Below are positions 1 through 64,000 of a stretch of 64,000 nucleotides of DNA, in pieces. Within the stretch, counting starts at the first letter, position 1. The number at the start of each line of letters is the position of its first letter. This DNA is from Ascidiella aspersa (lineage: Eukaryota): contig OZ004609.1 of assembly GCA_963924565.1 (NCBI GenBank), forward strand, positions 22,382,001-22,446,000, in the 5' to 3' direction. Under the pieces are notes generated by a model, which searched no databases, had not been told where the DNA came from, and saw nothing but the letters and a program-made list of their open reading frames with translations. A program made the translations under genes and the position numbers.

Positions 1-65
1 AATAATTCTAGTTGTAAGGTAAAATTAGGCAAAAATATGATTCAATTAAAATAGTTGTTCTACAA

Positions 66-728
66 CAGTGGTTCCTAACCGGGGGCGCCAAGCAAATCTT
101 AGGGGGGCACAAGCTCTATTCCAATATTTAACTTTTTATAATGATTTTATCAGTTTCATGTTGCTTTAGTTACTAAATCTGCTTGTGTACTGCCCTAAAA
201 ACAACTGAAGAAACAAGATCATAATTTAGCGATTTGCGAACTTTGGGGCTGTGTTTATTCAGAACAGTATGATATGGTTGAAGAAGATCTAAGTTGTGCA
301 CCATGCCACCCCTTCCACAAACTGTGCTTTGCCAATTTTAACAACAAAACTACGAACAACTTTTTGCGCATCACTAATTGGGGGGAACTCTGGCTTTATT
401 GCGCTAATTTGTAATGTTATTTGCAGTGTATAGCCCTTGTGTGCCATCACCCCTTTTAAAACACGATTAACGCAATGTTTCAATTTTTACAACATGTTTG
501 TCAAAATTAGCTCAATGAAAACCAATATATGGAGCACGAGCAGCTTTTGTGTGTCTCGAAAATTAAGGTTTAGCCAATACAAACCAAATAAACCAATTTC
601 TTTTGCGCTTTACACTACAAATTTTTTTCAAATTTGCTTTATTATTGTTGTTTAATATCTAAGAAGGGCGCAAGGCACAGAACAATTACCAAAGAAAGGC
701 GCAGTAGAAAAAAGGTTAAGAACCACTG
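66..728. mobile_element. hAT (Charlie-like) MITE
   Basis: TIRs CAGTGGTTCCTAACC (66) / GGTTAAGAACCACTG (728); 8-bp TSD ttctacaa/ttatacaa with 1 mismatch; no coding capacity. Confidence 0.8.
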
Positions 729-988
729 TTATACAAGAAGTGGTACAGAATTGGAAAAAGGTTGGGAACCCCTGAAATAGAAGGATAGTTGCTTATAGGT
801 TACTACAATTTAAGGGCTACTTATTCAGGTGTTTAAGATTATTACATAAATAAAGGAGTGTGAAATGGCAATTAGATTGTTGGCCAGGGAGATAAGAGTG
901 CTATACCTGACCAAAAATACATATTGCAACGATGTCATATGGATAGCAACTTTGTAGCTATCATCTAACATTCCTAATTGGTTTATAG

Positions 989-1491
989 CACCACAAGCGA
1001 TGTACCAAGTGCAGACCAATACTGTCATTTACCAATCTGCCCCAGTAAGTGGCATGCAAGTACCTGGCACACAAAACACATTCTACTTTCCTGGTCAAAA
1101 TGGAGCTGTGCAGCCACCATCAGCCCCACCAATGTACCCACAACAACCACCTTTGTATCCTCAACAGCAAGGAGGACCCTCCAACCCACCAGCCTATCCC
1201 CAGCAGGGGTACCCTGGCATGAACCCAGCTCAAGGTAATCAGTATTTTTAGCACACAATTTAGGTTGTTTAGATTATCTGTTCAGCGCTTATTTACAAAA
1301 CTAAATGTTTGTTTCGGCTTTAGAAATGTATGCCACAATATACAATACTCATTTGTTACAAAAGTGTAATCAACAACTTATTTTTAGTGGCAAAGGCATC
1401 TGAAGCTTCACAGTCAACTTTGCCACCTGGCTACAACAGCAACATTCAAGCCCCACCAACATATGATGATGCTACAAAGAAAAGTCAATAA
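989..1491 (+). CDS. Last two exons (989-1234, 1388-1491) of a Pro/Gln/Tyr-rich protein with PSAP and several PPxY motifs (Shisa/WBP1/VOPP1-like tail); 5' part lies upstream of the window
   Basis: AG/GT boundaries; translation QPPSAPPMYPQQPPLYPQ...PPAYPQ...|VAKASEASQSTLPPGYNSNIQAPPTYDDATKKSQ*. Confidence 0.7.
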
Positions 1492-2124
1492 GGAATGGTT
1501 GCTATTTTCTATGAATTGACCTGTTGTAACTAAAAAAAATCAGTATTTTGCCTGGCAAGCTTGAAAAGGGCATGCCTTCCTCAATTTGTATGTATATTAT
1601 AAAACCTATTGAGTTACATTCAATATGTGTACCTTGTGTTTAACTTTTATTCTGGAGTCTATGTCATAAAGACCTCTAAATAAAACAAGGTGGCATATTT
1701 AAAATAAGTAAAAGTTGCAATCACGTTCATTGGAAATTGCGGTCAACACTGCATTTTTCTTCATAGTAATATATGCTTAATTATTTATACTGTATGTTTG
1801 TACTAGTAAACAACCGCAGAACTTGATAAGAGGTGCAAATGGATTTATGGGAGCTTTCACAACTCTGTGGTTGAAGGCTTTTTGTTGTTTCAGATTTTAC
1901 CAATGCATGTTTACACTTGTTCAAATGTTTCTTTTGGGTCATATTTTTTTATGTGCAATTACATAATATTGGTGGTAACTGTGTTTGTAAAAAATAAAAA
2001 TATTACCACTATTGTAAACCATTACTGCATACTATTTCATCGTCGGAAAGAAAATAAGACAAAGGTAATAATTACAAGAAAGGTAAAATAAATAGACCAG
2101 TCATGTTTAGCTAAACACGCCAAA

Positions 2125-5100
2125 TCAACTGCGAAACATAGGGAGGACAATTTCATCCCATGATACATCCCACGTTCTTTCTCTAAACTTATCCACATTT
2201 TGGCAAAACTTCTTCAGTGTTTTTTGATCATTTGGAAAATTTTTAAATGCACTTAGAAGTTGTTGACTTAGTTCTTCTGCTGTATCAAATACAAATCCAT
2301 TGACATCCTTTTGCACAAGTTCATCTAAACTGTAACAGAACAAAAAGTATTGAATTAACAAATAAGTGCTTTTCAGACTTGTTGGACATCGCACACTTGT
2401 ACTGTAAACACAGAGACTTAATCGTTTTACTAGCATTCACAACAAGATTTATTTGATATTTTTAGGAATTAAATTAACATTTTGCGTTACATCACACGTT
2501 GTTCTCTTAACATCACAGTTTCACAGATAAACAGATAAACTTTCTATTGCACTGTTCAACACATTCGTTTAAAAATTCCGGTCTCAATTCAAACCTAATA
2601 TGAATTAGCTCGTACTTTGATTTATAACTCTACACCCCTGATAAAGATGAGCCATTAACTGCTAATTTTTAGTAAAATTTATATTTCTTGTGGCACGTCG
2701 TTAGCGAACTGGATAAAAATAAGGGGGATCAGCGTAGCATTATTACATCAGTGGAGTCTGTTTATTTGGTTTGAGTACAACATACATTTGCACAGTAGAA
2801 AGAAAGTAAGGTGATAACATCAGACACTGTATACTAGAAAAGTAGTACAGCATTGGGGCGAATGTTTTCTCACAACGTGTTGGCTTAGTTATATGACTTG
2901 TCTATGAGTGGATTCCTGTACATTGGACAGAGGACCTAAAGCTGGGCTCTAATATATATTTTAGGGACCGTAGTCGGTCTCTATTTGTCTCAAACCGACT
3001 CTGCAGCCTTGACTAAAATCCGTGCATCTCATAGATAACGATTTTATGTCATACAGTTAATTATTAATATTAGCCTTACCACGAAAAGTTTATGGCAGCA
3101 ACAGGCAGACCAGCTCCAAACATATCAACAACTTTCATTGGCAGATCCAAACCACTGGAGGAAGTGTGAAGGCTTACTCCGAGATCCCCACAAGCTAAAT
3201 TACAGATTTTAACATTGTTTAGGTGGTTCAACAATTCTAGTCACATCTTGGTGGTGCAAAGCATTAAACCTAAACTTGAGTAAAGGTATGGATTTAACAC
3301 ATAAATTGATTGAACTCTCTTGCATTTATGTAAAAGTGCCATATGCATACAAGTTGACTGTTGTTAGTATTAAGGCGACACAAATCATTTTGCAATTTTC
3401 AAAATGAACTTTTAGTTTAATTAAACTTACCAAGTAAAGTTGGATAGTCTTCTGCCTCCAGCCAAGGTGTTATGACTTCAACATGGTGCCAATCCTTTAA
3501 ACTGAGTATTTCTTGGTAATGAGCTTTATTTGGCCCCTTACCTGTAATAGCACAAAGAAGATCTGGCAAATCTGAAATTTGATGGACAGCATTTTCGTAT
3601 ACTGAAAAAAATAAAAGAATAAAAGGTTTAGTTAGCAGTCAAATAAAGCCTGTATTATTTTTTCTGTGATGCACTTACATTGCAAGGCGTCCAATAGGAC
3701 AGAAAAGTCTTCGTCATCTGAACAAAAAATAAATAGACAATATATATCTCACTTCCATTTTTGTGTTTGTGAGTATTTTAGTATTTAATAAGGTTCAAAA
3801 TAGACCATCAATTTTTATACTTATTAAGATATCTTGGAAGTTTATACCTGTCCAACTTGTGCTACTTATAACCAGGGCAGGGCGATTGGATTTCATGTTT
3901 ACATTTCCATCCGTGTCACAAGACGTAAATCTGGTTCCACTTTCATCTTCACTTGAAGAAAAGTGAGAATAATCCCTTGAAATCTTTTTGAACAACTGTA
4001 AAATAGCGCAAAAAAAGAGTTACTAAATAGGATAAAAAAAACAATTTTGTTATGTGAGAAACAATTATATTTGTAATAACATCAAGTTCAAATGTTATTT
4101 CAAAAGTTATGATGCAAGTTTTAAACCTAAAATATTTCAAATAAATAATTGCGTATAAAAAGTTAAGACTGTTTAGTTAAACGTGTCAAATATATAACTA
4201 CTTTACCGCATGTTTTTCTTTTGTGCTGAGCTTCTGAAAGTTTTGACTTGGCCGATCATGCATTACCTCTGCACTACACAATGCTAATTTACAATTAAAA
4301 ATTATATATATTTTAACCTACCAGCACAGGTTAATTTGTTACCTGAAAGATTATTTACTTATTATATTTCTACTTTTCCAACAGAATTAGGAAACGTTTA
4401 AGAATGATTCATTCTCAGAGAATTTGCCTTGTTATTTTACTAGCAAATCAATCAAAACTTTCATTACATACAAAATCAATGTAAAGATCAACAAATTACC
4501 AAATATGCCAACGATTTCCAAGATCACTTTTCATTGCATTTGTAACACAGAGATTTCCTACAGAAAGTTGACCAAATGTTTCTTCATACCTAAAATTTCC
4601 AAAAAAATTAATATAAAACATTTCACAAAAGTATGAAATTGGAACAAAACAATCTATTTAAAAATAAAGTAAACATACCACTTTGCAATCTTTACTATTG
4701 GGTGATCTTCATGTAGAGACAAGGCAAGAATAGAATATCCATAATTGTGCCAATCTATGATAAGTTTACTTCCATTCCAAAGACTTAACATAAAGCAAAT
4801 AGCAAGAGTTGGAATGCAGGGTGGATTCTATAGAAGTGAAACGTGATTGTTATCGTTCTACATCGACAGTGAATAATACCAATTTCAACGGATTCCCAAA
4901 ACTAATCAGCTTGCTTGTCAATTGGTTTTTAATATTACTCTATATTCTGAAGGTTGAAATTATAAAAAAATGTACTATTATTTAAACAAACAAAAAATAA
5001 TTCTCACTTTTCAATTTGTGCAAAGTTCAATTTATTTAAATACCTATGCATAAACATAGTTTTACCTGTACAAGAATATATTCTGAAGCATTCACCTTCC

Positions 5101-5654
5101 AACAAAGGACCCACAGCAAGCTAATGCTTTGCCACAACACTTTAAGAACATACACAAAAAACCTTGGAAGACCTAGAAACATCCAGACAAAAATACATTA
5201 AACTATTGCTTGTTTTCTAGGCATACCCCACCACATGATAACCTACCCGAAAAACTTGGCACATTTTTTAAATATTCAATGTCAATGTTCCTGGATTCTA
5301 GAATCAACTTGTGCGGGGTAGAACCTAAATGCAACAAGTCAAAAATTTTATAATAGTGTAATATTTTTACCAAAACAATCAGTTGTTACCTGAATATCCA
5401 ACTAAGTTCACTTTATAGCCATGTTTGGCAAGCGATAAAGAATGATAGGACATTCTGGGACTTCTACCAACATCCCCAAGTACCACAACAACAACTCTAC
5501 CATTCTTTTTTCCATAGATCCACAGTCTTCTTAATAAGGCAACAACTGATACGATGAGAATACATCGGAAAAACAGTGAAATTGGTGTCAATATCCAAAA
5601 ATTAACAATCTTTAGCAAATTTTCATCCATGACTATCGGGGAACTAGTACACAT
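2125..5654 (-). CDS. ALG1: Chitobiosyldiphosphodolichol beta-mannosyltransferase, ~11 coding exons; start ATG at 5654 or 5630
   Basis: Spliced motifs [106 protein letters not shown]. Confidence 0.95.
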
Positions 5655-5909
5655 CCATGCTGAGAAAACAATGTATGATGAATTGGAATCTAGTTATTCA
5701 GTTTTGCACACCTTGGGTAAATAAGTGCCAAACGTCAAACGACTAAAAAGGAAAGCCAAAATAAAAAGTAACATTCTGATACTGAGCAGCGAAGGAATCG
5801 AACTCAGTCAACATAAAAATTAGGAAACTATTTGTCACAAAGCAAAGAAGCTCCAGCTGGTATAAAAGTCGTGTTCTGTAAAACCTGTGATGTTTTTAAG
5901 TATTTGTGG

Positions 5910-5916
5910 AAAAAAA
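5910..5916 (-). terminator. Pol III oligo-T terminator of the 7SL gene
   Basis: A7 on the + strand directly after the 7SL 3' end. Confidence 0.85.
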
Positions 5917-6213
5917 GAGTTGGGTCCTGCTGTATCGAATGGGCTACGACACCTCGCCTATTCACAGGCGCTATCCCGCTACTGATCGACGTGGGAACTT
6001 TTGGCTGCTCCCTTGCGGGCCTGGCCCGGTTCGTTCCTCCTTAGACAACCTGGACATCTCAGGCTCCCCCGAGATCTCCATATTGACGCCGAGCTTAGCG
6101 CGGACGCCCGATCGACATAGGTCAATGCGCCGCAGAACTCCCATTCTCAAGCCGTCCTCCAACTCAAGCCTCCGAAGTCGCTCGGATTACAGGCCCACAC
6201 CAACGAGCCCGGC
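5910..6213 (-). ncRNA. RN7SL: Signal recognition particle RNA (7SL), Pol III gene
   Basis: Minus strand begins GCCGGGCTCGTTGGTGTGGGCCTGTAATCC (Alu domain); contains helix-6 GGAG loop and helix-8 CCAGGCCCGCAAGGGAGCAG; ends GACCCAACTC followed by T7; ~300 nt. Confidence 0.95.
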
Positions 6214-6270
6214 GAGAGAACGTGTCGAAATCGCGGTTATCAATGTAGCGCAGACGCGCCGCCCTATTGC

Positions 6271-6280
6271 ATGACGTCAT
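6271..6280. promoter_or_regulatory. Palindromic CRE/ATF site ATGACGTCAT about 60 bp upstream of the 7SL start
   Basis: Perfect 10-bp palindrome at -58 to -67 of 7SL, in the 7SL/ALG1-ASNS divergent region. Confidence 0.55.
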
Positions 6281-6977
6281 TTGATTGACAAGCTTTGAGT
6301 TCGCAGTGTACGCACGCTTGAATGAAAACTGTGTTTTAACCAACGACTCTATATTACACTGAATGACTGAAACTATCGTAATGCGAGGTAATTATTTATT
6401 TACAATGGTTCATATTGGCTTTAGCTAATTTGAAATGAATACATAGTTTCTGCTATTTATTCAAGCAGCGCACCTTTCTTTTATGACGTGGCAAGGAACT
6501 GAGATAATTTTGACACCGGCGGCGTTTCTGACGCAACACTGAATAAGCGGCGTCCAACAAGTCGAAAAGAAGAAGTTGGTACGTTAGTTGAATAAAAAGG
6601 GGAACGAAGGTAGTAGACTTTACAAGCAAGAAATGAAATTTCATTGCTTAGGAGCCAGTCGTGCGATTGATTAAAAGTCATCAGAGCGTTTGACTGTATT
6701 AGTGTGGACAGATTTATGACAAGTTCCACAGATAATTACCGTACATCTTATGTTACCGCAGTTACAACAGTCAGAAATAGTCCATTTTTTAGCCTCATTG
6801 ATTAGTTTATTAAATGGAGTAATTTTGTCTTAAGTAAATAGTAATACGCTGGTTGAGTTGTTGTCTCATAATGTATTTTGAATTAAAGGTTGCCATTTTT
6901 TTAAACTCGAAAAACAAAGTGATTTTGTACGCCTGTAATTTATATCTAAATTAAACTTTTAACAGTCAGCAACAAAC

Positions 6978-9900
6978 ATGTGCGGAATTTGGGGCTTATT
7001 TGGCTTTCACTCGGCCGACACAAAGCAGTATGACAGCGCGTTCAAGATTGCGCATCGTGGGCCCGACTGTTTCCTTCTGCAGAACATAAGTTCGCTGAGA
7101 AACTGCGTCGTTGCCTTCCATCGTTTGGAGGTGGTTGACAGCGTCAGGGGAATGCAGGTATGAATGAATATATCATGTGTAAAAACTTTAAGAAATAACC
7201 TGTTTTTGTCAAGCGACAAATCAACACGCAAGCCAGACGTTCACAACATTGACAAATCAAAACATTAGAAAGTCAAGCAATTTTCCAAAATCGTTTTATA
7301 AAACTCGAGATTAATAGAATGTTACATGTCCTATGAATAAATATGGTTAAAGACTTTATGACCGATAACTGTGAAAAGAAAGAAGAGTGTGCTACTAAAG
7401 AAATTCGCTCAAAAAACCTATATGGGTTGAACAGTTACTCATAACTAAGTCAGAAAAATACTATTCTATATTTATTGAGCTCATGCGTTTATACTAATTT
7501 TTACGACGTAATAATGGCGTCTTTATTCGTTACAAAACAAGATTTTATTTCACTGAATAGCAAAGCATGAATTCACATGGGCCTAATAAAACTTGAAAAA
7601 GATTGGGGTGGAGCGTTATCAGAACGCTTATAATAATCGTGCGCTTAAAGCAGATTGCAGGACTCGGGACTGCACAAAGTCAATTTATTTGGCTTGACGT
7701 ACTCGTAATAGCGAACTTGGAACCGATACACTGTAAATCGTATATAAGTAAAATAGCATAGGCTGGCGTATTTTCTATATTCGTATTGTGGTTTGATGAG
7801 TTAATAAAACACATCTTAATAAGAGAATATAAGGCTATACTTAGTATAGGAACTCTATTTCGGGTTTCGACTTTGCCTTCTAGGACCGAGGTGGCGTCGA
7901 GATTTATTAAACAGACTTCGCAGCCGTGGTTTAAATTAAGTGAATTATAAATAAGCAAGGTATACGCTTTGTGGTTTTGGACAACATATATGCGCTATTT
8001 CGCAACGACAGCATTATCTAATTTAAGTAATTACGCCTCGTTAAGTGTCTAGCAACAAAATATCACTTGAAAAATCTAAAGACCCTTATAGAAACCAAAC
8101 ATTTACCCTTCCGAGTTGTTTTAGGATTCTCACCATATAAGTCTGCAAAGTATACACAGCTGTTTAGATCGTAATTGTTTTTATGTAATCTATGTACGCC
8201 AATATGAAAACATAGACCAGTGATGGCCAAACGACGGTTCGCGAGTCTTTAACCATGTAAACGGCTCATACGTTTAGTTTGTATTAAAGTTTATTTTAGG
8301 ATTTATACTGTCAATTTTGGTTTGCTTCATTTTTTGATTATTTTAACGACCATTTTTTTGTCACCATAAACACGCCCTGCGTTATGGCAGTTTGTTATTT
8401 GAATGTATTTACTCGATTTCGATTGTATATTTGTGCAGTTACGGTTTTACCATACCCCATAAACGAAATCATGGCATCCACTCCTGTTTAGATCATACTC
8501 CCCCTTAATAAGAAAACGCTTAAATGTACCCTACGAAATTTTGTTAGGGTGCAGCATTCAGGGACTTATCCATAAATCTAAAGGGGGTCCTGAATTTTCA
8601 ACTTACTAAATTTCCCCATTGTTCCGTCCAAGAACCCTTACCAGAAACAGTCAATTAACTTCCTGCGAGGGCAAATCTTTAGACGCAAAGCGAACATGTG
8701 CGCCGTCAGCGCTACTGCCAGGCGCCAGCTGGGAAACCGTGTGCAATCGTCAACTTAAGTTGGAAACCTAAAGCAATACCGTGAAACATGTGTGAACAAT
8801 TTTGGTACATTAAAAATTCCACAATTAAAGAAACGCTAAGTTACAAACACGCCTTTCGCAACCAAATTGCGTCTATTGCACACTAATCAAGTGTTCTTAA
8901 AATATGCTTATACAGAGCAATTTTGCGTTTTTACTATTATTTCGTTAAAATTGATACTGTAAATCGAGCATGACAGTCACAGTTAGACCACTCATTAAGA
9001 GAATCTGCGTTACTCAAAACAAAATGCCGTTATTACCGCACCATCACCGAAAATTGGTGCAGGCAGTGAATAGCCAGGAACATTAATTACGCATAACTCA
9101 ACGTTTTAGGTACTACACTTGTTGATCAGCAAACCTAAACGAACAAAGAAAGGCTAAAGAGTAAAAACAGCATGCGTTTATGTTTTACCCAAGCCCCAAC
9201 AAGAGACGAAAGACAGCATTTTGCGTTTAAATGCGGTTTCGCATTTAAGACGCACTTCCCAATTACATTAAAAAACGTTGCCGCTTCGGACAAAGAGTTG
9301 AAACCTGTGAAAAACGAATCAAAAACGATAATATCAATTACAAAATAGGAGGTTCTGAACTAATTCTGTTTGATTTGTTACTCTCTTGAATCGGATTAAT
9401 GACAAAGGCGTTTGGCCCGCAGTTTAAAAGGTGGCACACCCCTGTTATGAACCGTTGAAGTTAAAAAGGCTCTACCGTTTATTCCTATAATGATTTCCTT
9501 TGGTCCGGGCAGACTCGTGTCGCAAATGGCCACAAGTGTTTTAATTTTTGAACATATAGATGGACATATTTCTTCTTCTACCGCCGTTCATCCATGCCGT
9601 GTTAGGACATAAAATGTAAAACTTGCAGATTATAGACCTTTGTTATGTTTGTTTTATGTAGCCAATGCGTCTACAACAATATCCACATCTGACCCTTCTT
9701 TGCAATGGAGAAATTTACAATTTCAAAAAGGTTAGTTCGTTTTATCGTTTCACTCTGTAATTAAATTTATTAGACTGCGGCGAATCCAATTTTTGTGAAT
9801 TTTATTCCTTTGTGTTTAGCTTTCTAATTGTGTGGTTATTTTAACGAAAATTACACTTTGCCTAAGATCGTTTTTCAGTTTTTCATTCGAAACACGTCTT

Positions 9901-12900
9901 CAGGCATGTATAGGTGAAAAATCTTGCATACCTCAATAATAAATGAATAGCCAAGTACACAATATTATTTTCGAAACGAAGAATGACCGAAAATCTCGTT
10001 TTCGTGGGTTAGTAATAATATTAAATCGTCACAGCTCCGGCAAGAGTTCCAGTTTAAATTTGAGTCGGAGTGCGACTGCGAGGTAATCCTACACCTCTAC
10101 AACAAGTTCGGCCTCGAGGTAAGTCTATTATCTTCAATGGAAGGCGCTGCGCAGTATTAGAAGGTTGACAAATACGCACTTGTTGACAGAAAACGTGTAC
10201 GCTTTTGGATGGCGTCTTCGCGCTGATAATCGTGGACACAGCCCAGCGCCAGGTGATGTTTGCCCGCGACACGTACGGCGTGAGACCAATGTTCTACTTC
10301 GCGACCTCTACCGGCCAGGTCGGCGTTTGCTCCGAGGCAAAAGGTACACAATCGTTCGCACACGTTTCTGTCGTTTCAGTCTGTTTAAAGCAGAGATTCT
10401 CAAACTGTGCTTGGCGACGCACTGGTGTGTCTTTTCAATTTTTCTTTAGGGGCGTGGCATAGAGATTTAGTTTGGTAACTAAACCATTGTGGTAATAAAA
10501 CACTTGCATAAATTATTATTCCACGGGCCACGGCATTTCTATTAAAACTTATTATTACAAAAAACTTCTGCAATTAATGATGATTGTTTAAATCAAACAA
10601 ATAATAATACGTTAGAAATTTGCTTTAATATACGGACTTTTGCAAACATCAGTAAAAATCATATTGCCAGGTGCTTCGAGCAACCTTTCCAAAGGTGTCA
10701 CAAGAAAAAAAGTTCAGGAGCCACATGGCTATAAGTGTTGAAAACTATATTGTCATAGAAATGTTTGAGATGATTTGCAATTTTTTTGCGATTGAGCATC
10801 CTTTATTTTTTATTTTTTGAGACTACGAGGTGGATTTGCAAAGTACTCTTTTTATATATAGGTTTAGCCAAGGTTTTAAGTAGTGAAAATGGTGAAAGAA
10901 AACAACTGAAGGTGTTTCCGCCAGCCAACTGTGCCACTTATAATTTCAACGATGACGGATTGTTAAGTTTAAAGGAAATGGTCAAGTTTCACTCGTTTTC
11001 AGACATGCCGGGTCATTGGAAATATCACGACATCGAGTTGAGTAAGGGTGAGTACTGATGAGCACGTCGTAATGGATTTTCGTTTTTAAGTTAAAGGTTG
11101 TTTTGGCGTATTTTAGGTGACGATTACGACAACGTGAAAAACAACATTCGCAATCTGTTCATCAGTGCGGTAGAGAAAAGGCTGATGGCAAGCAGAAGAG
11201 TCGGAAGTCTGCTCTCCGGTATGATGCTGCCATTATATTGGAGACTTTGACGTCTAGAACATTCATCGAAATAACGTTAAATAAAAAATTGTAGACACCT
11301 ACAAGTGTTGGTAGTTTTATGTAAGCCGTAGTTACTGACAGTAAAAAACTCACTATTGGTATTCCTACAACCATCTTAGTCGTATTTACATTGCCTGTGT
11401 TTCGTGGTTTCTAAGCAAATTAATTATCTTAAATTGTGAAACTAACTGGCCGAGAACACCCGTGTTGAGCCAACCAAATCTTAACAGATTGGTTCGACAT
11501 GTACGAATATTTATAGTCTATCTTACAAATAGAAGCAACGAAAGATTTATTGAATATTGTATACTTAATATAGAGCAATGTAAATGTAAGAAACAATTAA
11601 ATGACATTTCAGGTATCATTTTAATGCATTATTTCTCAGCAACATTACGTTTATCGGGCCTTTACTATTATTATGATTGCCAGTTTAGGAAACAAAACTG
11701 CCATGAAACCTACAAACAGTTAGCCATTCTACAGTATCTGCTGTATAAACGAATAGTAAATTGTTTAAATTACTTTGTGCTTGTAAGTATGCAAATAAGC
11801 TGAAAATGTTTGGTTTCAGGAGGGCTTGATTCTTCTTTGGTAGCCGCCATAGCTGCCAAGAAAATGAAAAACGCTAACTCGAAGGTTCTACTTCCAACTT
11901 TCTCTATTGGTATGGGTGAAGACAGCCCTGATCTCATTGCCGCTAGAAAGGTAGCCACATTAGTTATGTTTCTTGTAAAATTGTAGAATTCATATAGTTA
12001 TTATTACAAATATAGATATTTAAAACAGAAAAAAGTAATATGTGTTACATTAATAATAATATTCTACTGCTATTAATCTACGATTAAAAAAATAATTATG
12101 CTGCGTTGAAGTCATTACGGTTTCACCCAAAATGCCTATTTTTTACATTCTATGACTTGGAAAACTAGATTTATTTAGATTTTTAAATTTTTTGATTTCG
12201 ACTGAGAGATTAATTTTTTTTCCGTTGTACCAATAAGCATTTTTGATAAAATCCAAAATAAATTCAAACTAGAACTAGGACACACAAGTAATTCACAAAT
12301 TAGAATTAAATTAGATTTTAGTCGCATTTTGTAAAAAACTAGAATTATCTAGTTGTCCAAGTCTGTATGGCGTTACCATGTCCGGTGACAACTTTAACTT
12401 TTTGCTCTACCAAAGGTGGCAGCTCACATCGGAAGTGAGCACCATGAAGTTCCCGTAACAACCGAAGAAGCTCTTCAAGCCGTAGAAGAAGTGATATACG
12501 CGATCGAAAGCTACGACGTTACGACCATTAGGGCTTCAACACGTAAGTTAACAAAACGGTGCTACGGCGGTACTAAAACATTCTAACATAACCTGACTTT
12601 ACTTGCTGTGTTTGTCGTAGCGATGTACATCCTATCGAAGTACATAAGTTCGCAAACCGACACCATCGTCATAATGTCGGGAGAGGGCGCTGATGAGCTG
12701 GCCCAAGGCTATATCTATTTCCACAAGCAACCTTCGCCAGAGGAGGGAGACAAAGAGAGCAGGTAAAATTATCTTTTTATGACAGCTACATAACATGTTT
12801 ATTTTTTCGGTTACCTGAAACAGAAATTATAAGATTTTTTAGCTCAGGATAGGCCGTTTAAAAAGGTTTGCATGCTTTGTCTTTCAACTATTCGCAAACA

Positions 12901-14228
12901 TAAAAAGTTGAGCGACACCTAAAAATCCTTTTATAGAATGACACAATTAAAACTCAGGGTCAATTTGTTTTAAAGTCATGCGAAATAACTGTGGAAAATA
13001 AGATATTCAATTAAATGTAGGGTCGTAGTTTTGATTGGTGCGAACGTTTTACCATTTTTTCGTTCAAATTTTAATTGAAAAGGCCTGAATCCGATATGTT
13101 ATAAAATAATGCTGGTTTATCGCTATTTGTTATTTAAAAGTAAGTTAATTTATTGCAGGCGTCTATTGGAAGACTTGCACTTGTACGACGTACTGCGGTC
13201 CGATCGGAGTACTGCAGCGTTTGGTTTGGAGGTTCGAGCGCCATTCCTTGACCACGCTTTCACTTCTTACTTTCTGTCCGTTCCGGCTGAAATGAGAGCA
13301 CCCAGGGTATAGCCTTTTCACATAAATATTATTATAGCATATGCAAAAAATTACTTCAATTAACATAGCAAAGGAAAACCTTTTTCATAATATTTGTCGA
13401 TCAACAGCTTTAAAGAGTTTTAATTTACGAATTTCAGGAGGGCGTTGAGAAACATCTGGTTCGTTCCTCGTTCGACGGAACAGATCTTCTTCCCGATGAG
13501 ATTCTCTGGCGGAGAAAGGAAGCTTTCAGCGACGGCGTGTCATCAAGGAAGAAGTCTTGGTTTGAAATCCTCCAAGATCACATCTATGATAAGGTTCGCT
13601 GTTGTTTTGTGCCATTGACTCAATCGTACAGAAAACAGATGTTCCAAACATAGGTTTAGATGTCTTAAAAGCGGCCGACGCGACAAAGAAGAATTATGTT
13701 TTATTGTAGTTGTGTTATTGTTTCAATTTAGCTAAAAATTGATACCGCTAAAATGCATTTCGCTTCGAAACCTGTATGGGTTTTGAAACGTCTCTATATA
13801 TTATATTACTAAACGTTGTTAACACAGATCAGTTTTTTCTTTGGCATCTAGGCGTACTTACATGTAGGACATTTTTGCGATATTTTGTTGTTATATATTA
13901 GGTCTTCCTAATATCAACCGCAGTGTTTAATGCTAGATATCCCTATAAAATGTTCAGATCGTTAAGTAACCACCACGTGCTCTCTTCGGTGACCAACAAC
14001 CTATTTATTCGACAGGTATCGGACGACGAACTCTCGCAAGCGGCCGTCACATTCCCGCACAACCCGCCGCGCACCAAAGAGGCCTACTACTACAGGACGG
14101 TGTTCGAGCGCCACTACGGCTCGCACATGTCGGCCCTTATTCCCTACCAGTGGATGCCGCGGTGGATGGGCGATTGCAACGACCCAAGCGCTCGCGTTCT
14201 CTCCCACTATAAAAACGACGAAGAGTAG
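6978..14228 (+). CDS. ASNS: Asparagine synthetase (glutamine-hydrolysing), ~12 exons
   Basis: N-terminal MCGIW (Ntn Cys), [85 protein letters not shown]. Confidence 0.96.
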
Positions 14229-15853
14229 CCGACAAGTTGGAGTCGTCAAATGAGCGATGTGCAAAAACGACTAAATTTGCGTCGAAATGTATTGCGTTTT
14301 CACCACTTAAATTGATACGCCGTCACCCTGCGCTTATTTCTTATACCAGGGACAGAATTCGAGTTATTATACCTAATTACTTTTTAAAACCTTCACTAAT
14401 TTACTTTCCACGTATAGGCTACTCGCTGTGCTACAAGAGTAACTCTCATGGCTTAAAATTTGCGTTTTTCACATGTTAGAAATTTATAAAATTTCTATAA
14501 ATTAGTAACGCTGACCATGCATAGCGGTGGCTTTATTGTTTTAAATCTTTCTTCCACTTTGCTTGACTCTATTCGTTACATCGTTTTAACGAACAAATTT
14601 ATTTGCAATATTTTCTATACAAGCTTTTTCGAACAAATAAATCTAAACTCCAAGGCCCTAAGATTAGTACCTACTACTAAAAGACAAGCTCCACAAATTC
14701 TGAAATAATATTGAATTTACTCAAATCCATTTCTTTTTGCAAGTCAAAGCTTTTAAGCCCGTAAATGCCATATGCGAAAATCAGCCAGACGTTACTTAGA
14801 AATTAGCTGATAGTGCGATAGTGCAGGAAACCGGATATAGCAAGGAAATTAGCCTACTATAAAGGCGTGTACTCCTTTATAAATGGGACTTTAATATAAA
14901 AAACAACACAATTGAGTGACTCTAGCCTTAACCAGAACGAACAACAGCATCGGCTGAACTTTTGCGTTTAATTGGATATTGATGTTTTAAATTTCACGAT
15001 GAGTGCAAAATTACTGGAATGCAAAAAACAAATTTTGGTTTAAGCAGAGGATTGCTTTTTAAAATTCAAATTAATAAAGGCATTAAAGCTTACTTCGGTC
15101 CAGATGCAAAGTAAATTTTCTATGCAGCTGTTAAATATATTCAAATTTATTCCCGACCGTTTATAAGTAGAGTTTTGGTTAAACGTTGCGAAACCACCTT
15201 TGTTTCTACTGTAGCTTGCCAACGTCAGCAACAGGACTAATGAAACGTGATGTTCACGGTTCGGTCCTAGTGCACATTGTATATCTTATATAGGCCTATA
15301 GGCCTATTATATTTTTGAAAATACGGTCAACCCCACGAGGAGTTGTTGGTTACATAATTAGGCTATGAGGATATAGTTCCAAGGATCTCAGGCGGGCGGA
15401 TCTAGGACTTTTATTAAGGGGGAGAGAGCGAAATTGTTAGAGATGACGTCACAATAGAAGAAATTTACATAAAATTGCAGCTATCGAGCGAACTGGTCAA
15501 AAAATGCAACTGACAAGAAAATGCGTTTGCTTGGCTTTTGTTCAAACGTGACTTAAGATCTTATGCTTCAAAAGCATAAAAAGTGCGTGCGAAGCCTCCT
15601 AGATGACTTTTTACATTACGTCAGTGCTCCGTTTTCCCCCTATTCATATTGCCAACCACACAAAAAGGGTAAACAACAAAGGGTCAAAGGGCGACACTTA
15701 TCCTCAGTCGTTCAATCGACTGCGAGTGTAGTTCATCACGTGATCACGGTAATCATTGGAGCGTTACAGTGTTCATTGCGGTGACTATTATACAACAGAA
15801 CAGTCGAGTAATTGCGTTTCTAGCCAATGTTGCGCACAACAGCACAAGGTTTA

Positions 15854-16078
15854 AGGCCCGTTTACACTATAGCTGCACCGAGCTGAGCAAAGCGTAATTT
15901 GCATTTATATTTTATTGTGGCGAGCGTTTCACGCTTTGCTAAACTCAAGCCCAGTGCAGCAGCTGCAGCTAGCTTAAAGTTACGCTTTGCTAAACTAAGT
16001 CCAGTGCAGCAATAGAAAAACGTTACGTTTTTGAGCGATTTTTACGCCCAGCGCAGCTCACTGCAGCTGTAGTGAAAA
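15854..16078. mobile_element. PIF/Harbinger-like MITE, copy 1 (right end degenerate)
   Basis: Begins AGGCCCGTTTACACTA after TTA; internal sequence matches 19864-20103 in inverted orientation; internal ~38-bp tandem duplication. Confidence 0.6.
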
Positions 16079-16350
16079 TAATTATAAACTACAAAAACTA
16101 CTAGTCTTTAAACATGTCTAGGCGTTTTGCTTTAAAAACAGCATAATTTTATATCAGCTACATGTTCGTTACCAATGCAGAAGCTAGATTTGTTACTGTA
16201 GTTGCTAGTTTTGCGTTTCTGGTTAAGCAATATTTGAAATTGACTGCTAGTGCAAGCTTTGTATTATGAAATTAACTGCAAGCTTTTGTATTATTCAAAG
16301 TTGTTCCTTTTACCTAACCCAATGAAATTTGTGAAAAGCGTGTTACAGGT

Positions 16351-18026
16351 ATGGCAGGTAATATGTTATTTTTACTTATTCTGACTGTTTTGTTTGCAAT
16401 TACAATAAAGTATTGGAAGCAGTTTGTGGAATTACTTCGCTTCAGGATTAAATTACGAAGACTTCCTTGGTATAATAGAATAGCCTACCCCATCATCGGA
16501 CATGCCTACTTGCTGCCCAGGGACACGGCCGACTTTTTTCGATTTATAACAGTACAAATGAACGACTATATTCTGGAAACTAAAAACAAATTCTGGCTAA
16601 ACTGGCTTGGACCCGTTCCAATGATCGCGGCGGTGCACCCAGACGTGGTTGAAGTTATTCTTCGAAGTTCGAAGCACACCCAAAAGTCTTTCGTGTATAA
16701 CTTCCTGCACCCTTGGCTTGGATTTGGCCTGCTTACTTCAAGCGGCGAAAAATGGCTTCAGCGCAGGCGCCTGATCACTCCGTCATTTCACTTCAACATT
16801 TTGCAGGAGTTTTTGGATGTGATGAACGAACAGAGTTCGAAGATGCTTAAACTTGTTAAAGCGAATAGAGGTGCGGGAATTCAAGTTGATCTGAGTAAGG
16901 CCGTCACTTTATGTGCCCTTGACATCATATGCGAGACGGCAATGGGACAAAGTGTTGACGCACAGGCAAACGAGGATTCGGAATATGTCAAATCAATAAA
17001 CAGGTAAAATTTGTGAAAAGTTGGCAAATGCCGTTTTTTAAGATTTTGCTTCAAACTCTGCCTGGACTAACTTATATAAGATAATGTATCTTTATGAAAT
17101 CGGAAACCATTGGTGTTTCACTAGGGTTTTTAAAGTGTTATAGTTTACTGTAATAACTTACATACGTTTTTATTAGGATGACAGAAATTGTACAGCTTCG
17201 CCAAAAGACTCCATTTTATTGGTGGGACTATGCATTTAAGAAGTTGAAGCTGGGAAAAGAACATGACCAGCATCTCAAAGTCCTTCATGGCTTCACTAAA
17301 AAGGTTATCAAAGAGAGAATTAAAACCAAGGACGAAAAAAATATCTCAAGGCGTATGGCATTCCTGGACGTTTTGATTCACGCCAAAACTGAAGATGGAG
17401 ATTCGCTCTCGCTCTCTGACATCCAAGAGGAGGTCGATACTTTCATGTTTGAAGGTCACGACACGACAGCTGCCGCTATGACGTGGTGCCTCTATCTCCT
17501 TGGAAGACACCCTGAAATACAAAAGCGCGTTCATGAAGAAATTGACGAGGTGCTGCCTGGTGACCGCCAACCCGGTATGGAAGACCTGAAAAAACTTAAG
17601 TACTTAGAACAAGTCATAAAGGAAGCTCTTCGCCTTTATCCTTCGGTTCCGCTAATGGCGAGAGTGACAACTGAGGATTGCCTGGTGGAAGGTTACACGA
17701 TTCCCCCAAACACAGACGTAGTAATCCAAGTATACAACGTTCACAGACACCCGATGGTTTGGCACGATCCCGACAGGTTTGACCCGGATCGCTTCACGAA
17801 AGAGAACAGCATCGGTCGCCACCCTTACGCCTACATTCCCTTTTCGGCTGGTCCAAGAAACTGCATCGGCCAGAAGTTTGCGCTGATGGAAGAGAAAGTG
17901 ATTCTTTCTCGACTGCTTCGCACTTACCGCATCACGTGTGATACCCCAGATAACGATTTAAAGATCACCGGGGACTTGATACTTCGTCCGTTGGATCAGC
18001 TAATCTTTCACATGGTCGAGCGTTAA
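16351..18026 (+). CDS. Cytochrome P450 family 4 (CYP4V-like) #1; exons 16351-17003 and 17177-18026
   Basis: N-terminal anchor, FLHPWLG, WLQRRRLITPSFHF, EEVDTFMFEGHDTT, EALR, FDPDRF, heme motif PFSAGPRNCIG. Confidence 0.95.
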
Positions 18027-18902
18027 ACAATAGCAGAAGCAGAAGACTTTTGTACATAGCAGAACTGAGAAATAGCAGTCAACAGTCTATTTTATGTTTT
18101 AGTGTTTTCTTCATTGTCGATTGATATCGCTACTTTTTATTGCAATTGCTCGTAATCTTTGCTTACAACATCCAGTGCAAATTTCAAACGCTTTTTATTG
18201 GTCGTAAGACTTTGGCGGCAATAACATTCATTAAAGAGAAAAAACTAAAATTTGCAAACGGTGAAAGCGCAATGGGGTCATTGCTGCGCACAGTGAAAAT
18301 CTTTTAAAGGTAGTGCGTAAAAGTAAAAAAAGGAATGCTTTAAACGTGTTTTGAGAACAGGGTTAAAATTCGGAAGCGGTAAGTTAAATTTAACAGTCGT
18401 AAATTTTGATTTAGACTATTTTGAAACTTTTCAAGAGCTCAAACAGGACACATAAAAATAATCATTACAATTTTCTAGCGCAACCTAATAATACTGGTAG
18501 ATTTTTAACATTTAATACAGCACTAGAGCACACGATTATCAATCTGAACACACAGCCTTGCTCAAACTTGCTCAGCAATCGTACAAAGCGCACGCAACAA
18601 ATAAAACAATTTGGCGACAGTGAAAAAATAGAAACTTTTTGCGAAAAAAACACATTGTTTTAAGCAATCACTTGCCACACAGTATGGAAACCCAGCGCAG
18701 GGCAACAAATGAAGTGATGAGATGGAACACTTTTTGGTTTCGCAACGTCGAGCAATCGTACACGAAAAAGTCAAGTGAACGCCCCGCCCAATGATAGGTT
18801 GTTAGGTACAGTGCTACACCTGAATTAAAGAGGAACACACAATAAGACCTAAAAAGCAACATTACCGAAAAATCTATAAAACCATAGTGTACGAACTGTG
18901 TT

Positions 18903-21900
18903 TTATTCCGAAGTTGGCCTTGTTCTTATTTCGGTCTTATGGCTAGAGTCCAGGTAAACACGCAATGCAGTTACGAAGACAGTGCACTTGCTTATGCAAA
19001 ACTTGTCACTACACAAAACGTATATTATTCCTACCATTTGAGATATTTACAAACTATAGTTGGAAAAATGCGGTATAAGAAATGTCCGACCTAATAAGGA
19101 AAAACTTAAAAACAAAAATTGAAATAGAGCTTTTCAGGGTAAAAATTCCGCCGTGAAGCCATTTTCATTGGGTATGTTGACTTCGATTTAAACAATGGTG
19201 TCTATGATACTGTATAAAAATACTCACCTTTTGACGACGTCGCCAAATAATGCTTTGGGTTTGTTCGAAATATCGTAGTAACCACTCTCTTGCAGAACTC
19301 GTTCGATTATCGTCTGCAACAACAAGGCTCGCGATATGTTTGTAACATCAAGTCCGCATTTGGACTGTACGATAGGTTTGGGGTAAATGCAAGTAGACCT
19401 CTCTTCGGCTTAAATTAACCTCAACATTTTCCAAGATTTTAAGGCGTTTGTTTTAAGCATTAACCGTAACTTAAGGTTATCTTCGCCAGTAAAGGGCATT
19501 TTAACAAATTCCAAAGTGGATCTACAACCCATCGCTTGCCAGATGACATATTTACAGTAGAAGAAAAAATGAGTGCAACCCCACCATAAAACAAGCGTTA
19601 CTTCACCGACCTGCATCTGCGCGTAAGTGATGCCCTCCTCGTAAAGCTTGCCTCCGTCGGTCACCGTGGAAACGTAGCAGCTTCCCAACAGCTCCCGCGC
19701 CTCCGACTCCTGCGCGGCTCTCTGCGTCAGGTTTGAGGAGGAAGAAGAGGAAGAAGAAGATGGAGCGTCCACGATAAAGCCGAGATCGATGGTCTCGTGT
19801 GATCCCGTGAGAAGCTGGAAGCGGATTGTTTGTTGTCGTGAGTAGGAAAAATAGTAGGGTTTATGGCCCGTTTATACTACAGATGAGCTGAGTTGGGCGT
19901 GAAATTATTTACACTATACAGCTGACAACTACTAACAAGGCAAGTTCACTTCCACGCTGCGATGTCCAGTCGAGCAAAGCTTGAAAATCGCTCTAAAGCG
20001 TATTTTTTTCAGGGCGTGAGTTGGGCAAAGCGTGAAATGCTCGCGACAATATAAACTAAATGCGCTTTGCTCAGCTCACCGCTGCTGTAGTGCAAAAGGG
20101 CCTTAAGTTGTTTACGATATGCATTTGTTGGTTTGCTAAATACTATACGCAACCCAAAAAATCGGGGATCGAAATGATCGAGCTTCTTTTGAAAAACAGC
20201 GACACTATATAAGAATAAAATGTTGCCGATGTAATAAGTTATTACTAATAACACACTGGCGGTGGTTTGAGTTGTTGACGAAAGATTGGAAAGTGAAAAC
20301 ATATATTTCGATTTTATCGATTATTCTCGCGTCGATATTTGTATTAAAAACTCAATTTCGTTTAAACATCTTCAAAATAAATTTTCATGGGGCACTAAGA
20401 AAGTTCCCCGACCTTATTTCAACCGTTTGTTTTGTTTTAAAAAATGTTTTGTTTGAAAAACAAACCAGGGTAAGGTAAATAAGTCGCAACCAATAACACA
20501 GACCTTTAATTGGCGCGAGGCAATGACTCTCAACCATTTTCAACCCGTGGACCCCGCTATTCAAAACTCAATTCCCTCTAAGAAAAATAGCAGCTGTAAA
20601 TTATACGAAGAGACTTTTTCACCTCGCTAGATTAGTACCAAATTATTAGTAATCAAGTTTGAATATATATTTTATCCCGTTTATGAAAAATTCCTGTACT
20701 GCTTCGATTTTAAAGCGGGCTCTGGTCATAACTGGCATTGCTATATTTCATCACCAACTAAATTTGCTTTTTTGGTCGAATTTCGAATTTTCATGTTACT
20801 TTTTAAAAAATACCTCAAAATCCTCCAGGAGAATTCCACCCCGGTTAAGAACCTGTGGCGTAAGGCAATATACAGAAAAGATGAATAGATTGCGGTAACC
20901 TTACTTACATGTTTGGCAAGTGTTTACTGTAATAGAACAATCAAACGAATTGACACTCTTAGAAATCGGCACACCGGTTTGGAAAGCGCTTAATAGCAGG
21001 AACACTGCGACAGCGCAGGTAAACAAGTAAGGCGAAACCGACCTTTTTCAACTCGTCCTTGAGCCCAAGTGACCTGCTGTTGGGTGAGAAGAGCGCCCTC
21101 TTGTAGCGAGAAATGATGCGTCGGCGGTAGTTTACGTCACTGGTGGGCGGAAGCTAAAAAACAATAAAAAAAAACAATTTCTGAAAATAGCTTGCTGCTA
21201 CAGACTCTAGTGCCCCTATTTTGTTCGCTTTCAGTGTCAAACGAATGTAAATTAGGAATACTTACCTGACGGGGGTCTTTAACCGGATCACTGTGGGGTC
21301 TGTGTCCTGGCATTTTTTTTCCTGGGTAAAACCGGGTTTTTTTTGGCCAGTATAAAACTAAAATTATTACTAATACTGACACTTACCTATTACCTACACC
21401 AAAACAAAAAGGCGAAAAGTTGACCTTCTGCCAATGCGCAGTTATAACTCGGGCCCACCTCCCTGTGGCGGCACCATATCCCTTTGGGAATGGTTGTCCG
21501 GAGAGGGCCTGAACCATTACTGACACTTCAGACATTATCGGCCTCCTTTTTGGCCAATGGGAAGACAAAGCCACTACCCTCTTACCTTTTACTTTACTCT
21601 TACTTTCTTTGCTTTCTTTTAGTTAGCAAAAAAAAAAAATGTAAATTAGGAAGTAGAACATGAGAGCTGGACTCGACACCTGTCTTGTCATTTTGGATAA
21701 GTATGGCCTGATACCGGTAAGTGTGGAGATCTATTTATGTCCGATATAATACCAAGTATTGACCCAATACCCTAGGTCAGGGGTCACCAAACTACGGCCC
21801 ACTGAGTTAGTTAATCCAGTCGCGGCATATTTCCTAAATGAAGATGAAGTATAGTTAAAATGTTTTGGGATGTAATTAAAACTAAATTTCAGTAAAATTG

Positions 21901-24900
21901 CAAACTGTACTACAATTTATTAAGGCTCACTACATTTATTATTGCATAATTATTTCACGAAAAAGACGTTCTTCCATAATTAAAGATTAAAGTGGAGTTG
22001 ACTTTTATTTAATTAAAAATATTTATATGACAAAATTTAGAAATGAATGCCTGTTAAGGACTATTTCACGTGGAATCACGAATACTGAACAGCGGGCCTA
22101 TTGAGGACACGTGAGGAACAGTTAGGCTACAATTATCCAGTTTAGAATGTGAGCTGATAAATCCTAGCCCTTGCTTTTAAAGTGGCCAACATGGGGTAGC
22201 TCTTCAATCACGCACCTGATCGATGAAGATGATCTTGTGAAGCTGGATGAGTGCCTGTTGAACCGGATCGCTGATCTCGCGAAGTTTGCTCGGAGACATG
22301 CTCAGCATCCGAGCAGATCCGGAGGTGGAGGAGGCTGCAAGGAAGACGACTCAGTTGGAAGAAAAATCGCAAGTGATTCTCGAACAAGGAAGTATATCTT
22401 ATGAATGGAGGTTGTAATTGCCAGGGAGTCTTGTTTTTACAAAACGACTTTTGGGCGACGCTATTCACACTTTAAAATGTTTGATCCCAGAGCCTTTTAG
22501 ATCCAGTTTCTCACTGCTGGTTATACTTACATGGTCGGCTTCGGGCAGAATACTGTCCTCTAGCTTGTTCTCGCGACGCAGTGATCCGATTTAGAGAAGA
22601 AGGACGCTGATCTGAAGAACCGTTTCGATTGCCTGTGCAAAATGCATTATTAATTAAAATATGCTTTAAATAGCGTGGTAGTATCGATAAGGTGGTTTCA
22701 CTGTTGAGCTGATGTTTGTCCAACAATTTCGGATTGAGCTGTTACTCGATGTCAAGCGATAGTATCGGTACTTATTCAATACTAGGGTAGTATCAGTACC
22801 AACCAATATCACATTAAGTTTAGCATTTAATCCATGATTTATCTAATTAGCGTTTTCCACTTCAAACTGTAATTATTTTAGAAAGTAGCATATTACCAAT
22901 AAAGGTAACGAAGTTTTTCAGCGCTAGACCACGATTTTTTCTTAACGACACCACCCCCAATTGTGGAATAAGGCAATGCGACCGTATTATTACTATTTAC
23001 CATATTCAAAGTAAAATTGTATTATAAACTTGCCCAAATCACTTTTAGCAATGGTCATTATTACCCGTGCAAGTTTTAATTGACTATATATCTTAATTTT
23101 TAGAAACATGGCTATATATTTCCGCATTATTATACATTTCAAATTATAACAATTGTGTTGCAATCCACCCACTGTTTCGGCTTGTCGAATGCTCTACGGA
23201 AGTAATATTTACTTTGCATGCTTAATTGCTTACACAAGATCACCGTCTCATGTTCGCACATAGGTAAATGATTAGCAGAACCATAGCTCGCTTTTAACGC
23301 CAGGTGACTAACCATCAAAGGAAAACATAACACTGAACAAACATAATAAAAAAAATCGTTTTACACAGCAAAAAAAACATGTATTTAGAGGCAAACTGTT
23401 GGCTTTGAAATTATGTTGACATTCAAAACCAACCGGTCATGTCGAAGCTGAGGGCTCTTCGTGGTGCTGCGTTCCTCAGGTCGGGACTGGGTGGATGCGG
23501 TTGCCTAGAACCGGCTGAAACCGGTCTTGCCCGGTTGCTATTCTTGCTCGGCGTTTCTTCTGTAGACAAGCAGTAGTTTTTACCAGTTAGTAAGGGGCTT
23601 GTGAATTAACAGTGCTTTCCTATAGTTATTCAAAGTTTATTTGTGGAAGAAAAGACAAATATAACTTAAGTTAACGCACGTCCGCTGAGAATATGTGTTA
23701 CTTTTACCCGACATTTCGATCTACGTTTATGTTTCTTGACTAACCTTGAGCAGTGTCGTTTCGCACTTGTCCTGATAATGATTCGAAGCCCAATGATTCA
23801 GTATTCTCGTCGCCTTAAAAATAGAAATGTTTAAGTTGTATAATGCTTAATAATGGCGCTGTTTCACGGTCAGTTTGACTGGCTTTTTAGACAGTTTTCG
23901 AACAAATTTAAAATACTTTTAAAGACAAAAGCCAGGACATTTAAACCAAACGGCGAAACAAAATACCAGGGACAGTCAAATCAGCGAAATTCGATTGTTC
24001 GATGTCAAAGTGTAGCCCTTAAACGTTTGGGCACAAGCCCAGTAAAGCAACCATGAAACCAACGCATAGCGCTTAAGTTTAGCAACCTTTCCTTGTATCC
24101 TTGATGACATCGTTTATCTCATCCTGTTCGACCAAACCGTTCTTATTCAATAACTCACCGTTCGCGCTGAACACCTCAGTGTCGCTCGAGTTGGTTCGCG
24201 ACGGGCTTGTCGTGGCCTGTGATGACGTCACGCTTCCGGCGGAGATCTCCAAAGGCTTGCCCAAACGTTCCGAGCTTTCCTGCGCAACGTTAGTGGTAAA
24301 TATGAAGTAGACGTATATGCGCTGAACAATGTGAATCGTCACAATGAAAAGAATGTTGCTTGATAATGCATTGCAAAGCCGAAAAGCTAGATCAGTGGTT
24401 TTAACCTTTTATGCTTCGTGGCCCCCTTTGAAAGGTTCTCGACCCTCGTGCCCCCCTGCTTATAAAAATACCAAGCATTGTGTTTAACGTATTTACTTAA
24501 CTTGGTTAGTCATTATAAATCTTATTCTTCGACGCCATCAAGGTATTTTTTATCTTCGGCTCTGTTTTGTACTGAGACAAGCGATGTCACTACATTCGTC
24601 GAGATGATTACTCGATTTTCCTTTTATTAATGCGTTGCTATAAGTCTACGTGACAAATAAGTTGTGCGTGAACCGCTTAATGTTGGCCTAAAAATGACCT
24701 TGAATAACCCTGTAGCATGCTTTATGCCAGTGGTCGGCAAACTTTTTTGTCGCGGCCCAAAGTACTCTTTTCGGGGCTATTGAAGGCCCGCGTAAAACCA
24801 TTTGATTTTAAGATGAAATATAACACGGTGCCTTGGTGCCCCAAAGACTACCATTCGCGCGAAAAAAAATTCAATTACATACAGTTTAAGTTGGCAAAAA

Positions 24901-27900
24901 TATAGTTCGACAGGCTCTCAGGACCACATTTGGCACGCGGGCCTTTCCAAGCTGAGCCAATTTAAAAATTCTATGCCACACCAACTTTAAAATAAAGTGT
25001 AATGAATGTACGATTGTACGACTATCACGCGGCCCACTAAAAATGGCTCTGCGGCCCACATTTGGGCCGCGGCCCTCAGTTTGCCGACCACTGGTTTATG
25101 CGTTGTACGATAGAACGTTTTTGTGCAACTGCACGTTCTTAAAGGAAATTGCGAACCGTTGCACCTGTCAATACACACTAGTTGCTCGCCGAACAGCATT
25201 TGTCGGACACTTAATGATTAGGCAAGGGTATAGGCCTAATAATTGGCCGCCCGAAAAAACGCTGACGGCTGACGCCGCACTACATGGCTACGTATGAAGC
25301 AGAACACAGTAGACCTTTAACCAAACTTGCCACTCGCGAACGACAAATTAGGCGTAACTTTTTGCGATAAAACGAATAAAAATGATCCAACATTCTAATT
25401 TAAACATCCCTACTGACAAGTCAAAGCACGTGTCAGAAAAATGTGTTACAAAATGTTACAAGAAAGGTTTACAATCATAATAAAAACACAAAATTAAGTT
25501 GACTGGTAAATTTTGAAAATAGTGATACTTTGGTTTTCCCAATATCTAGATAGAGAGTTATGCCCGTGCCCCCCCAATGACCGCTCCGTGGCCCCCCAAG
25601 GTGGCCGAGGGCCACGGTTAAGAAACCCTGAGGTGAGCTAGATCGTCATTACCTTGATTGACGTTTCGATACGAGCTGGTATCATCTTCAGTTAATGTGA
25701 CTGAGAAGCAATTCAAGCATCACTTAAAAAAAGGTGGGACGCAATTGTTATCAGCCTGAGTTCTATAGTTGGAGGCTTGGAGCATTCAAGATAATGTCGA
25801 TCTACTCCACCTTTTGGCTTTGCAATTCATTATCAAGCTTCATTACTGATACGTGCATAGTGTTCTACTTATGTATAATATTTTTAAACACACACAAAAA
25901 TCAAGAAATAGTAATTCTAAATGAACAAAGCATGTCTTTTGCATTAAGTCTATTCAAAATACAGGAAAATCCTATGTCCAACACAAAAAAGACAAAAAGT
26001 TAAAGACATAAAAAGTAGCAACAAGAAACCTGCAAAATAAATCAAAAAACAGCTCCTCTGGTAATTTTAATTAGTTAATTAATTGCTGTTTAATCTGTTT
26101 TTTTTATTTATAACACTATGCCTGGTAGCAACAGTTTATACCTGCGATGCCTGGCACATCATCTGGTAGTCCTGCATGTATCCGCGCGCCTCGTTGAAAT
26201 GATGCTGCGTCCTTCGCCGTTCCTTTTCAAGCCGCTTTTCGGACGCCAGGTAGTAGCCGGTGATGGTGTCGGTGTAATGCAGCACCTTCTCAGCGATGAA
26301 GCCGCTCACCTCCACAATGTTAGGACGCTGGTCCGGATCCACCGTCAGGCACCTGAACGCCGTCAAAAGAAAAATTACAGAGGCGCAAGTTTGGATTGCG
26401 AGTGTAAATATATAGAATGGCAATGGGACGTAGTTGGATTGCAATCTACGACTCAGCTTTTAATACTTAGGCCCCCCCTTATGGACCCTGTACTTTCTGC
26501 GTAGCAAAATAAGCATGATGGTTCGAAAGTAGGGACATTTGTCGACGTAAAGGAATCCTAATTGACAGGTACGGGTGGTTTTTTAAGGCTAGCTAACTCG
26601 CTGTGCCTAAATATTCTGCCAATTCTTCAAGTTCGTTGGGACTCCTTTACAAAGTGAACTCGGTGGGAGAACGCATAAAACAAAAACAACCAAGCCGTTT
26701 CTATTAATCCGATCACGTGCTTAAAACGACTTGGAAAAGTACAATCGTATTGTGGAAATGAAACGTATTTACTGTTAAGAGTTTCTGCGATAATCTAAAT
26801 TAGACGAGACAAAACTATTTAAAAAAAATTGAATGCAACTTAGAAGCCTTTTTATTCGACTCACCGCCTTGCAGTCTGTTGCACCAGGTTTGAGTAGCCG
26901 CGGTCGCTCGGTATCTGTGAGAACTTGCCCTCCACGATCTTGTTGGCGATGGTGAGGATGTTAGAGCCGAGGAAGGGAGGGTCGAGCATCGCCATCTGGT
27001 AGAGGATGCAACCTGAAATGAAAATACTTTAGCAATTTGAAGTATGTGCATTGAACCTTTACCGGATTGGACAAAATATATTTAAAGCGGTCTGAAGAAC
27101 TGTGTTTCGAACGGCGAACGCGCAACAACTATTTTGTATCACTAGTGTCAAATAGCTGTCTTGCTTAATAAAGTAGATGTAACTGTTGTTTCACGTATAG
27201 CATATAATACGTTTGGTTTCTCCAATTAACAAAAACCTTTTTTACTATAATTTTAATGAAAACGAACCAAATGACAAAGTCCTGTCACAAAAAACTAATC
27301 GAGTACTTGATCAATAAAAGCTAAATCGAGTACTTGATATGATAGACTTTGGTCGGTGAAAGTAAGACGTATACAAATCTGCTATAAAATACAGAATTGT
27401 ACCGTAAAACATTTGGTACTTTTGATCCTATAGTCACATAGTGTATCGATTATATCAACACAACCGTCCCAGACCACTTTAAAAACTCGGCTTGCCAAAA
27501 ATACAGCTTCTGAGGCCACAGTTTTCATGCTTACCAAGCGGCCAGATATCCGCTTTGTCGCCGTAGGGTTCGTTCTTGACCATTTCCGGGCAAAGGTACA
27601 TCATCGTTCCCACGGTCGAGAGCATTTTCGAGTTCTCCTTTTTCTGACGCGCCAGGCCGAAGTCGGCTGCCGACAGACAAAAAAAGGTCAGAGGAGCTTG
27701 AACTAAAGTAGTAGGGAAAACAAACCTGTTTTTTCCTGGAAAAAGGTAGGCACTTACTTATTGTCACTTTGTCGTTCTCCCCAAGCATGACGTTGTTGGG
27801 CGTGAGGTCCCGGTGAACGATCCTCTTGTCGCAGTGGAGATAGCGCAGAGCGAGGCACATCTGGAATACGCGCACACGATTACAAAGACAAAAACATAAA

Positions 27901-30900
27901 AAACATTGTCGAGCAAATTTGCTTTTACGTTCTGTAAAAATATTAGGGCAAAATGTAGATCAAAATAGTGTTCCCGTTGTTTGTTGGTTCCTTTGCAGAG
28001 AAACTAGCACTAAGCTTTGACAATAGCACTCAGTTATTCCATATTCGTTAGTTATTAATGGTTGATACTAGTAATTTTGGCCTGTTTCCTGAATTGGATA
28101 GTCTGAACTTAACTTAACAGTTTAATTATAAGGTTTAACAATACACAAATTACACGTGAATCGTTTGGCATCGCGAATAAGTTCCAAGAACAAATACAAC
28201 CCTTTACCAGCGTGTTACCCCGAAACATATAATGTTAAAACCTGTAAACTTGATTTATGACATTTTACCCACTGAGAAAGTACCTGAATAAAGACCCTCC
28301 AGAGCCTCTGCTCCCCGAATCCCTTCTCCTTCTTCTCCTTTAGCGACGTGAAATGCTCCTGGAGAGAAGCTCCTTCTATCAGCTCCATTTCGATGTACAA
28401 CTTGTCGTCTGAGGCGTAACAGTTGGCAGTTGGCACTTACAACTGATTCAAGAACCGCTAATGCTATGTGCTATAAGCTAGTGTACCATTATTTGCCCAC
28501 CTGGATTACTGTTTCTCCTATTCCACACTCACAATACTATTTATTTATGCACAAACACAATTCAAAGGAAGCCTTTCCATATATTCATTACTTTCACGTT
28601 TAACTTGAAAACTAAAAATCACGTTTTTTATGTGACAATCATCGTTTCTTATCCAAGTGTTAAATCCTATACTTGCAAGCAAACTAAAAGGCAGTGTACA
28701 AGTCAAAAATCGCACAACCTATTTGACCAGCCATCAAAGCGGGTTACAACAACAGCCTTACTTTCTTCGAAGGTGGAATAGTAGCGGACCACGTTGGGGT
28801 GGCGCAGCTGTTCCCGGATGATGCTCAACTCCCTGACGATCTCGTCCATGTCGCGCTTCTGCCGTTCCTTTCCCTGTTTCCCTCCCCCACCCACGATGCT
28901 CACCTCCTTAAGGGCGAGCGGGGTCTGACGAGAGCGCTTCTTCACCTACAATGGGGACATGCGTTATTCACACTATGTTTGTTTATGTTAAATGGGAATT
29001 TTAGGTATGCAGATGAAATAGATTTGGGCGTTTTACTTCTTACATATTTTTATCCATTTAAACACGCTGTTTTTTTTTGTCTGGGTTGACGCTACTCTTC
29101 TGAAAACTTAGTCTGAGAGAGTACATAACCGCTAGGTTTGATTTGTTATTGTTGCATTCAGTTAGCTTAAGTATAGTCTCACAACCCGTACACCAAAACG
29201 TCGATATTTGTTGTAATCTATAAGAGCTTGGATTTAGCCGTCGTTGTTACTGAAGAACAACTCCAATGGAACTCGCTAAAACTAAACATTTTTTTTTTCA
29301 AAAAAGTTCAGATAAAAAGTGGGTACATGTTGGTAAATTTATTTTAAACGAAGCGTTTGACAAGCTGGGGAATGTGGCGCGGAAACCAACACATTTACGA
29401 TAATATTAAAAATCCTAAGTATTGGTATATCGACCGAGTGTTACGACAACATGAGAAATTAATAAGATGGTCACTTTGTCAGTAAGGTCGATCGAACCTA
29501 TATATCTTTTCTAAGGTTTGATAAAACTGAAAGAAAATTTCAAAAATGAATGATTTCGTATGAGGCTCGTTTATACCCTGTACACAGATCCAAAGGCTCC
29601 GGTGCCGAGAATGTCGTAAATCGCGTAATCGTTGATGAAGCGCTTCGGGGTTTTGTTCTGGTTCAATTCCTCCACATTTTCTTTGATCAAACTGATATCC
29701 TTCTCCTGAAGCGCCAGAAGGGTGTAATTTAAAGCAAAGCCTGTTCAAAAATTGCTAACGAATGTCTCGTAGGGTAACCTTACTAGTGTAAATTGTTATT
29801 CGCGAACCATACTCACTTCTGACGAGTTAAGGTGTTCAACTAGTGGTCGATAGGCATCGGAGTCTCGGACGTAATGGCCAACGTCAATAAATTTCTGCGG
29901 AAGAAAAGCTCACATCAAACACAAATGGGCTGACAACAATGCAAAAATATTATAGCGAAAGTAAACAAAATATTACAACTGAGGAAAGAAATTCCTAAAC
30001 GTGGCTTGTCAGTGGTTGAAATGCCTTTGAAAAAAACTGTAGTATATAGGTGTGGCAAATCACTCATTACCTGAAACATTGTAGGCTGGAAAAGGTTCTT
30101 GAACATTTTGCGATTACGTTCCATCGAAAAGAAAAACCTCAAAGCTCGAAACGCGTTTCTTTGTAACGCAAGTGAACCGTTCAGACATCTGCAAATGAAA
30201 GTTTATTTTCTAATTTATGGTCAAATCACGACCTACGAAGAAAACACGTTAAAAGACAAAAACGCAATATATGTTTGGATTTTACGAGTCCAAAATAAAC
30301 ACTCCTGGTTGGGACCAGTTTTACAACTCAAGATATTTTATAGCTACGAAGTAAAACGTTAAAAAATGCCCAACGCGGTGGTACGTTTTAATAACATTTG
30401 AGCAACAGGGCAACTAACAAACCTTTAAGACCTCGTGACTTGGGGGCATATTATTTATACGTTATAGTATGGGTAGATTATTCATGCAAAGTTAGTTGTG
30501 GCTACTCTTAACTATATTTGAACTTTATTTGATTGCAATATTATGTACTTGACGAAACACACGCCATAACCAAGATAAAAACGCAGGTTCCAACGTTCTT
30601 AGCCTAAAACAGCTGTTGCAATGTCGCTTTCAAACACGTTAAGCGTCCAGCGCTTAAAATCCTATTCTTATAGCCACAACACTCACTTCTTGGACGCGCT
30701 TCTGGGTAGGATGAGTTTGGCCACCACGTAAATGCCGTTTGTCTGTACAATTGTCTGCGTGCAGCGGTCGTCCAGCGCAAGCTCAGTGAGCAGTGCGCAA
30801 CAAGCCGAGTACAGCTGCGAGGTAAAGCAAGGTTGAAAGCCTCTTTATGGGACAGCATGGGAGCAAGATATACTTTTAAACGGTTTTACATAACAGAGCA

Positions 30901-33900
30901 GAAATTAGATACCAAATCGTTTGCGGAAAATGGAAAATAGGGCAACCCCAGTTTACAGTTGAATAAGCACCTCTATTACATTGTTAAACACCAAACCAGA
31001 TACAAAAAATAGTACATATGAAATTATTACAGGATTTACTGTTTGATCATTGTTTTACTGTGATGATAAAAATATACAAACTTAGAAAAAATAATTTCAC
31101 AAAATACCATTTTCAGGTTGGTAGACGATCTCTGTTGAACGCGAAATAAAGAAAACACAAATAAACTCGAAACAACACAATCGTATTTTATATGAGGTGT
31201 TGTTACAGGCCAATAGAATATTACTTAAAAGCACCTTTAGTTTGTTTTCGTTTAGTTCTTGCTTGCTTGATCGCGTCAATGAAGCGTGGCCTTTCCTGGT
31301 GTGCCCACTCGAAAGCTCGTATCTCGTGCAAGTTAAACTTCGGTCTCTGTTCGTTATAACGAAACAAATACAGCGCTATTCAAACTTTTTAATAACTGAA
31401 ATTTATCTAAACCATAGAATAGATATATTTTATACAAATGTCCTTATGCGTTTGAGCCTTCAATTCGTGTGTTTTTGTCGTTTTTTATTCTTAATTTGAC
31501 CCTAAATAAACACGCAGTGGTGTCTACGGTTGTCTATGTTTGATACAATTTGTCTACAGTGATAGTTAAATTTCATGTATTAAATAATAAAGTAGTCAAT
31601 CAAATAAAATTATTTTTTTTAATTCACAATTCTATAGTTTATTTCCAGGTCATGGCAATTCGTTATTGCAGGGAGTTCATTTACTGCTGAACAAGTGGTC
31701 TGGCGTATGATAATTGAAATGTCGCGTAATGTCCCACTCAAAAGCTATACCCTGAAACCGCGGCGTAGATATATGGCAGCGAAATTTCGGTGTTTCAAAA
31801 AACAACTACAATCAGTATAGATATAAAAAGAAAGTTATAAATATTAAGTATTTGTATCGCGTGTTACAACATGTATCCATAAATAAAACGTGATTACAAA
31901 ATTAATTTTTTACACATTGAACCCTTATCAAGTTAAACTTATTAATTTGTTGAGAAGAAAATATAACTGTTCTGTGGCACCTCCAGCCATTACGCATAAC
32001 GGCTGTTAGTCCTGTTTCACAAAAAGTGGAATTCCAGGAACTCACTTGTTTAGGAAGTTAAGAATAAGAGGAATTCCGCCGAGTAAGCGAATCTCGTTCG
32101 CGTGATCCGTGTCACTGCAGAGCCGTACCAGGGTCCAGACAATGTGCCACAGGAGGTCGCACTGCTCACAGTCGTTGAGCACGCTCAAAAGGACAGGCAG
32201 GGCCTCGTATATCATCACCTGAAACAAAGGCATAAAATAACGAATGGCAACAGTACAGGATGTAAATATATAGTAATCAAACTTTATGCAAATACGATAA
32301 CTTCGTACAGTTTTTTTTTAAGTTTTAAACGTAGGATGTTAACTGTTTATTCGACTGGATAAATTTCTTATATTTTGAAACGCAATGCTTTATCACGCAA
32401 TTATATAAACCCTAATTCGATCAACAATTAGGCGCATTTTTGTTTTATAAAGGTCACTACCAGATTTACGGTCTTATTGAGGAAATGAAACCCAATGAAA
32501 ACCTGTTCTCGGATCTCAGCGTCCGAACACAAGTTCCGAAGAAGGTTTGCCGCGTAGCACTTGGACACATCATCGTAGGCGTGAATAATTTGGACAATTC
32601 CTTCGATCGCATGTTGGTCAGCCACCAGATGACGCAGTTCGACACTAAAGGCACACTTGTATTTGATCTTAAAATAACGTTAACTGTTTGTTGTTGTGTG
32701 CGCGTTTCGTAATTTACCGCTGTAAGTACGCCGAATCCGTGCCGAATTTCAATATGTTCCTAAATATGGTTAAATCTGTTCAGAAATCGGAACATCTTAT
32801 CGCCATTCGGAATTATAAAATTAACGACTTTCTTTGCAAGTGGCAAGGGCTATTTTAACGCTCACTTCATGTTACTCCGAATCCCCAACTGTATTTTAAT
32901 GCCTTCCTGCTAATTCGTCGCTTTCCGACATGTGTTTTATCTCGCCTCTTTTTTTTTCTTTCGCACTCGCTTTATTGTGTCGCTATATAATAATAAAAAA
33001 AAAATCTTAAAATAAAGTTGCCAAAAAAAATTCTGGTCAGGACAACATACAATTCGCAAAACCTAGTTGTAGTGCATACAAATTGTCTGGCATCACAAAC
33101 AGCTTTAAATAAATAGATAAAGGCACATTTTTGTGCTTGTGCTTGTACAAGAATCCAACAGTTGTTATATTAATGGTACGTAAACCATGGAATTTTAGAA
33201 TCTATTTAGTAGATTTGGATATTTATTCTGATGTTGGGTTTACGCTTGAGGTCGGAACATCGCAGTAAAAAGTTTAGCGTTCATCGTTTTTGGTTATACT
33301 TAAGGCCCACACTTTTTTGTATATCATTTATAATTATGGAGTAAATCATGACCATCCATTTTTATCAAGTAGTTTAAATTGATTTAAACTGGGTGAGGCA
33401 CAAAGAGACAGGCAAACCAGGCGACAGTCCAAATAAGAATTGTCGTTTTCCAGCTGGCAATTTTAGTATAATTGAGGATTTTTAAAGCCATTCATAATCA
33501 GTGAAGTGAAGAGAGTGGAACCAAACGTACGTAGATTTCACAGGCAATGGAACAAAATGATACAAAACACATGTGAACATAGAGAAACAAATTATTTACT
33601 CAAAATATAACATATATAGGTAAGACAAAACAAAAAAGTGTTACCTTTCTGCTAATGCAACCAATACATGCAATGCACACTGCAACACAAACAAGTCACT
33701 AGCTTTCAACAGCAACAACATTGTTCTATGCACGGATGACTGAATGAGGGCCGACTGGTATTTCACATTTCGCGACATCTTTTCATAAATTGCTGACATG
33801 TGAAATAAAAGCACAAAATAAATTATGATTTAAACAGAATACAAGGGTACCTTAAAAACCAATATGCAAAAAATACAGGTTTATATTTTATGTCAAACAC

Positions 33901-36900
33901 AAAAGGAAATGAAAATGTGTAGGTTTTATTTAATTTTATGTAAAAGAAAAAAACAAAAACTATTAGCAAACTATTCGACAAATTAAAATGTTGTGTACAT
34001 ATAGACCCGGCTTTGCCTTTGGTGACGTGGTGTGCATGCGCCTCATGCTTTTGATATTGACTATGTACAGCCCATGACGATTTAATAACACTTTTTGTTT
34101 TTTCTAGATTACTTCCATTTTTAATATGTGAGGACTTGAATATTGTGCAATTACTGATAATTGCTGTAATAATTGGACAAAAAACAAAAATATGTATTAA
34201 CTAAGGTCCATTGAACTAGTGAACTAGTTTTAAAATGGTCACTGAATGCCTAACAAAAATATCTGTGAATTATTTGTAAAGTGATGAATTATTCAAAGAA
34301 AGAAGTAAATAAAAAAAACCTTTAGGACTGAATGTATTTAGACCCCAATTCAGTTAAAAAATTTTAGGCCGCAAACAGCAGGTTTCCCAGGTGTGTAAAT
34401 CATGTCAACCCTGGACCATAGGAACAATTTTTTTAGGGGTCTACAATAAAAAAGTTTGAGAATCTCTCATAGAAACGTTGAGGCGACTGTAGGCGTATAA
34501 TAGTTTAGGGATAGAGTAGTCCAGGGGGAGCATACTTTTAAGCGAGTCGCATTTCAATTTAGTAGCTCAACAAAGTGTCACATTCAGTGGATTAACATGT
34601 TGTCGCTTTTTTTCCCTGCCAGAGTATATAAAGTAGTCTGTTGTGGGGGCCACAGCCCACAGCACAGAGCTTTTTGAAATTACTGTCACAAATAATATGT
34701 TATATAAGGTTTCACCACACAGCCAAACATTGTTGTGTACTGCTTTATTTGAAGCCGTACATCGCAATGTTACACAGTTGGTGAACCAGATCAATACGGA
34801 TTACGGAGTTATCAAAAAAACAATACTTTTTGTTGAATGAGATTTTCATAACCTATCATAAAGACTGTGTTCATTTTTTGAACTTGACGATATCCAATTG
34901 AACTATATATCTTTATTTGTACAGTACAATAGTTGTATCAACTTTAGTATGCTGCCGGCAAAATTTTCGTTCTGGCTTTATTGTCGCTGTGCCTTGTTCT
35001 TGTAAAGAAACATCCATTTTAAGTTTGACAAAAAAAAAAACAGGGAAAATCTTATTTCTGGGCAACATTTCATGATTGAAATTCTGCCCATTAAGATAGG
35101 GTAAAGGCTTAGACCTGGGGTAACTTTAAGCCAGAGGGCCAAGTCCATCCCATGAACAATTAAAAACAGCCAGTGCCTTATTTTCCACAACATTTTTTTG
35201 TTAAATCAACCTTAAGGTTTTCTACTTTTATTTTACAATATTTTATGGAAGAAGTATAGATACAAGGCAACCATAATTTTCTCTTCTCTTGGCAGTTTTT
35301 CAAACAAATATATTTTCAGTTTTCATTAAAAAACAAATACACCTAGTAATATGTGTACTTTAGATCCTCTTTTTGACTCAACCGACTGTAAGTACAAGGT
35401 ATTTTTTCTTATATGCCTCCCTGTTAATGATAATTGTCCACCCCAGAAAAATAATTGGCTTTAACTATTGTAAGTGACGGCAAATCACCCTAATTTTACT
35501 ATAAATAAAAACAGTAGAAAGCAAAGTTTTATTTACTCACAAGAGAAGTTGGCAACAATATCGACAACCAATGCTTCATCGCTGCACGTCAGATAGCTGT
35601 GGGATTTGATCTGAAATATCTTGGCAAAGTATGTGAAATGTTCACTGTATGCAAATATCTTGAGGTGCTTGGCATCCCGCATCAACATCCTCAGGCAGAT
35701 AACCATTCTCAGAGTGTTTTCCGGATTATCAAATCTAAAAAAGTGTACAATTAATAAATGTTAGTTGGAAAAAAATCTAATGAAATGCCAATGGATGGTA
35801 ATTATATTTGGATTTAATTCAGCTGGCATCGTAGAATTTAATACTTAACTAATATTTAAGCATTTGTCTATCTCAAATAAACTGTTAGGAATGTTGATTA
35901 CCTACAACCTTTAAATGTTTATATAGATACAATGTGGCTAAAAGTGCAGAGCAGAGGCCTTTATAGCAAATTTGTAAAATTCAAAAGCTGTATTCGACAG
36001 AATATTTTCTAAAGACTAACAGCTTTATTGGCTACAAACCAAGATTGTACAGGTATATAAGCAAGGTTTGAATCTTTTTGCTCGCCCACTTGCAGCAAGT
36101 ACAATTCACTTGAGTTGTTATTGGCACCCACTTGCCCTACTGATGAGTTCATTTTGTATTACCAATCACCTTGTTTGAAGCAATATTCCCTCCAAGACAT
36201 TGATGAACAGCTGATGGTTTGGATGTTCGCTAAAGTTTCTTTCATTCTGGAAATGCAGACTGAACTGCTCAAGACATTCTCCAAGTTTTTCACTGTTCAA
36301 AAAAAAAATATATTAACCATTTCTTATAAGCATCCTACTTACCGATAAAAATAGATACTGTATATAAAAATTGTGTTCTCTTTCTTTTATATAATGTAGC
36401 ATAACATTAACCCTGGTTTCATAAATTTTTGATATTACATTACTATTGAAATTTTACTTTACTTTGTCATTGCACAAATGATGTACACATATTTTAAATT
36501 AATATATAGTATCTATTTATAGTAAAGTGTTGTGTTGTACAGTTTAATTAAAGTTGGATGTTAAATGGCACAGTGAATATCTTGGAGTTTGAATATACTA
36601 ATGTTGTTTCTTATAATAAATAAATATATGTTATGTGTGAATTGGTGGCTGTTGGGTTCATTAACCTGTTAAATATTGTACCAAAACATGTAGGAAGCCA
36701 TAATTTTGGCCCAAAATGATTGATTTTGTATTGAAATGTTTTTTTCACAAAACAACAATATTATTTTTTTATTCCAAAAAATTAACATGTGAAATACCAG
36801 ATTAGTAGAATTTTACTACCGGATTACTGACATAAAATATCAGTAAGCAAATCATGATGACAATATTAACCTACTTCAATTTTTTCTCAGCATCCAATCC

Positions 36901-37684
36901 ATTTCCATTGGCATTCTAAAATATAAAAAAACACATTAGTTACCGGCAGACAACTGTAACCGTACTTACTTACAGACAACATTTATAAAAAGGCGTTAAA
37001 AATAAAAACTATAATATGTAAAGAAGTTCAATATTAACATTAATTTCAAATATAGTTTGGATTACATTGTTATACTGCTTTGAGTAGCTAAATTAAAGGC
37101 TGGTAAACATAGTTTTAAAAATTGTTAGGAAATGTAGTATGTTTTGGTGATATATTCTGTTTATGAAGAAAGTTGATATACTCCCAAAACAATATTTAGG
37201 TTGTCTGTAGGTTTTCCTTTAAAAAAATTCAGGTGGATTTTAGGTTGTCATTTTGATGATGCTGATGCTTACAATCCATACAATTTTCTTAAGTGGTGGC
37301 TTGGCAGAAATTTAGCCATTTTAGGGTTAAACAATTATTTAAGCAAAACCCTATAATGTAAGGCTTGATAATTAAGGATGACTTTTTTGGTGGGCTACAA
37401 AATTCCTTTTAAAATTGTTGCTCTTTATGGGTTAATCTTTTACAATAATGCAGTAATAAATCTTAATTTAACTCTCCTTAAAAACTTGCATGATAACTAG
37501 CAAGTTTGCATTCTGAGTTTAATTCATTCATCTATGGTTTAATTCATTATCCTATGCAAAGTAATTCTATTCGTTAAATTAAAAATCTAAACAAAAAACC
37601 TACCTTGGAAGTTTGCTTAGCTGATAGATTTAATAATTTAACGATATTCTTTAACTGTATTTCTTCATCTCCTTTAGAAGTCAT
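18903..37684 (-). CDS. NEK10: NIMA-related kinase 10 (armadillo repeats plus kinase), more than 20 exons
   Basis: Exons encode FQNERNFSEHP, FRALRFFFSMERNR, FIDVGHYVRD, LGTGAFGSVY, EQLRHPNVVRY, HRDLTPNN, DFGLA, LIQLHKIIFIDQLPP, EGITYAQMQTIIERVLQESGYY; ATG 37684; probable last exon ends at TAA 18903. Confidence 0.92.
19864..20103. mobile_element. PIF/Harbinger-like MITE, copy 2, in a NEK10 intron
   Basis: TIRs GGCCCGTTTATACTACAG / CTGTAGTGCAAAAGGGCC; TTA and TAA flanks. Confidence 0.65.
21258..21639 (+). mobile_element. Retroposed element with U1-snRNA-like 5' head, structured body, A12 tail and ~15-bp TSD
   Basis: TSD aatgtaaattaggaa at 21244-21258 and 21638-21652; A-run 21628-21639; begins ATACTTACCTGACGGGGGTCTTTAACCGGATCAC. 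Confidence 0.7.
24358..25863. mobile_element. Penelope-like inverted pLTR remnant with minimal hammerhead motif, interrupted by nested hAT MITEs
   Basis: Minus strand 25696-25657 reads attaaCTGAAGATGATACCAGCTCGTATCGAAACGTCaat; arms at 24358-24392/25631-25656 are inverted relative to 25786-25863; homologous to 56672-56812. Confidence 0.65.
24393..25630. mobile_element. hAT MITE containing a second hAT MITE (24728-25093)
   Basis: Outer TIRs CAGTGGTTTTAACC / GGTTAAGAAACCCTG; inner TIRs CAGTGGTCGGCAAACT / AGTTTGCCGACCACTG with TSD ctttatgc/gtttatgc. Confidence 0.75.
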
Positions 37685-37767
37685 TTCAAATACATTAGAT
37701 TGGAAACCAAAGATTAGCCAAAAAACGCCGTTTTAGCAAAGTATTTCTATATCGCTTTGAATCCAGC

Positions 37768-37779
37768 GTTACTAGTTAC
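37768..37779 (-). promoter_or_regulatory. Candidate RFX X-box upstream of NEK10
   Basis: GTAACTAGTAAC fits GTNRCY-RGYAAC; 84 bp upstream of the ATG. Confidence 0.35.
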
Positions 37780-40299
37780 AGAAAATCGTCAGCTGAAACG
37801 TGAAATACAAATTTCGAAACATAAGCAAATGTTACGGCCAGATCGTTTTTTTATAGACAAATGTAAATCTTATAAAAAAATTACAATACGAATAATGTAC
37901 TTTATATAAGCAAATTAATTGGTATTTATTTGTAAAATCTAACTTTTTAAATATTCACGACTTTTTATAAAATATACTAGAGTTTGCAATTTTTACTGTA
38001 CCGCTTGGGATAAACATTAACGATACAAACAATAAATAAAATTGTCCGAAGGTGTTAACAATTACTGGTCATTATTATACCAATAATAATATAGTAAGAC
38101 AACCCTAACTTATCTATAACAATAGTGCAGTCAATTTAGGTAAAAAAAGGGCGCTGGTTTACCACTTTTTTAAAGTAAGGAAAAGAGTTGTCAAAACTAA
38201 AGTTGCCAGCGATGGGAGAATAAACATAACAATAATACGACCCACCCGAACCCAAACTCGTACCCTAATCCAAATGATGGTAGCAATATAGGCTAAAACC
38301 ACAAAAAAATGTGCTAGGATTCTAGACCAGCACCGAAAAGAGGCCTATACGTAACGATTTTCAACAGAAGTTTTTGTTTAATTAGCACGGGAAAGCTGCC
38401 AGGAACTCCCCAAATAAGTCCCTGGAAAAATATCGTGACCAAGACATCTTAATATTCGTTATGGACTGAAAAATTTAAAATGCTGTTAAACGCTCGAGAT
38501 TGGTCTCATATTATAGAATTGTTTAGTGTAACATAGCCCAGTTAAGCTACGGGACCAAACCGACGATGAATCCATGAGGGGTTATTTAAAAAAAGGGCTA
38601 TATATCGTCAATTTTGCAATTAGTTACTTCGGAAGTAGGCATATGAGCTATAAAGCCCTCAAGAAAAAAAAATATTTTGGTAACCTAATAATACAATGCA
38701 CATCCTTGCACTACGTCAAAGGTTTACATTTTTCAAATTATGTATAGTAGAACACCCCGAATTGTAGTTTTATATTTCTTATTAGCCAAAGAGACCTGAA
38801 CTGTGTTTTATATAAAATCTAGAATTTGTTTGGAACCAGAAGTCAGTTAAGTGAAACGACTAAAATCTCTCTCATGAGAGCTGAACGCGTCTCGATTATC
38901 GAACATAGAATAAATAGTAACCACGGTCTCACAAGATTAGTAGGCTAGGTATCACAAAATCTGTTGTTACCGGGCGAACGTTTCTGCACGGCGTTCGAAG
39001 CCAGCGAAAAATTGTATCAAACAAACGCCTTCCGTTCGGAGTAACAAATTCGGTCGTGGTTTAGGCTAACAAAGAGGTGGTAACGCATTTTAAGCAGCAC
39101 TTGAACGTGGCGGAAATAAAAATTTGTCTTGCAAAGTCACAACTAACAAACTTATCCGCAAATTTACTTATTAGGCTTTATATATTCGCACTGTTTTGAA
39201 AATACTGAGCATAAAAATCTTAATTTCGTCAAAGCGAAAACTTTAATTAGATTTTTACGGCCACGCAAAAGCTGCGTCAAACGTCAGACAAATCCGTAAC
39301 ACGTTTAAAAAAAATTGCTTTACTGTTAAAACTGCTGCAATAAACGCGATATTCGCAAACTCTGCCTAAATTTTGCGTGGTTAAACACCTACCGCAAGAA
39401 GTTTTAAACTTGAAAGCCTTTACTTTACACGTTACACAACATGCGCTCAGTAAATTTCATAACATGTGTTTTTTTTTGCGTTTACGTGTAGCCTATGGTA
39501 AAACAGCAAAGGCACTGGTCGTCCATCGTATGTTCACCGATGATTGTGTCCAAAACGGGTTAACTTAATGTTTTCCCACAATAAGACTATCACCTTATAA
39601 GGAAAAGGGACATTAAATTCGCCTAAATCACCTTAAATACACTGGATATATGATATTAGTTTAGCGAAAAGGGTTAAAACCGGGGTGGGCCTTTTTAACA
39701 CAAGAGCCATCTCGTAGCCTACTGGTCGGCTGAGTACAATTTAATTAACAGCCTTAATTCAAAAACTAGCTGTTAAACATAACATCTCAGTCAAATAAAC
39801 TGAGAAGCAAGCATACATTAACACTGTGTCATACAAGGGAATGATAGAAACAACAAATATAAAAAAAATTCAAGTAAAATAAAACTAAATTATTGAACTA
39901 TCTGGTTTTCACCATTAAGATTAGCCTGGACAACATGTTAAAAATGTTGCTAACCGGCTGAATCCAATCTCTGCTTACAGCCACACTAAAAAGCAGCAGT
40001 CCTCTTATGACGCAAAAAAATTCAATTTTCAGACAAAAAATCTAAACAGGAAAACTATTACAATTATAAAAATTAGGAACAAACCGGGCTAGGCCTCTAC
40101 AGGTAGAGGAATAGGCCGGTGGATAAGAAGACTGAGTGACATGCTCATTTCGATCCGATAGGACCCGATTAATTTTATCCAAATTTTATTGCTATTAACA
40201 TTTTAAAACAATTAAGCGTTGATACAGATTTTTGCGATTAAGCCCCTGCGATGCTTGAAAATTAAAAAAAAAATATGTAAAAGTGTTATCCATTTGTCC

Positions 40300-41897
40300 T
40301 TATTCGCCACTCTCAACTGTCACTTTTTCTGTGTTTGCTGTTTTGCGCGCAAAAGGAAAAGCAATGTTTCGCCACTTCGAATAGGTGAGCAAAAGGCAGA
40401 AGAGATTCAAAAGTATGTTGCATTCATAAAGAACGCTCAGTGCAACCACTGGGATTGTTTGTGGAATCCATATTGCCACAAAGGCGCCAATCACATCGGT
40501 GGTGATGCCAACTGTTCCGCTCAGCAAGACCCGTTTAACACAGCTCATTAGTCGTTCTGTCGAGCGCTTTTGTTTTTTCAGATGACCTTGGTTTTCCTGA
40601 TTAGGGTTTAAGTTTCGCATTTGATGATTGTGCCGAACGATGGGGTAGACAAATAGAAACGTCAAACAAGTCTGTATCGTTATCGTCGACAAAACGAGAA
40701 AAGTGAATGGAATGTAGGACGATACCTTAAGAGTTTCGACATTCGGAGCGCAACCTTGGTTGGTGACGACGTAATCTCTCCACCACAAGTGAAGAAAAAG
40801 AGCAGAGACGCCGCTACACACCATAAACGCATAGGTGCCGCGACTTAATGGTTTCAGCTTGGAGAGCTGGACATGTTTGAGCAACTTGTTGTTGTAAAAT
40901 GAAACTTGCCGACACCAGAGAAACACGTGGCATGTATGTAGTGTGGTAGCGGTGAGCACTACCATCATCTTGCTGAGAATATCACAGGAAATGTCCGAAA
41001 CGCTACCTGCAAAGACTAGAACCTGTTCCTCGATGCAACGGAGACTGTTCAGAAAGAAAGCTGCGAAGAGCACAAGGTACATCCATTTTCCAGGATCAGT
41101 CTTCCATCTTTGAATGCTTGTGGAATTGTGCCTTCTTGTCCTTTTTGTGATCTTAAAAATAAAGAAGGATATTTTGGTTTACAAATTTAAAAAGATCAAT
41201 TTGAAAATTTAATCTCTTCTTATAACAAAAGTCAAGGCCGCGGGGTCGACCCGGGCCTTAATGGGTCGGTTAATTTAGATGAAATCTGACGTCCGCAAGC
41301 GTAGCAGCAAGTTCGGAAGTTATATGAAATCTATTTTGATTGTATTGCTTAATATTCACCCTGTTTTAGTTATGTGGGAGGTTTAATACTGCCTGTGGAG
41401 CTCTAGCGTTACTCGGGATTCAGCAAAGTCACTTTATGGACTCATATACTGGACTCAACTTAATACTGGACTCACTTATTTTTCTTATTTTTCAGACAGA
41501 CCAGAACCAGCTTAGCCGGACTCTAACTGACTCCACAGCCCCAACAAAACGTAAAGAGTATCAGCAAAATTTTCCTAAACACCTATTCAAAAGTGTAGTG
41601 CAAAACAATAATTTATTATCTATACAGAGATTAAAACAAATAACACACCTCAAAATCAGAACTAGATGATGGATGGAGATTTCCGAGACTCAGCTTTCGG
41701 CTTTTTGCCAAGTCGGTGGTTTTATACAGCACTCGACTTTTATCACTGGGCAATAGTTTTCGCCTGATAAACAGCAGTACGCAAACAAACAAGTATAGGG
41801 ACACCGATGTCGTGCCGACCGACGTGATTGCGCATATCTCCCACAGGTACGGAATGACGTCAGGACTTGACGTCACGTTTGTACTTCGATTATTCAT
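40300..41897 (-). CDS. Orphan seven-transmembrane (GPCR-like) protein; exons 41897-41649 and ~41151-40300
   Basis: N-terminal NxS/T sites, 1+6 hydrophobic segments, Cys at top of TM3 (SCD) and in ECL2 (GC), LWCRQ at the DRY position; in-frame splice ...SDFE|ITKRT... Confidence 0.75.
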
Positions 41898-44389
41898 TGC
41901 TATGTCCTAATGTGGAGCTAATAAAATAAAAAGAGTATTACAATTTTCTTAAGTTAAAAATCTTCTCCTCGATTTGTAAAGTCAAACACTGACAATCTGA
42001 CATGACATTAGAACATTTGCTCTAACCTTCTTGCAGTTCTTTTCTCAAGTTAGTTTATCGTTTGGCAATATGTTCAGAAAATTTAGGGCTAGCATAGATC
42101 GAATTAAAAATTTCTAAACGAACGGTCAAGAGAAGACCAATAGGCTATGTCACTCACCCAATGTCAATATTTTTTCCGCACTGTTTTATTTATTGTTAGT
42201 ACAGCACATGTTGTTACTACAGTATATTTCGACCGTTTAAGGAAAATAGTTTTTTGCCCAATGGTGCCGTATTTATGACTTGCTAATCCACTTTAAATAT
42301 ACCCATAATATTAAAAATTAAAGTAGCCTATATAAGGTCATATTGACATTAAAACATATACCAACTTTTACAAGATGAACGATAAAAATTACCCGTCTTC
42401 CTGAAAGTATTTCTTTATGCACTAATTATAGCGCTGCGCGTCTTTATACGACCAATATAGGTAATATTGTGCTTCCCCAACTTTCCCAACTCTATATAAG
42501 CTTACCAAATAAACCAACAAAAGAATATTTTACATATTCCTATTTGCTTATAACCTCGCTCGTAAACAGTTAGTTTCTTGGGTTGTTTGCTTAAGACAAA
42601 AATTTTTGACATAATTTTAAGACGCAACCTCTAAAAATGGTAACCCCCGAAACATAAATATTAGTTGGAACCCCCTCTTGGTAAACGTCGTACCCCTAAT
42701 ATGCTGTTGTATTACTTCCAGTGCTGCTCTTAAACAAGTTATCTATAGTCTTAACATATGCATTTAAAATATAGGTGCAATGACTGTCAATCAGATAATT
42801 ATTTCCTCAGGGTGCCTTAAGTACACAACATTAGAAAGATTGAATGTAAACTCGTCTATATATTTTTTTCGTTTTATAACGTTTTTTTCTATCAATTAAA
42901 ATATTACGCTGTGTCAAATAACATATTACGTAAACATGATTATATATAAGTAGATAAGTATCTAAGGTGCAACCTACTAGCCCTGTACGACTAACGTATA
43001 TGCAGTTACAAATTTAAATCTGTATGTAAATATGCGACGTGCAGAGCGTCGCACCAGGAAGAATAAATATAACTGGGATTTACATTTTATGCTTGCAATT
43101 ACAATAAGCCGTCAATCAATTTGCAAACTCAAGGTACCATTGAAAATTCTATGCCGCTTTTGACAAAGTCAAAATGGTGGCTAAATAACATAATAAGTTG
43201 AAATTTCAGTACCAATACACAATTTTCTCAATTTTTAGGTCAAAAATCGCCCTACATATGACCAGTCCAATCAGTTTAAACTAAGTCTGTCCTATTTCCA
43301 ACACACCAATATCTGACTCTCTTTCGAAACTGAAATTCTTTTTCATCTTTGTTTTGGCAATATATCGCAGTCTCATCTTGAATTATCTATAGCTTACCGC
43401 GTTTACACCCTAATGCGACACGCCGCTAAATTATAAACAACTAATAACGGCAACGAGTATTCATTAGAAACATAACAATCATGCCCGTTTTAGTGGGTGG
43501 ACATGTCACTCAGGATACGTGGGTTGTCAACAGAGTTACGCTATGCACCAAACCAGTGTGATTCCTTAAGTCAATTTGATCCAAAAATATCCCTTTGTTT
43601 TCTTTGCCACGGTTCTTCCAAGAAACAATACATCGTCAGCCATTAGTCACACTCCAATCAGGATATGAATAGATGTTTGAGACATTTGCTATAGATTTGG
43701 ATAAATCTTTTTTACAGAGCTGTAGAAAACAATCACGAGGTCCGTGGTGACCAATTATTGGTTTAATAGAAACAAACGCATCAACACGGGACAATGGCCT
43801 AAAACCATTTTTGCTTATTCTAGCGTTATTTCGAGGGAATCTTATATGATTTCGGATAGCATATTTATATATAGCTCGTTGCCTGGCAATCCTTTTAGCA
43901 CAACTGAATTTGCTGCGCTCTCACTGTCGATATGCCCAAAACAATAATAAACGACAAGTTTCGACGACATTTACGCAAACGACTTAAGTAAAGTTTTTTT
44001 TAAATATATATTTTTTGTAATATCGGAATAATTGCGTAACGTTCTACTTGTTTGACAATAAGCATTTTAGTATAGTGTAGTGATCAAAAAAAATTTAAAG
44101 AGAGGCGATTATAATAAATTTTTATAATAAAGGTGGTAAGAATGTAACTGAAATTTTATTTCGAAACCGTTACCCGATATCTTGTACAAAAATATATACA
44201 ATCCAATCCAATACGAAATAACGAGTTTTATAAAAAATATTGATACTTACATATCCTCAAAACTTTTTAATAATTCAGAAAGTTTTATAGAATAATATTT
44301 AATGGTCAATACGCTTCTATTCATACAACTTACAAGACAATATAGCAAAATAAAAATCGTTTTTGAAGTACACAAAATTGCATTGATAA

Positions 44390-44531
44390 GCTATTGCTGC
44401 CAGGCATAATATCAAATTTGTACAGCTCTTCTGGCAAATGTAATTTTTATTCCGACGTTTCGACGTCCTATACAGAACGTCGGAAACGGAAATAAAAATT
44501 ACATTTGCCAGAAGAGCTGTACAAATTTGAT
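44390..44531. mobile_element. Penelope-like inverted remnant (second family) with partial hammerhead
   Basis: Perfect 41-bp inverted arms 44411-44451 / 44491-44531; minus strand GACGTTCT-GTAT-AGGACGTC-GAAAC-GTC; 13-bp flanking direct repeat attgcattgataa. Confidence 0.65.
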
Positions 44532-44908
44532 TGCATTGATAAATTGAATTGTGTCTGCACCAAAAACCTAAGTTACGTTTTATACGATTTCAACAACGTA
44601 CACAAACTTTGCGTTGATTTAATAAACAGACCTATACCAGAAAACTGATATACGGTTTAAAGGAGTAACAAAAATATACGGTTCAAAGAACATAACACGC
44701 ATCGCTATGTTTTAGGTCAAGAGTAACTTAATATGACTTAAATTTATTCTTCCACAACCTTTAAAGGACAAATGTAGCATAGGCAGCATAAGACTAATAT
44801 TGCATTTACACACATATTGCATTGATAAATTAAACTGGCTGCGCCATAAAATTAAGACACATTATACCGGCGTGAAATTATTAAAACGCACATTTCGATG
44901 GCTAAAAT

Positions 44909-46615
44909 TTATCGTGTTTCCAAATGAAACTTCAAAGGCTCAAGCGGGCGAAGAATCAGGTCTCCGATCATTTTTAAGTCCTCTTCTTCTGTATCACATC
45001 GGACGCGATAGGCTCGTAACAGTTGAGACAGAATTACTTTCTCTTCCATCAGCGCAAACTTCTGGCCGATGCAGTTTCTTGGACCAGCCGAAAAGGGAAT
45101 GTAGGCGTATGGGTGGCGACCGACGCTGTTCTCTTTGGTGAAGCGATCCGGGTCGAACCGCGTTGGATTTTCCCAAACCATCGGATTTCGGTGAATATTG
45201 TAAACTTGAACCATTACCTCCGTGTTCTTTGGAATCGTGTAACCTTCCATCACGCAATCCTCAGTTGTCACTCTCGCCATCAGCGGAACCGAAGGGTAAA
45301 GGCGAAGAGCTTCCTTGATGACTTGTTCTAAGTACTTAAGTTTTTTCAGGTCTTCCATATCGGGTTGGCGGTCACCAGGCAGCACCTCGTCAATTTCTTC
45401 ATGAACGCGCCTTTGTATTTCTGGGTGTCTTCCGAGCAGGTATAGGGACCACGTCATAGCGGCAGCTGTCGTGTCGTGACCTTCAAACATGAAAGTATCA
45501 ACCTCCTCTTGGATGTCAGAGGGCGAGAGCGAATCTCCATCTTCGGTTTTGGCGTGAATCAAGACGTCCAGGAATGCCATACGCCTTGAGACATTAGCTT
45601 TATCTTTATTGGTCATTCTTTCTTTAATAACGTTGGCCGTGAAACTTTTTAGGACGTCGAGATGATGTTCATGTTCTTTACCTAGCTTTAGTTTCTTAAA
45701 AGCGAAGTCCCACCAGTAATAAGGTGTCTTCTGGCGAAGCTGTATGATTTCCGACATTCTAAACAATAACCATGTTAATTTCAAATATAAAATAAACCGT
45801 AAGTTATAGATACATAAAATGAGGGGGCAGATTCAAGCCACTTTGTTGCAGCAAAATTTTAGAAAACAATGCTTAGTGGTAATTCGTACTTTAACATAAA
45901 TTTTAACCATCCACAGAATCATGCACGTAATAGGATGTATAATACATGATATGAAGTTTTACCTGTAAATTGATTTTACGTATTCTGATTCCTCGTTTCC
46001 CTGTGCGTCCACATTTTGTCCCATGGCGGTCTGGCAGATGGTGTCAAGGGCACATAGGGTCACGGCTTTGCCAAGGTCTACGTTGGCACTTGACGCTCGC
46101 TTAATTTGCAGCCGTTTAATCATGCGCAAAGTCTGCTCGTTCATCACTGACAGAAAGTCTTGAAGAATGTTGAAGTGGAAAGTCGGGGTGATCAGTCGTC
46201 GACGTTGCTGCCACTTCTCGCCTCCGGCAGTTAAGAGTCCAGTCCCCAGCCAAGGGTGCAGAAATGTGTACAAAAAAGACTTCTGAATATGCCTTGACCC
46301 GTGAAGAATAACTTCGGCCGCATCGGGGTGTACAACACATACTACCGGTACAGAACTGATCCAACCCACCCAGAACTTGAGGCTTGAATCCGTAATGAAA
46401 CTCAACGATTCGGAGGCCATAAAGCGAAAAAACTCAGCGGTATCCCTCGGCAGCAAATACGCGTGTCCGATCAGCGGATAAGCAATCCTGGGAATTGTGG
46501 GAAGGCGCCGAATCTGTATCCGGTAGTAAATTGTTTTCGAGATTCTTTTCCAAAACTTAATGACGATGAGAGAAAGAATGGTTAAAAACGCAATTGTGGC
46601 GGCAAATGTCTCCAT
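44909..46615 (-). CDS. Cytochrome P450 family 4 (CYP4V-like) #2; exons 46615-45963 and 45758-44909
   Basis: Same CYP4 motifs (FEGHDTT, EALR, PFSAGPRNCIG) and same intron position as #1. Confidence 0.95.
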
Positions 46616-47069
46616 GGCTGCAGCTAAAGAAACAACCAAGAGTGTAAGTTAACAATGGTACATGAAGCAGTATTTAATTCAATTTAACAGTACATTTTGG
46701 CATTATTACTGATTGTTTGACTAACTTTGATTACTTCCTAAAATAATGCTGCATTACATAACGTTAACAACATGACTTTGTGCTATTCCACATATTCCGT
46801 GTTATCATAAATTGCAATAGTCCCAACTTGTAGTTTTGACACCGCGGTAATGATTAACAGAATGCATATCAATGCATTAAGTGTCACGTAACCTTGCCAC
46901 CAATAACAGAAGGAACGTCCTAACGTACGAAAACTGCGGTGCATAGCTTATTTTTTCTTTAAAACGTTATAGTCGTTATACTGTTCTTCAAACTGCAATC
47001 ACCATTGTATTGACACCTTTTTAACGCGGTAACGGAAAAAGGGCAGCTACTACAAACACTACTACTCTG

Positions 47070-47101
47070 CTAGCCTAGCCTAGCCTAGCCTAGCCTAGCC
47101 T
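47070..47101. repeat. (CTAGC)n microsatellite, about 6 units
   Basis: ctagcctagcctagcctagcctagcctagcct. Confidence 0.9.
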
Positions 47102-48132
47102 GCTTTTGTTTACTTGCCAAGATGCAAACGTCAGTTATATTCGAATTTAAGGTGATATCTAATGAATATTGCAGATACAACACTGAACATGTAGGGTGCA
47201 TTTTATGATAGCTTTTGTCTTAAGCAATGTTTTCATTGTCTGTATGTTACAGCCACAAGCCAAGGTTTTAAATCTGTTGCAAACTTCCAAACCAAATATT
47301 AGCACAACGCCATGTCTGGGCTGTCTGGCTGATCATAAGCCAAAGCGTGAAGTACTGAAGCGTAACGAAATGAAAAAGTCGCTGCAGATTACGACCAGAT
47401 AGGTTTACCTGACTGCTGTTGGCACTGGCTTTAGCATTCCGTTTATTAAAATTATATTTGGTGACCGATTAGCTACTTGCTTTATGTTGAAATGGTGTCT
47501 GCTTTAGTCGGTTTGTTTTAAGCTACATGGGTTTAAATACGCTAATGTTGTTTTGCTAGGTTAAGTAAAATTTCAGCGAAGGTCTAAATTTCTGTGGCAT
47601 TCCTAAGAAAAGGCAGTTTAACAACTTAAACTCACTTAGTGTGCCAATAGTGATATTCGTTTTGCCCACGTTTCAAAATGTTTTAGATTAAGCTTTTAAT
47701 TTTTTTTCATGTTAAACTGAAGAGCTGTTTTTTATGCCAGATACTAATCTATTGTAAAGCAGAATATAATCAGCTTGTTATAAAATATTTTCAACAATTT
47801 ACAAATTTTACTCGGGCAAGTTATTTATTTCCCTTGTAATAAGCAAAATGGTTTAGATCAAACACTTCTGTTTTAAACTGTTTAATTATTATGCTACACT
47901 TTTCTCACAGTCTGTTTCGAATCCCATGCCCTCAGCAAGTTAGGTCTACATAATGGGTTCTCAACCGGTGGGCCATGGCCCACTGGTTGGCCACAGAGCA
48001 TTTTGAGGTGGGCCACAGAGCATTTGGAAAATTGTAAAGTTGGTGAAAATTTTAGTTTTCTTCGTTTAATTCTTTAGTTCGTTTTACACTACACTCTCAA
48101 GTTTCGCTTTGACAGTTGCGTTATGTGTAGGT

Positions 48133-49501
48133 CAGGGGTCGGCAACCTCGTGTGCAGTGTGCCAGATTATGAATAATGTCAAAATGTTAACAACTCGCGT
48201 GCCCAACATTTGTTTGGTTTCGCACTGGCAATCAGGGCTGCGGAGTTGGTTAAAAACAATCCGTGTCCGACTCTGGCCGAATAAGAGATTTCATCGCGTC
48301 CCGAGTCAGACTCTGTATTCACCAATTTACGTAACTAAAATAAGGTGGATATTCCGCAATCCACTCATAGGGTCATGGAAAATATGCCACGAGCATATGC
48401 TATTCCACCTTAACAATTTACAGTTTGCTGCCTAAATCAGTTTAGAAATTTGGTACTGCGCATGTCTTACTCGAGTCCGTTCGACTCAGCAGTCCTGCTG
48501 TGATCTGACATCTAATTTACATATCTTTTTTGAAATATACTTCGATGCTTTTTAAGCCGATAGCCCGATACCTAGAAGTGTTAACTATCAGTTTCGCTTT
48601 TTGTTGGTTTCTCAGTCGCCAAAAACATACGTGCTTACTTTTAATGTAGAACAGTGATTCTCAACCATTTTTGCTTACGGACCGGTAAAATATTAAAACT
48701 ATTTTTGCAGACCGATGAACCTTCAAAAATTAAAATCAACCCAAAATGTAATTACCGGTATCACAAAAGTATACAACATAAAATCAAATAACGAAAACTT
48801 CAATGTAATGAGAAATTTGCCGCTGTCTTATTGATATCACACGTGTTATACGTGGTTCTATTGAAGTTTTTTACATACAACTGGTCTTAAAATTTAAGAC
48901 TTCAACAAGTTGTAGCTTACTTTTAAACAGTTGGGCACAAGACTTGCAGCATTGTGACGTACTATAAAATCCAAAGTAGACCATTAACTCTATGTTACGT
49001 CACAATCCTTCAAATTACGGAACTATACACATTATATAAGTTCTAAATTTGTTGGACAAGCCTTCAACATCTTGCTTTGTGCAATTGAGATATAAATTTG
49101 TACTAAATTTGGCGGACCGGCGGGAAAGTTGGCGCGAACCGGCGGTTGAGAACCACTGATGTAGAATGCCCTACTTTAAAGTAGTAAACGTTACGCCAAA
49201 TTTGGGGCATTGTAACGTAATACGAACGGTTATTGGTAAACGACAAGTATAACGCCCACAACAAATAATATTAAGTACAACACAGTTAAGACTCTTAATT
49301 GTGACACGAACTGGCAGTGTGTGCAACCATATAGTTAGCGCTAGTGTTGGTGATGTAATAGTAATGTTAATGATGTGGTAGTGATGTAATGCTTGCACTT
49401 TCTTAAGGTGATATGACGTGCGCGTTAAATCATTTGGCGTGCCATGCAAAATGATCTTGCATGCAACAAGTGGCACGCGTGCCAGGGGTTGCCGACCCCT
49501 G
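48133..49501. mobile_element. hAT MITE carrying two further MITEs (48233-48497; 48652-49158), itself inside an older element starting near 47950
   Basis: TIRs CAGGGGTCGGCAACC / GGTTGCCGACCCCTG with perfect TSD gtgtaggt; inner CAGTGATTCTCAACC / GGTTGAGAACCACTG with perfect TSD atgtagaa; CAGGGCTGCGGAGT / ACTCAGCAGTCCTG. Confidence 0.85.
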
Positions 49502-49835
49502 GTGTAGGTTATTATAAAATATTCTTCTTTTTTGATATATTTCTTCTTTTTTTGATATTAAGTTATTCTTTATTTCTAACACATTTCAGTTATGTAACCA
49601 ATTTAAGAAGAACTTTAGGAAGTGACCCACGAACAATTTTTAAAACAAAAATGGGCCACGACCAGTGTTTTTTTAAGGTGTTTTGTGGGACCGAAACGGA
49701 AATTTTGGACAACTTTTTGGTATTTAAATGAAACACTTGCGGTCTCTTAAAACTACTTAGCGGTCACCCAAACCAAACCTTAAAAAAAACCTGATTACAT
49801 GTCTGGTCAATGCTGTTATTTTTCTTACTTAAGCG

Positions 49836-50407
49836 TACCCGATCCGTCAGAAATTAGTGCAGTTCTAAGCAAAAAGGTCTACGGCAATTAGGGCTTCCAA
49901 AGGAACAAAAGTCCGACTTTCACACTTTGAGGTCTTGGACAATGCACTAATTTGACTTATGTGCATAAGAAGACTAAGTTTAATAATACTTGACCCACCC
50001 AAACGCTAACCAGCACTCTAACCCAAATGTGCGTTGATTTAATAATTACATAGACGCTTTAGGTCCTAATACCTGAATTCGTGACGTAACAATCCGAGAA
50101 ACTATCTTTATGTTTAAGCTTTTTTCCCAGCGTTTAAATAATTAATAAATTAACGCACATTATTTGCGTTAGGATTCGGGTTAGCGGTGGGTCAATTGTA
50201 ATTAATTCTATATCACACTTTTTGTTATCTTTTGTGAATTTTCAGCGAATATTTTCAATTTATCTACGCCGGGTGTTTACCTAAAGGTCCAAATTAGTGC
50301 ATTGCCACGACTTCAAGATCTAAAAGTCGGACTTTTCTGCCCTTGGATGTCGTAATTGTAGTAGACCTTTTTGCTTATAAATGCACTAATTTCTAACGGA
50401 TGGGGTG
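49836..50407. mobile_element. Foldback-type element with ~120-bp imperfect TIRs and inner inverted repeats
   Basis: CCCGATCCGTCAGAAATTAGTGCA...AAAAAGGTCTAC...AAAAGTCCGACTTT mirrored at 50290-50406. Confidence 0.75.
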
Positions 50408-50551
50408 TTTAGCGACAACGTTTATCTGCAACCCGAAGAGCATCATTTATCTCAACCCAATAAAACATTTTAATTTGGCACAAAACTAAACTTTAACATC
50501 ACATTACAGTATGCTTTCTGTGTTTACTATAGGAATAACAGTAGCGTGAAA

Positions 50552-52904
50552 ATGTCTTCTGTTGCTATTCTTGTGGCAATAGCTTTTGTTTCTACCCTTA
50601 TGATAACGTACTGGAATTCTTTAAAGTCAATCATAAAGTATAGGCATGTTGTGAGGCGACTTCCAACTATTCCAAACTGGGCCTTTCCGATAATTGGCCA
50701 TACCTACCTTTTGGCCGGAGACCCGTCTCAATTCTTTAGTTGTGTTTGTGGATTGGCTGACCGAGTGATTAAGGAATGCAAGGCGAAAATTTCAATGCTT
50801 TGGCTCGGTCCAATTCCAATGGTCTTCGTTGTCCACCCAGAAGCCGCCGAAGTGATACTTCGTAGCTCCAAGCACATGGAAAAGTCATATCTGTACACCT
50901 TTCTTCATCCCTGGCTTGGCACCGGCCTTCTTACATCCGGCGGCGAAAAATGGTTTCAGAGGAGGCGCCTAATCACGCCATCCTTCCATTTTGAGATTCT
51001 GAAGGATTTCCTTGAAGTGATGAACGAGCAAAGTCAGACCATGCTGAAATCCGTGGAAGGAAAGCTAACGTCGGGCAATAAAGTAGATCTCGGGAAGACA
51101 GTCACCCTGTGCGCTCTCGACATTATCTGCGATACAGCTATGGGAAAGACGGTCAACGCTCAGGAGAATGACGACTCAGAATACGTGAAATCACTTTACA
51201 GGTCTGTGAAAGCCATTATGTATTAAATACAAATTTCAATTAGGAATTATCTACTGGTACAAATAAAAGGTTTTAATATAGGCACTTTGATACCTTATTC
51301 AATCAAAGTAATATATTATATTAGGAAAACTATTTTTCCGCGCAAGAAACCAAAACAAATTGTACCGTACTGAGAAAAAATGAGACTCAAATATTTATGT
51401 TTTTAGCTGTACATATTTAACACAAATCTCAAAACCATTTTAGGCAATCTACTTAAAGGGTAGTCCTACTTATCTTCTTTTATTAACAAACAATGAGAAT
51501 GTAGGGATTCATTACAAATTAAACTTATTGTACAAGTAAGCTAAACAATATGTACATTGCTCACTTTGAATATTAAAAATAATTTGAAAAATAATCATGG
51601 TCAAAGCGGGCAGTAAAAATTGAAAAATGTCTCTTCGTTGAAAAATGTCTCTTTGTATAGAAAATGAGCCCGGGTCGCTAAATTTGCTTATCGGGCCGGA
51701 CAAAGTTAAATTGCTTATCGGGCCGGACAAAGGTCCGATACTTGTTATTGTGGCAAGTTACGACACAACTCGAACTTTGGAGCCCTGTTCAGAATCACTA
51801 TTTGCTAAATAAGTTAAATATTTGCTTTTTAGCAAAAATGTTAAATAAGTGCTGGATTTGCGTGTTTAGCGTTTGCTTGTTTTATAGGGTCGTACATGAA
51901 TGTACTCACGTACACATTTTACCATTAAAATAAGTGTCCATTTTTCAATAAAATATTTGCTTTAAGTTTAATAAAATAGTTTAGTTTATTTTACGATAGA
52001 AAAGCAACTAAAATGTGAAAGAGCATTTCCATGTTTTTATACTAGGATTGCTGAAATAGTGCAGCTTCGACAAAAGACGCCTCCGCTCTGGCCAGATTTC
52101 ATATTTAAACGGTTGGGAACAGGAAAAGAACACAATCACCACCTTCATGTCCTTCACAGCTTCAGCAAATCCGTCATAAACCAAAGAATCAAAGACAAAA
52201 ACGAAACAAATATTAAACGGCGTATGGCATTCCTGGACGTTTTGATTCACGCCAAAACCGAAGATGGAGATTCGCTCTCGCCCTCTGACATCCAAGAGGA
52301 GGTCGATACTTTCATGTTTGAAGGTCACGACACGACAGCTGCCGCTATGACGTGGTGCCTATATCTACTCGGAAGACACCCAGAAATACAAAAGCGCGTT
52401 CATGAGGAAATTGACGAGATTCTTCCTGGTGACCGCCAACCCGATATGGAAGACCTGAAAAAACTTAAGTACTTATCACAAGTTATCAAGGAAGCTCTTC
52501 GCCTTTATCCTTCAGTCCCATTTTACGGAAGGGTCACGACAGAAGATTGCGTGATGGATGGTCATGTTGTACCCAAAGGATCTCAGGTCGTCGTTTTCAC
52601 TTATAGCATTCATAGAAATCCGATGGTTTGGGAAAATCCAACGCGGTTCGACCCGGATCGCTTCACGAAAGAGAACAGCGTCGGTCGCCACCCATACGCC
52701 TATATTCCCTTTTCGGCTGGTCCAAGAAACTGCATCGGTCAGAAGTTTGCACAGATGGAAGAAAAGGTCATATTGCTTCAACTTCTTCGGCGTTACACTG
52801 TCACATCGCATGACGTGGAGGAAACAATAAGCAAAGATGGGGATCTTATACTTCGCCCTACTAAGCCTATTAACTTCACTATTGCAAAAAGGAGCCGCAA
52901 TTAA
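50552..52904 (+). CDS. Cytochrome P450 family 4 (CYP4V-like) #3; exons 50552-51201 and 52046-52904
   Basis: Same CYP4 motifs and same intron position as #1 and #2. Confidence 0.95.
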
Positions 52905-53248
52905 ATGTTGCATAAGGGACTTATTGCTTTGCGTTGCAATTGTAAAAAAAACAATTGTAAATATATTAATTTTGTTTGTTTTGTTGTTTCAATAAAATAG
53001 ATTTGTATGTTGGATCCAACTTTTTCCGCGATATGTTTATGATTATAGTTTCTTCAATTATGTTCCAACATTTCATTTTCGTGTGGCATTTTTTTAATGC
53101 AATAAATGTTCAATTTTGGAAGCAATTTTAATAAAAATGTCTACTTCCGTTATTAGGAGCCTACACTGGATGCCTTCGCAATTGCTCACTAAAATTGGTC
53201 GACCGAATCAGGATTGTATTGCAGGCAAGGCCAGGCTAGAAAATAACT

Positions 53249-53335
53249 AGCCTGATGTGAGGTTCGAACTCACAACCGGCCATACCGGGATAGTCGCACT
53301 ATTCTATACCAGCTAAGCGATATACAGCCTGATAG
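53249..53335 (-). mobile_element. tRNA-derived element (SINE head or tRNA pseudogene)
   Basis: A-box-like TATCGCTTAGCTGG and perfect T-arm GTGAG-TTCGAAC-CTCAC; acceptor stem does not pair. Confidence 0.6.
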
Positions 53336-54508
53336 AGGAGCACGTTGAGAAACAATCATAACACAATTGCATGCTGCATTCTATTCGCACATACAACCTC
53401 AATTAAAGAGAGAGTTAATAAAAAATAAATTTTATTGTTCTCAACTTAACAGATGTTTGACGTGCTTTGCCGTTGTGTTATAAGTCCTTCAGCGGTTTTA
53501 ATAGTTACCAATTTTCAGTTTCAAGCTAGATTTTACTTATGTTGTTTGTGGGGAAGCATTGTAGGTTAACCGATTTTACACACACGATGCCTCTGACGAA
53601 GATATTATGCTTTATTTTTTATAATCATGGGCTATAACACGAGGCTAGCAGTTTAACATGTGACCCCGTAATAAACAATGATGTAGAGCCCAAAGCATAT
53701 ACCCGACCGATTTCATACACAATAAATAACATTACTGTCGGTTACATTTTAAATTACTGTATATGGCCGTATTTGTCCTAATTCTAAATAGATTGACCAC
53801 GCTTTTGCGAGCATGTGCCTGTGGATATGTTAGACGTCACCATTCTTATCGCCTTTTACTTGCGCCTGTGCTTTTACATGCATTTTAATTGTTTTCATTT
53901 ATACTTTGACCTGATGAAGCACGGTTGTGCGAAAGCTTGTCGAGAATCAAATACAATTTGTCTTTATACAGTGCCACCTGATTTCTCTATTTTAAATTAC
54001 ACGTTCCTGTATTTTACACTTACAAGGAAATGGTAGGCCTACACGATAATATGCGATGGCGATCAACAATTAATCAACTTTGATGGCAGCAAAAGGCTCA
54101 AGATTTGCAAAACAACTTTTACTGTTTCTAACTTTAAAACTTTTATGTTTAAGAACTTCCTGATGTTTGTTACCGCGCAAAATTTAGGTATGGAGTTCGC
54201 AAAACTTTTCCGTTTAATGCGGCGGTTTTAATAGTAACCAATTTTAATTTTACGTACTTAATTTTTGGACGCAATATGGTACCGGGATTACCTGTAAAAC
54301 CTCTTGACGAAAAGGTTCAAACTGTTTCAAACATTTATAAGGCAATAACCTGCGTGAAGTACGGTAGGCTACATTGCCTGGGTAAAAATGAAATTTCATG
54401 TGGCAAAGTTTATACTTTTATGTTTAATAGCTTTTTACAATATGGTGGTTATTGTAGCAGGTATAATTAACTTTTAACCAGTTAGAATAACTGGTAAATA
54501 TTCTATTC

Positions 54509-54538
54509 ACTCTGTGCAACGTCGGGTATATCGTCTAG
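54509..54538 (+). mobile_element. Helitron-like 3' terminus
   Basis: Imperfect hairpin CTCTGTGCAACGTCGGG followed by CTAG|T; similar degenerate end near 62005-62030. Confidence 0.4.
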
Positions 54539-55457
54539 TATTATTTAATACGCTTTATTAGGGCGAAAACATGCCAGTTGGGCTAAAAAAAACATCAAAA
54601 GACTCAAAAACTTACACAAAATTATAAAGTGATTTTTGTCACTTATTTGGCTTACTTTGCTCGAATAAATGTGATTTGGGTATTTTTTTAAACTTTTGAT
54701 AAAGCCATGATGGGTCACTAAAAAGGAATGTCTGATAATATCATATCGGAGGCGATACCGGATGCCAAGTGGTATTGGTAGTATCGATACTCCTGTGGTA
54801 TAGTTCAGTGGTGTCGGTGCCAATCCGATACCAATTTATTATGTGAATTTTATCCATAATTTACGATCCAAGACTACGCTACAGACCCTTTTCAAAAAAT
54901 AAATTTTTCAGGCATTCGCCGATCACGCATTAATGCTTCTGACAGGAACTGAATTAAACAAATGAATCGAACCTTAGAATTTTTGCAAAACAACTTTAAA
55001 ATGGTGATTTATTATAAGTCACATCACTATGTTGTTGTGTAGTAATGTTGATTGTACGTAAAATAGCTTTAGTACATGCAGTGACAGCAAACTGACTTAA
55101 AAATAACTAAAAATATTTAGTGGACAAGCCAAGCGTAGCCAAACAAAAACAGGATGCACATCTAATAATCATATAAGTTTTTCTACTTTTGTTATTTCGT
55201 CAACCAAACGCTAACCCGCACCCTAACCCAAACAATATGCGTTGTGGTATGCGACATTTAAAGAAAGTTTTTTTTATCAATTTTCACATATATAATAAAA
55301 GAGCGCCCATTTTCGTCCTGGGGTTTATGTTGCTACAACATTTGGGTTGGGTAGGTCAAGTAATATGATTATTATATAATTCTATCATATTTATGCCTTT
55401 TCATGGAATTTTTAAACATTATTGACCAATACATTAATTTTGGAGCCACTATTCCTG

Positions 55458-56261
55458 GGGTAATACTAATTTACGGAATGATGAATGGTCGGAACGCTCA
55501 CTAATTTACGGAATGGTCGGAATGGAATGAATAGGGCTGAAACTAATTTGATGAATGGTCGGAACGGAATGAACTGTCGGAACTATCGGAATGGAATGAA
55601 TGATGCTGAAGGAGCAGAATGAAATGAACGAAGCTGTAGGAACAGAATGAACTGTCCGAATAGAACGAACTGTTGGAATGGAATGAAGGACGCTGTAGGA
55701 GCAGAATAACCTGTCGGAATGAAATGAACGAAGCTGTAGGAACAGAATGAACTGTCCGAATATAAAACGCAGCTGTTAGGGTTAGGGTTACAGTTCATTC
55801 CTAACCCTCACCCTAAAAGCTTCGTTCATTTCATTCCGACAGTTCATTCCTAACCCTAACCCTAACAGCTTCGTTCATCTCATTCCAACAGTTCATTCTG
55901 TTCTTACAGCTTCGTTTATTTCATTCCGACAGTTCATTCTGTTCCTACAGCTTCGTTTATTTCATTCAGACTGTTCATTCTGTTCCTACAGCTTCGTTCA
56001 TTTCATTCCGACAGTTCATTCTGTTCCTACAGCTTCGTTCATTTCATTCCGACAGTTCATTCTGTTCCTACAGCTTCGTTCATTTCATTCCGACAGTTCA
56101 TTCCGTTCCGACAGTTCATTCTGTTCCTACAGCTTCGTTCATTTCATTCCTACAGTTCATCATATTCCTACAGCTTCGTTTATTCCATTCCGACAATTCC
56201 GACCATTCCGTAAATTAGTGAGCGTTCCGACCATTCATCATTCTGTAAATTAGTGTTACCC
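55458..56261. mobile_element. Foldback (MULE-like) element with modular TIRs and an internal 41-bp minisatellite
   Basis: Perfect 9-bp TSD ctattcctg (55449-55457 and 56262-56270); TIR GGGTAATACTAATTTACGGAATGATGAATGGTCGGAACG; 41-bp unit acagttcattctgttcctacagcttcgttcatttcattccg; TTAGGG/CCCTAA tracts at the centre. Confidence 0.85.
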
Positions 56262-56671
56262 CTATTCCTGTAAAATTCAGTATAGTGATACAAATGAAAC
56301 TAAAATCTTCCATAAACCTTTTTATAATTGGCCTGTAGCCCCACAAGGATCATTTACAAGGGCTGCTAGGCCAGTCTGGAAAGTATGGCAGATTTTGACA
56401 AGATCTTGTTGGCAAACGGCCTGCATTTTATGATTTTCCGATGCACTCTGTATGGCATACATTGCACTGTAAACCACCAATACAAACTAAGTATAGTTTA
56501 CTAATACAAACTAAGTATAGTCAACCCAGTTTACTAAATTAGACCCAGAGGGACGACCATAGATATAGCTAAAAGATCTTTCAAGCCTAGTGTTCATTCT
56601 GTTAAATCTTAGATGGCATCCTTTTCGTCATACTTACAACATAACAATTTTTTGATAACATCTTAGTTGGT

Positions 56672-56812
56672 TACACTATGCACGGATCTGTAATGTAGCT
56701 TAATAATAAATTTCAAAGCCAAAAAGGTCGAGTAGATGATACAAGTTCGTATCGAAACGTCTTAATCAAGATGCTGTCGATCTACTCGACCTTTTTGGCT
56801 TTGAAATTTATG
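56672..56812. mobile_element. Penelope-like inverted remnant, same family as the 25.7-kb copy
   Basis: Perfect 32-bp arms 56706-56737 / 56780-56811; loop AGATGATACAAGTTCGTATCGAAACGTCTTAAT; 9-bp direct repeat ttagttggt. Confidence 0.7.
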
Positions 56813-57095
56813 TTAGTTGGTCATATAAAACCATATGAAGCTTATATTTTTTAAGTGTTATCTCCTTTAAATTTATTTCCTTGTGTCTTTTTAATATAGT
56901 TTTATCGCATATAAGTCAATTGCATGTTTTAATTTGTTTAAAAAAAAATATCTTTCAAAAGCAACTCCGACAAATAAATACTTTTGTTTAGTTTACAAAG
57001 CATATGTAAACTCTAATGCACTTTCTAGGCTTAAGGTCTAACTTTTGTTTCAAAGCGATTTCTTGCCAATTGTTTGATTGCATGTGTGTAAAAGC

Positions 57096-59987
57096 ATGGA
57101 TGGGATTTTCATTTTCCCTCCATCAACAATTCGTACAAGTAGAGATGATACCGACTGCATTGGAAAGGGAACCTTTGGTGAAGTTCGTCATGTTTATCAC
57201 AAAAAACTAGGAGAAGCAGCGGTAAAGATCTTTCGCATCACTGGAACCTTGGATCGACAACAAAACATCATTCGAACGTAAGTTTAGTTGCATGGAATGT
57301 TTTTAGTGCTTTACATTTGTCAGTGCTGCGTAAAAAGGCTGTAAACCTCCAAATCAGTCTTCTAACTGGGGATAAGTCATTTTTGGTAGGAATTCTGAAC
57401 AAATTATTCTTCAAGTGTTGCGTAATATGGTATTGCATAAAGCAAACTGCAAATATTGTTTATGTAATGTCATCTCTTAAAAACGAAACAAAAATCTTAG
57501 ATTTTTTTAGTTTTGATCAACTCAAAGGAACTAAACCTTGTTTTAAAATTGGCTGATTAAAAATTAGTCTCCATTTTCTCACTGTAACAGAATTGCTTCT
57601 GCTTGTGGTATGAAATTTATTTAATACCTTCAGGGAAAGGCATGTACGTCAAATAGAACAAGTGCGCAATAAACAAACAAATTATATATCCACTGTTTTA
57701 AACCACATAATTATAATGTTTAAACTTTTTTAAGCAGGCACAAATAATCATACTATTGCCTCAAAATATATACATTTATATATGTATTTTTTTGGTTTTC
57801 AGCCTAATTATAGTTGTGTTTGATTTATGTAATCTCCTTATTTTTCCAACACATTCAAACAGGGCAAAAAAAGAGGCTGACATACTGGTGTACATCAACC
57901 ATGAATATGTGGTGAGATGCCATGGAGTCGTTCAGTGGTCCAACTATTTTGCTATAATCATGGACTACATCAACGGTGGAACACTTCATGACTTGCTGCA
58001 TGATCAATCAGTTGTACGCTTTCCCTTGGCATTGAGATTCAGGATGATGCACGAGTTGAGCGATGCGATGCGTTATCTGCACAACTCTGGAAACGACGAA
58101 CGAGTGGTGCATAGCGATCTGAAGTCCAGCAACATCTTTGTCACCTCTGACCTTCATATCAGAGTCGGTGACTTTGGAGCTGCATCGCTGGCCACCAAGA
58201 CTTCTGATCGCAGCAGCCAAGCACCACGGGCAACAAGTTCTGCATACACCATCGTATATGCTGCCCCAGAGTTTCTGACTGCCATCTATGGACTGAGGAC
58301 AACTTCTATGGATATTTACAGGTTTTTTTAGTTTAGTTTTTCAATATGTTATTTTTATCATTGTGTTAGGAGGGTCATGGACAGAGCACACAATCAGCCA
58401 GTCACTTTAGCAAAGAACAATTTGTTATGAGTAAGCTACAAAAAGCTCATTAGTTAATTTCAGTGATAATATACCACATGTACCTCCTTTTTGTAAGTGC
58501 TAATATTATTTTTTGTTCGCTCTGTTACACTCACTGTCCCAGGCAGCAATGTTTTTTTAATATATTTTGGTCAAGCGTAAGCATTTTACGTCACTTTTGT
58601 ACCCTTACGCATTTAGAGTCATTGCAAACTCCGCACCTGGTATCACATGTTTAGCTGCTCATCCAGTAATACTTAAAAGACACTTAATGACTAGGCGAAT
58701 TGTTTGGCCAGCTAGAAATGTGTCGCCACAGCAGCAGGCCTTTACCCTAACTTACCACTCTCATATGTACAATTAGCCGCAACCTAATCAGCAAAACCAA
58801 AATACTAAAACTATTTTTTATTGAAAAAAATTACATAAATTCAACTCAGAACTACCCGCTGTAAACAACAGAATTGAATATGAATCCAATTCAAGTTTAA
58901 ATTAAGGATTTAATATTCTACATGGAACATCCCTAGATGTATGTTATTATTGAACATTATTGGTACTTTGCAATCAAGGATCGCCAAGAACATTTTACAT
59001 TACAGATTTGTGCATTGTGTACCCAATTATTGGTACTCATCATCTATGTGAAAACATTAATTATTATTTCAAAATAATCTTTTCGATTTTCTTGTGCTAT
59101 TTCTATATAGCCTTCCATGATTTATTTAGGTGAAAGGTGGCCTCTGATATGTTTGTTAAAGGTGACCATCACATGAAGCTAACTTCAGTCACACTATCCA
59201 AGTCAAGGGCAAGTCGCAAATGAAAAAAACTGTGCCTTTTATCCACAGCCTTGGAATGGTGTTGTATGAGATCGTCACACGGCTTATGCCATTTTGCGAA
59301 ATAATGAGGGATGCTCCTTCTCAATCCGAGCGAGCTCGTGCCCTCACAGATGCAATCGGCAATGGACAGCGACCCGACCCTGCTAATCTAGATGCTGTAC
59401 GGGAAGAGGCATTAAGAACAAGTGATGTGTGTCTTCGCCATCTCGTCTCAACCATTCCTCTCATCATAAGATGCTGGAGCGCAACACCCAGCGAAAGACC
59501 AAAGATTGAATATAGTAAGAATGTTTTTCAGCACATAAATTTACTTCCAAGTGTTGGCATTGTTAAGTTTTGCACTTATTTTACAAATACTCTAGCAAAC
59601 AATGGATTAAGAAGTTAATGTAAAGTAACTTTAACGACTGAATACTCAGACAACTTTTATCATGATATGTATCAAAACTATAGTTTATTTGTAACTGCCG
59701 AGTATGCATCCTTTTCCTTGCTACTATAAATTATATTATATCACAAAACGAAGCTTGTTTTTTTATTTTTTTTGCAGTTACGGCTAACTAACACAGCTTT
59801 TGATTGTTTAATAAACTTATATAATACATCTCCAACAGTTGAAAATCACTTCAGCGAAATCAGGAAAACGTTTAACCTTGTGGCCATTTTGAAAGAAGTT
59901 ACAATGGTTGTCAACCAACGTTCCCTGCATCAACAACCGCCAAGTGATGACAACATCAGAGTTGGAATTGGTGAAATCAACTTGTAG
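57096..59987 (+). CDS. RIPK-like TKL Ser/Thr kinase; exons approx. 57096-57277, 57862-58321, 59249-59514, 59839-59987
   Basis: GKGTFG, AAVK, HSDLKSSN, VGDFG, YTIVYAAPEFL, DIYSLGMVLYE, CWSATPSERP. Confidence 0.85.
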
Positions 59988-62220
59988 ATTTACTATATGG
60001 AACAGTTGTGCGTTCTATTAAAGTCTAGGCTTTTTTATATTTTTATTGTGCTCTCGGCCTAAGAACTTCAATAGATATTCCTTGATGAATTAAATGTGTG
60101 TAAATGCTAAGTTTTATTTTTCTGTGACGTATTTTGCCTTCACCATGTAAGTTACTGGTGCAAAATTTTAGATGATGTAATCTTAATCTGTGGTTCTTAA
60201 ACTTTTGTGTAATGAACTTCAAAAAACTATTTTTTCAGTTGTAAATATATGTCGCGCTTCGCGCTATCAAAACAGCTTTACAATGACCTTATATTTGACA
60301 TTGGACTAAACCTTCGTTTTCTTGAGTGATCAAAGATAGCATCTTATATTTGATTTCATGTTTGTAAGACAGATGCATAAATTTCCACGTATGTTGTTCA
60401 TATTGAGATGACTTGTAAAGCATCTTGGCACTGCTCTTTTTTAAATGCAATTTCTACGTTTTATTACTTTTGTGACTGTTGTATTTTCGTATTGGTAATC
60501 ATGCTATGTCTGAACTATATCTATAAACATGCTTTTTTCTGTATTTCCAGTATCAATTATTATTACGTTATTCTATAAACCTTTTTTTTCACTCCCATTT
60601 TGCCGGATTTCTACTAATGCCTTGATGATGGATAAATGCTTTTCGAAAAGCTTTTTAATTCAATCTATATGTGTGTTAAAAAAAATGAATTGAAAATTAT
60701 TGGGAGTTACATTGTTTTGTTCATCTGTGCCCAACTATATATGTCGAGGGCTTTAAAACGCGATTTCTTTTGCATAGCTGGCCAATGTTGCATGCACAAT
60801 CTTTAGCCCGCTGTGTAATCGTTCATGACTAACTAAGCACATTAAATATACAAACATCTAATTTAAATAAATATTTTTAGCTATTTTTTTAAATAGCTCT
60901 AAGAGGGGCTGCTCTGGAATTCCTGATTTGTAGCATAACAAGTTTAAGACACGACTGTAAAAAAATACCTAAAACAAGCAACAAACAGAAATCTGCTCTA
61001 CCCAGCCTTGTGACAGAGTATGTAACTAAAAAATGAGTTTAAATCCATTCAGCTAAATTGTTTCGAGGGCAGGAGCGGATCCAGCAGTTTTCTTTGGAGG
61101 GTATAAAATTTCAGAAATAGCGCCATAAACAAGTAATCCATACCTGCTGTTCGCGAGTTAACTCGTGTTATGCAACTTAAATAGAGTATACAGAATGCGT
61201 TTATAGTTTACACTCAGTTTCGACCTGCTCACGTCGGACTCCGGTAGTGTTACGTGGACTTAATCAATTCCCGAGTTCAACTCCAGCAAAATAAACCGAC
61301 TCTGGCTCCGCAGCCCTGGTTGACAACACGTTTAGGTTCTCGCTTTAATTATTGCAACAGGATCATCAAAGTCATACGCATTTAAGAAAAAACAAATAAA
61401 GGGGTTAGTGCTGATTACGCTACAACCAGACATGTTCGGTTTGATGGCTTAAACGCGACAATTTTAAGATGTTAAAGTGGTAATAAAACTCCTGTGGTTC
61501 GGTTTTCAGTTTATATAACACGTATAGGACGGCGATAATTTAATTCGCCGTGGACTGCTAACATCTAGTTTAAAAGTATTTTATATAGAACCCAGCCATT
61601 CCTAAATAAATATTTTTAACCAGGCTGTCACAGGCTATAGGCCTATTCAAAATTTGCAATGTTTAAACAGACTGGTGCTGCGAATATAATGTGCCTACTT
61701 GTCTGCCGGTTGGTTCTTCTGTAGTCAGTCAGTCTTCTGCATGTTGCAAAAGGAAAAACGGATGAAGCTCAAGTGAGCAAAAAAAGGAATTACTTGTAGC
61801 CAGACACACAGAGGAAGGGGACACACAAACGAAAAAATCGATCAGGATTTTCTATTTTAAAAACCGTTATCATTCCCTCTTGCACAGAGAGCAATTAACG
61901 CCATTTCGTCTGGCGCGTTTCTCTTGGGAAAAAAATTCGTAGTTGTACATACCAGTGAGTTTAAGGCGTGATGTATTAAAACTGGTTAATATTGGACTAA
62001 ATAACCAGGACAACGCTGGGTATATCTTGTAACTCATAAGTGTCGCATAAATCTAAGCGTTGGGCGTTGAGAGGTTATGTAAGGAGGCCACCACTCATAT
62101 GATGTTGAGAACTATTGCTTATAGGCCTAATATAGGCATTCGGGACTTTTGGTTCATAAATTAAAAAATCATTTTTGTGAAACACAAATTTATTTTATTT
62201 ATAAGATTATGGTTTGCGAA

Positions 62221-63727
62221 TCACCAGCAGCACTTCTTCTTTCTCTTAGCAGCATTCAGTTCAAGTTCTATTGATTCGCCGACTATATCCGCCGGACTGT
62301 TTGTACCTTCAACTTTTGCATTCACCTGAAGCATCCTTAAATAATAAAAAATGATGTAGATTTTTTAATTTGCAAACCGCTATGCTAACAGGTTCGTTGA
62401 ATCTAACTTTTCGAAATTGCATGTCGAATATTAAAATGTAAATTCGTGAAAAATATGTTGATGAACATACACAATATTGACTAAAACACAAATTTAGTGT
62501 TCACAAATATCACTACGTTTTTCGTATTTGGGCATTTGGTATGGCTCAGACAAACAACATATCATTTAAAGGGGGCATCTAGTTAAAGATATACTAATCC
62601 AGGCGGAGTTACCAGGGTTGCTCATTCTCACTAACACAAATAACTGCATTATTCGTAAGGGTACTCCGATCAACTTATTCTACTAAGCTCTTTCGACGTT
62701 GCAAGTAATTTTACGTTTAGGCAAACTGCAGTCCAATGCTAAGCGGATCCAGGGAAATTTACTTATACCTGCATAAACACTCGAAGGCTTCGGCAACGTT
62801 TTCGCCCGTTTTCGCGCTGACTAACGTAAAGGCTGCGCCGCACTCTTCCGCCATCAAGCAGCCGTCGTTGTAGGTGACTTCTGCCTTACAATCCATTTTG
62901 TTACCAAGCAACATAATCTTGGTATTATTCCACGCAGGCTCCTAAAAATTTCTTCGTTAACTTTGGTCCGCTATTAGCAGTGCACAAAAGTTAAACAAAA
63001 GTATGATAGATCAATGGAACAACTGTACGTGCTGCTGTCTCTCGAGTTTCCATTTTTGTAAGATTTAACTTCCTGTATGTCGTTGATAAAAAGTTTCGCA
63101 AGTCGCACTTGAATGAATTATTTTTATGTTAAACTTAAGACAAGTACATAGAATAAGTCAATTTTATTAATATTAAAGATGCATCGCTGACAGTGGTTTA
63201 ATTGTTGTCTACAATGCAGCTGTCAATACAACGAAATGTGGCGTAGAAAACCTGTAACTTAAATGAGCTTTAATATTTAATGTGTTGTAAATTTACTAAT
63301 ACGGAGTATCAGTTAATTGTGAAGGCACGGTAACTTAAGTGCTGTAAATTGAAATTATACTTTGATTTCACGGGAATTTTCTGCGGTGAAAGAAACTTAA
63401 TTTGTGACGTTCTGACAAAGCTTAAAACATCGCCTAACAAGTTCGGTTTGAACCACAGCCCACGTATCTGACTAATTAAAAATATTCAGTTTTAAGAACG
63501 CGTGTCAAACTAACAAAACAGAGAACCTACCGTTGAGCTCTGAATCCAATGGCGAACATTCTTCATGCTTTTCTCGTTTGTGACGTCATATACCAGCATT
63601 ATACCATCGGCGTTGCGAAAGAAGGACTTGGGGATGCTGCGAAACCTCTCTTGGCCCGCTGTGTCCCATATTTGGAGCGCGGCGACGCCATCCGGAGTAG
63701 TGATATTCTTCAGTTGATAAGTGATGT
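62221..63727 (-). CDS. Last three exons of a Rab GTPase resembling RASEF/Rab45-CRACR2/Rab46-Rab44; 5' part beyond the window
   Basis: [33 protein letters not shown] | [10 protein letters not shown]...VSAKTG | ...[10 protein letters not shown]. Confidence 0.85.
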
Positions 63728-63913
63728 CTGCAAGGAAGGGTTCAATCGTATACTTATCTCAAATAGCAATATTGTATTGACTGACTTAAATACACTCTTG
63801 CTGTGTCTAAACTCTAAATCAGTGGCGTGCAACCTTTCATACTGCCGGGCCAAATATGTGTATTCGGATTAGACCACGGGCCACTTGCATATCTCGTCGT
63901 CTACCTGGTAGTG

Positions 63914-64000
63914 CAGTGGTCGGCAAACTTTTTGTTGCGGCCCAAAGTAGTCTTTTCAGAGCTACTTAAAGGCCCACTACGTAAAACCACTAGGAAAACA
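63914..64000. mobile_element. Left end of a hAT MITE, same family as 24728-25093
   Basis: CAGTGGTCGGCAAACTTTTT...GCGGCCCAAAGTA matches the sequence from 24728 onward. Confidence 0.75.

What the first reader, a model, noticed from the sequence alone, without database searches (positions are those of the whole stretch)
21244..21652. U1-snRNA-headed retroposon (SINEU-like or U1 chimera) in a NEK10 intron
Seen: a ~380-bp insert between identical 15-bp direct repeats (aatgtaaattaggaa), ending in A12, the hallmarks of target-primed retrotransposition. Its first bases are ATACTTACCTG, the exact 5' end of metazoan U1 snRNA. GGGGGTCTTTAACCG follows, then GATCAC at position 29 (the U1-70K loop starts at about 28 in U1). 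Similarity ends after ~52 nt at a T run and an unrelated body follows. The flanking NEK10 exons join as IDQ|LPP, matching the vertebrate protein, so this is not an exon. Known: U1/U2-derived SINEs (SINEU) are described from crocodilians; I know of none in tunicates. Inference: a U1-derived SINE family or a U1-LINE template-switch chimera.
Basis: partly seen in the sequence, partly recalled or inferred. Interest (0 to 1): 0.8.

Follow-up and report, generated by a model that had tools for sequence, protein, structure and literature searches.

The report
U1-headed SINE born in U1 gene
The insert is one young copy of a family of about 100 to 300 short jumping elements whose first 35 letters were copied from this animal's own U1 spliceosomal RNA, and two odd copies suggest the family is launched from a copy sitting inside a U1 gene and using that gene's promoter.

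Summary
A 380-bp insert (21258-21639) ends in a run of 12 A (10 to 12 of them tail, because the last two overlap the repeat) and lies between identical 15-bp target-site duplications.

Its first 34 nt match nt 1-35 of this genome's own U1 at 34 of 35 positions, including species-specific bases. Similarity stops at nt 35, not at about 52.

It is a family, not a one-off chimera:
- 78 copies on all nine large contigs keep the same head-body junction.
- At least 100 copies keep a body 26-mer.
- At least 10 of 29 copies examined have their own exact TSD of 10 to 19 bp.

So this is a SINEU-like, U1-headed SINE, a kind so far described only in crocodilians. The scan had already reported this family on another piece of the same genome (s1-790862).

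New here: two retrocopies continue past the SINE A-run into U1 nt 24/27 onward. One runs to the U1 3' end plus 4 nt of gene flank. This implies a source copy inside a U1 gene with a TSD at U1 nt 24-35, transcribed by Pol II from the external U1 promoter. That would explain the exact +1 starts despite two internal T8 runs.

An APE-type LINE with the same U1 breakpoint sits behind real U1 promoters.

No promoter-bearing master copy is present in the assembly. The copy lies antisense in an intron of a NEK10-like gene.

The parts
21244..21258 (+). Left target-site duplication (aatgtaaattaggaa)
   Evidence: identical to 21638-21652
21258..21291 (+). Head: copy of the host U1 snRNA nt 1-35 (34 of 35 identical, one T missing at U1 nt 29)
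   Evidence: alignment with the U1 genes of the C5 array
21292..21627 (+). Body and tail of the SINE. Unrelated to U1, to any Rfam family, and to the U1-associated LINE.
   Evidence: shared by the whole family
21313..21320 (+). First internal T8 run. It would terminate Pol III.
   Evidence: conserved in copies
21337..21344 (+). Second internal T8 run
21628..21639 (+). A-run (10 to 12 A of tail; the last 2 overlap the TSD)
21638..21652 (+). Right target-site duplication
21258..21268 (-). The head read on the host gene's strand is CAGGTAAGTAT, a perfect consensus splice donor placed in the intron. No use of it was seen.
   Evidence: reverse complement; one search shows no host-strand RNA reads on the insert, at very low depth
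22216..22350 (-). Upstream exon of the NEK10-like host gene. It ends ...IIFIDQ followed by gt.
21043..21153 (-). Downstream exon. It starts ag|LPPTSDVNY...; the 3' limit is inferred from a gt after ...DELKK.
   Evidence: RNA reads at 21085-21158

Best explanation
The insert is a young copy of a low-copy, non-autonomous poly(A) retroposon family. It is about 98% identical to two other copies. The family has roughly 100 to 300 copies and is built as U1 nt 1-35, then an unrelated body of about 335 nt, then an A tail. This is a SINEU-like SINE. It was integrated by target-primed reverse transcription of an L1/Tx1-type LINE, giving a 15-bp TSD and an A tail, into an intron of a NEK10-like gene in antisense orientation.

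How the family most likely works:
- A poly(A) retroposon once landed inside a U1 snRNA gene at the TTTAA site of stem-loop I, duplicating U1 nt 24-35.
- That interrupted U1 gene became the source gene.
- Pol II starts at the normal U1 +1 from the external U1 promoter, so the RNA begins with U1 nt 1-35 and runs through the body despite its two T8 runs.
- Reverse transcription primed on the internal A-run gives the ordinary copies.
- Rare priming further downstream gives copies that still carry the U1 3' part.

Shown:
- the U1 origin of the head
- a single inherited junction
- family amplification with TSDs
- the existence of transcripts spanning body, A-run and U1 3' part

Inferred:
- the U1 promoter as driver
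- priming on the internal A-run
- the identity of the mobilising LINE

My odds: U1-headed SINE family 0.95; source copy inside a U1 gene driven by its promoter 0.6 to 0.65.
For: Head:
- The host U1 genes (144 bits, tandem 1193-bp units on C5) start with the same 35 nt as the insert, 34 of 35 identical.

Family:
- A 379-nt query finds 265 candidates. The 40 scored are 82 to 100% identical, and many run from position 1.
- The junction 26-mer has 78 hits at up to 2 mismatches, control 0.
- A body 26-mer has 100 hits.
- Ten copies start exactly at U1 +1.
- At least 10 of 29 copies have their own exact TSD of 10 to 19 bp.

Source structure:
- L025 (C8:19507448) reads head nt 8-35, body, A8, U1 nt 27-165 (138 of 139 identical), then TACA. 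TACA is the first 4 nt of the U1 gene's 3' flank.
- L051 (C4:7258043) is a retrocopy flanked by a 12-bp TSD. It holds the last 45 nt of the tail, an A-run, U1 nt 24/26 to about 126, and an A-rich end.
- Both resume U1 at the same place, 10 to 12 nt upstream of where the head ends. That is what a TSD of an insertion into U1 looks like.

Pol III is implausible:
- There are two conserved T8 runs.
- No tRNA, 7SL or 5S match was found.

Parallel case:
- An APE-type LINE begins with U1 nt 1-28/35 at the same breakpoint.
- In two copies it lies directly behind genuine U1 promoter sequence, 389 bp at 99.7% and 146 bp at 97% identity.
- A third copy at a non-U1 site still starts at U1 nt 2.

RNA:
- Run X12 shows sense-strand-only reads on the element, depth up to 23 against 0 to 2 in the flanks.
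- A private variant (21365 T>A) is seen in 9 of 9 RNA reads and 0 of 35 DNA reads. So few loci supply the RNA.
Against: - No locus with U1 promoter, head and body exists in the assembly. The 23-mer spanning -8 to +15 hits only array units, two LINE/fragment loci and one chance SINE flank.
- None of the 46 assembled array units carries the body. The array does have a 100-N gap, which I did not try to fill.
- Only two read-through copies exist.
- L025 could instead be an insertion into a U1 retropseudogene. At least 14 plain U1 retropseudogenes exist.
- The dominant expressed copy diverges from the family after 21574. It may simply be a fragment inside another transcript.
- No transcription start site was measured.
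- snRNA-type promoters normally make short RNAs that end at a 3' box. Use of an internal A-run for priming is inferred.
Confidence: 0.7

Rival explanations
1. Template-switch origin, the model Kojima proposed for crocodilian SINEU. A LINE reverse transcriptase copying the body RNA jumped once onto mature U1 snRNA and copied its 5' 35 nt. The family is then propagated from ordinary dispersed copies using flanking or host-gene promoters. L025 and L051 would be unrelated accidents: an insertion into a U1 pseudogene, or a second template switch.
For: - U1 RNA is clearly a substrate of the retrotransposition machinery here. At least 14 dispersed U1 retropseudogenes exist.
- Kojima 2015 (PMC4494074) documents repeated 5' addition of U1 sequence to SINEU-2.
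- No promoter-bearing master is in the assembly.
Against: - A switch onto U1 RNA would normally start at its 3' end, not at nt 35.
- The junction is invariant in 78 copies and carries a private 1-nt deletion, so the head was acquired once.
- This model does not explain why both read-through copies resume U1 10 to 12 nt before the point where the head ends, the signature of a TSD.
- It does not explain why L025 carries 4 nt of U1 gene flank.
- Starts exactly at U1 +1 in 10 of 30 copies need a promoter placed like the U1 promoter.
Confidence: 0.15
2. Target-specific pair. The SINE is the non-autonomous partner of a U1-gene-targeting Tx1/L1-like LINE. Both insert repeatedly at U1 nt 24-35 and are co-transcribed with U1, as R2 is with 28S rRNA. 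The dispersed copies are off-target events. This is a stronger version of the best explanation, not its opposite.
For: - The LINE and the SINE share the same U1 breakpoint...TCAC followed by T.
- Two of three LINE copies sit behind real U1 promoters.
- ORF1 relatives of this LINE (39 to 41% identity) are clustered in arrays on C3 and C7.
- Another note of the scan reports such a LINE using the histone H2A promoter (s1-793896, not checked here).
- The same array also hosts a U2-resident RLE LINE.
Against: - There is no sequence similarity between the SINE body or tail and the LINE's 5' or 3' UTR.
- 76 of 78 head-bearing SINE copies lie at unrelated sites with varied TSDs.
- No array unit holds the SINE.
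- I could not show a clean LINE 3' junction with U1.
Confidence: 0.12
3. A single chimeric retropseudogene, or the end of another element (for example a DIRS terminus) that matches U1 by chance.
For: Rfam U1 alone is not significant (14 bits, E = 1.8).
Against: - 34 of 35 identity to the host U1, including bases that are species-specific by my recollection of vertebrate U1.
- 78 copies share the same junction.
- Full-length copies start at U1 +1 next to unrelated flanks.
Confidence: 0.01

Closest known systems
SINEU (SINEU-1, -2, -3) of crocodilians, Kojima 2015, PMC4494074
   Same: - A short (<500 bp) non-coding retroposon with a 5' head copied from the U1 snRNA gene.
- Internal oligo-T runs and no Pol III promoter.
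- Amplified as a family rather than as independent chimeras.
- Tx1/L1-type LINEs are the likely drivers.
   Different: - Found in a probable ascidian (host as judged by other notes of the scan, not verified by me), so almost certainly an independent origin.
- The head is only 35 nt and has one invariant junction. SINEU-2 shows repeated 5' additions with junctions varying by up to 22 nt.
- No preference for a Mariner target is visible.
- There is direct evidence for a source copy inside a U1 gene. The crocodilian paper leaves transcription an open question.
- Homology of the body to SINEU could not be tested.
L1-mediated snRNA chimeric retropseudogenes (U6-L1 and similar; Buzdin 2002 and Garcia-Perez 2007 as cited in PMC4494074)
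   Same: snRNA sequence at the 5' end of a poly(A) retrocopy flanked by TSDs.
   Different: Those are one-off events that hold the whole snRNA and have variable junctions. Here a 35-nt piece has one fixed junction, inherited by 78 copies.
R2 and other target-specific LINEs co-transcribed with their target gene; SVA subfamily with the MAST2 5' transduction
   Same: The element relies on the promoter of the gene it sits in, so its RNA starts with host-gene sequence that travels with it.
   Different: - The host gene here is a Pol II snRNA gene.
- The cargo is a non-coding SINE.
- Most daughter copies land outside the target gene.
Utopia (U2 snRNA gene-targeting RLE LINEs, PMC4640811) and Dada-U1 DNA transposons (PMC8869645)
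   Same: Mobile elements living inside multicopy snRNA genes. A Utopia-like element is present in the U2 gene of the same repeat unit.
   Different: They are autonomous elements that stay in their target. They do not found dispersed SINE families carrying snRNA heads.

Membership tests
SINEU-like (snRNA-headed SINE) | 5' head derived from the U1 or U2 snRNA gene | tested here: met
   34 of 35 identity to the host U1 nt 1-35
SINEU-like (snRNA-headed SINE) | Short non-coding retroposon with TSDs and an A-rich 3' end | tested here: met
   About 380 bp, 15-bp TSD, run of 12 A; own TSDs in at least 10 of 29 copies
SINEU-like (snRNA-headed SINE) | A family sharing one head-body junction, not a sum of independent chimeras | tested here: met
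   78 hits of the junction 26-mer at up to 2 mismatches, control 0
SINEU-like (snRNA-headed SINE) | No internal Pol III promoter; oligo-T runs inside | tested here: met
   Two T8 runs, conserved; no tRNA, 7SL or 5S match at E up to 10
SINEU families of crocodilians (descent from SINEU-1, -2, -3) | Sequence homology of body and tail to Repbase SINEU consensus sequences | not testable with these tools
Independent origin is expected, because the head matches the host's own U1.
SINEU families of crocodilians | Target preference shared with a Tx1 partner LINE | tested here: inconclusive
   TSDs and flanks of 30 copies are unrelated. A U1-associated APE LINE exists but shares no tail with the SINE.
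Classical SINE (tRNA, 7SL or 5S head, Pol III) | Head with internal A and B boxes or a 5S/7SL origin | tested here: not met
   Rfam scan finds none. The T8 runs would stop Pol III.
snRNA-LINE template-switch chimera (single event) | Unique locus, whole snRNA at the 5' end, junction differs between loci | tested here: not met
U1 retropseudogene | U1 sequence continues beyond stem-loop I | tested here: not met
   Similarity ends at nt 35. True U1 pseudogenes look different.

The most novel reading that the evidence does not exclude
A SINE and a Tx1/L1-like LINE of this genome both live by occupying the same site (nt 24-35) of U1 snRNA genes. Both are transcribed by Pol II from the external snRNA promoter, with snRNA-type 3' end formation. 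Their RNAs therefore start with the U1 5' end and carry it to new loci. This would be the first snRNA-gene-parasitic SINE/LINE pair. It would also be a concrete answer to the open question of how snRNA-headed SINEs are transcribed.
Probability: 0.35. Interest if true: 0.8.

Novelty: new variant of a known kind. Interest (0 to 1): 0.6.

Why it matters
snRNA-headed SINEs (SINEU) are known from one paper and one clade, the crocodilians. That paper states that how they are transcribed is open, because U1 and U2 promoters are external and are not copied with the RNA.

Here an independent U1-headed family in a distant chordate comes with molecular fossils of its source transcript. Two retrocopies run from the SINE through its A-run into the rest of U1, and one also includes 4 nt of gene flank. 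That turns the open question into a testable model: the master copy sits inside a U1 gene and borrows its promoter.

It also shows a multicopy U1/U6/U2 repeat acting as a landing pad and launch pad for several retroelements.

A practical side effect is that every antisense intronic copy plants a perfect consensus splice donor in the host pre-mRNA.

Tried and rejected
- **Rfam on the region.** The U1 hit was only 14 bits, useless alone, so I replaced it with the host U1.
- **Interrupted U1 unit in the array.** None carries the SINE. The interruptions are an 8.1-kb RLE LINE in U2 and one 5'-truncated copy of it joined to U1 nt 27.
- **Promoter plus head search.** No master copy found.
- **LINE partner by tail and by alignment to the U1-associated LINE.** No shared tail. 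The own-genome search scores only 40 candidates, so a diverged partner could be missed.
- **3' junctions of the three U1-associated LINE copies.** All are degraded or interrupted, by a Gypsy-like element, a hAT-like ORF and other inserts. No clean junction with U1 was obtained.
- **Fourteen other dispersed U1 fragments.** All are plain retropseudogenes; none is preceded by the SINE.
- **Empty-site allele.** Depth in the DNA run was about 5, so nothing can be said. Contigs of two runs contain the filled 5' junction.
- **Protein atlas.** Unavailable.
- **Not done.** I did not try to fill the N gap in the array.
- **Consensus.** A majority consensus of the non-coding SINE was computed inside one script only to measure divergence. 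It is not reproduced here. No LINE consensus was built.

Full report
**1. The observation**

Reading 20900-22000 confirms the description.
- The 15-mer aatgtaaattaggaa stands at 21244-21258 and again at 21638-21652.
- Between the two lie about 380 bp that end in a run of 12 A (21628-21639; the last two A overlap the right repeat).
- The insert starts ATACTTACCTG at 21258.
- An exact 15-nt repeat bracketing an A-tailed insert is the signature of target-primed reverse transcription.
- Rfam gives the U1 model only 14 bits (E = 1.8). The library alone would not have supported the U1 claim.

**2. The head is the host's own U1**

The genome holds a tandem array of U1 genes on C5. Each scores 144 bits and the period is 1193 bp.
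- The insert matches U1 nt 1-35 at 34 of 35 positions, with one T missing.
- By my recollection of vertebrate U1, the matched stretch includes bases that differ from it.
- Beyond nt 35 the similarity is at chance level: 257 of 1000 shuffles reach the score.

**3. It is a family**

- The 379-nt element finds 265 candidates in the genome. The 40 scored are 82 to 100% identical, and many are full length.
- A 26-mer across the head-body junction occurs 78 times at up to 2 mismatches on all nine large contigs. The reversed control gives 0.
- A body 26-mer occurs 100 times. This may be the list limit.
- In an alignment of 30 copies with flanks, ten start exactly at U1 +1 next to unrelated flanks. 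Others are 5'-truncated by a few to about 80 nt.
- At least 10 of 29 copies have their own exact TSD of 10 to 19 bp.
- Copies lie about 2 to 12% from the family majority. Subfamilies differ by an indel of about 11 bp and by G or T at head position 16.
- The window copy belongs to the youngest group, at 98% identity to two other copies.
- All copies share the 1-nt deletion in the head, so the head was acquired once and inherited.

This is what Kojima (2015, PMC4494074) defined as SINEU, so far reported only from crocodilians. My literature searches found no report from tunicates. Another agent of this scan already described the family from another piece of this genome (s1-790862). I reach the same reading independently.

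**4. How the head was acquired and how the family is transcribed**

The body contains two conserved T8 runs (21313-21320 and 21337-21344) and no tRNA, 7SL or 5S similarity. Pol III is therefore implausible. The U1 promoter is external. Kojima calls SINEU transcription an open question.

Two loci bear on it.

L025 (C8:19507448) reads, in order:
- head nt 8-35
- body
- A8
- U1 nt 27-165 (138 of 139 identical)
- TACA, the first four bases of the U1 gene's 3' flank
- an A-rich stretch

All of this lies inside a MITE-like repeat.

L051 (C4:7258043) lies between 12-bp TSDs and holds, in order:
- the last 45 nt of the SINE tail
- an A-run
- U1 nt 24/26 to about 126
- an A-rich end

These are the only two such loci in the genome.

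Both resume U1 10 to 12 nt upstream of the point where the SINE head ends. This is the pattern of an element inserted into a U1 gene with a TSD at U1 nt 24-35. L051 is itself a retrocopy, so an RNA spanning body, A-run and the U1 3' part must have existed. The 4 nt of gene flank in L025 fit a pre-snRNA 3' end.

The simplest model has these steps:
- A poly(A) retroposon landed at the TTTAA of U1 stem-loop I, an L1-type nick site.
- The interrupted gene became the source.
- Pol II starts at U1 +1.
- Most cDNAs are primed on the internal A-run. This step is inferred.
- A few are primed further downstream.

This explains the exact +1 starts, the single junction and tolerance of the T runs.

**5. 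A parallel case in the same genome**

The 23-mer across the U1 start site hits 46 array units and two further loci.
- At C5:29596498 and C5:29779396 (minus strand), genuine U1 upstream sequence follows into U1 nt 1-27/28. The upstream matches are 389 bp at 99.7% and 146 bp at 97% identity.
- After those U1 bases comes the 5' UTR of an APE-type LINE.
- A third copy, at C1:37772867 (minus strand), lies at a non-U1 site and still starts at U1 nt 2.
  - It has a 262-aa ORF1 with a CCHC knuckle.
  - Its ORF2 holds an APE-like segment (by motif) and an RT domain (Pfam RVT_1).
- In all three copies the U1-like part ends ...TCAC (or TCAA) followed by T, the same breakpoint as in the SINE.
- The 5' UTR stem shows compensatory changes between copies.

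So a LINE in this genome also carries a U1 head and sits behind U1 promoters.

The SINE body shows no similarity to this LINE, so the SINE is not its deletion derivative. I could not obtain a clean LINE 3' junction, because all copies are degraded or interrupted.

**6. Weak points**

- No locus with promoter, head and body is in the assembly. The array has a 100-N gap, which I left alone.
- L025 alone could be an insertion into one of the at least 14 plain U1 retropseudogenes. L051 is the harder one to explain away.
- RNA run X12 gives sense-only reads on the element, depth up to 23 against 0 to 2 in the flanks.
  - It shows a private variant in 9 of 9 RNA reads and 0 of 35 DNA reads, so few loci supply the RNA.
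  - That source diverges from the family after 21574 and may be a fragment in another transcript.
  - No start site was measured.
- Depth in the DNA run was too low to look for an empty allele. Contigs of two runs contain the filled 5' junction.

**7. Context in the window**

- On the minus strand, an exon ends ...IIFIDQ|gt at 22216 and the next starts ag|LPPTSD at 21153.
- Further minus-strand exons carry kinase motifs (GTGAFGSVY, HRDLTPNN, DFGLAR) and ARM-like repeats. This fits the NEK10 architecture from my own knowledge.
- I ran no search on them and did not join exons.
- The SINE is antisense to this gene. On the host strand its head reads CAGGTAAGTAT, a perfect consensus donor, and its A tail reads as a T12 tract.
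- No host-strand RNA reads lie on the insert, but depth is very low.

**8. Verdict**

- The thing is a new, independently arisen variant of a known but rare kind (SINEU).
- It was already seen once by this scan.
- This analysis adds fossil evidence that the family was born in, and is probably launched from, a U1 gene.

Noticed in passing
G000:C5:29506522-29596512 (L001-L010, L041-L050): The snRNA array unit of 1193 bp holds U1 (+), U6 (-) and U2 (+) together. The 44 complete assembled U1 copies are identical bar one substitution in one unit (46 units carry the U1 start; two are interrupted).
   Followed up: partly
L045:407-8511 (C5:29536407-29544511), also C5:29550459-29558559 and 29578733-29586820: An 8.1-kb LINE sits at the same place in three units, unit position 787-804, which is about nt 23-40 of the U2 gene. 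It has a 1625-aa ORF with N-terminal zinc fingers, an RT domain, and a C-terminal CCHC plus restriction-like endonuclease motif. It looks like a Utopia-type U2-targeting element.
   Followed up: partly
L048:6071-9170 (C5:29572071-29575170): A 5'-truncated 3.1-kb copy of that RLE LINE is joined directly to U1 nt 27. The unit is deleted from U1 nt 28 to the U2 target site. The breakpoint falls at the same U1 spot used by the SINE and the APE LINE.
   Followed up: no
L055:498 onward; L053 minus strand from 2496; L059 minus strand from 2121 (C1:37772867): An APE-type LINE whose 5' end is U1 nt 1-28/35. Two copies lie directly behind real U1 promoters and one is elsewhere. The 5' UTR stem shows compensatory changes (TTGAGC/GCTCAA versus TAGAGC/GCTCTA). 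Relatives of its ORF1 (39 to 41% identity) cluster in arrays at C3:5.2-5.43 Mb and C7:14.2-14.8 Mb.
   Followed up: partly
L065-L078 (14 loci on C1-C4, C7-C9): Ordinary dispersed U1 retropseudogenes, full length or 5'-truncated. U1 RNA itself is retrotransposed in this genome.
   Followed up: partly
window 21770-21830; L025:1465-1495 and 2045-2075: A MITE-like repeat with ends of the form GGGGTCACCAAACTACGGCCC. One copy lies in the same intron as the SINE. The read-through copy L025 is inserted into another.
   Followed up: no
L038; C1:25013122; C2:5749748: Deletion variants of the SINE in which the U1 head is joined directly to a later part of the body.
   Followed up: no
L057:4106-7723 (+): A Gypsy-like LTR retrotransposon pol ORF (1205 aa) interrupts the U1-associated LINE copy at C5:29.77 Mb.
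   Followed up: no
window 21574 (RNA run X12): Four RNA reads leave the element at 21574 into an A-rich sequence unlike the family tail. The main expressed copy therefore has a different 3' part.
   Followed up: no

What the first reader, a model, noticed from the sequence alone, without database searches (positions are those of the whole stretch)
25657..25696. Minimal type I hammerhead ribozyme rebuilt from two complementary Penelope-like remnants
Seen: the minus strand here reads attaa-CTGAAGA-T-GATAC-CAGCTC-GTATC-GAAAC-GTC-aatc. The sister copy (56734-56766, +) reads AGA-T-GATAC-AAGTTC-GTATC-GAAAC-GTC-ttaat. This copy keeps the CUGANGA box but has lost 2 nt of helix I. The sister keeps helix I (ttaat pairs with attaa) but lost CUGA at its inversion junction. 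The consensus is a complete core with almost no helix III, and the two helix-II differences fall in the loop. Known: such minimal hammerheads typify Penelope-like element pLTRs and are proposed to cleave as dimers.
Basis: partly seen in the sequence, partly recalled or inferred. Interest (0 to 1): 0.7.

Follow-up and report, generated by a model that had tools for sequence, protein, structure and literature searches.

The report
Broken Penelope retrotransposon end with hammerhead
This is one broken copy, among hundreds in this animal genome, of the end of a Penelope-like jumping gene that carries a well-known minimal self-cutting RNA motif; this copy likely no longer cuts, and the only unexpected point is that short copies tend to begin just in front of the motif, which likely marks where the element's RNA starts.

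Summary
The motif is real and is a known-type minimal type I hammerhead of a Penelope-like element (PLE). It need not be rebuilt from two remnants: the genome holds 562 exact core-plus-helix-II matches (reversed control 0), and 39 of 91 examined copies keep a helix I of at least 5 bp. Longer copies carry an RT plus GIY-YIG-type ORF ending about 100 nt upstream; sister families have intact 843-848-aa ORFs in tandem, with the core kept and helices rewritten compensatorily. The window copy lacks helix I and is split by a 1.24-kb MITE; the sister is another subfamily, on the opposite strand, 31 kb away. Both are likely dead. No sign of cleavage in one RNA run or in copy ends. New observation: in three families the 5' ends of copies cluster 39-42 nt before the cleavage site, at an initiator-like motif (12 vs 1.7, 8 vs 1.9, 15 vs 1.8 expected), not at the cleavage site. 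This likely marks the transcript start and suggests uncleaved templates. The scan noted similar PLE stubs elsewhere in this genome.

The parts
25657..25696 (-). Minimal type I hammerhead of PLE family A: helix I 5' strand 25696-25692, CUGANGA 25691-25685, unpaired U, helix II 25683-25668, GAA, ACGU palindrome 25664-25661, C17 25660; 2 nt missing after C17, so no helix I
25631..25785 (-). Sense arm: 5'-truncated pLTR (part of the 3' UTR, initiator-like TCACATT at 25700-25694, hammerhead, first codons of the predicted ORF start)
   Evidence: ORF-start homology to intact family B
25786..25863 (+). Inverted second arm: 3' end of the element including most of the ~29-nt tail
24393..25630 (.). About 1.24-kb MITE with short terminal inverted repeats (hAT-like by recalled terminal pattern) inserted in the sense arm; a second MITE nested at about 24728-25095
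   Evidence: read by eye
24352..24386 (-). Remainder of the sense arm beyond the MITE, ending in the short 3' end class
56663..56821 (+). Sister insertion: 9-bp TSD, inverted arm with tail (56737-56664, -), sense arm 56734-56811 starting inside the core (CUGA absent), TSD

Best explanation
The site is a decayed, 5'-truncated, head-to-head insertion of the end repeat (pLTR) of a Penelope-like retrotransposon, likely of the Penelope/Poseidon group, and its minimal hammerhead lacks helix I and is likely inactive. Shown: family membership, the upstream RT + GIY-YIG-type ORF in longer copies, two 3' end classes about 29 nt apart, inverted arms, a conserved core with compensatory helices across five families, and a 5'-end hotspot just upstream of the motif. 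Inferred: in the parent element the hammerhead sits at the very 5' end of the RNA, would cleave after C17 only when two copies pair their ACGU palindromes or the element's protein assists folding, and is not needed for copying. The RT would start inside the first codons of the ORF; on an uncleaved RNA that begins at the initiator this gives 100-125-nt cDNAs that hold little but the hammerhead, which would explain the many solitary copies.
For: 562 exact matches, control 0. ORF with RT motifs and a YIG-R-H-E-N endonuclease ending about 100 nt before the core in L044/L051; RVT_1 above cut-off for 2 of 4 family-A pieces given; family A is about 50% identical to intact family B over most of the ORF; GIY-YIG Pfam hit E 7.5e-4, below cut-off, in family D only. 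3' ends: 49 of 91 at +50..+64, 33 of 91 at +82 or more, 9 other. Inverted arm in 61 of 91, 0 of 200 shuffles. Five families keep core, extra base, palindrome and pairing with different helix letters; D has the U3-A8 core described in PMC4209133. Breakpoints near the initiator-like A: 12 of 63, 8 of 53, 15 of 55 vs 1.7, 1.9, 1.8 expected; at the cleavage site 2, 6, 2 vs 2.7, 2.9, 2.1. Internal RT start, tail, protein-assisted cleavage and use of unprocessed RNA were shown for an anole PLE (PMC11167929).
Against: No intact full-length family-A master was found (capped searches, lower bounds). Cleavage was not tested. Helix I is short or mismatched in 52 of 91 exact-core copies. The hammerhead fold is not the predicted optimum (monomer -3.1 vs -6.0; double form -6.9 vs -20.9 kcal/mol). 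RNA run X5 shows both strands about equally, almost no ORF reads and no pile of ends, at neither the cleavage site nor the initiator. Family B has a slight excess at the cleavage site (6 vs 2.9, p 0.08). Clade assignment rests on one missing linker motif, with no tree.
Confidence: 0.88

Rival explanations
1. Same element, but the 5'-end hotspot is not a transcript start: it is made by the element's endonuclease nicking an ATT-like motif during resolution, or by RT falling off after it has crossed the ribozyme fold.
For: The anole PLE endonuclease prefers 5'-ATT-3' (PMC11167929); families A and F have ATT at the hotspot. No RNA 5' ends were seen there.
Against: Family B has no ATT there yet shows the peak; the peak is narrow inside a long T-rich tract in F; a TATA-like motif lies about 30 nt upstream in A and B (spacing rule recalled); one B copy starts at this point and runs on past the tail into the ORF (L405).
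Confidence: 0.3
2. The two remnants, or dispersed copies in host transcripts, complement each other in trans: the window copy gives core and helix II, the sister gives the cleavage site and the 3' strand of helix I, and host RNAs are cut.
For: The geometry is possible on paper: 5 bp of helix I plus 4 bp of palindrome. The motif region is abundant in RNA on both strands (depth 116-330).
Against: Nine mostly A-U pairs; the copies are on opposite strands 31 kb apart; even linked dimers of such motifs cleave poorly in vitro (PMC4209133); no read ends pile up at the site; any of hundreds of better copies would do as well.
Confidence: 0.03
3. A non-autonomous retrozyme or SINE-like family with its own defined ends that spreads through circular RNA.
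For: Most copies are short and ORF-less; animal retrozymes are reported to derive from pLTRs (bioRxiv 10.64898/2026.07.22.740005, abstract and introduction).
Against: Retrozymes are head-to-tail tandem units; among the 100 listed exact matches I count 1 same-strand pair within 1 kb and 6 opposite-strand pairs. Copies are nested 5' truncations of an ORF-bearing element.
Confidence: 0.06
4. Chance resemblance to a hammerhead; the conserved letters reflect protein coding at the ORF start.
For: In families B and D the ORF runs in frame through the motif.
Against: In family A that frame stops inside helix I and in C inside loop II (read), yet the motif is kept; helices covary across families, including the distant family F.
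Confidence: 0.02

Closest known systems
Minimal hammerheads (min-HHR) in pLTRs of metazoan PLEs (Cervera and De la Pena 2014, PMC4209133; parts 1-2 of 4 read)
   Same: Type I, no stable helix III, palindrome at 15.1-16.1, one unpaired base before helix II, G10.1-C11.1 pair, 4-5-bp helix I, mostly solitary copies, some opposite-strand pairs; U3-A8 variant in a sister family.
   Different: Helix II is 5 bp rather than the 7-8 bp of Schistosoma; another host; this copy lacks helix I.
PAc, Poseidon element of Anolis carolinensis (Frangieh et al. 2024, PMC11167929; parts 1-2 of 4 read)
   Same: Hammerhead overlapping the ORF start, two 3' end classes that define a tail, C-terminal GIY-YIG, no RNA reads ending at the cleavage site.
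   Different: In family A the AUG at helix II meets a stop in helix I and the likely ORF starts about 10 nt after the cleavage site; 3' ends lie about 57 and 86 nt after that site; activity untested here.
Penelope elements with inverted pLTR, tail and TSD in Adineta vaga (PMC3846280; passages read) and Drosophila virilis Penelope (PMC2377424; passages read)
   Same: Head-to-head arms, tail on one arm, 8-10-bp TSD, microhomology junctions, TATA- and initiator-like motifs in the pLTR.
   Different: D. virilis starts 46 bp before a 75-bp intron that ends at helix I; here the inferred start lies 2-9 nt before helix I and no intron was seen.

Membership tests
Minimal type I hammerhead of PLEs | CUGANGA and GAAA-UH core | tested here: met
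Minimal type I hammerhead of PLEs | Helix II with G10.1-C11.1 and one unpaired base before it | tested here: met
   compensatory pairs across five families
Minimal type I hammerhead of PLEs | Palindrome in place of helix III | tested here: met
   ACGU
Minimal type I hammerhead of PLEs | Helix I closing the motif, in this copy | tested here: not met
   0 of 6 pairs in register
Minimal type I hammerhead of PLEs | Helix I closing the motif, in the family | tested here: met
   at least 5 bp in 39 of 91, 3 bp in 23 of 91, fewer in 29 of 91
Minimal type I hammerhead of PLEs | Self-cleavage after H17 (dimer or protein-assisted) | not testable with these tools
   indirect looks negative or uninformative
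EN+ Penelope-like element | RT ORF with DKG, MGSP and RYVDD motifs | tested here: met
   in longer copies; absent from the window copy
EN+ Penelope-like element | C-terminal GIY-YIG endonuclease | tested here: met
   Y, YIG, R, H, E, N invariant in 5 of 5 aligned; Pfam hit only for family D and below cut-off; none for family A
EN+ Penelope-like element | pLTR with inverted or tandem arrangement, tail and TSD | tested here: met
   no TSD seen for the window copy itself
EN+ Penelope-like element | Intact full-length family-A copy | tested here: inconclusive
   none found in capped searches
Penelope/Poseidon clade | No CX2-5CxxC linker before the endonuclease | tested here: met
   absent in A and B, present in family F; criterion from PMC8557442
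Penelope/Poseidon clade | RT phylogeny with reference elements | not tested
   no reference sequences fetched
Non-LTR retrozyme | Head-to-tail tandem units each with a hammerhead | tested here: not met
   1 same-strand pair among 100 listed of 562 matches

The most novel reading that the evidence does not exclude
In PLEs of two clades the hammerhead occupies the first ~45 nt of the element's RNA. Transcripts start at an initiator 7-14 nt before C3, and internal RT initiation on these uncleaved RNAs yields promoterless 100-125-nt 'hammerhead-only' copies. The thousands of solitary minimal hammerheads in animal genomes would then be a by-product that maps the start site, and cleavage would act as a decapping switch on the mRNA rather than as a step in making the template.
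Probability: 0.4. Interest if true: 0.55.

Novelty: new member of a known kind. Interest (0 to 1): 0.27.

Why it matters
The locus itself is ordinary decayed mobile DNA. The side result could matter to PLE specialists: the role of PLE hammerheads is stated to be unclear (PMC8557442), and copy-end statistics give a cheap genomic test of whether templates are cleaved and where the RNA starts. The genome also holds intact tandem PLEs with a canonical core (B) and a U3-A8 core (D) that suit in vitro work.

Tried and rejected
Rfam scan: no hammerhead family hit. Pfam and PDB searches with the family-A endonuclease: nothing relevant; the protein atlas gave no answer. Search for a full-length family-A copy by ORF DNA, tail continuation and N-terminal protein: none. 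Idea that arms end at the cleavage site: rejected for A and F, weak for B. Idea that the hotspot is a cis- or trans-splice acceptor: no shared upstream sequence among hotspot copies by eye, and F has no AG there. No RNA holder listed by the run index. RNA run X5 (about 6 in 100 read; fragment library, poor for ends): no joints shown, no end piles, intact family B ORF at depth 0. Lunse et al. 2017 not held; only its title was seen in a reference list. Paper searches showed no report of the 5'-end hotspot; they cover open-access text only, and no supplements were read, so prior description is not excluded.

Full report
Observation. The motif has a CUGANGA box (C3 at 25691), one unpaired U, a 5-bp helix II, GAA, an ACGU palindrome in place of helix III and C17 at 25660. 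A scan for core plus helix II found two sites in the window, this one and one at 53911; the stricter form had mean 0.0 in 100 sequences sampled from the window's dinucleotide model. Rfam reports no hammerhead here. The window is from a 308-Mb genome with a metazoan SRP RNA gene; earlier scan notes call the host a sea squirt, which I did not test.

A large family, not two remnants. The core-plus-helix-II pattern has 562 exact matches, the reversed control 0. I read 90 loci from the 100 places listed; they hold 91 distinct exact-core copies. Contiguous helix I is at least 5 bp in 39, 3 bp in 23, 2 bp in 14 and 0-1 bp in 15. L039 is a natural copy with the same loop as the window copy and a 5-bp helix I; against it the window copy lacks 2 nt after C17 and has no helix I pair in register. 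The two copies lie on opposite strands 31 kb apart.

The element. Upstream of the motif, longer copies carry the 3' end of an ORF with RT motifs and a YIG endonuclease that stops about 100 nt before C3. Two of four family-A pieces scored above the RVT_1 cut-off. The endonuclease piece had no Pfam or PDB match, but aligns with four other families at Y, YIG, R, H, E and N, one of which has a sub-threshold GIY-YIG hit. No cysteine linker precedes it, which by the criterion in PMC8557442 (passages) points to Penelope/Poseidon; no tree was built. I found no full-length family-A copy. A protein search found sister families with intact ORFs in tandem: B (848 aa open frame, L183) and D (843 aa, L185/L186; four units in a row on C9). 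The DNA after the cleavage site in family A translates to a peptide like the start of the B ORF, so the repeat is a pLTR that includes the first codons.

Insertion anatomy. 3' ends fall in two classes about 29 nt apart: 49 of 91 at +50..+64, 33 of 91 at +82 or more, 9 elsewhere; contig loose ends agree. An inverted arm lies upstream in 61 of 91 copies, 0 of 200 shuffles. This is the inverted-pLTR-plus-tail layout described in PMC8557442 and PMC3846280 (passages). The window copy has an inverted arm with tail (25786-25863), a sense arm (25785-25631), a 1.24-kb MITE, and the rest of the arm at 24386-24352. The sister is a compact insertion with a 9-bp TSD.

Is the motif selected? Five families keep the core, the extra base, the palindrome and pairing while helix letters change; D has the U3-A8 core that PMC4209133 (parts 1-2 read) reports from Schistosoma; helix I is weak in B (3 bp) and D (2 bp). 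Coding cannot explain it, since the frame through the motif is closed in A and C (read). Selection acted on the parent elements, not on this copy.

Does it cleave? Not tested. The hammerhead fold is not the predicted optimum as monomer (-3.1 vs -6.0) or as double form (-6.9 vs -20.9 kcal/mol). PMC4209133 found no monomer and low dimer activity for a similar motif; PMC11167929 (parts 1-2 read) found protein-assisted cleavage, not needed for insertion. In RNA run X5, 1178 reads were laid on a family-A copy: both orientations about equally over the motif and tail, depth 0-2 over most of the ORF, no pile of ends; intact B had no ORF reads. This fits passive read-through of scattered stubs; the library is poor for ends.

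An unexpected pattern. I asked whether copies begin at the cleavage site. They do not: within 3 nt of it there were 2 of 63 (A, tail-selected, 70 loci from 507 matches, deduplicated by flank), 6 of 53 (B, 50 loci from 235 matches, one duplicate dropped) and 2 of 55 (F, 50 loci from 184 matches), against 2.7, 2.9 and 2.1 expected. Instead 5' ends cluster just before helix I: 12, 8 and 15 within 4 nt of the A of an initiator-like TCA motif (-39, -42, -42), against 1.7, 1.9 and 1.8 expected (Poisson p 2e-7, 9e-4, 9e-10). A core-selected set of 92 family-A arms has its mode at -39. The A window was chosen after seeing the peak. The idea was noted before B and F were fetched, but the window first tested there (1-13 nt before C3) gave weaker values (p 1e-3, 9e-3) and the centred one was applied afterwards. 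The two arms of one insertion are not independent. A TATA-like motif lies about 30 nt upstream in A and B (initiator consensus and spacing recalled). I infer a transcript start: with RT starting inside the first codons, an uncleaved RNA that begins here gives a 100-125-nt copy holding little but the hammerhead. The rival cause is endonuclease nicking at ATT or RT drop-off. Searches showed no paper on this; supplements and closed journals were not seen, nor Lunse et al. 2017.

Verdict. A real, known-type minimal PLE hammerhead in a likely dead copy: new member of a known kind, interest 0.27. The start-site reading (probability about 0.4) would be of moderate specialist interest.

Noticed in passing
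window 53758-53999 (+), motif 53905-53944: A second minimal hammerhead (4-bp helix II, AGCU palindrome, 6-bp helix I, intact) in a stub of a young PLE family F, 97-99% identical among the best hits; longer copies have a GIY-YIG ORF with a CX4CxxC linker (Neptune-like). 184 exact matches of a downstream motif.
   Followed up: partly
L185/L186 and G000:C9:23487219-23495666: Family D: intact 843-aa PLE ORFs, a four-unit tandem array (2671-nt period), hammerhead with the U3-A8 core variant and only 2 bp of helix I.
   Followed up: partly
L183 (G000:C3:20856500-20864500): Family B: intact tandem with two nearly identical pLTRs and an 848-aa open frame running through the hammerhead; no ORF reads in run X5.
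   Followed up: partly
L236, L245, L088, L150: Four of 100 tail-bearing arms switch strand at the helix II hairpin (-24), a possible fold-back point.
   Followed up: no
L123 (G000:C2:22689338 and 22689700): Two same-strand exact-core family-A copies 362 nt apart, both with weakened helix I.
   Followed up: partly
window 5914-6213 (-): Metazoan SRP RNA gene, 265.5 bits.
   Followed up: no
window 44412-44530: Near-perfect ~119-nt hairpin with sub-threshold miRNA-family hits, probably a palindromic MITE.
   Followed up: no
window 55457-56262: Array of 41-nt repeats arranged as two inverted blocks.
   Followed up: no
window 16603-18034, 44901-46333, 50801-52796: Three copies of a ~1.4-kb dispersed repeat, 70-91% alike.
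   Followed up: no
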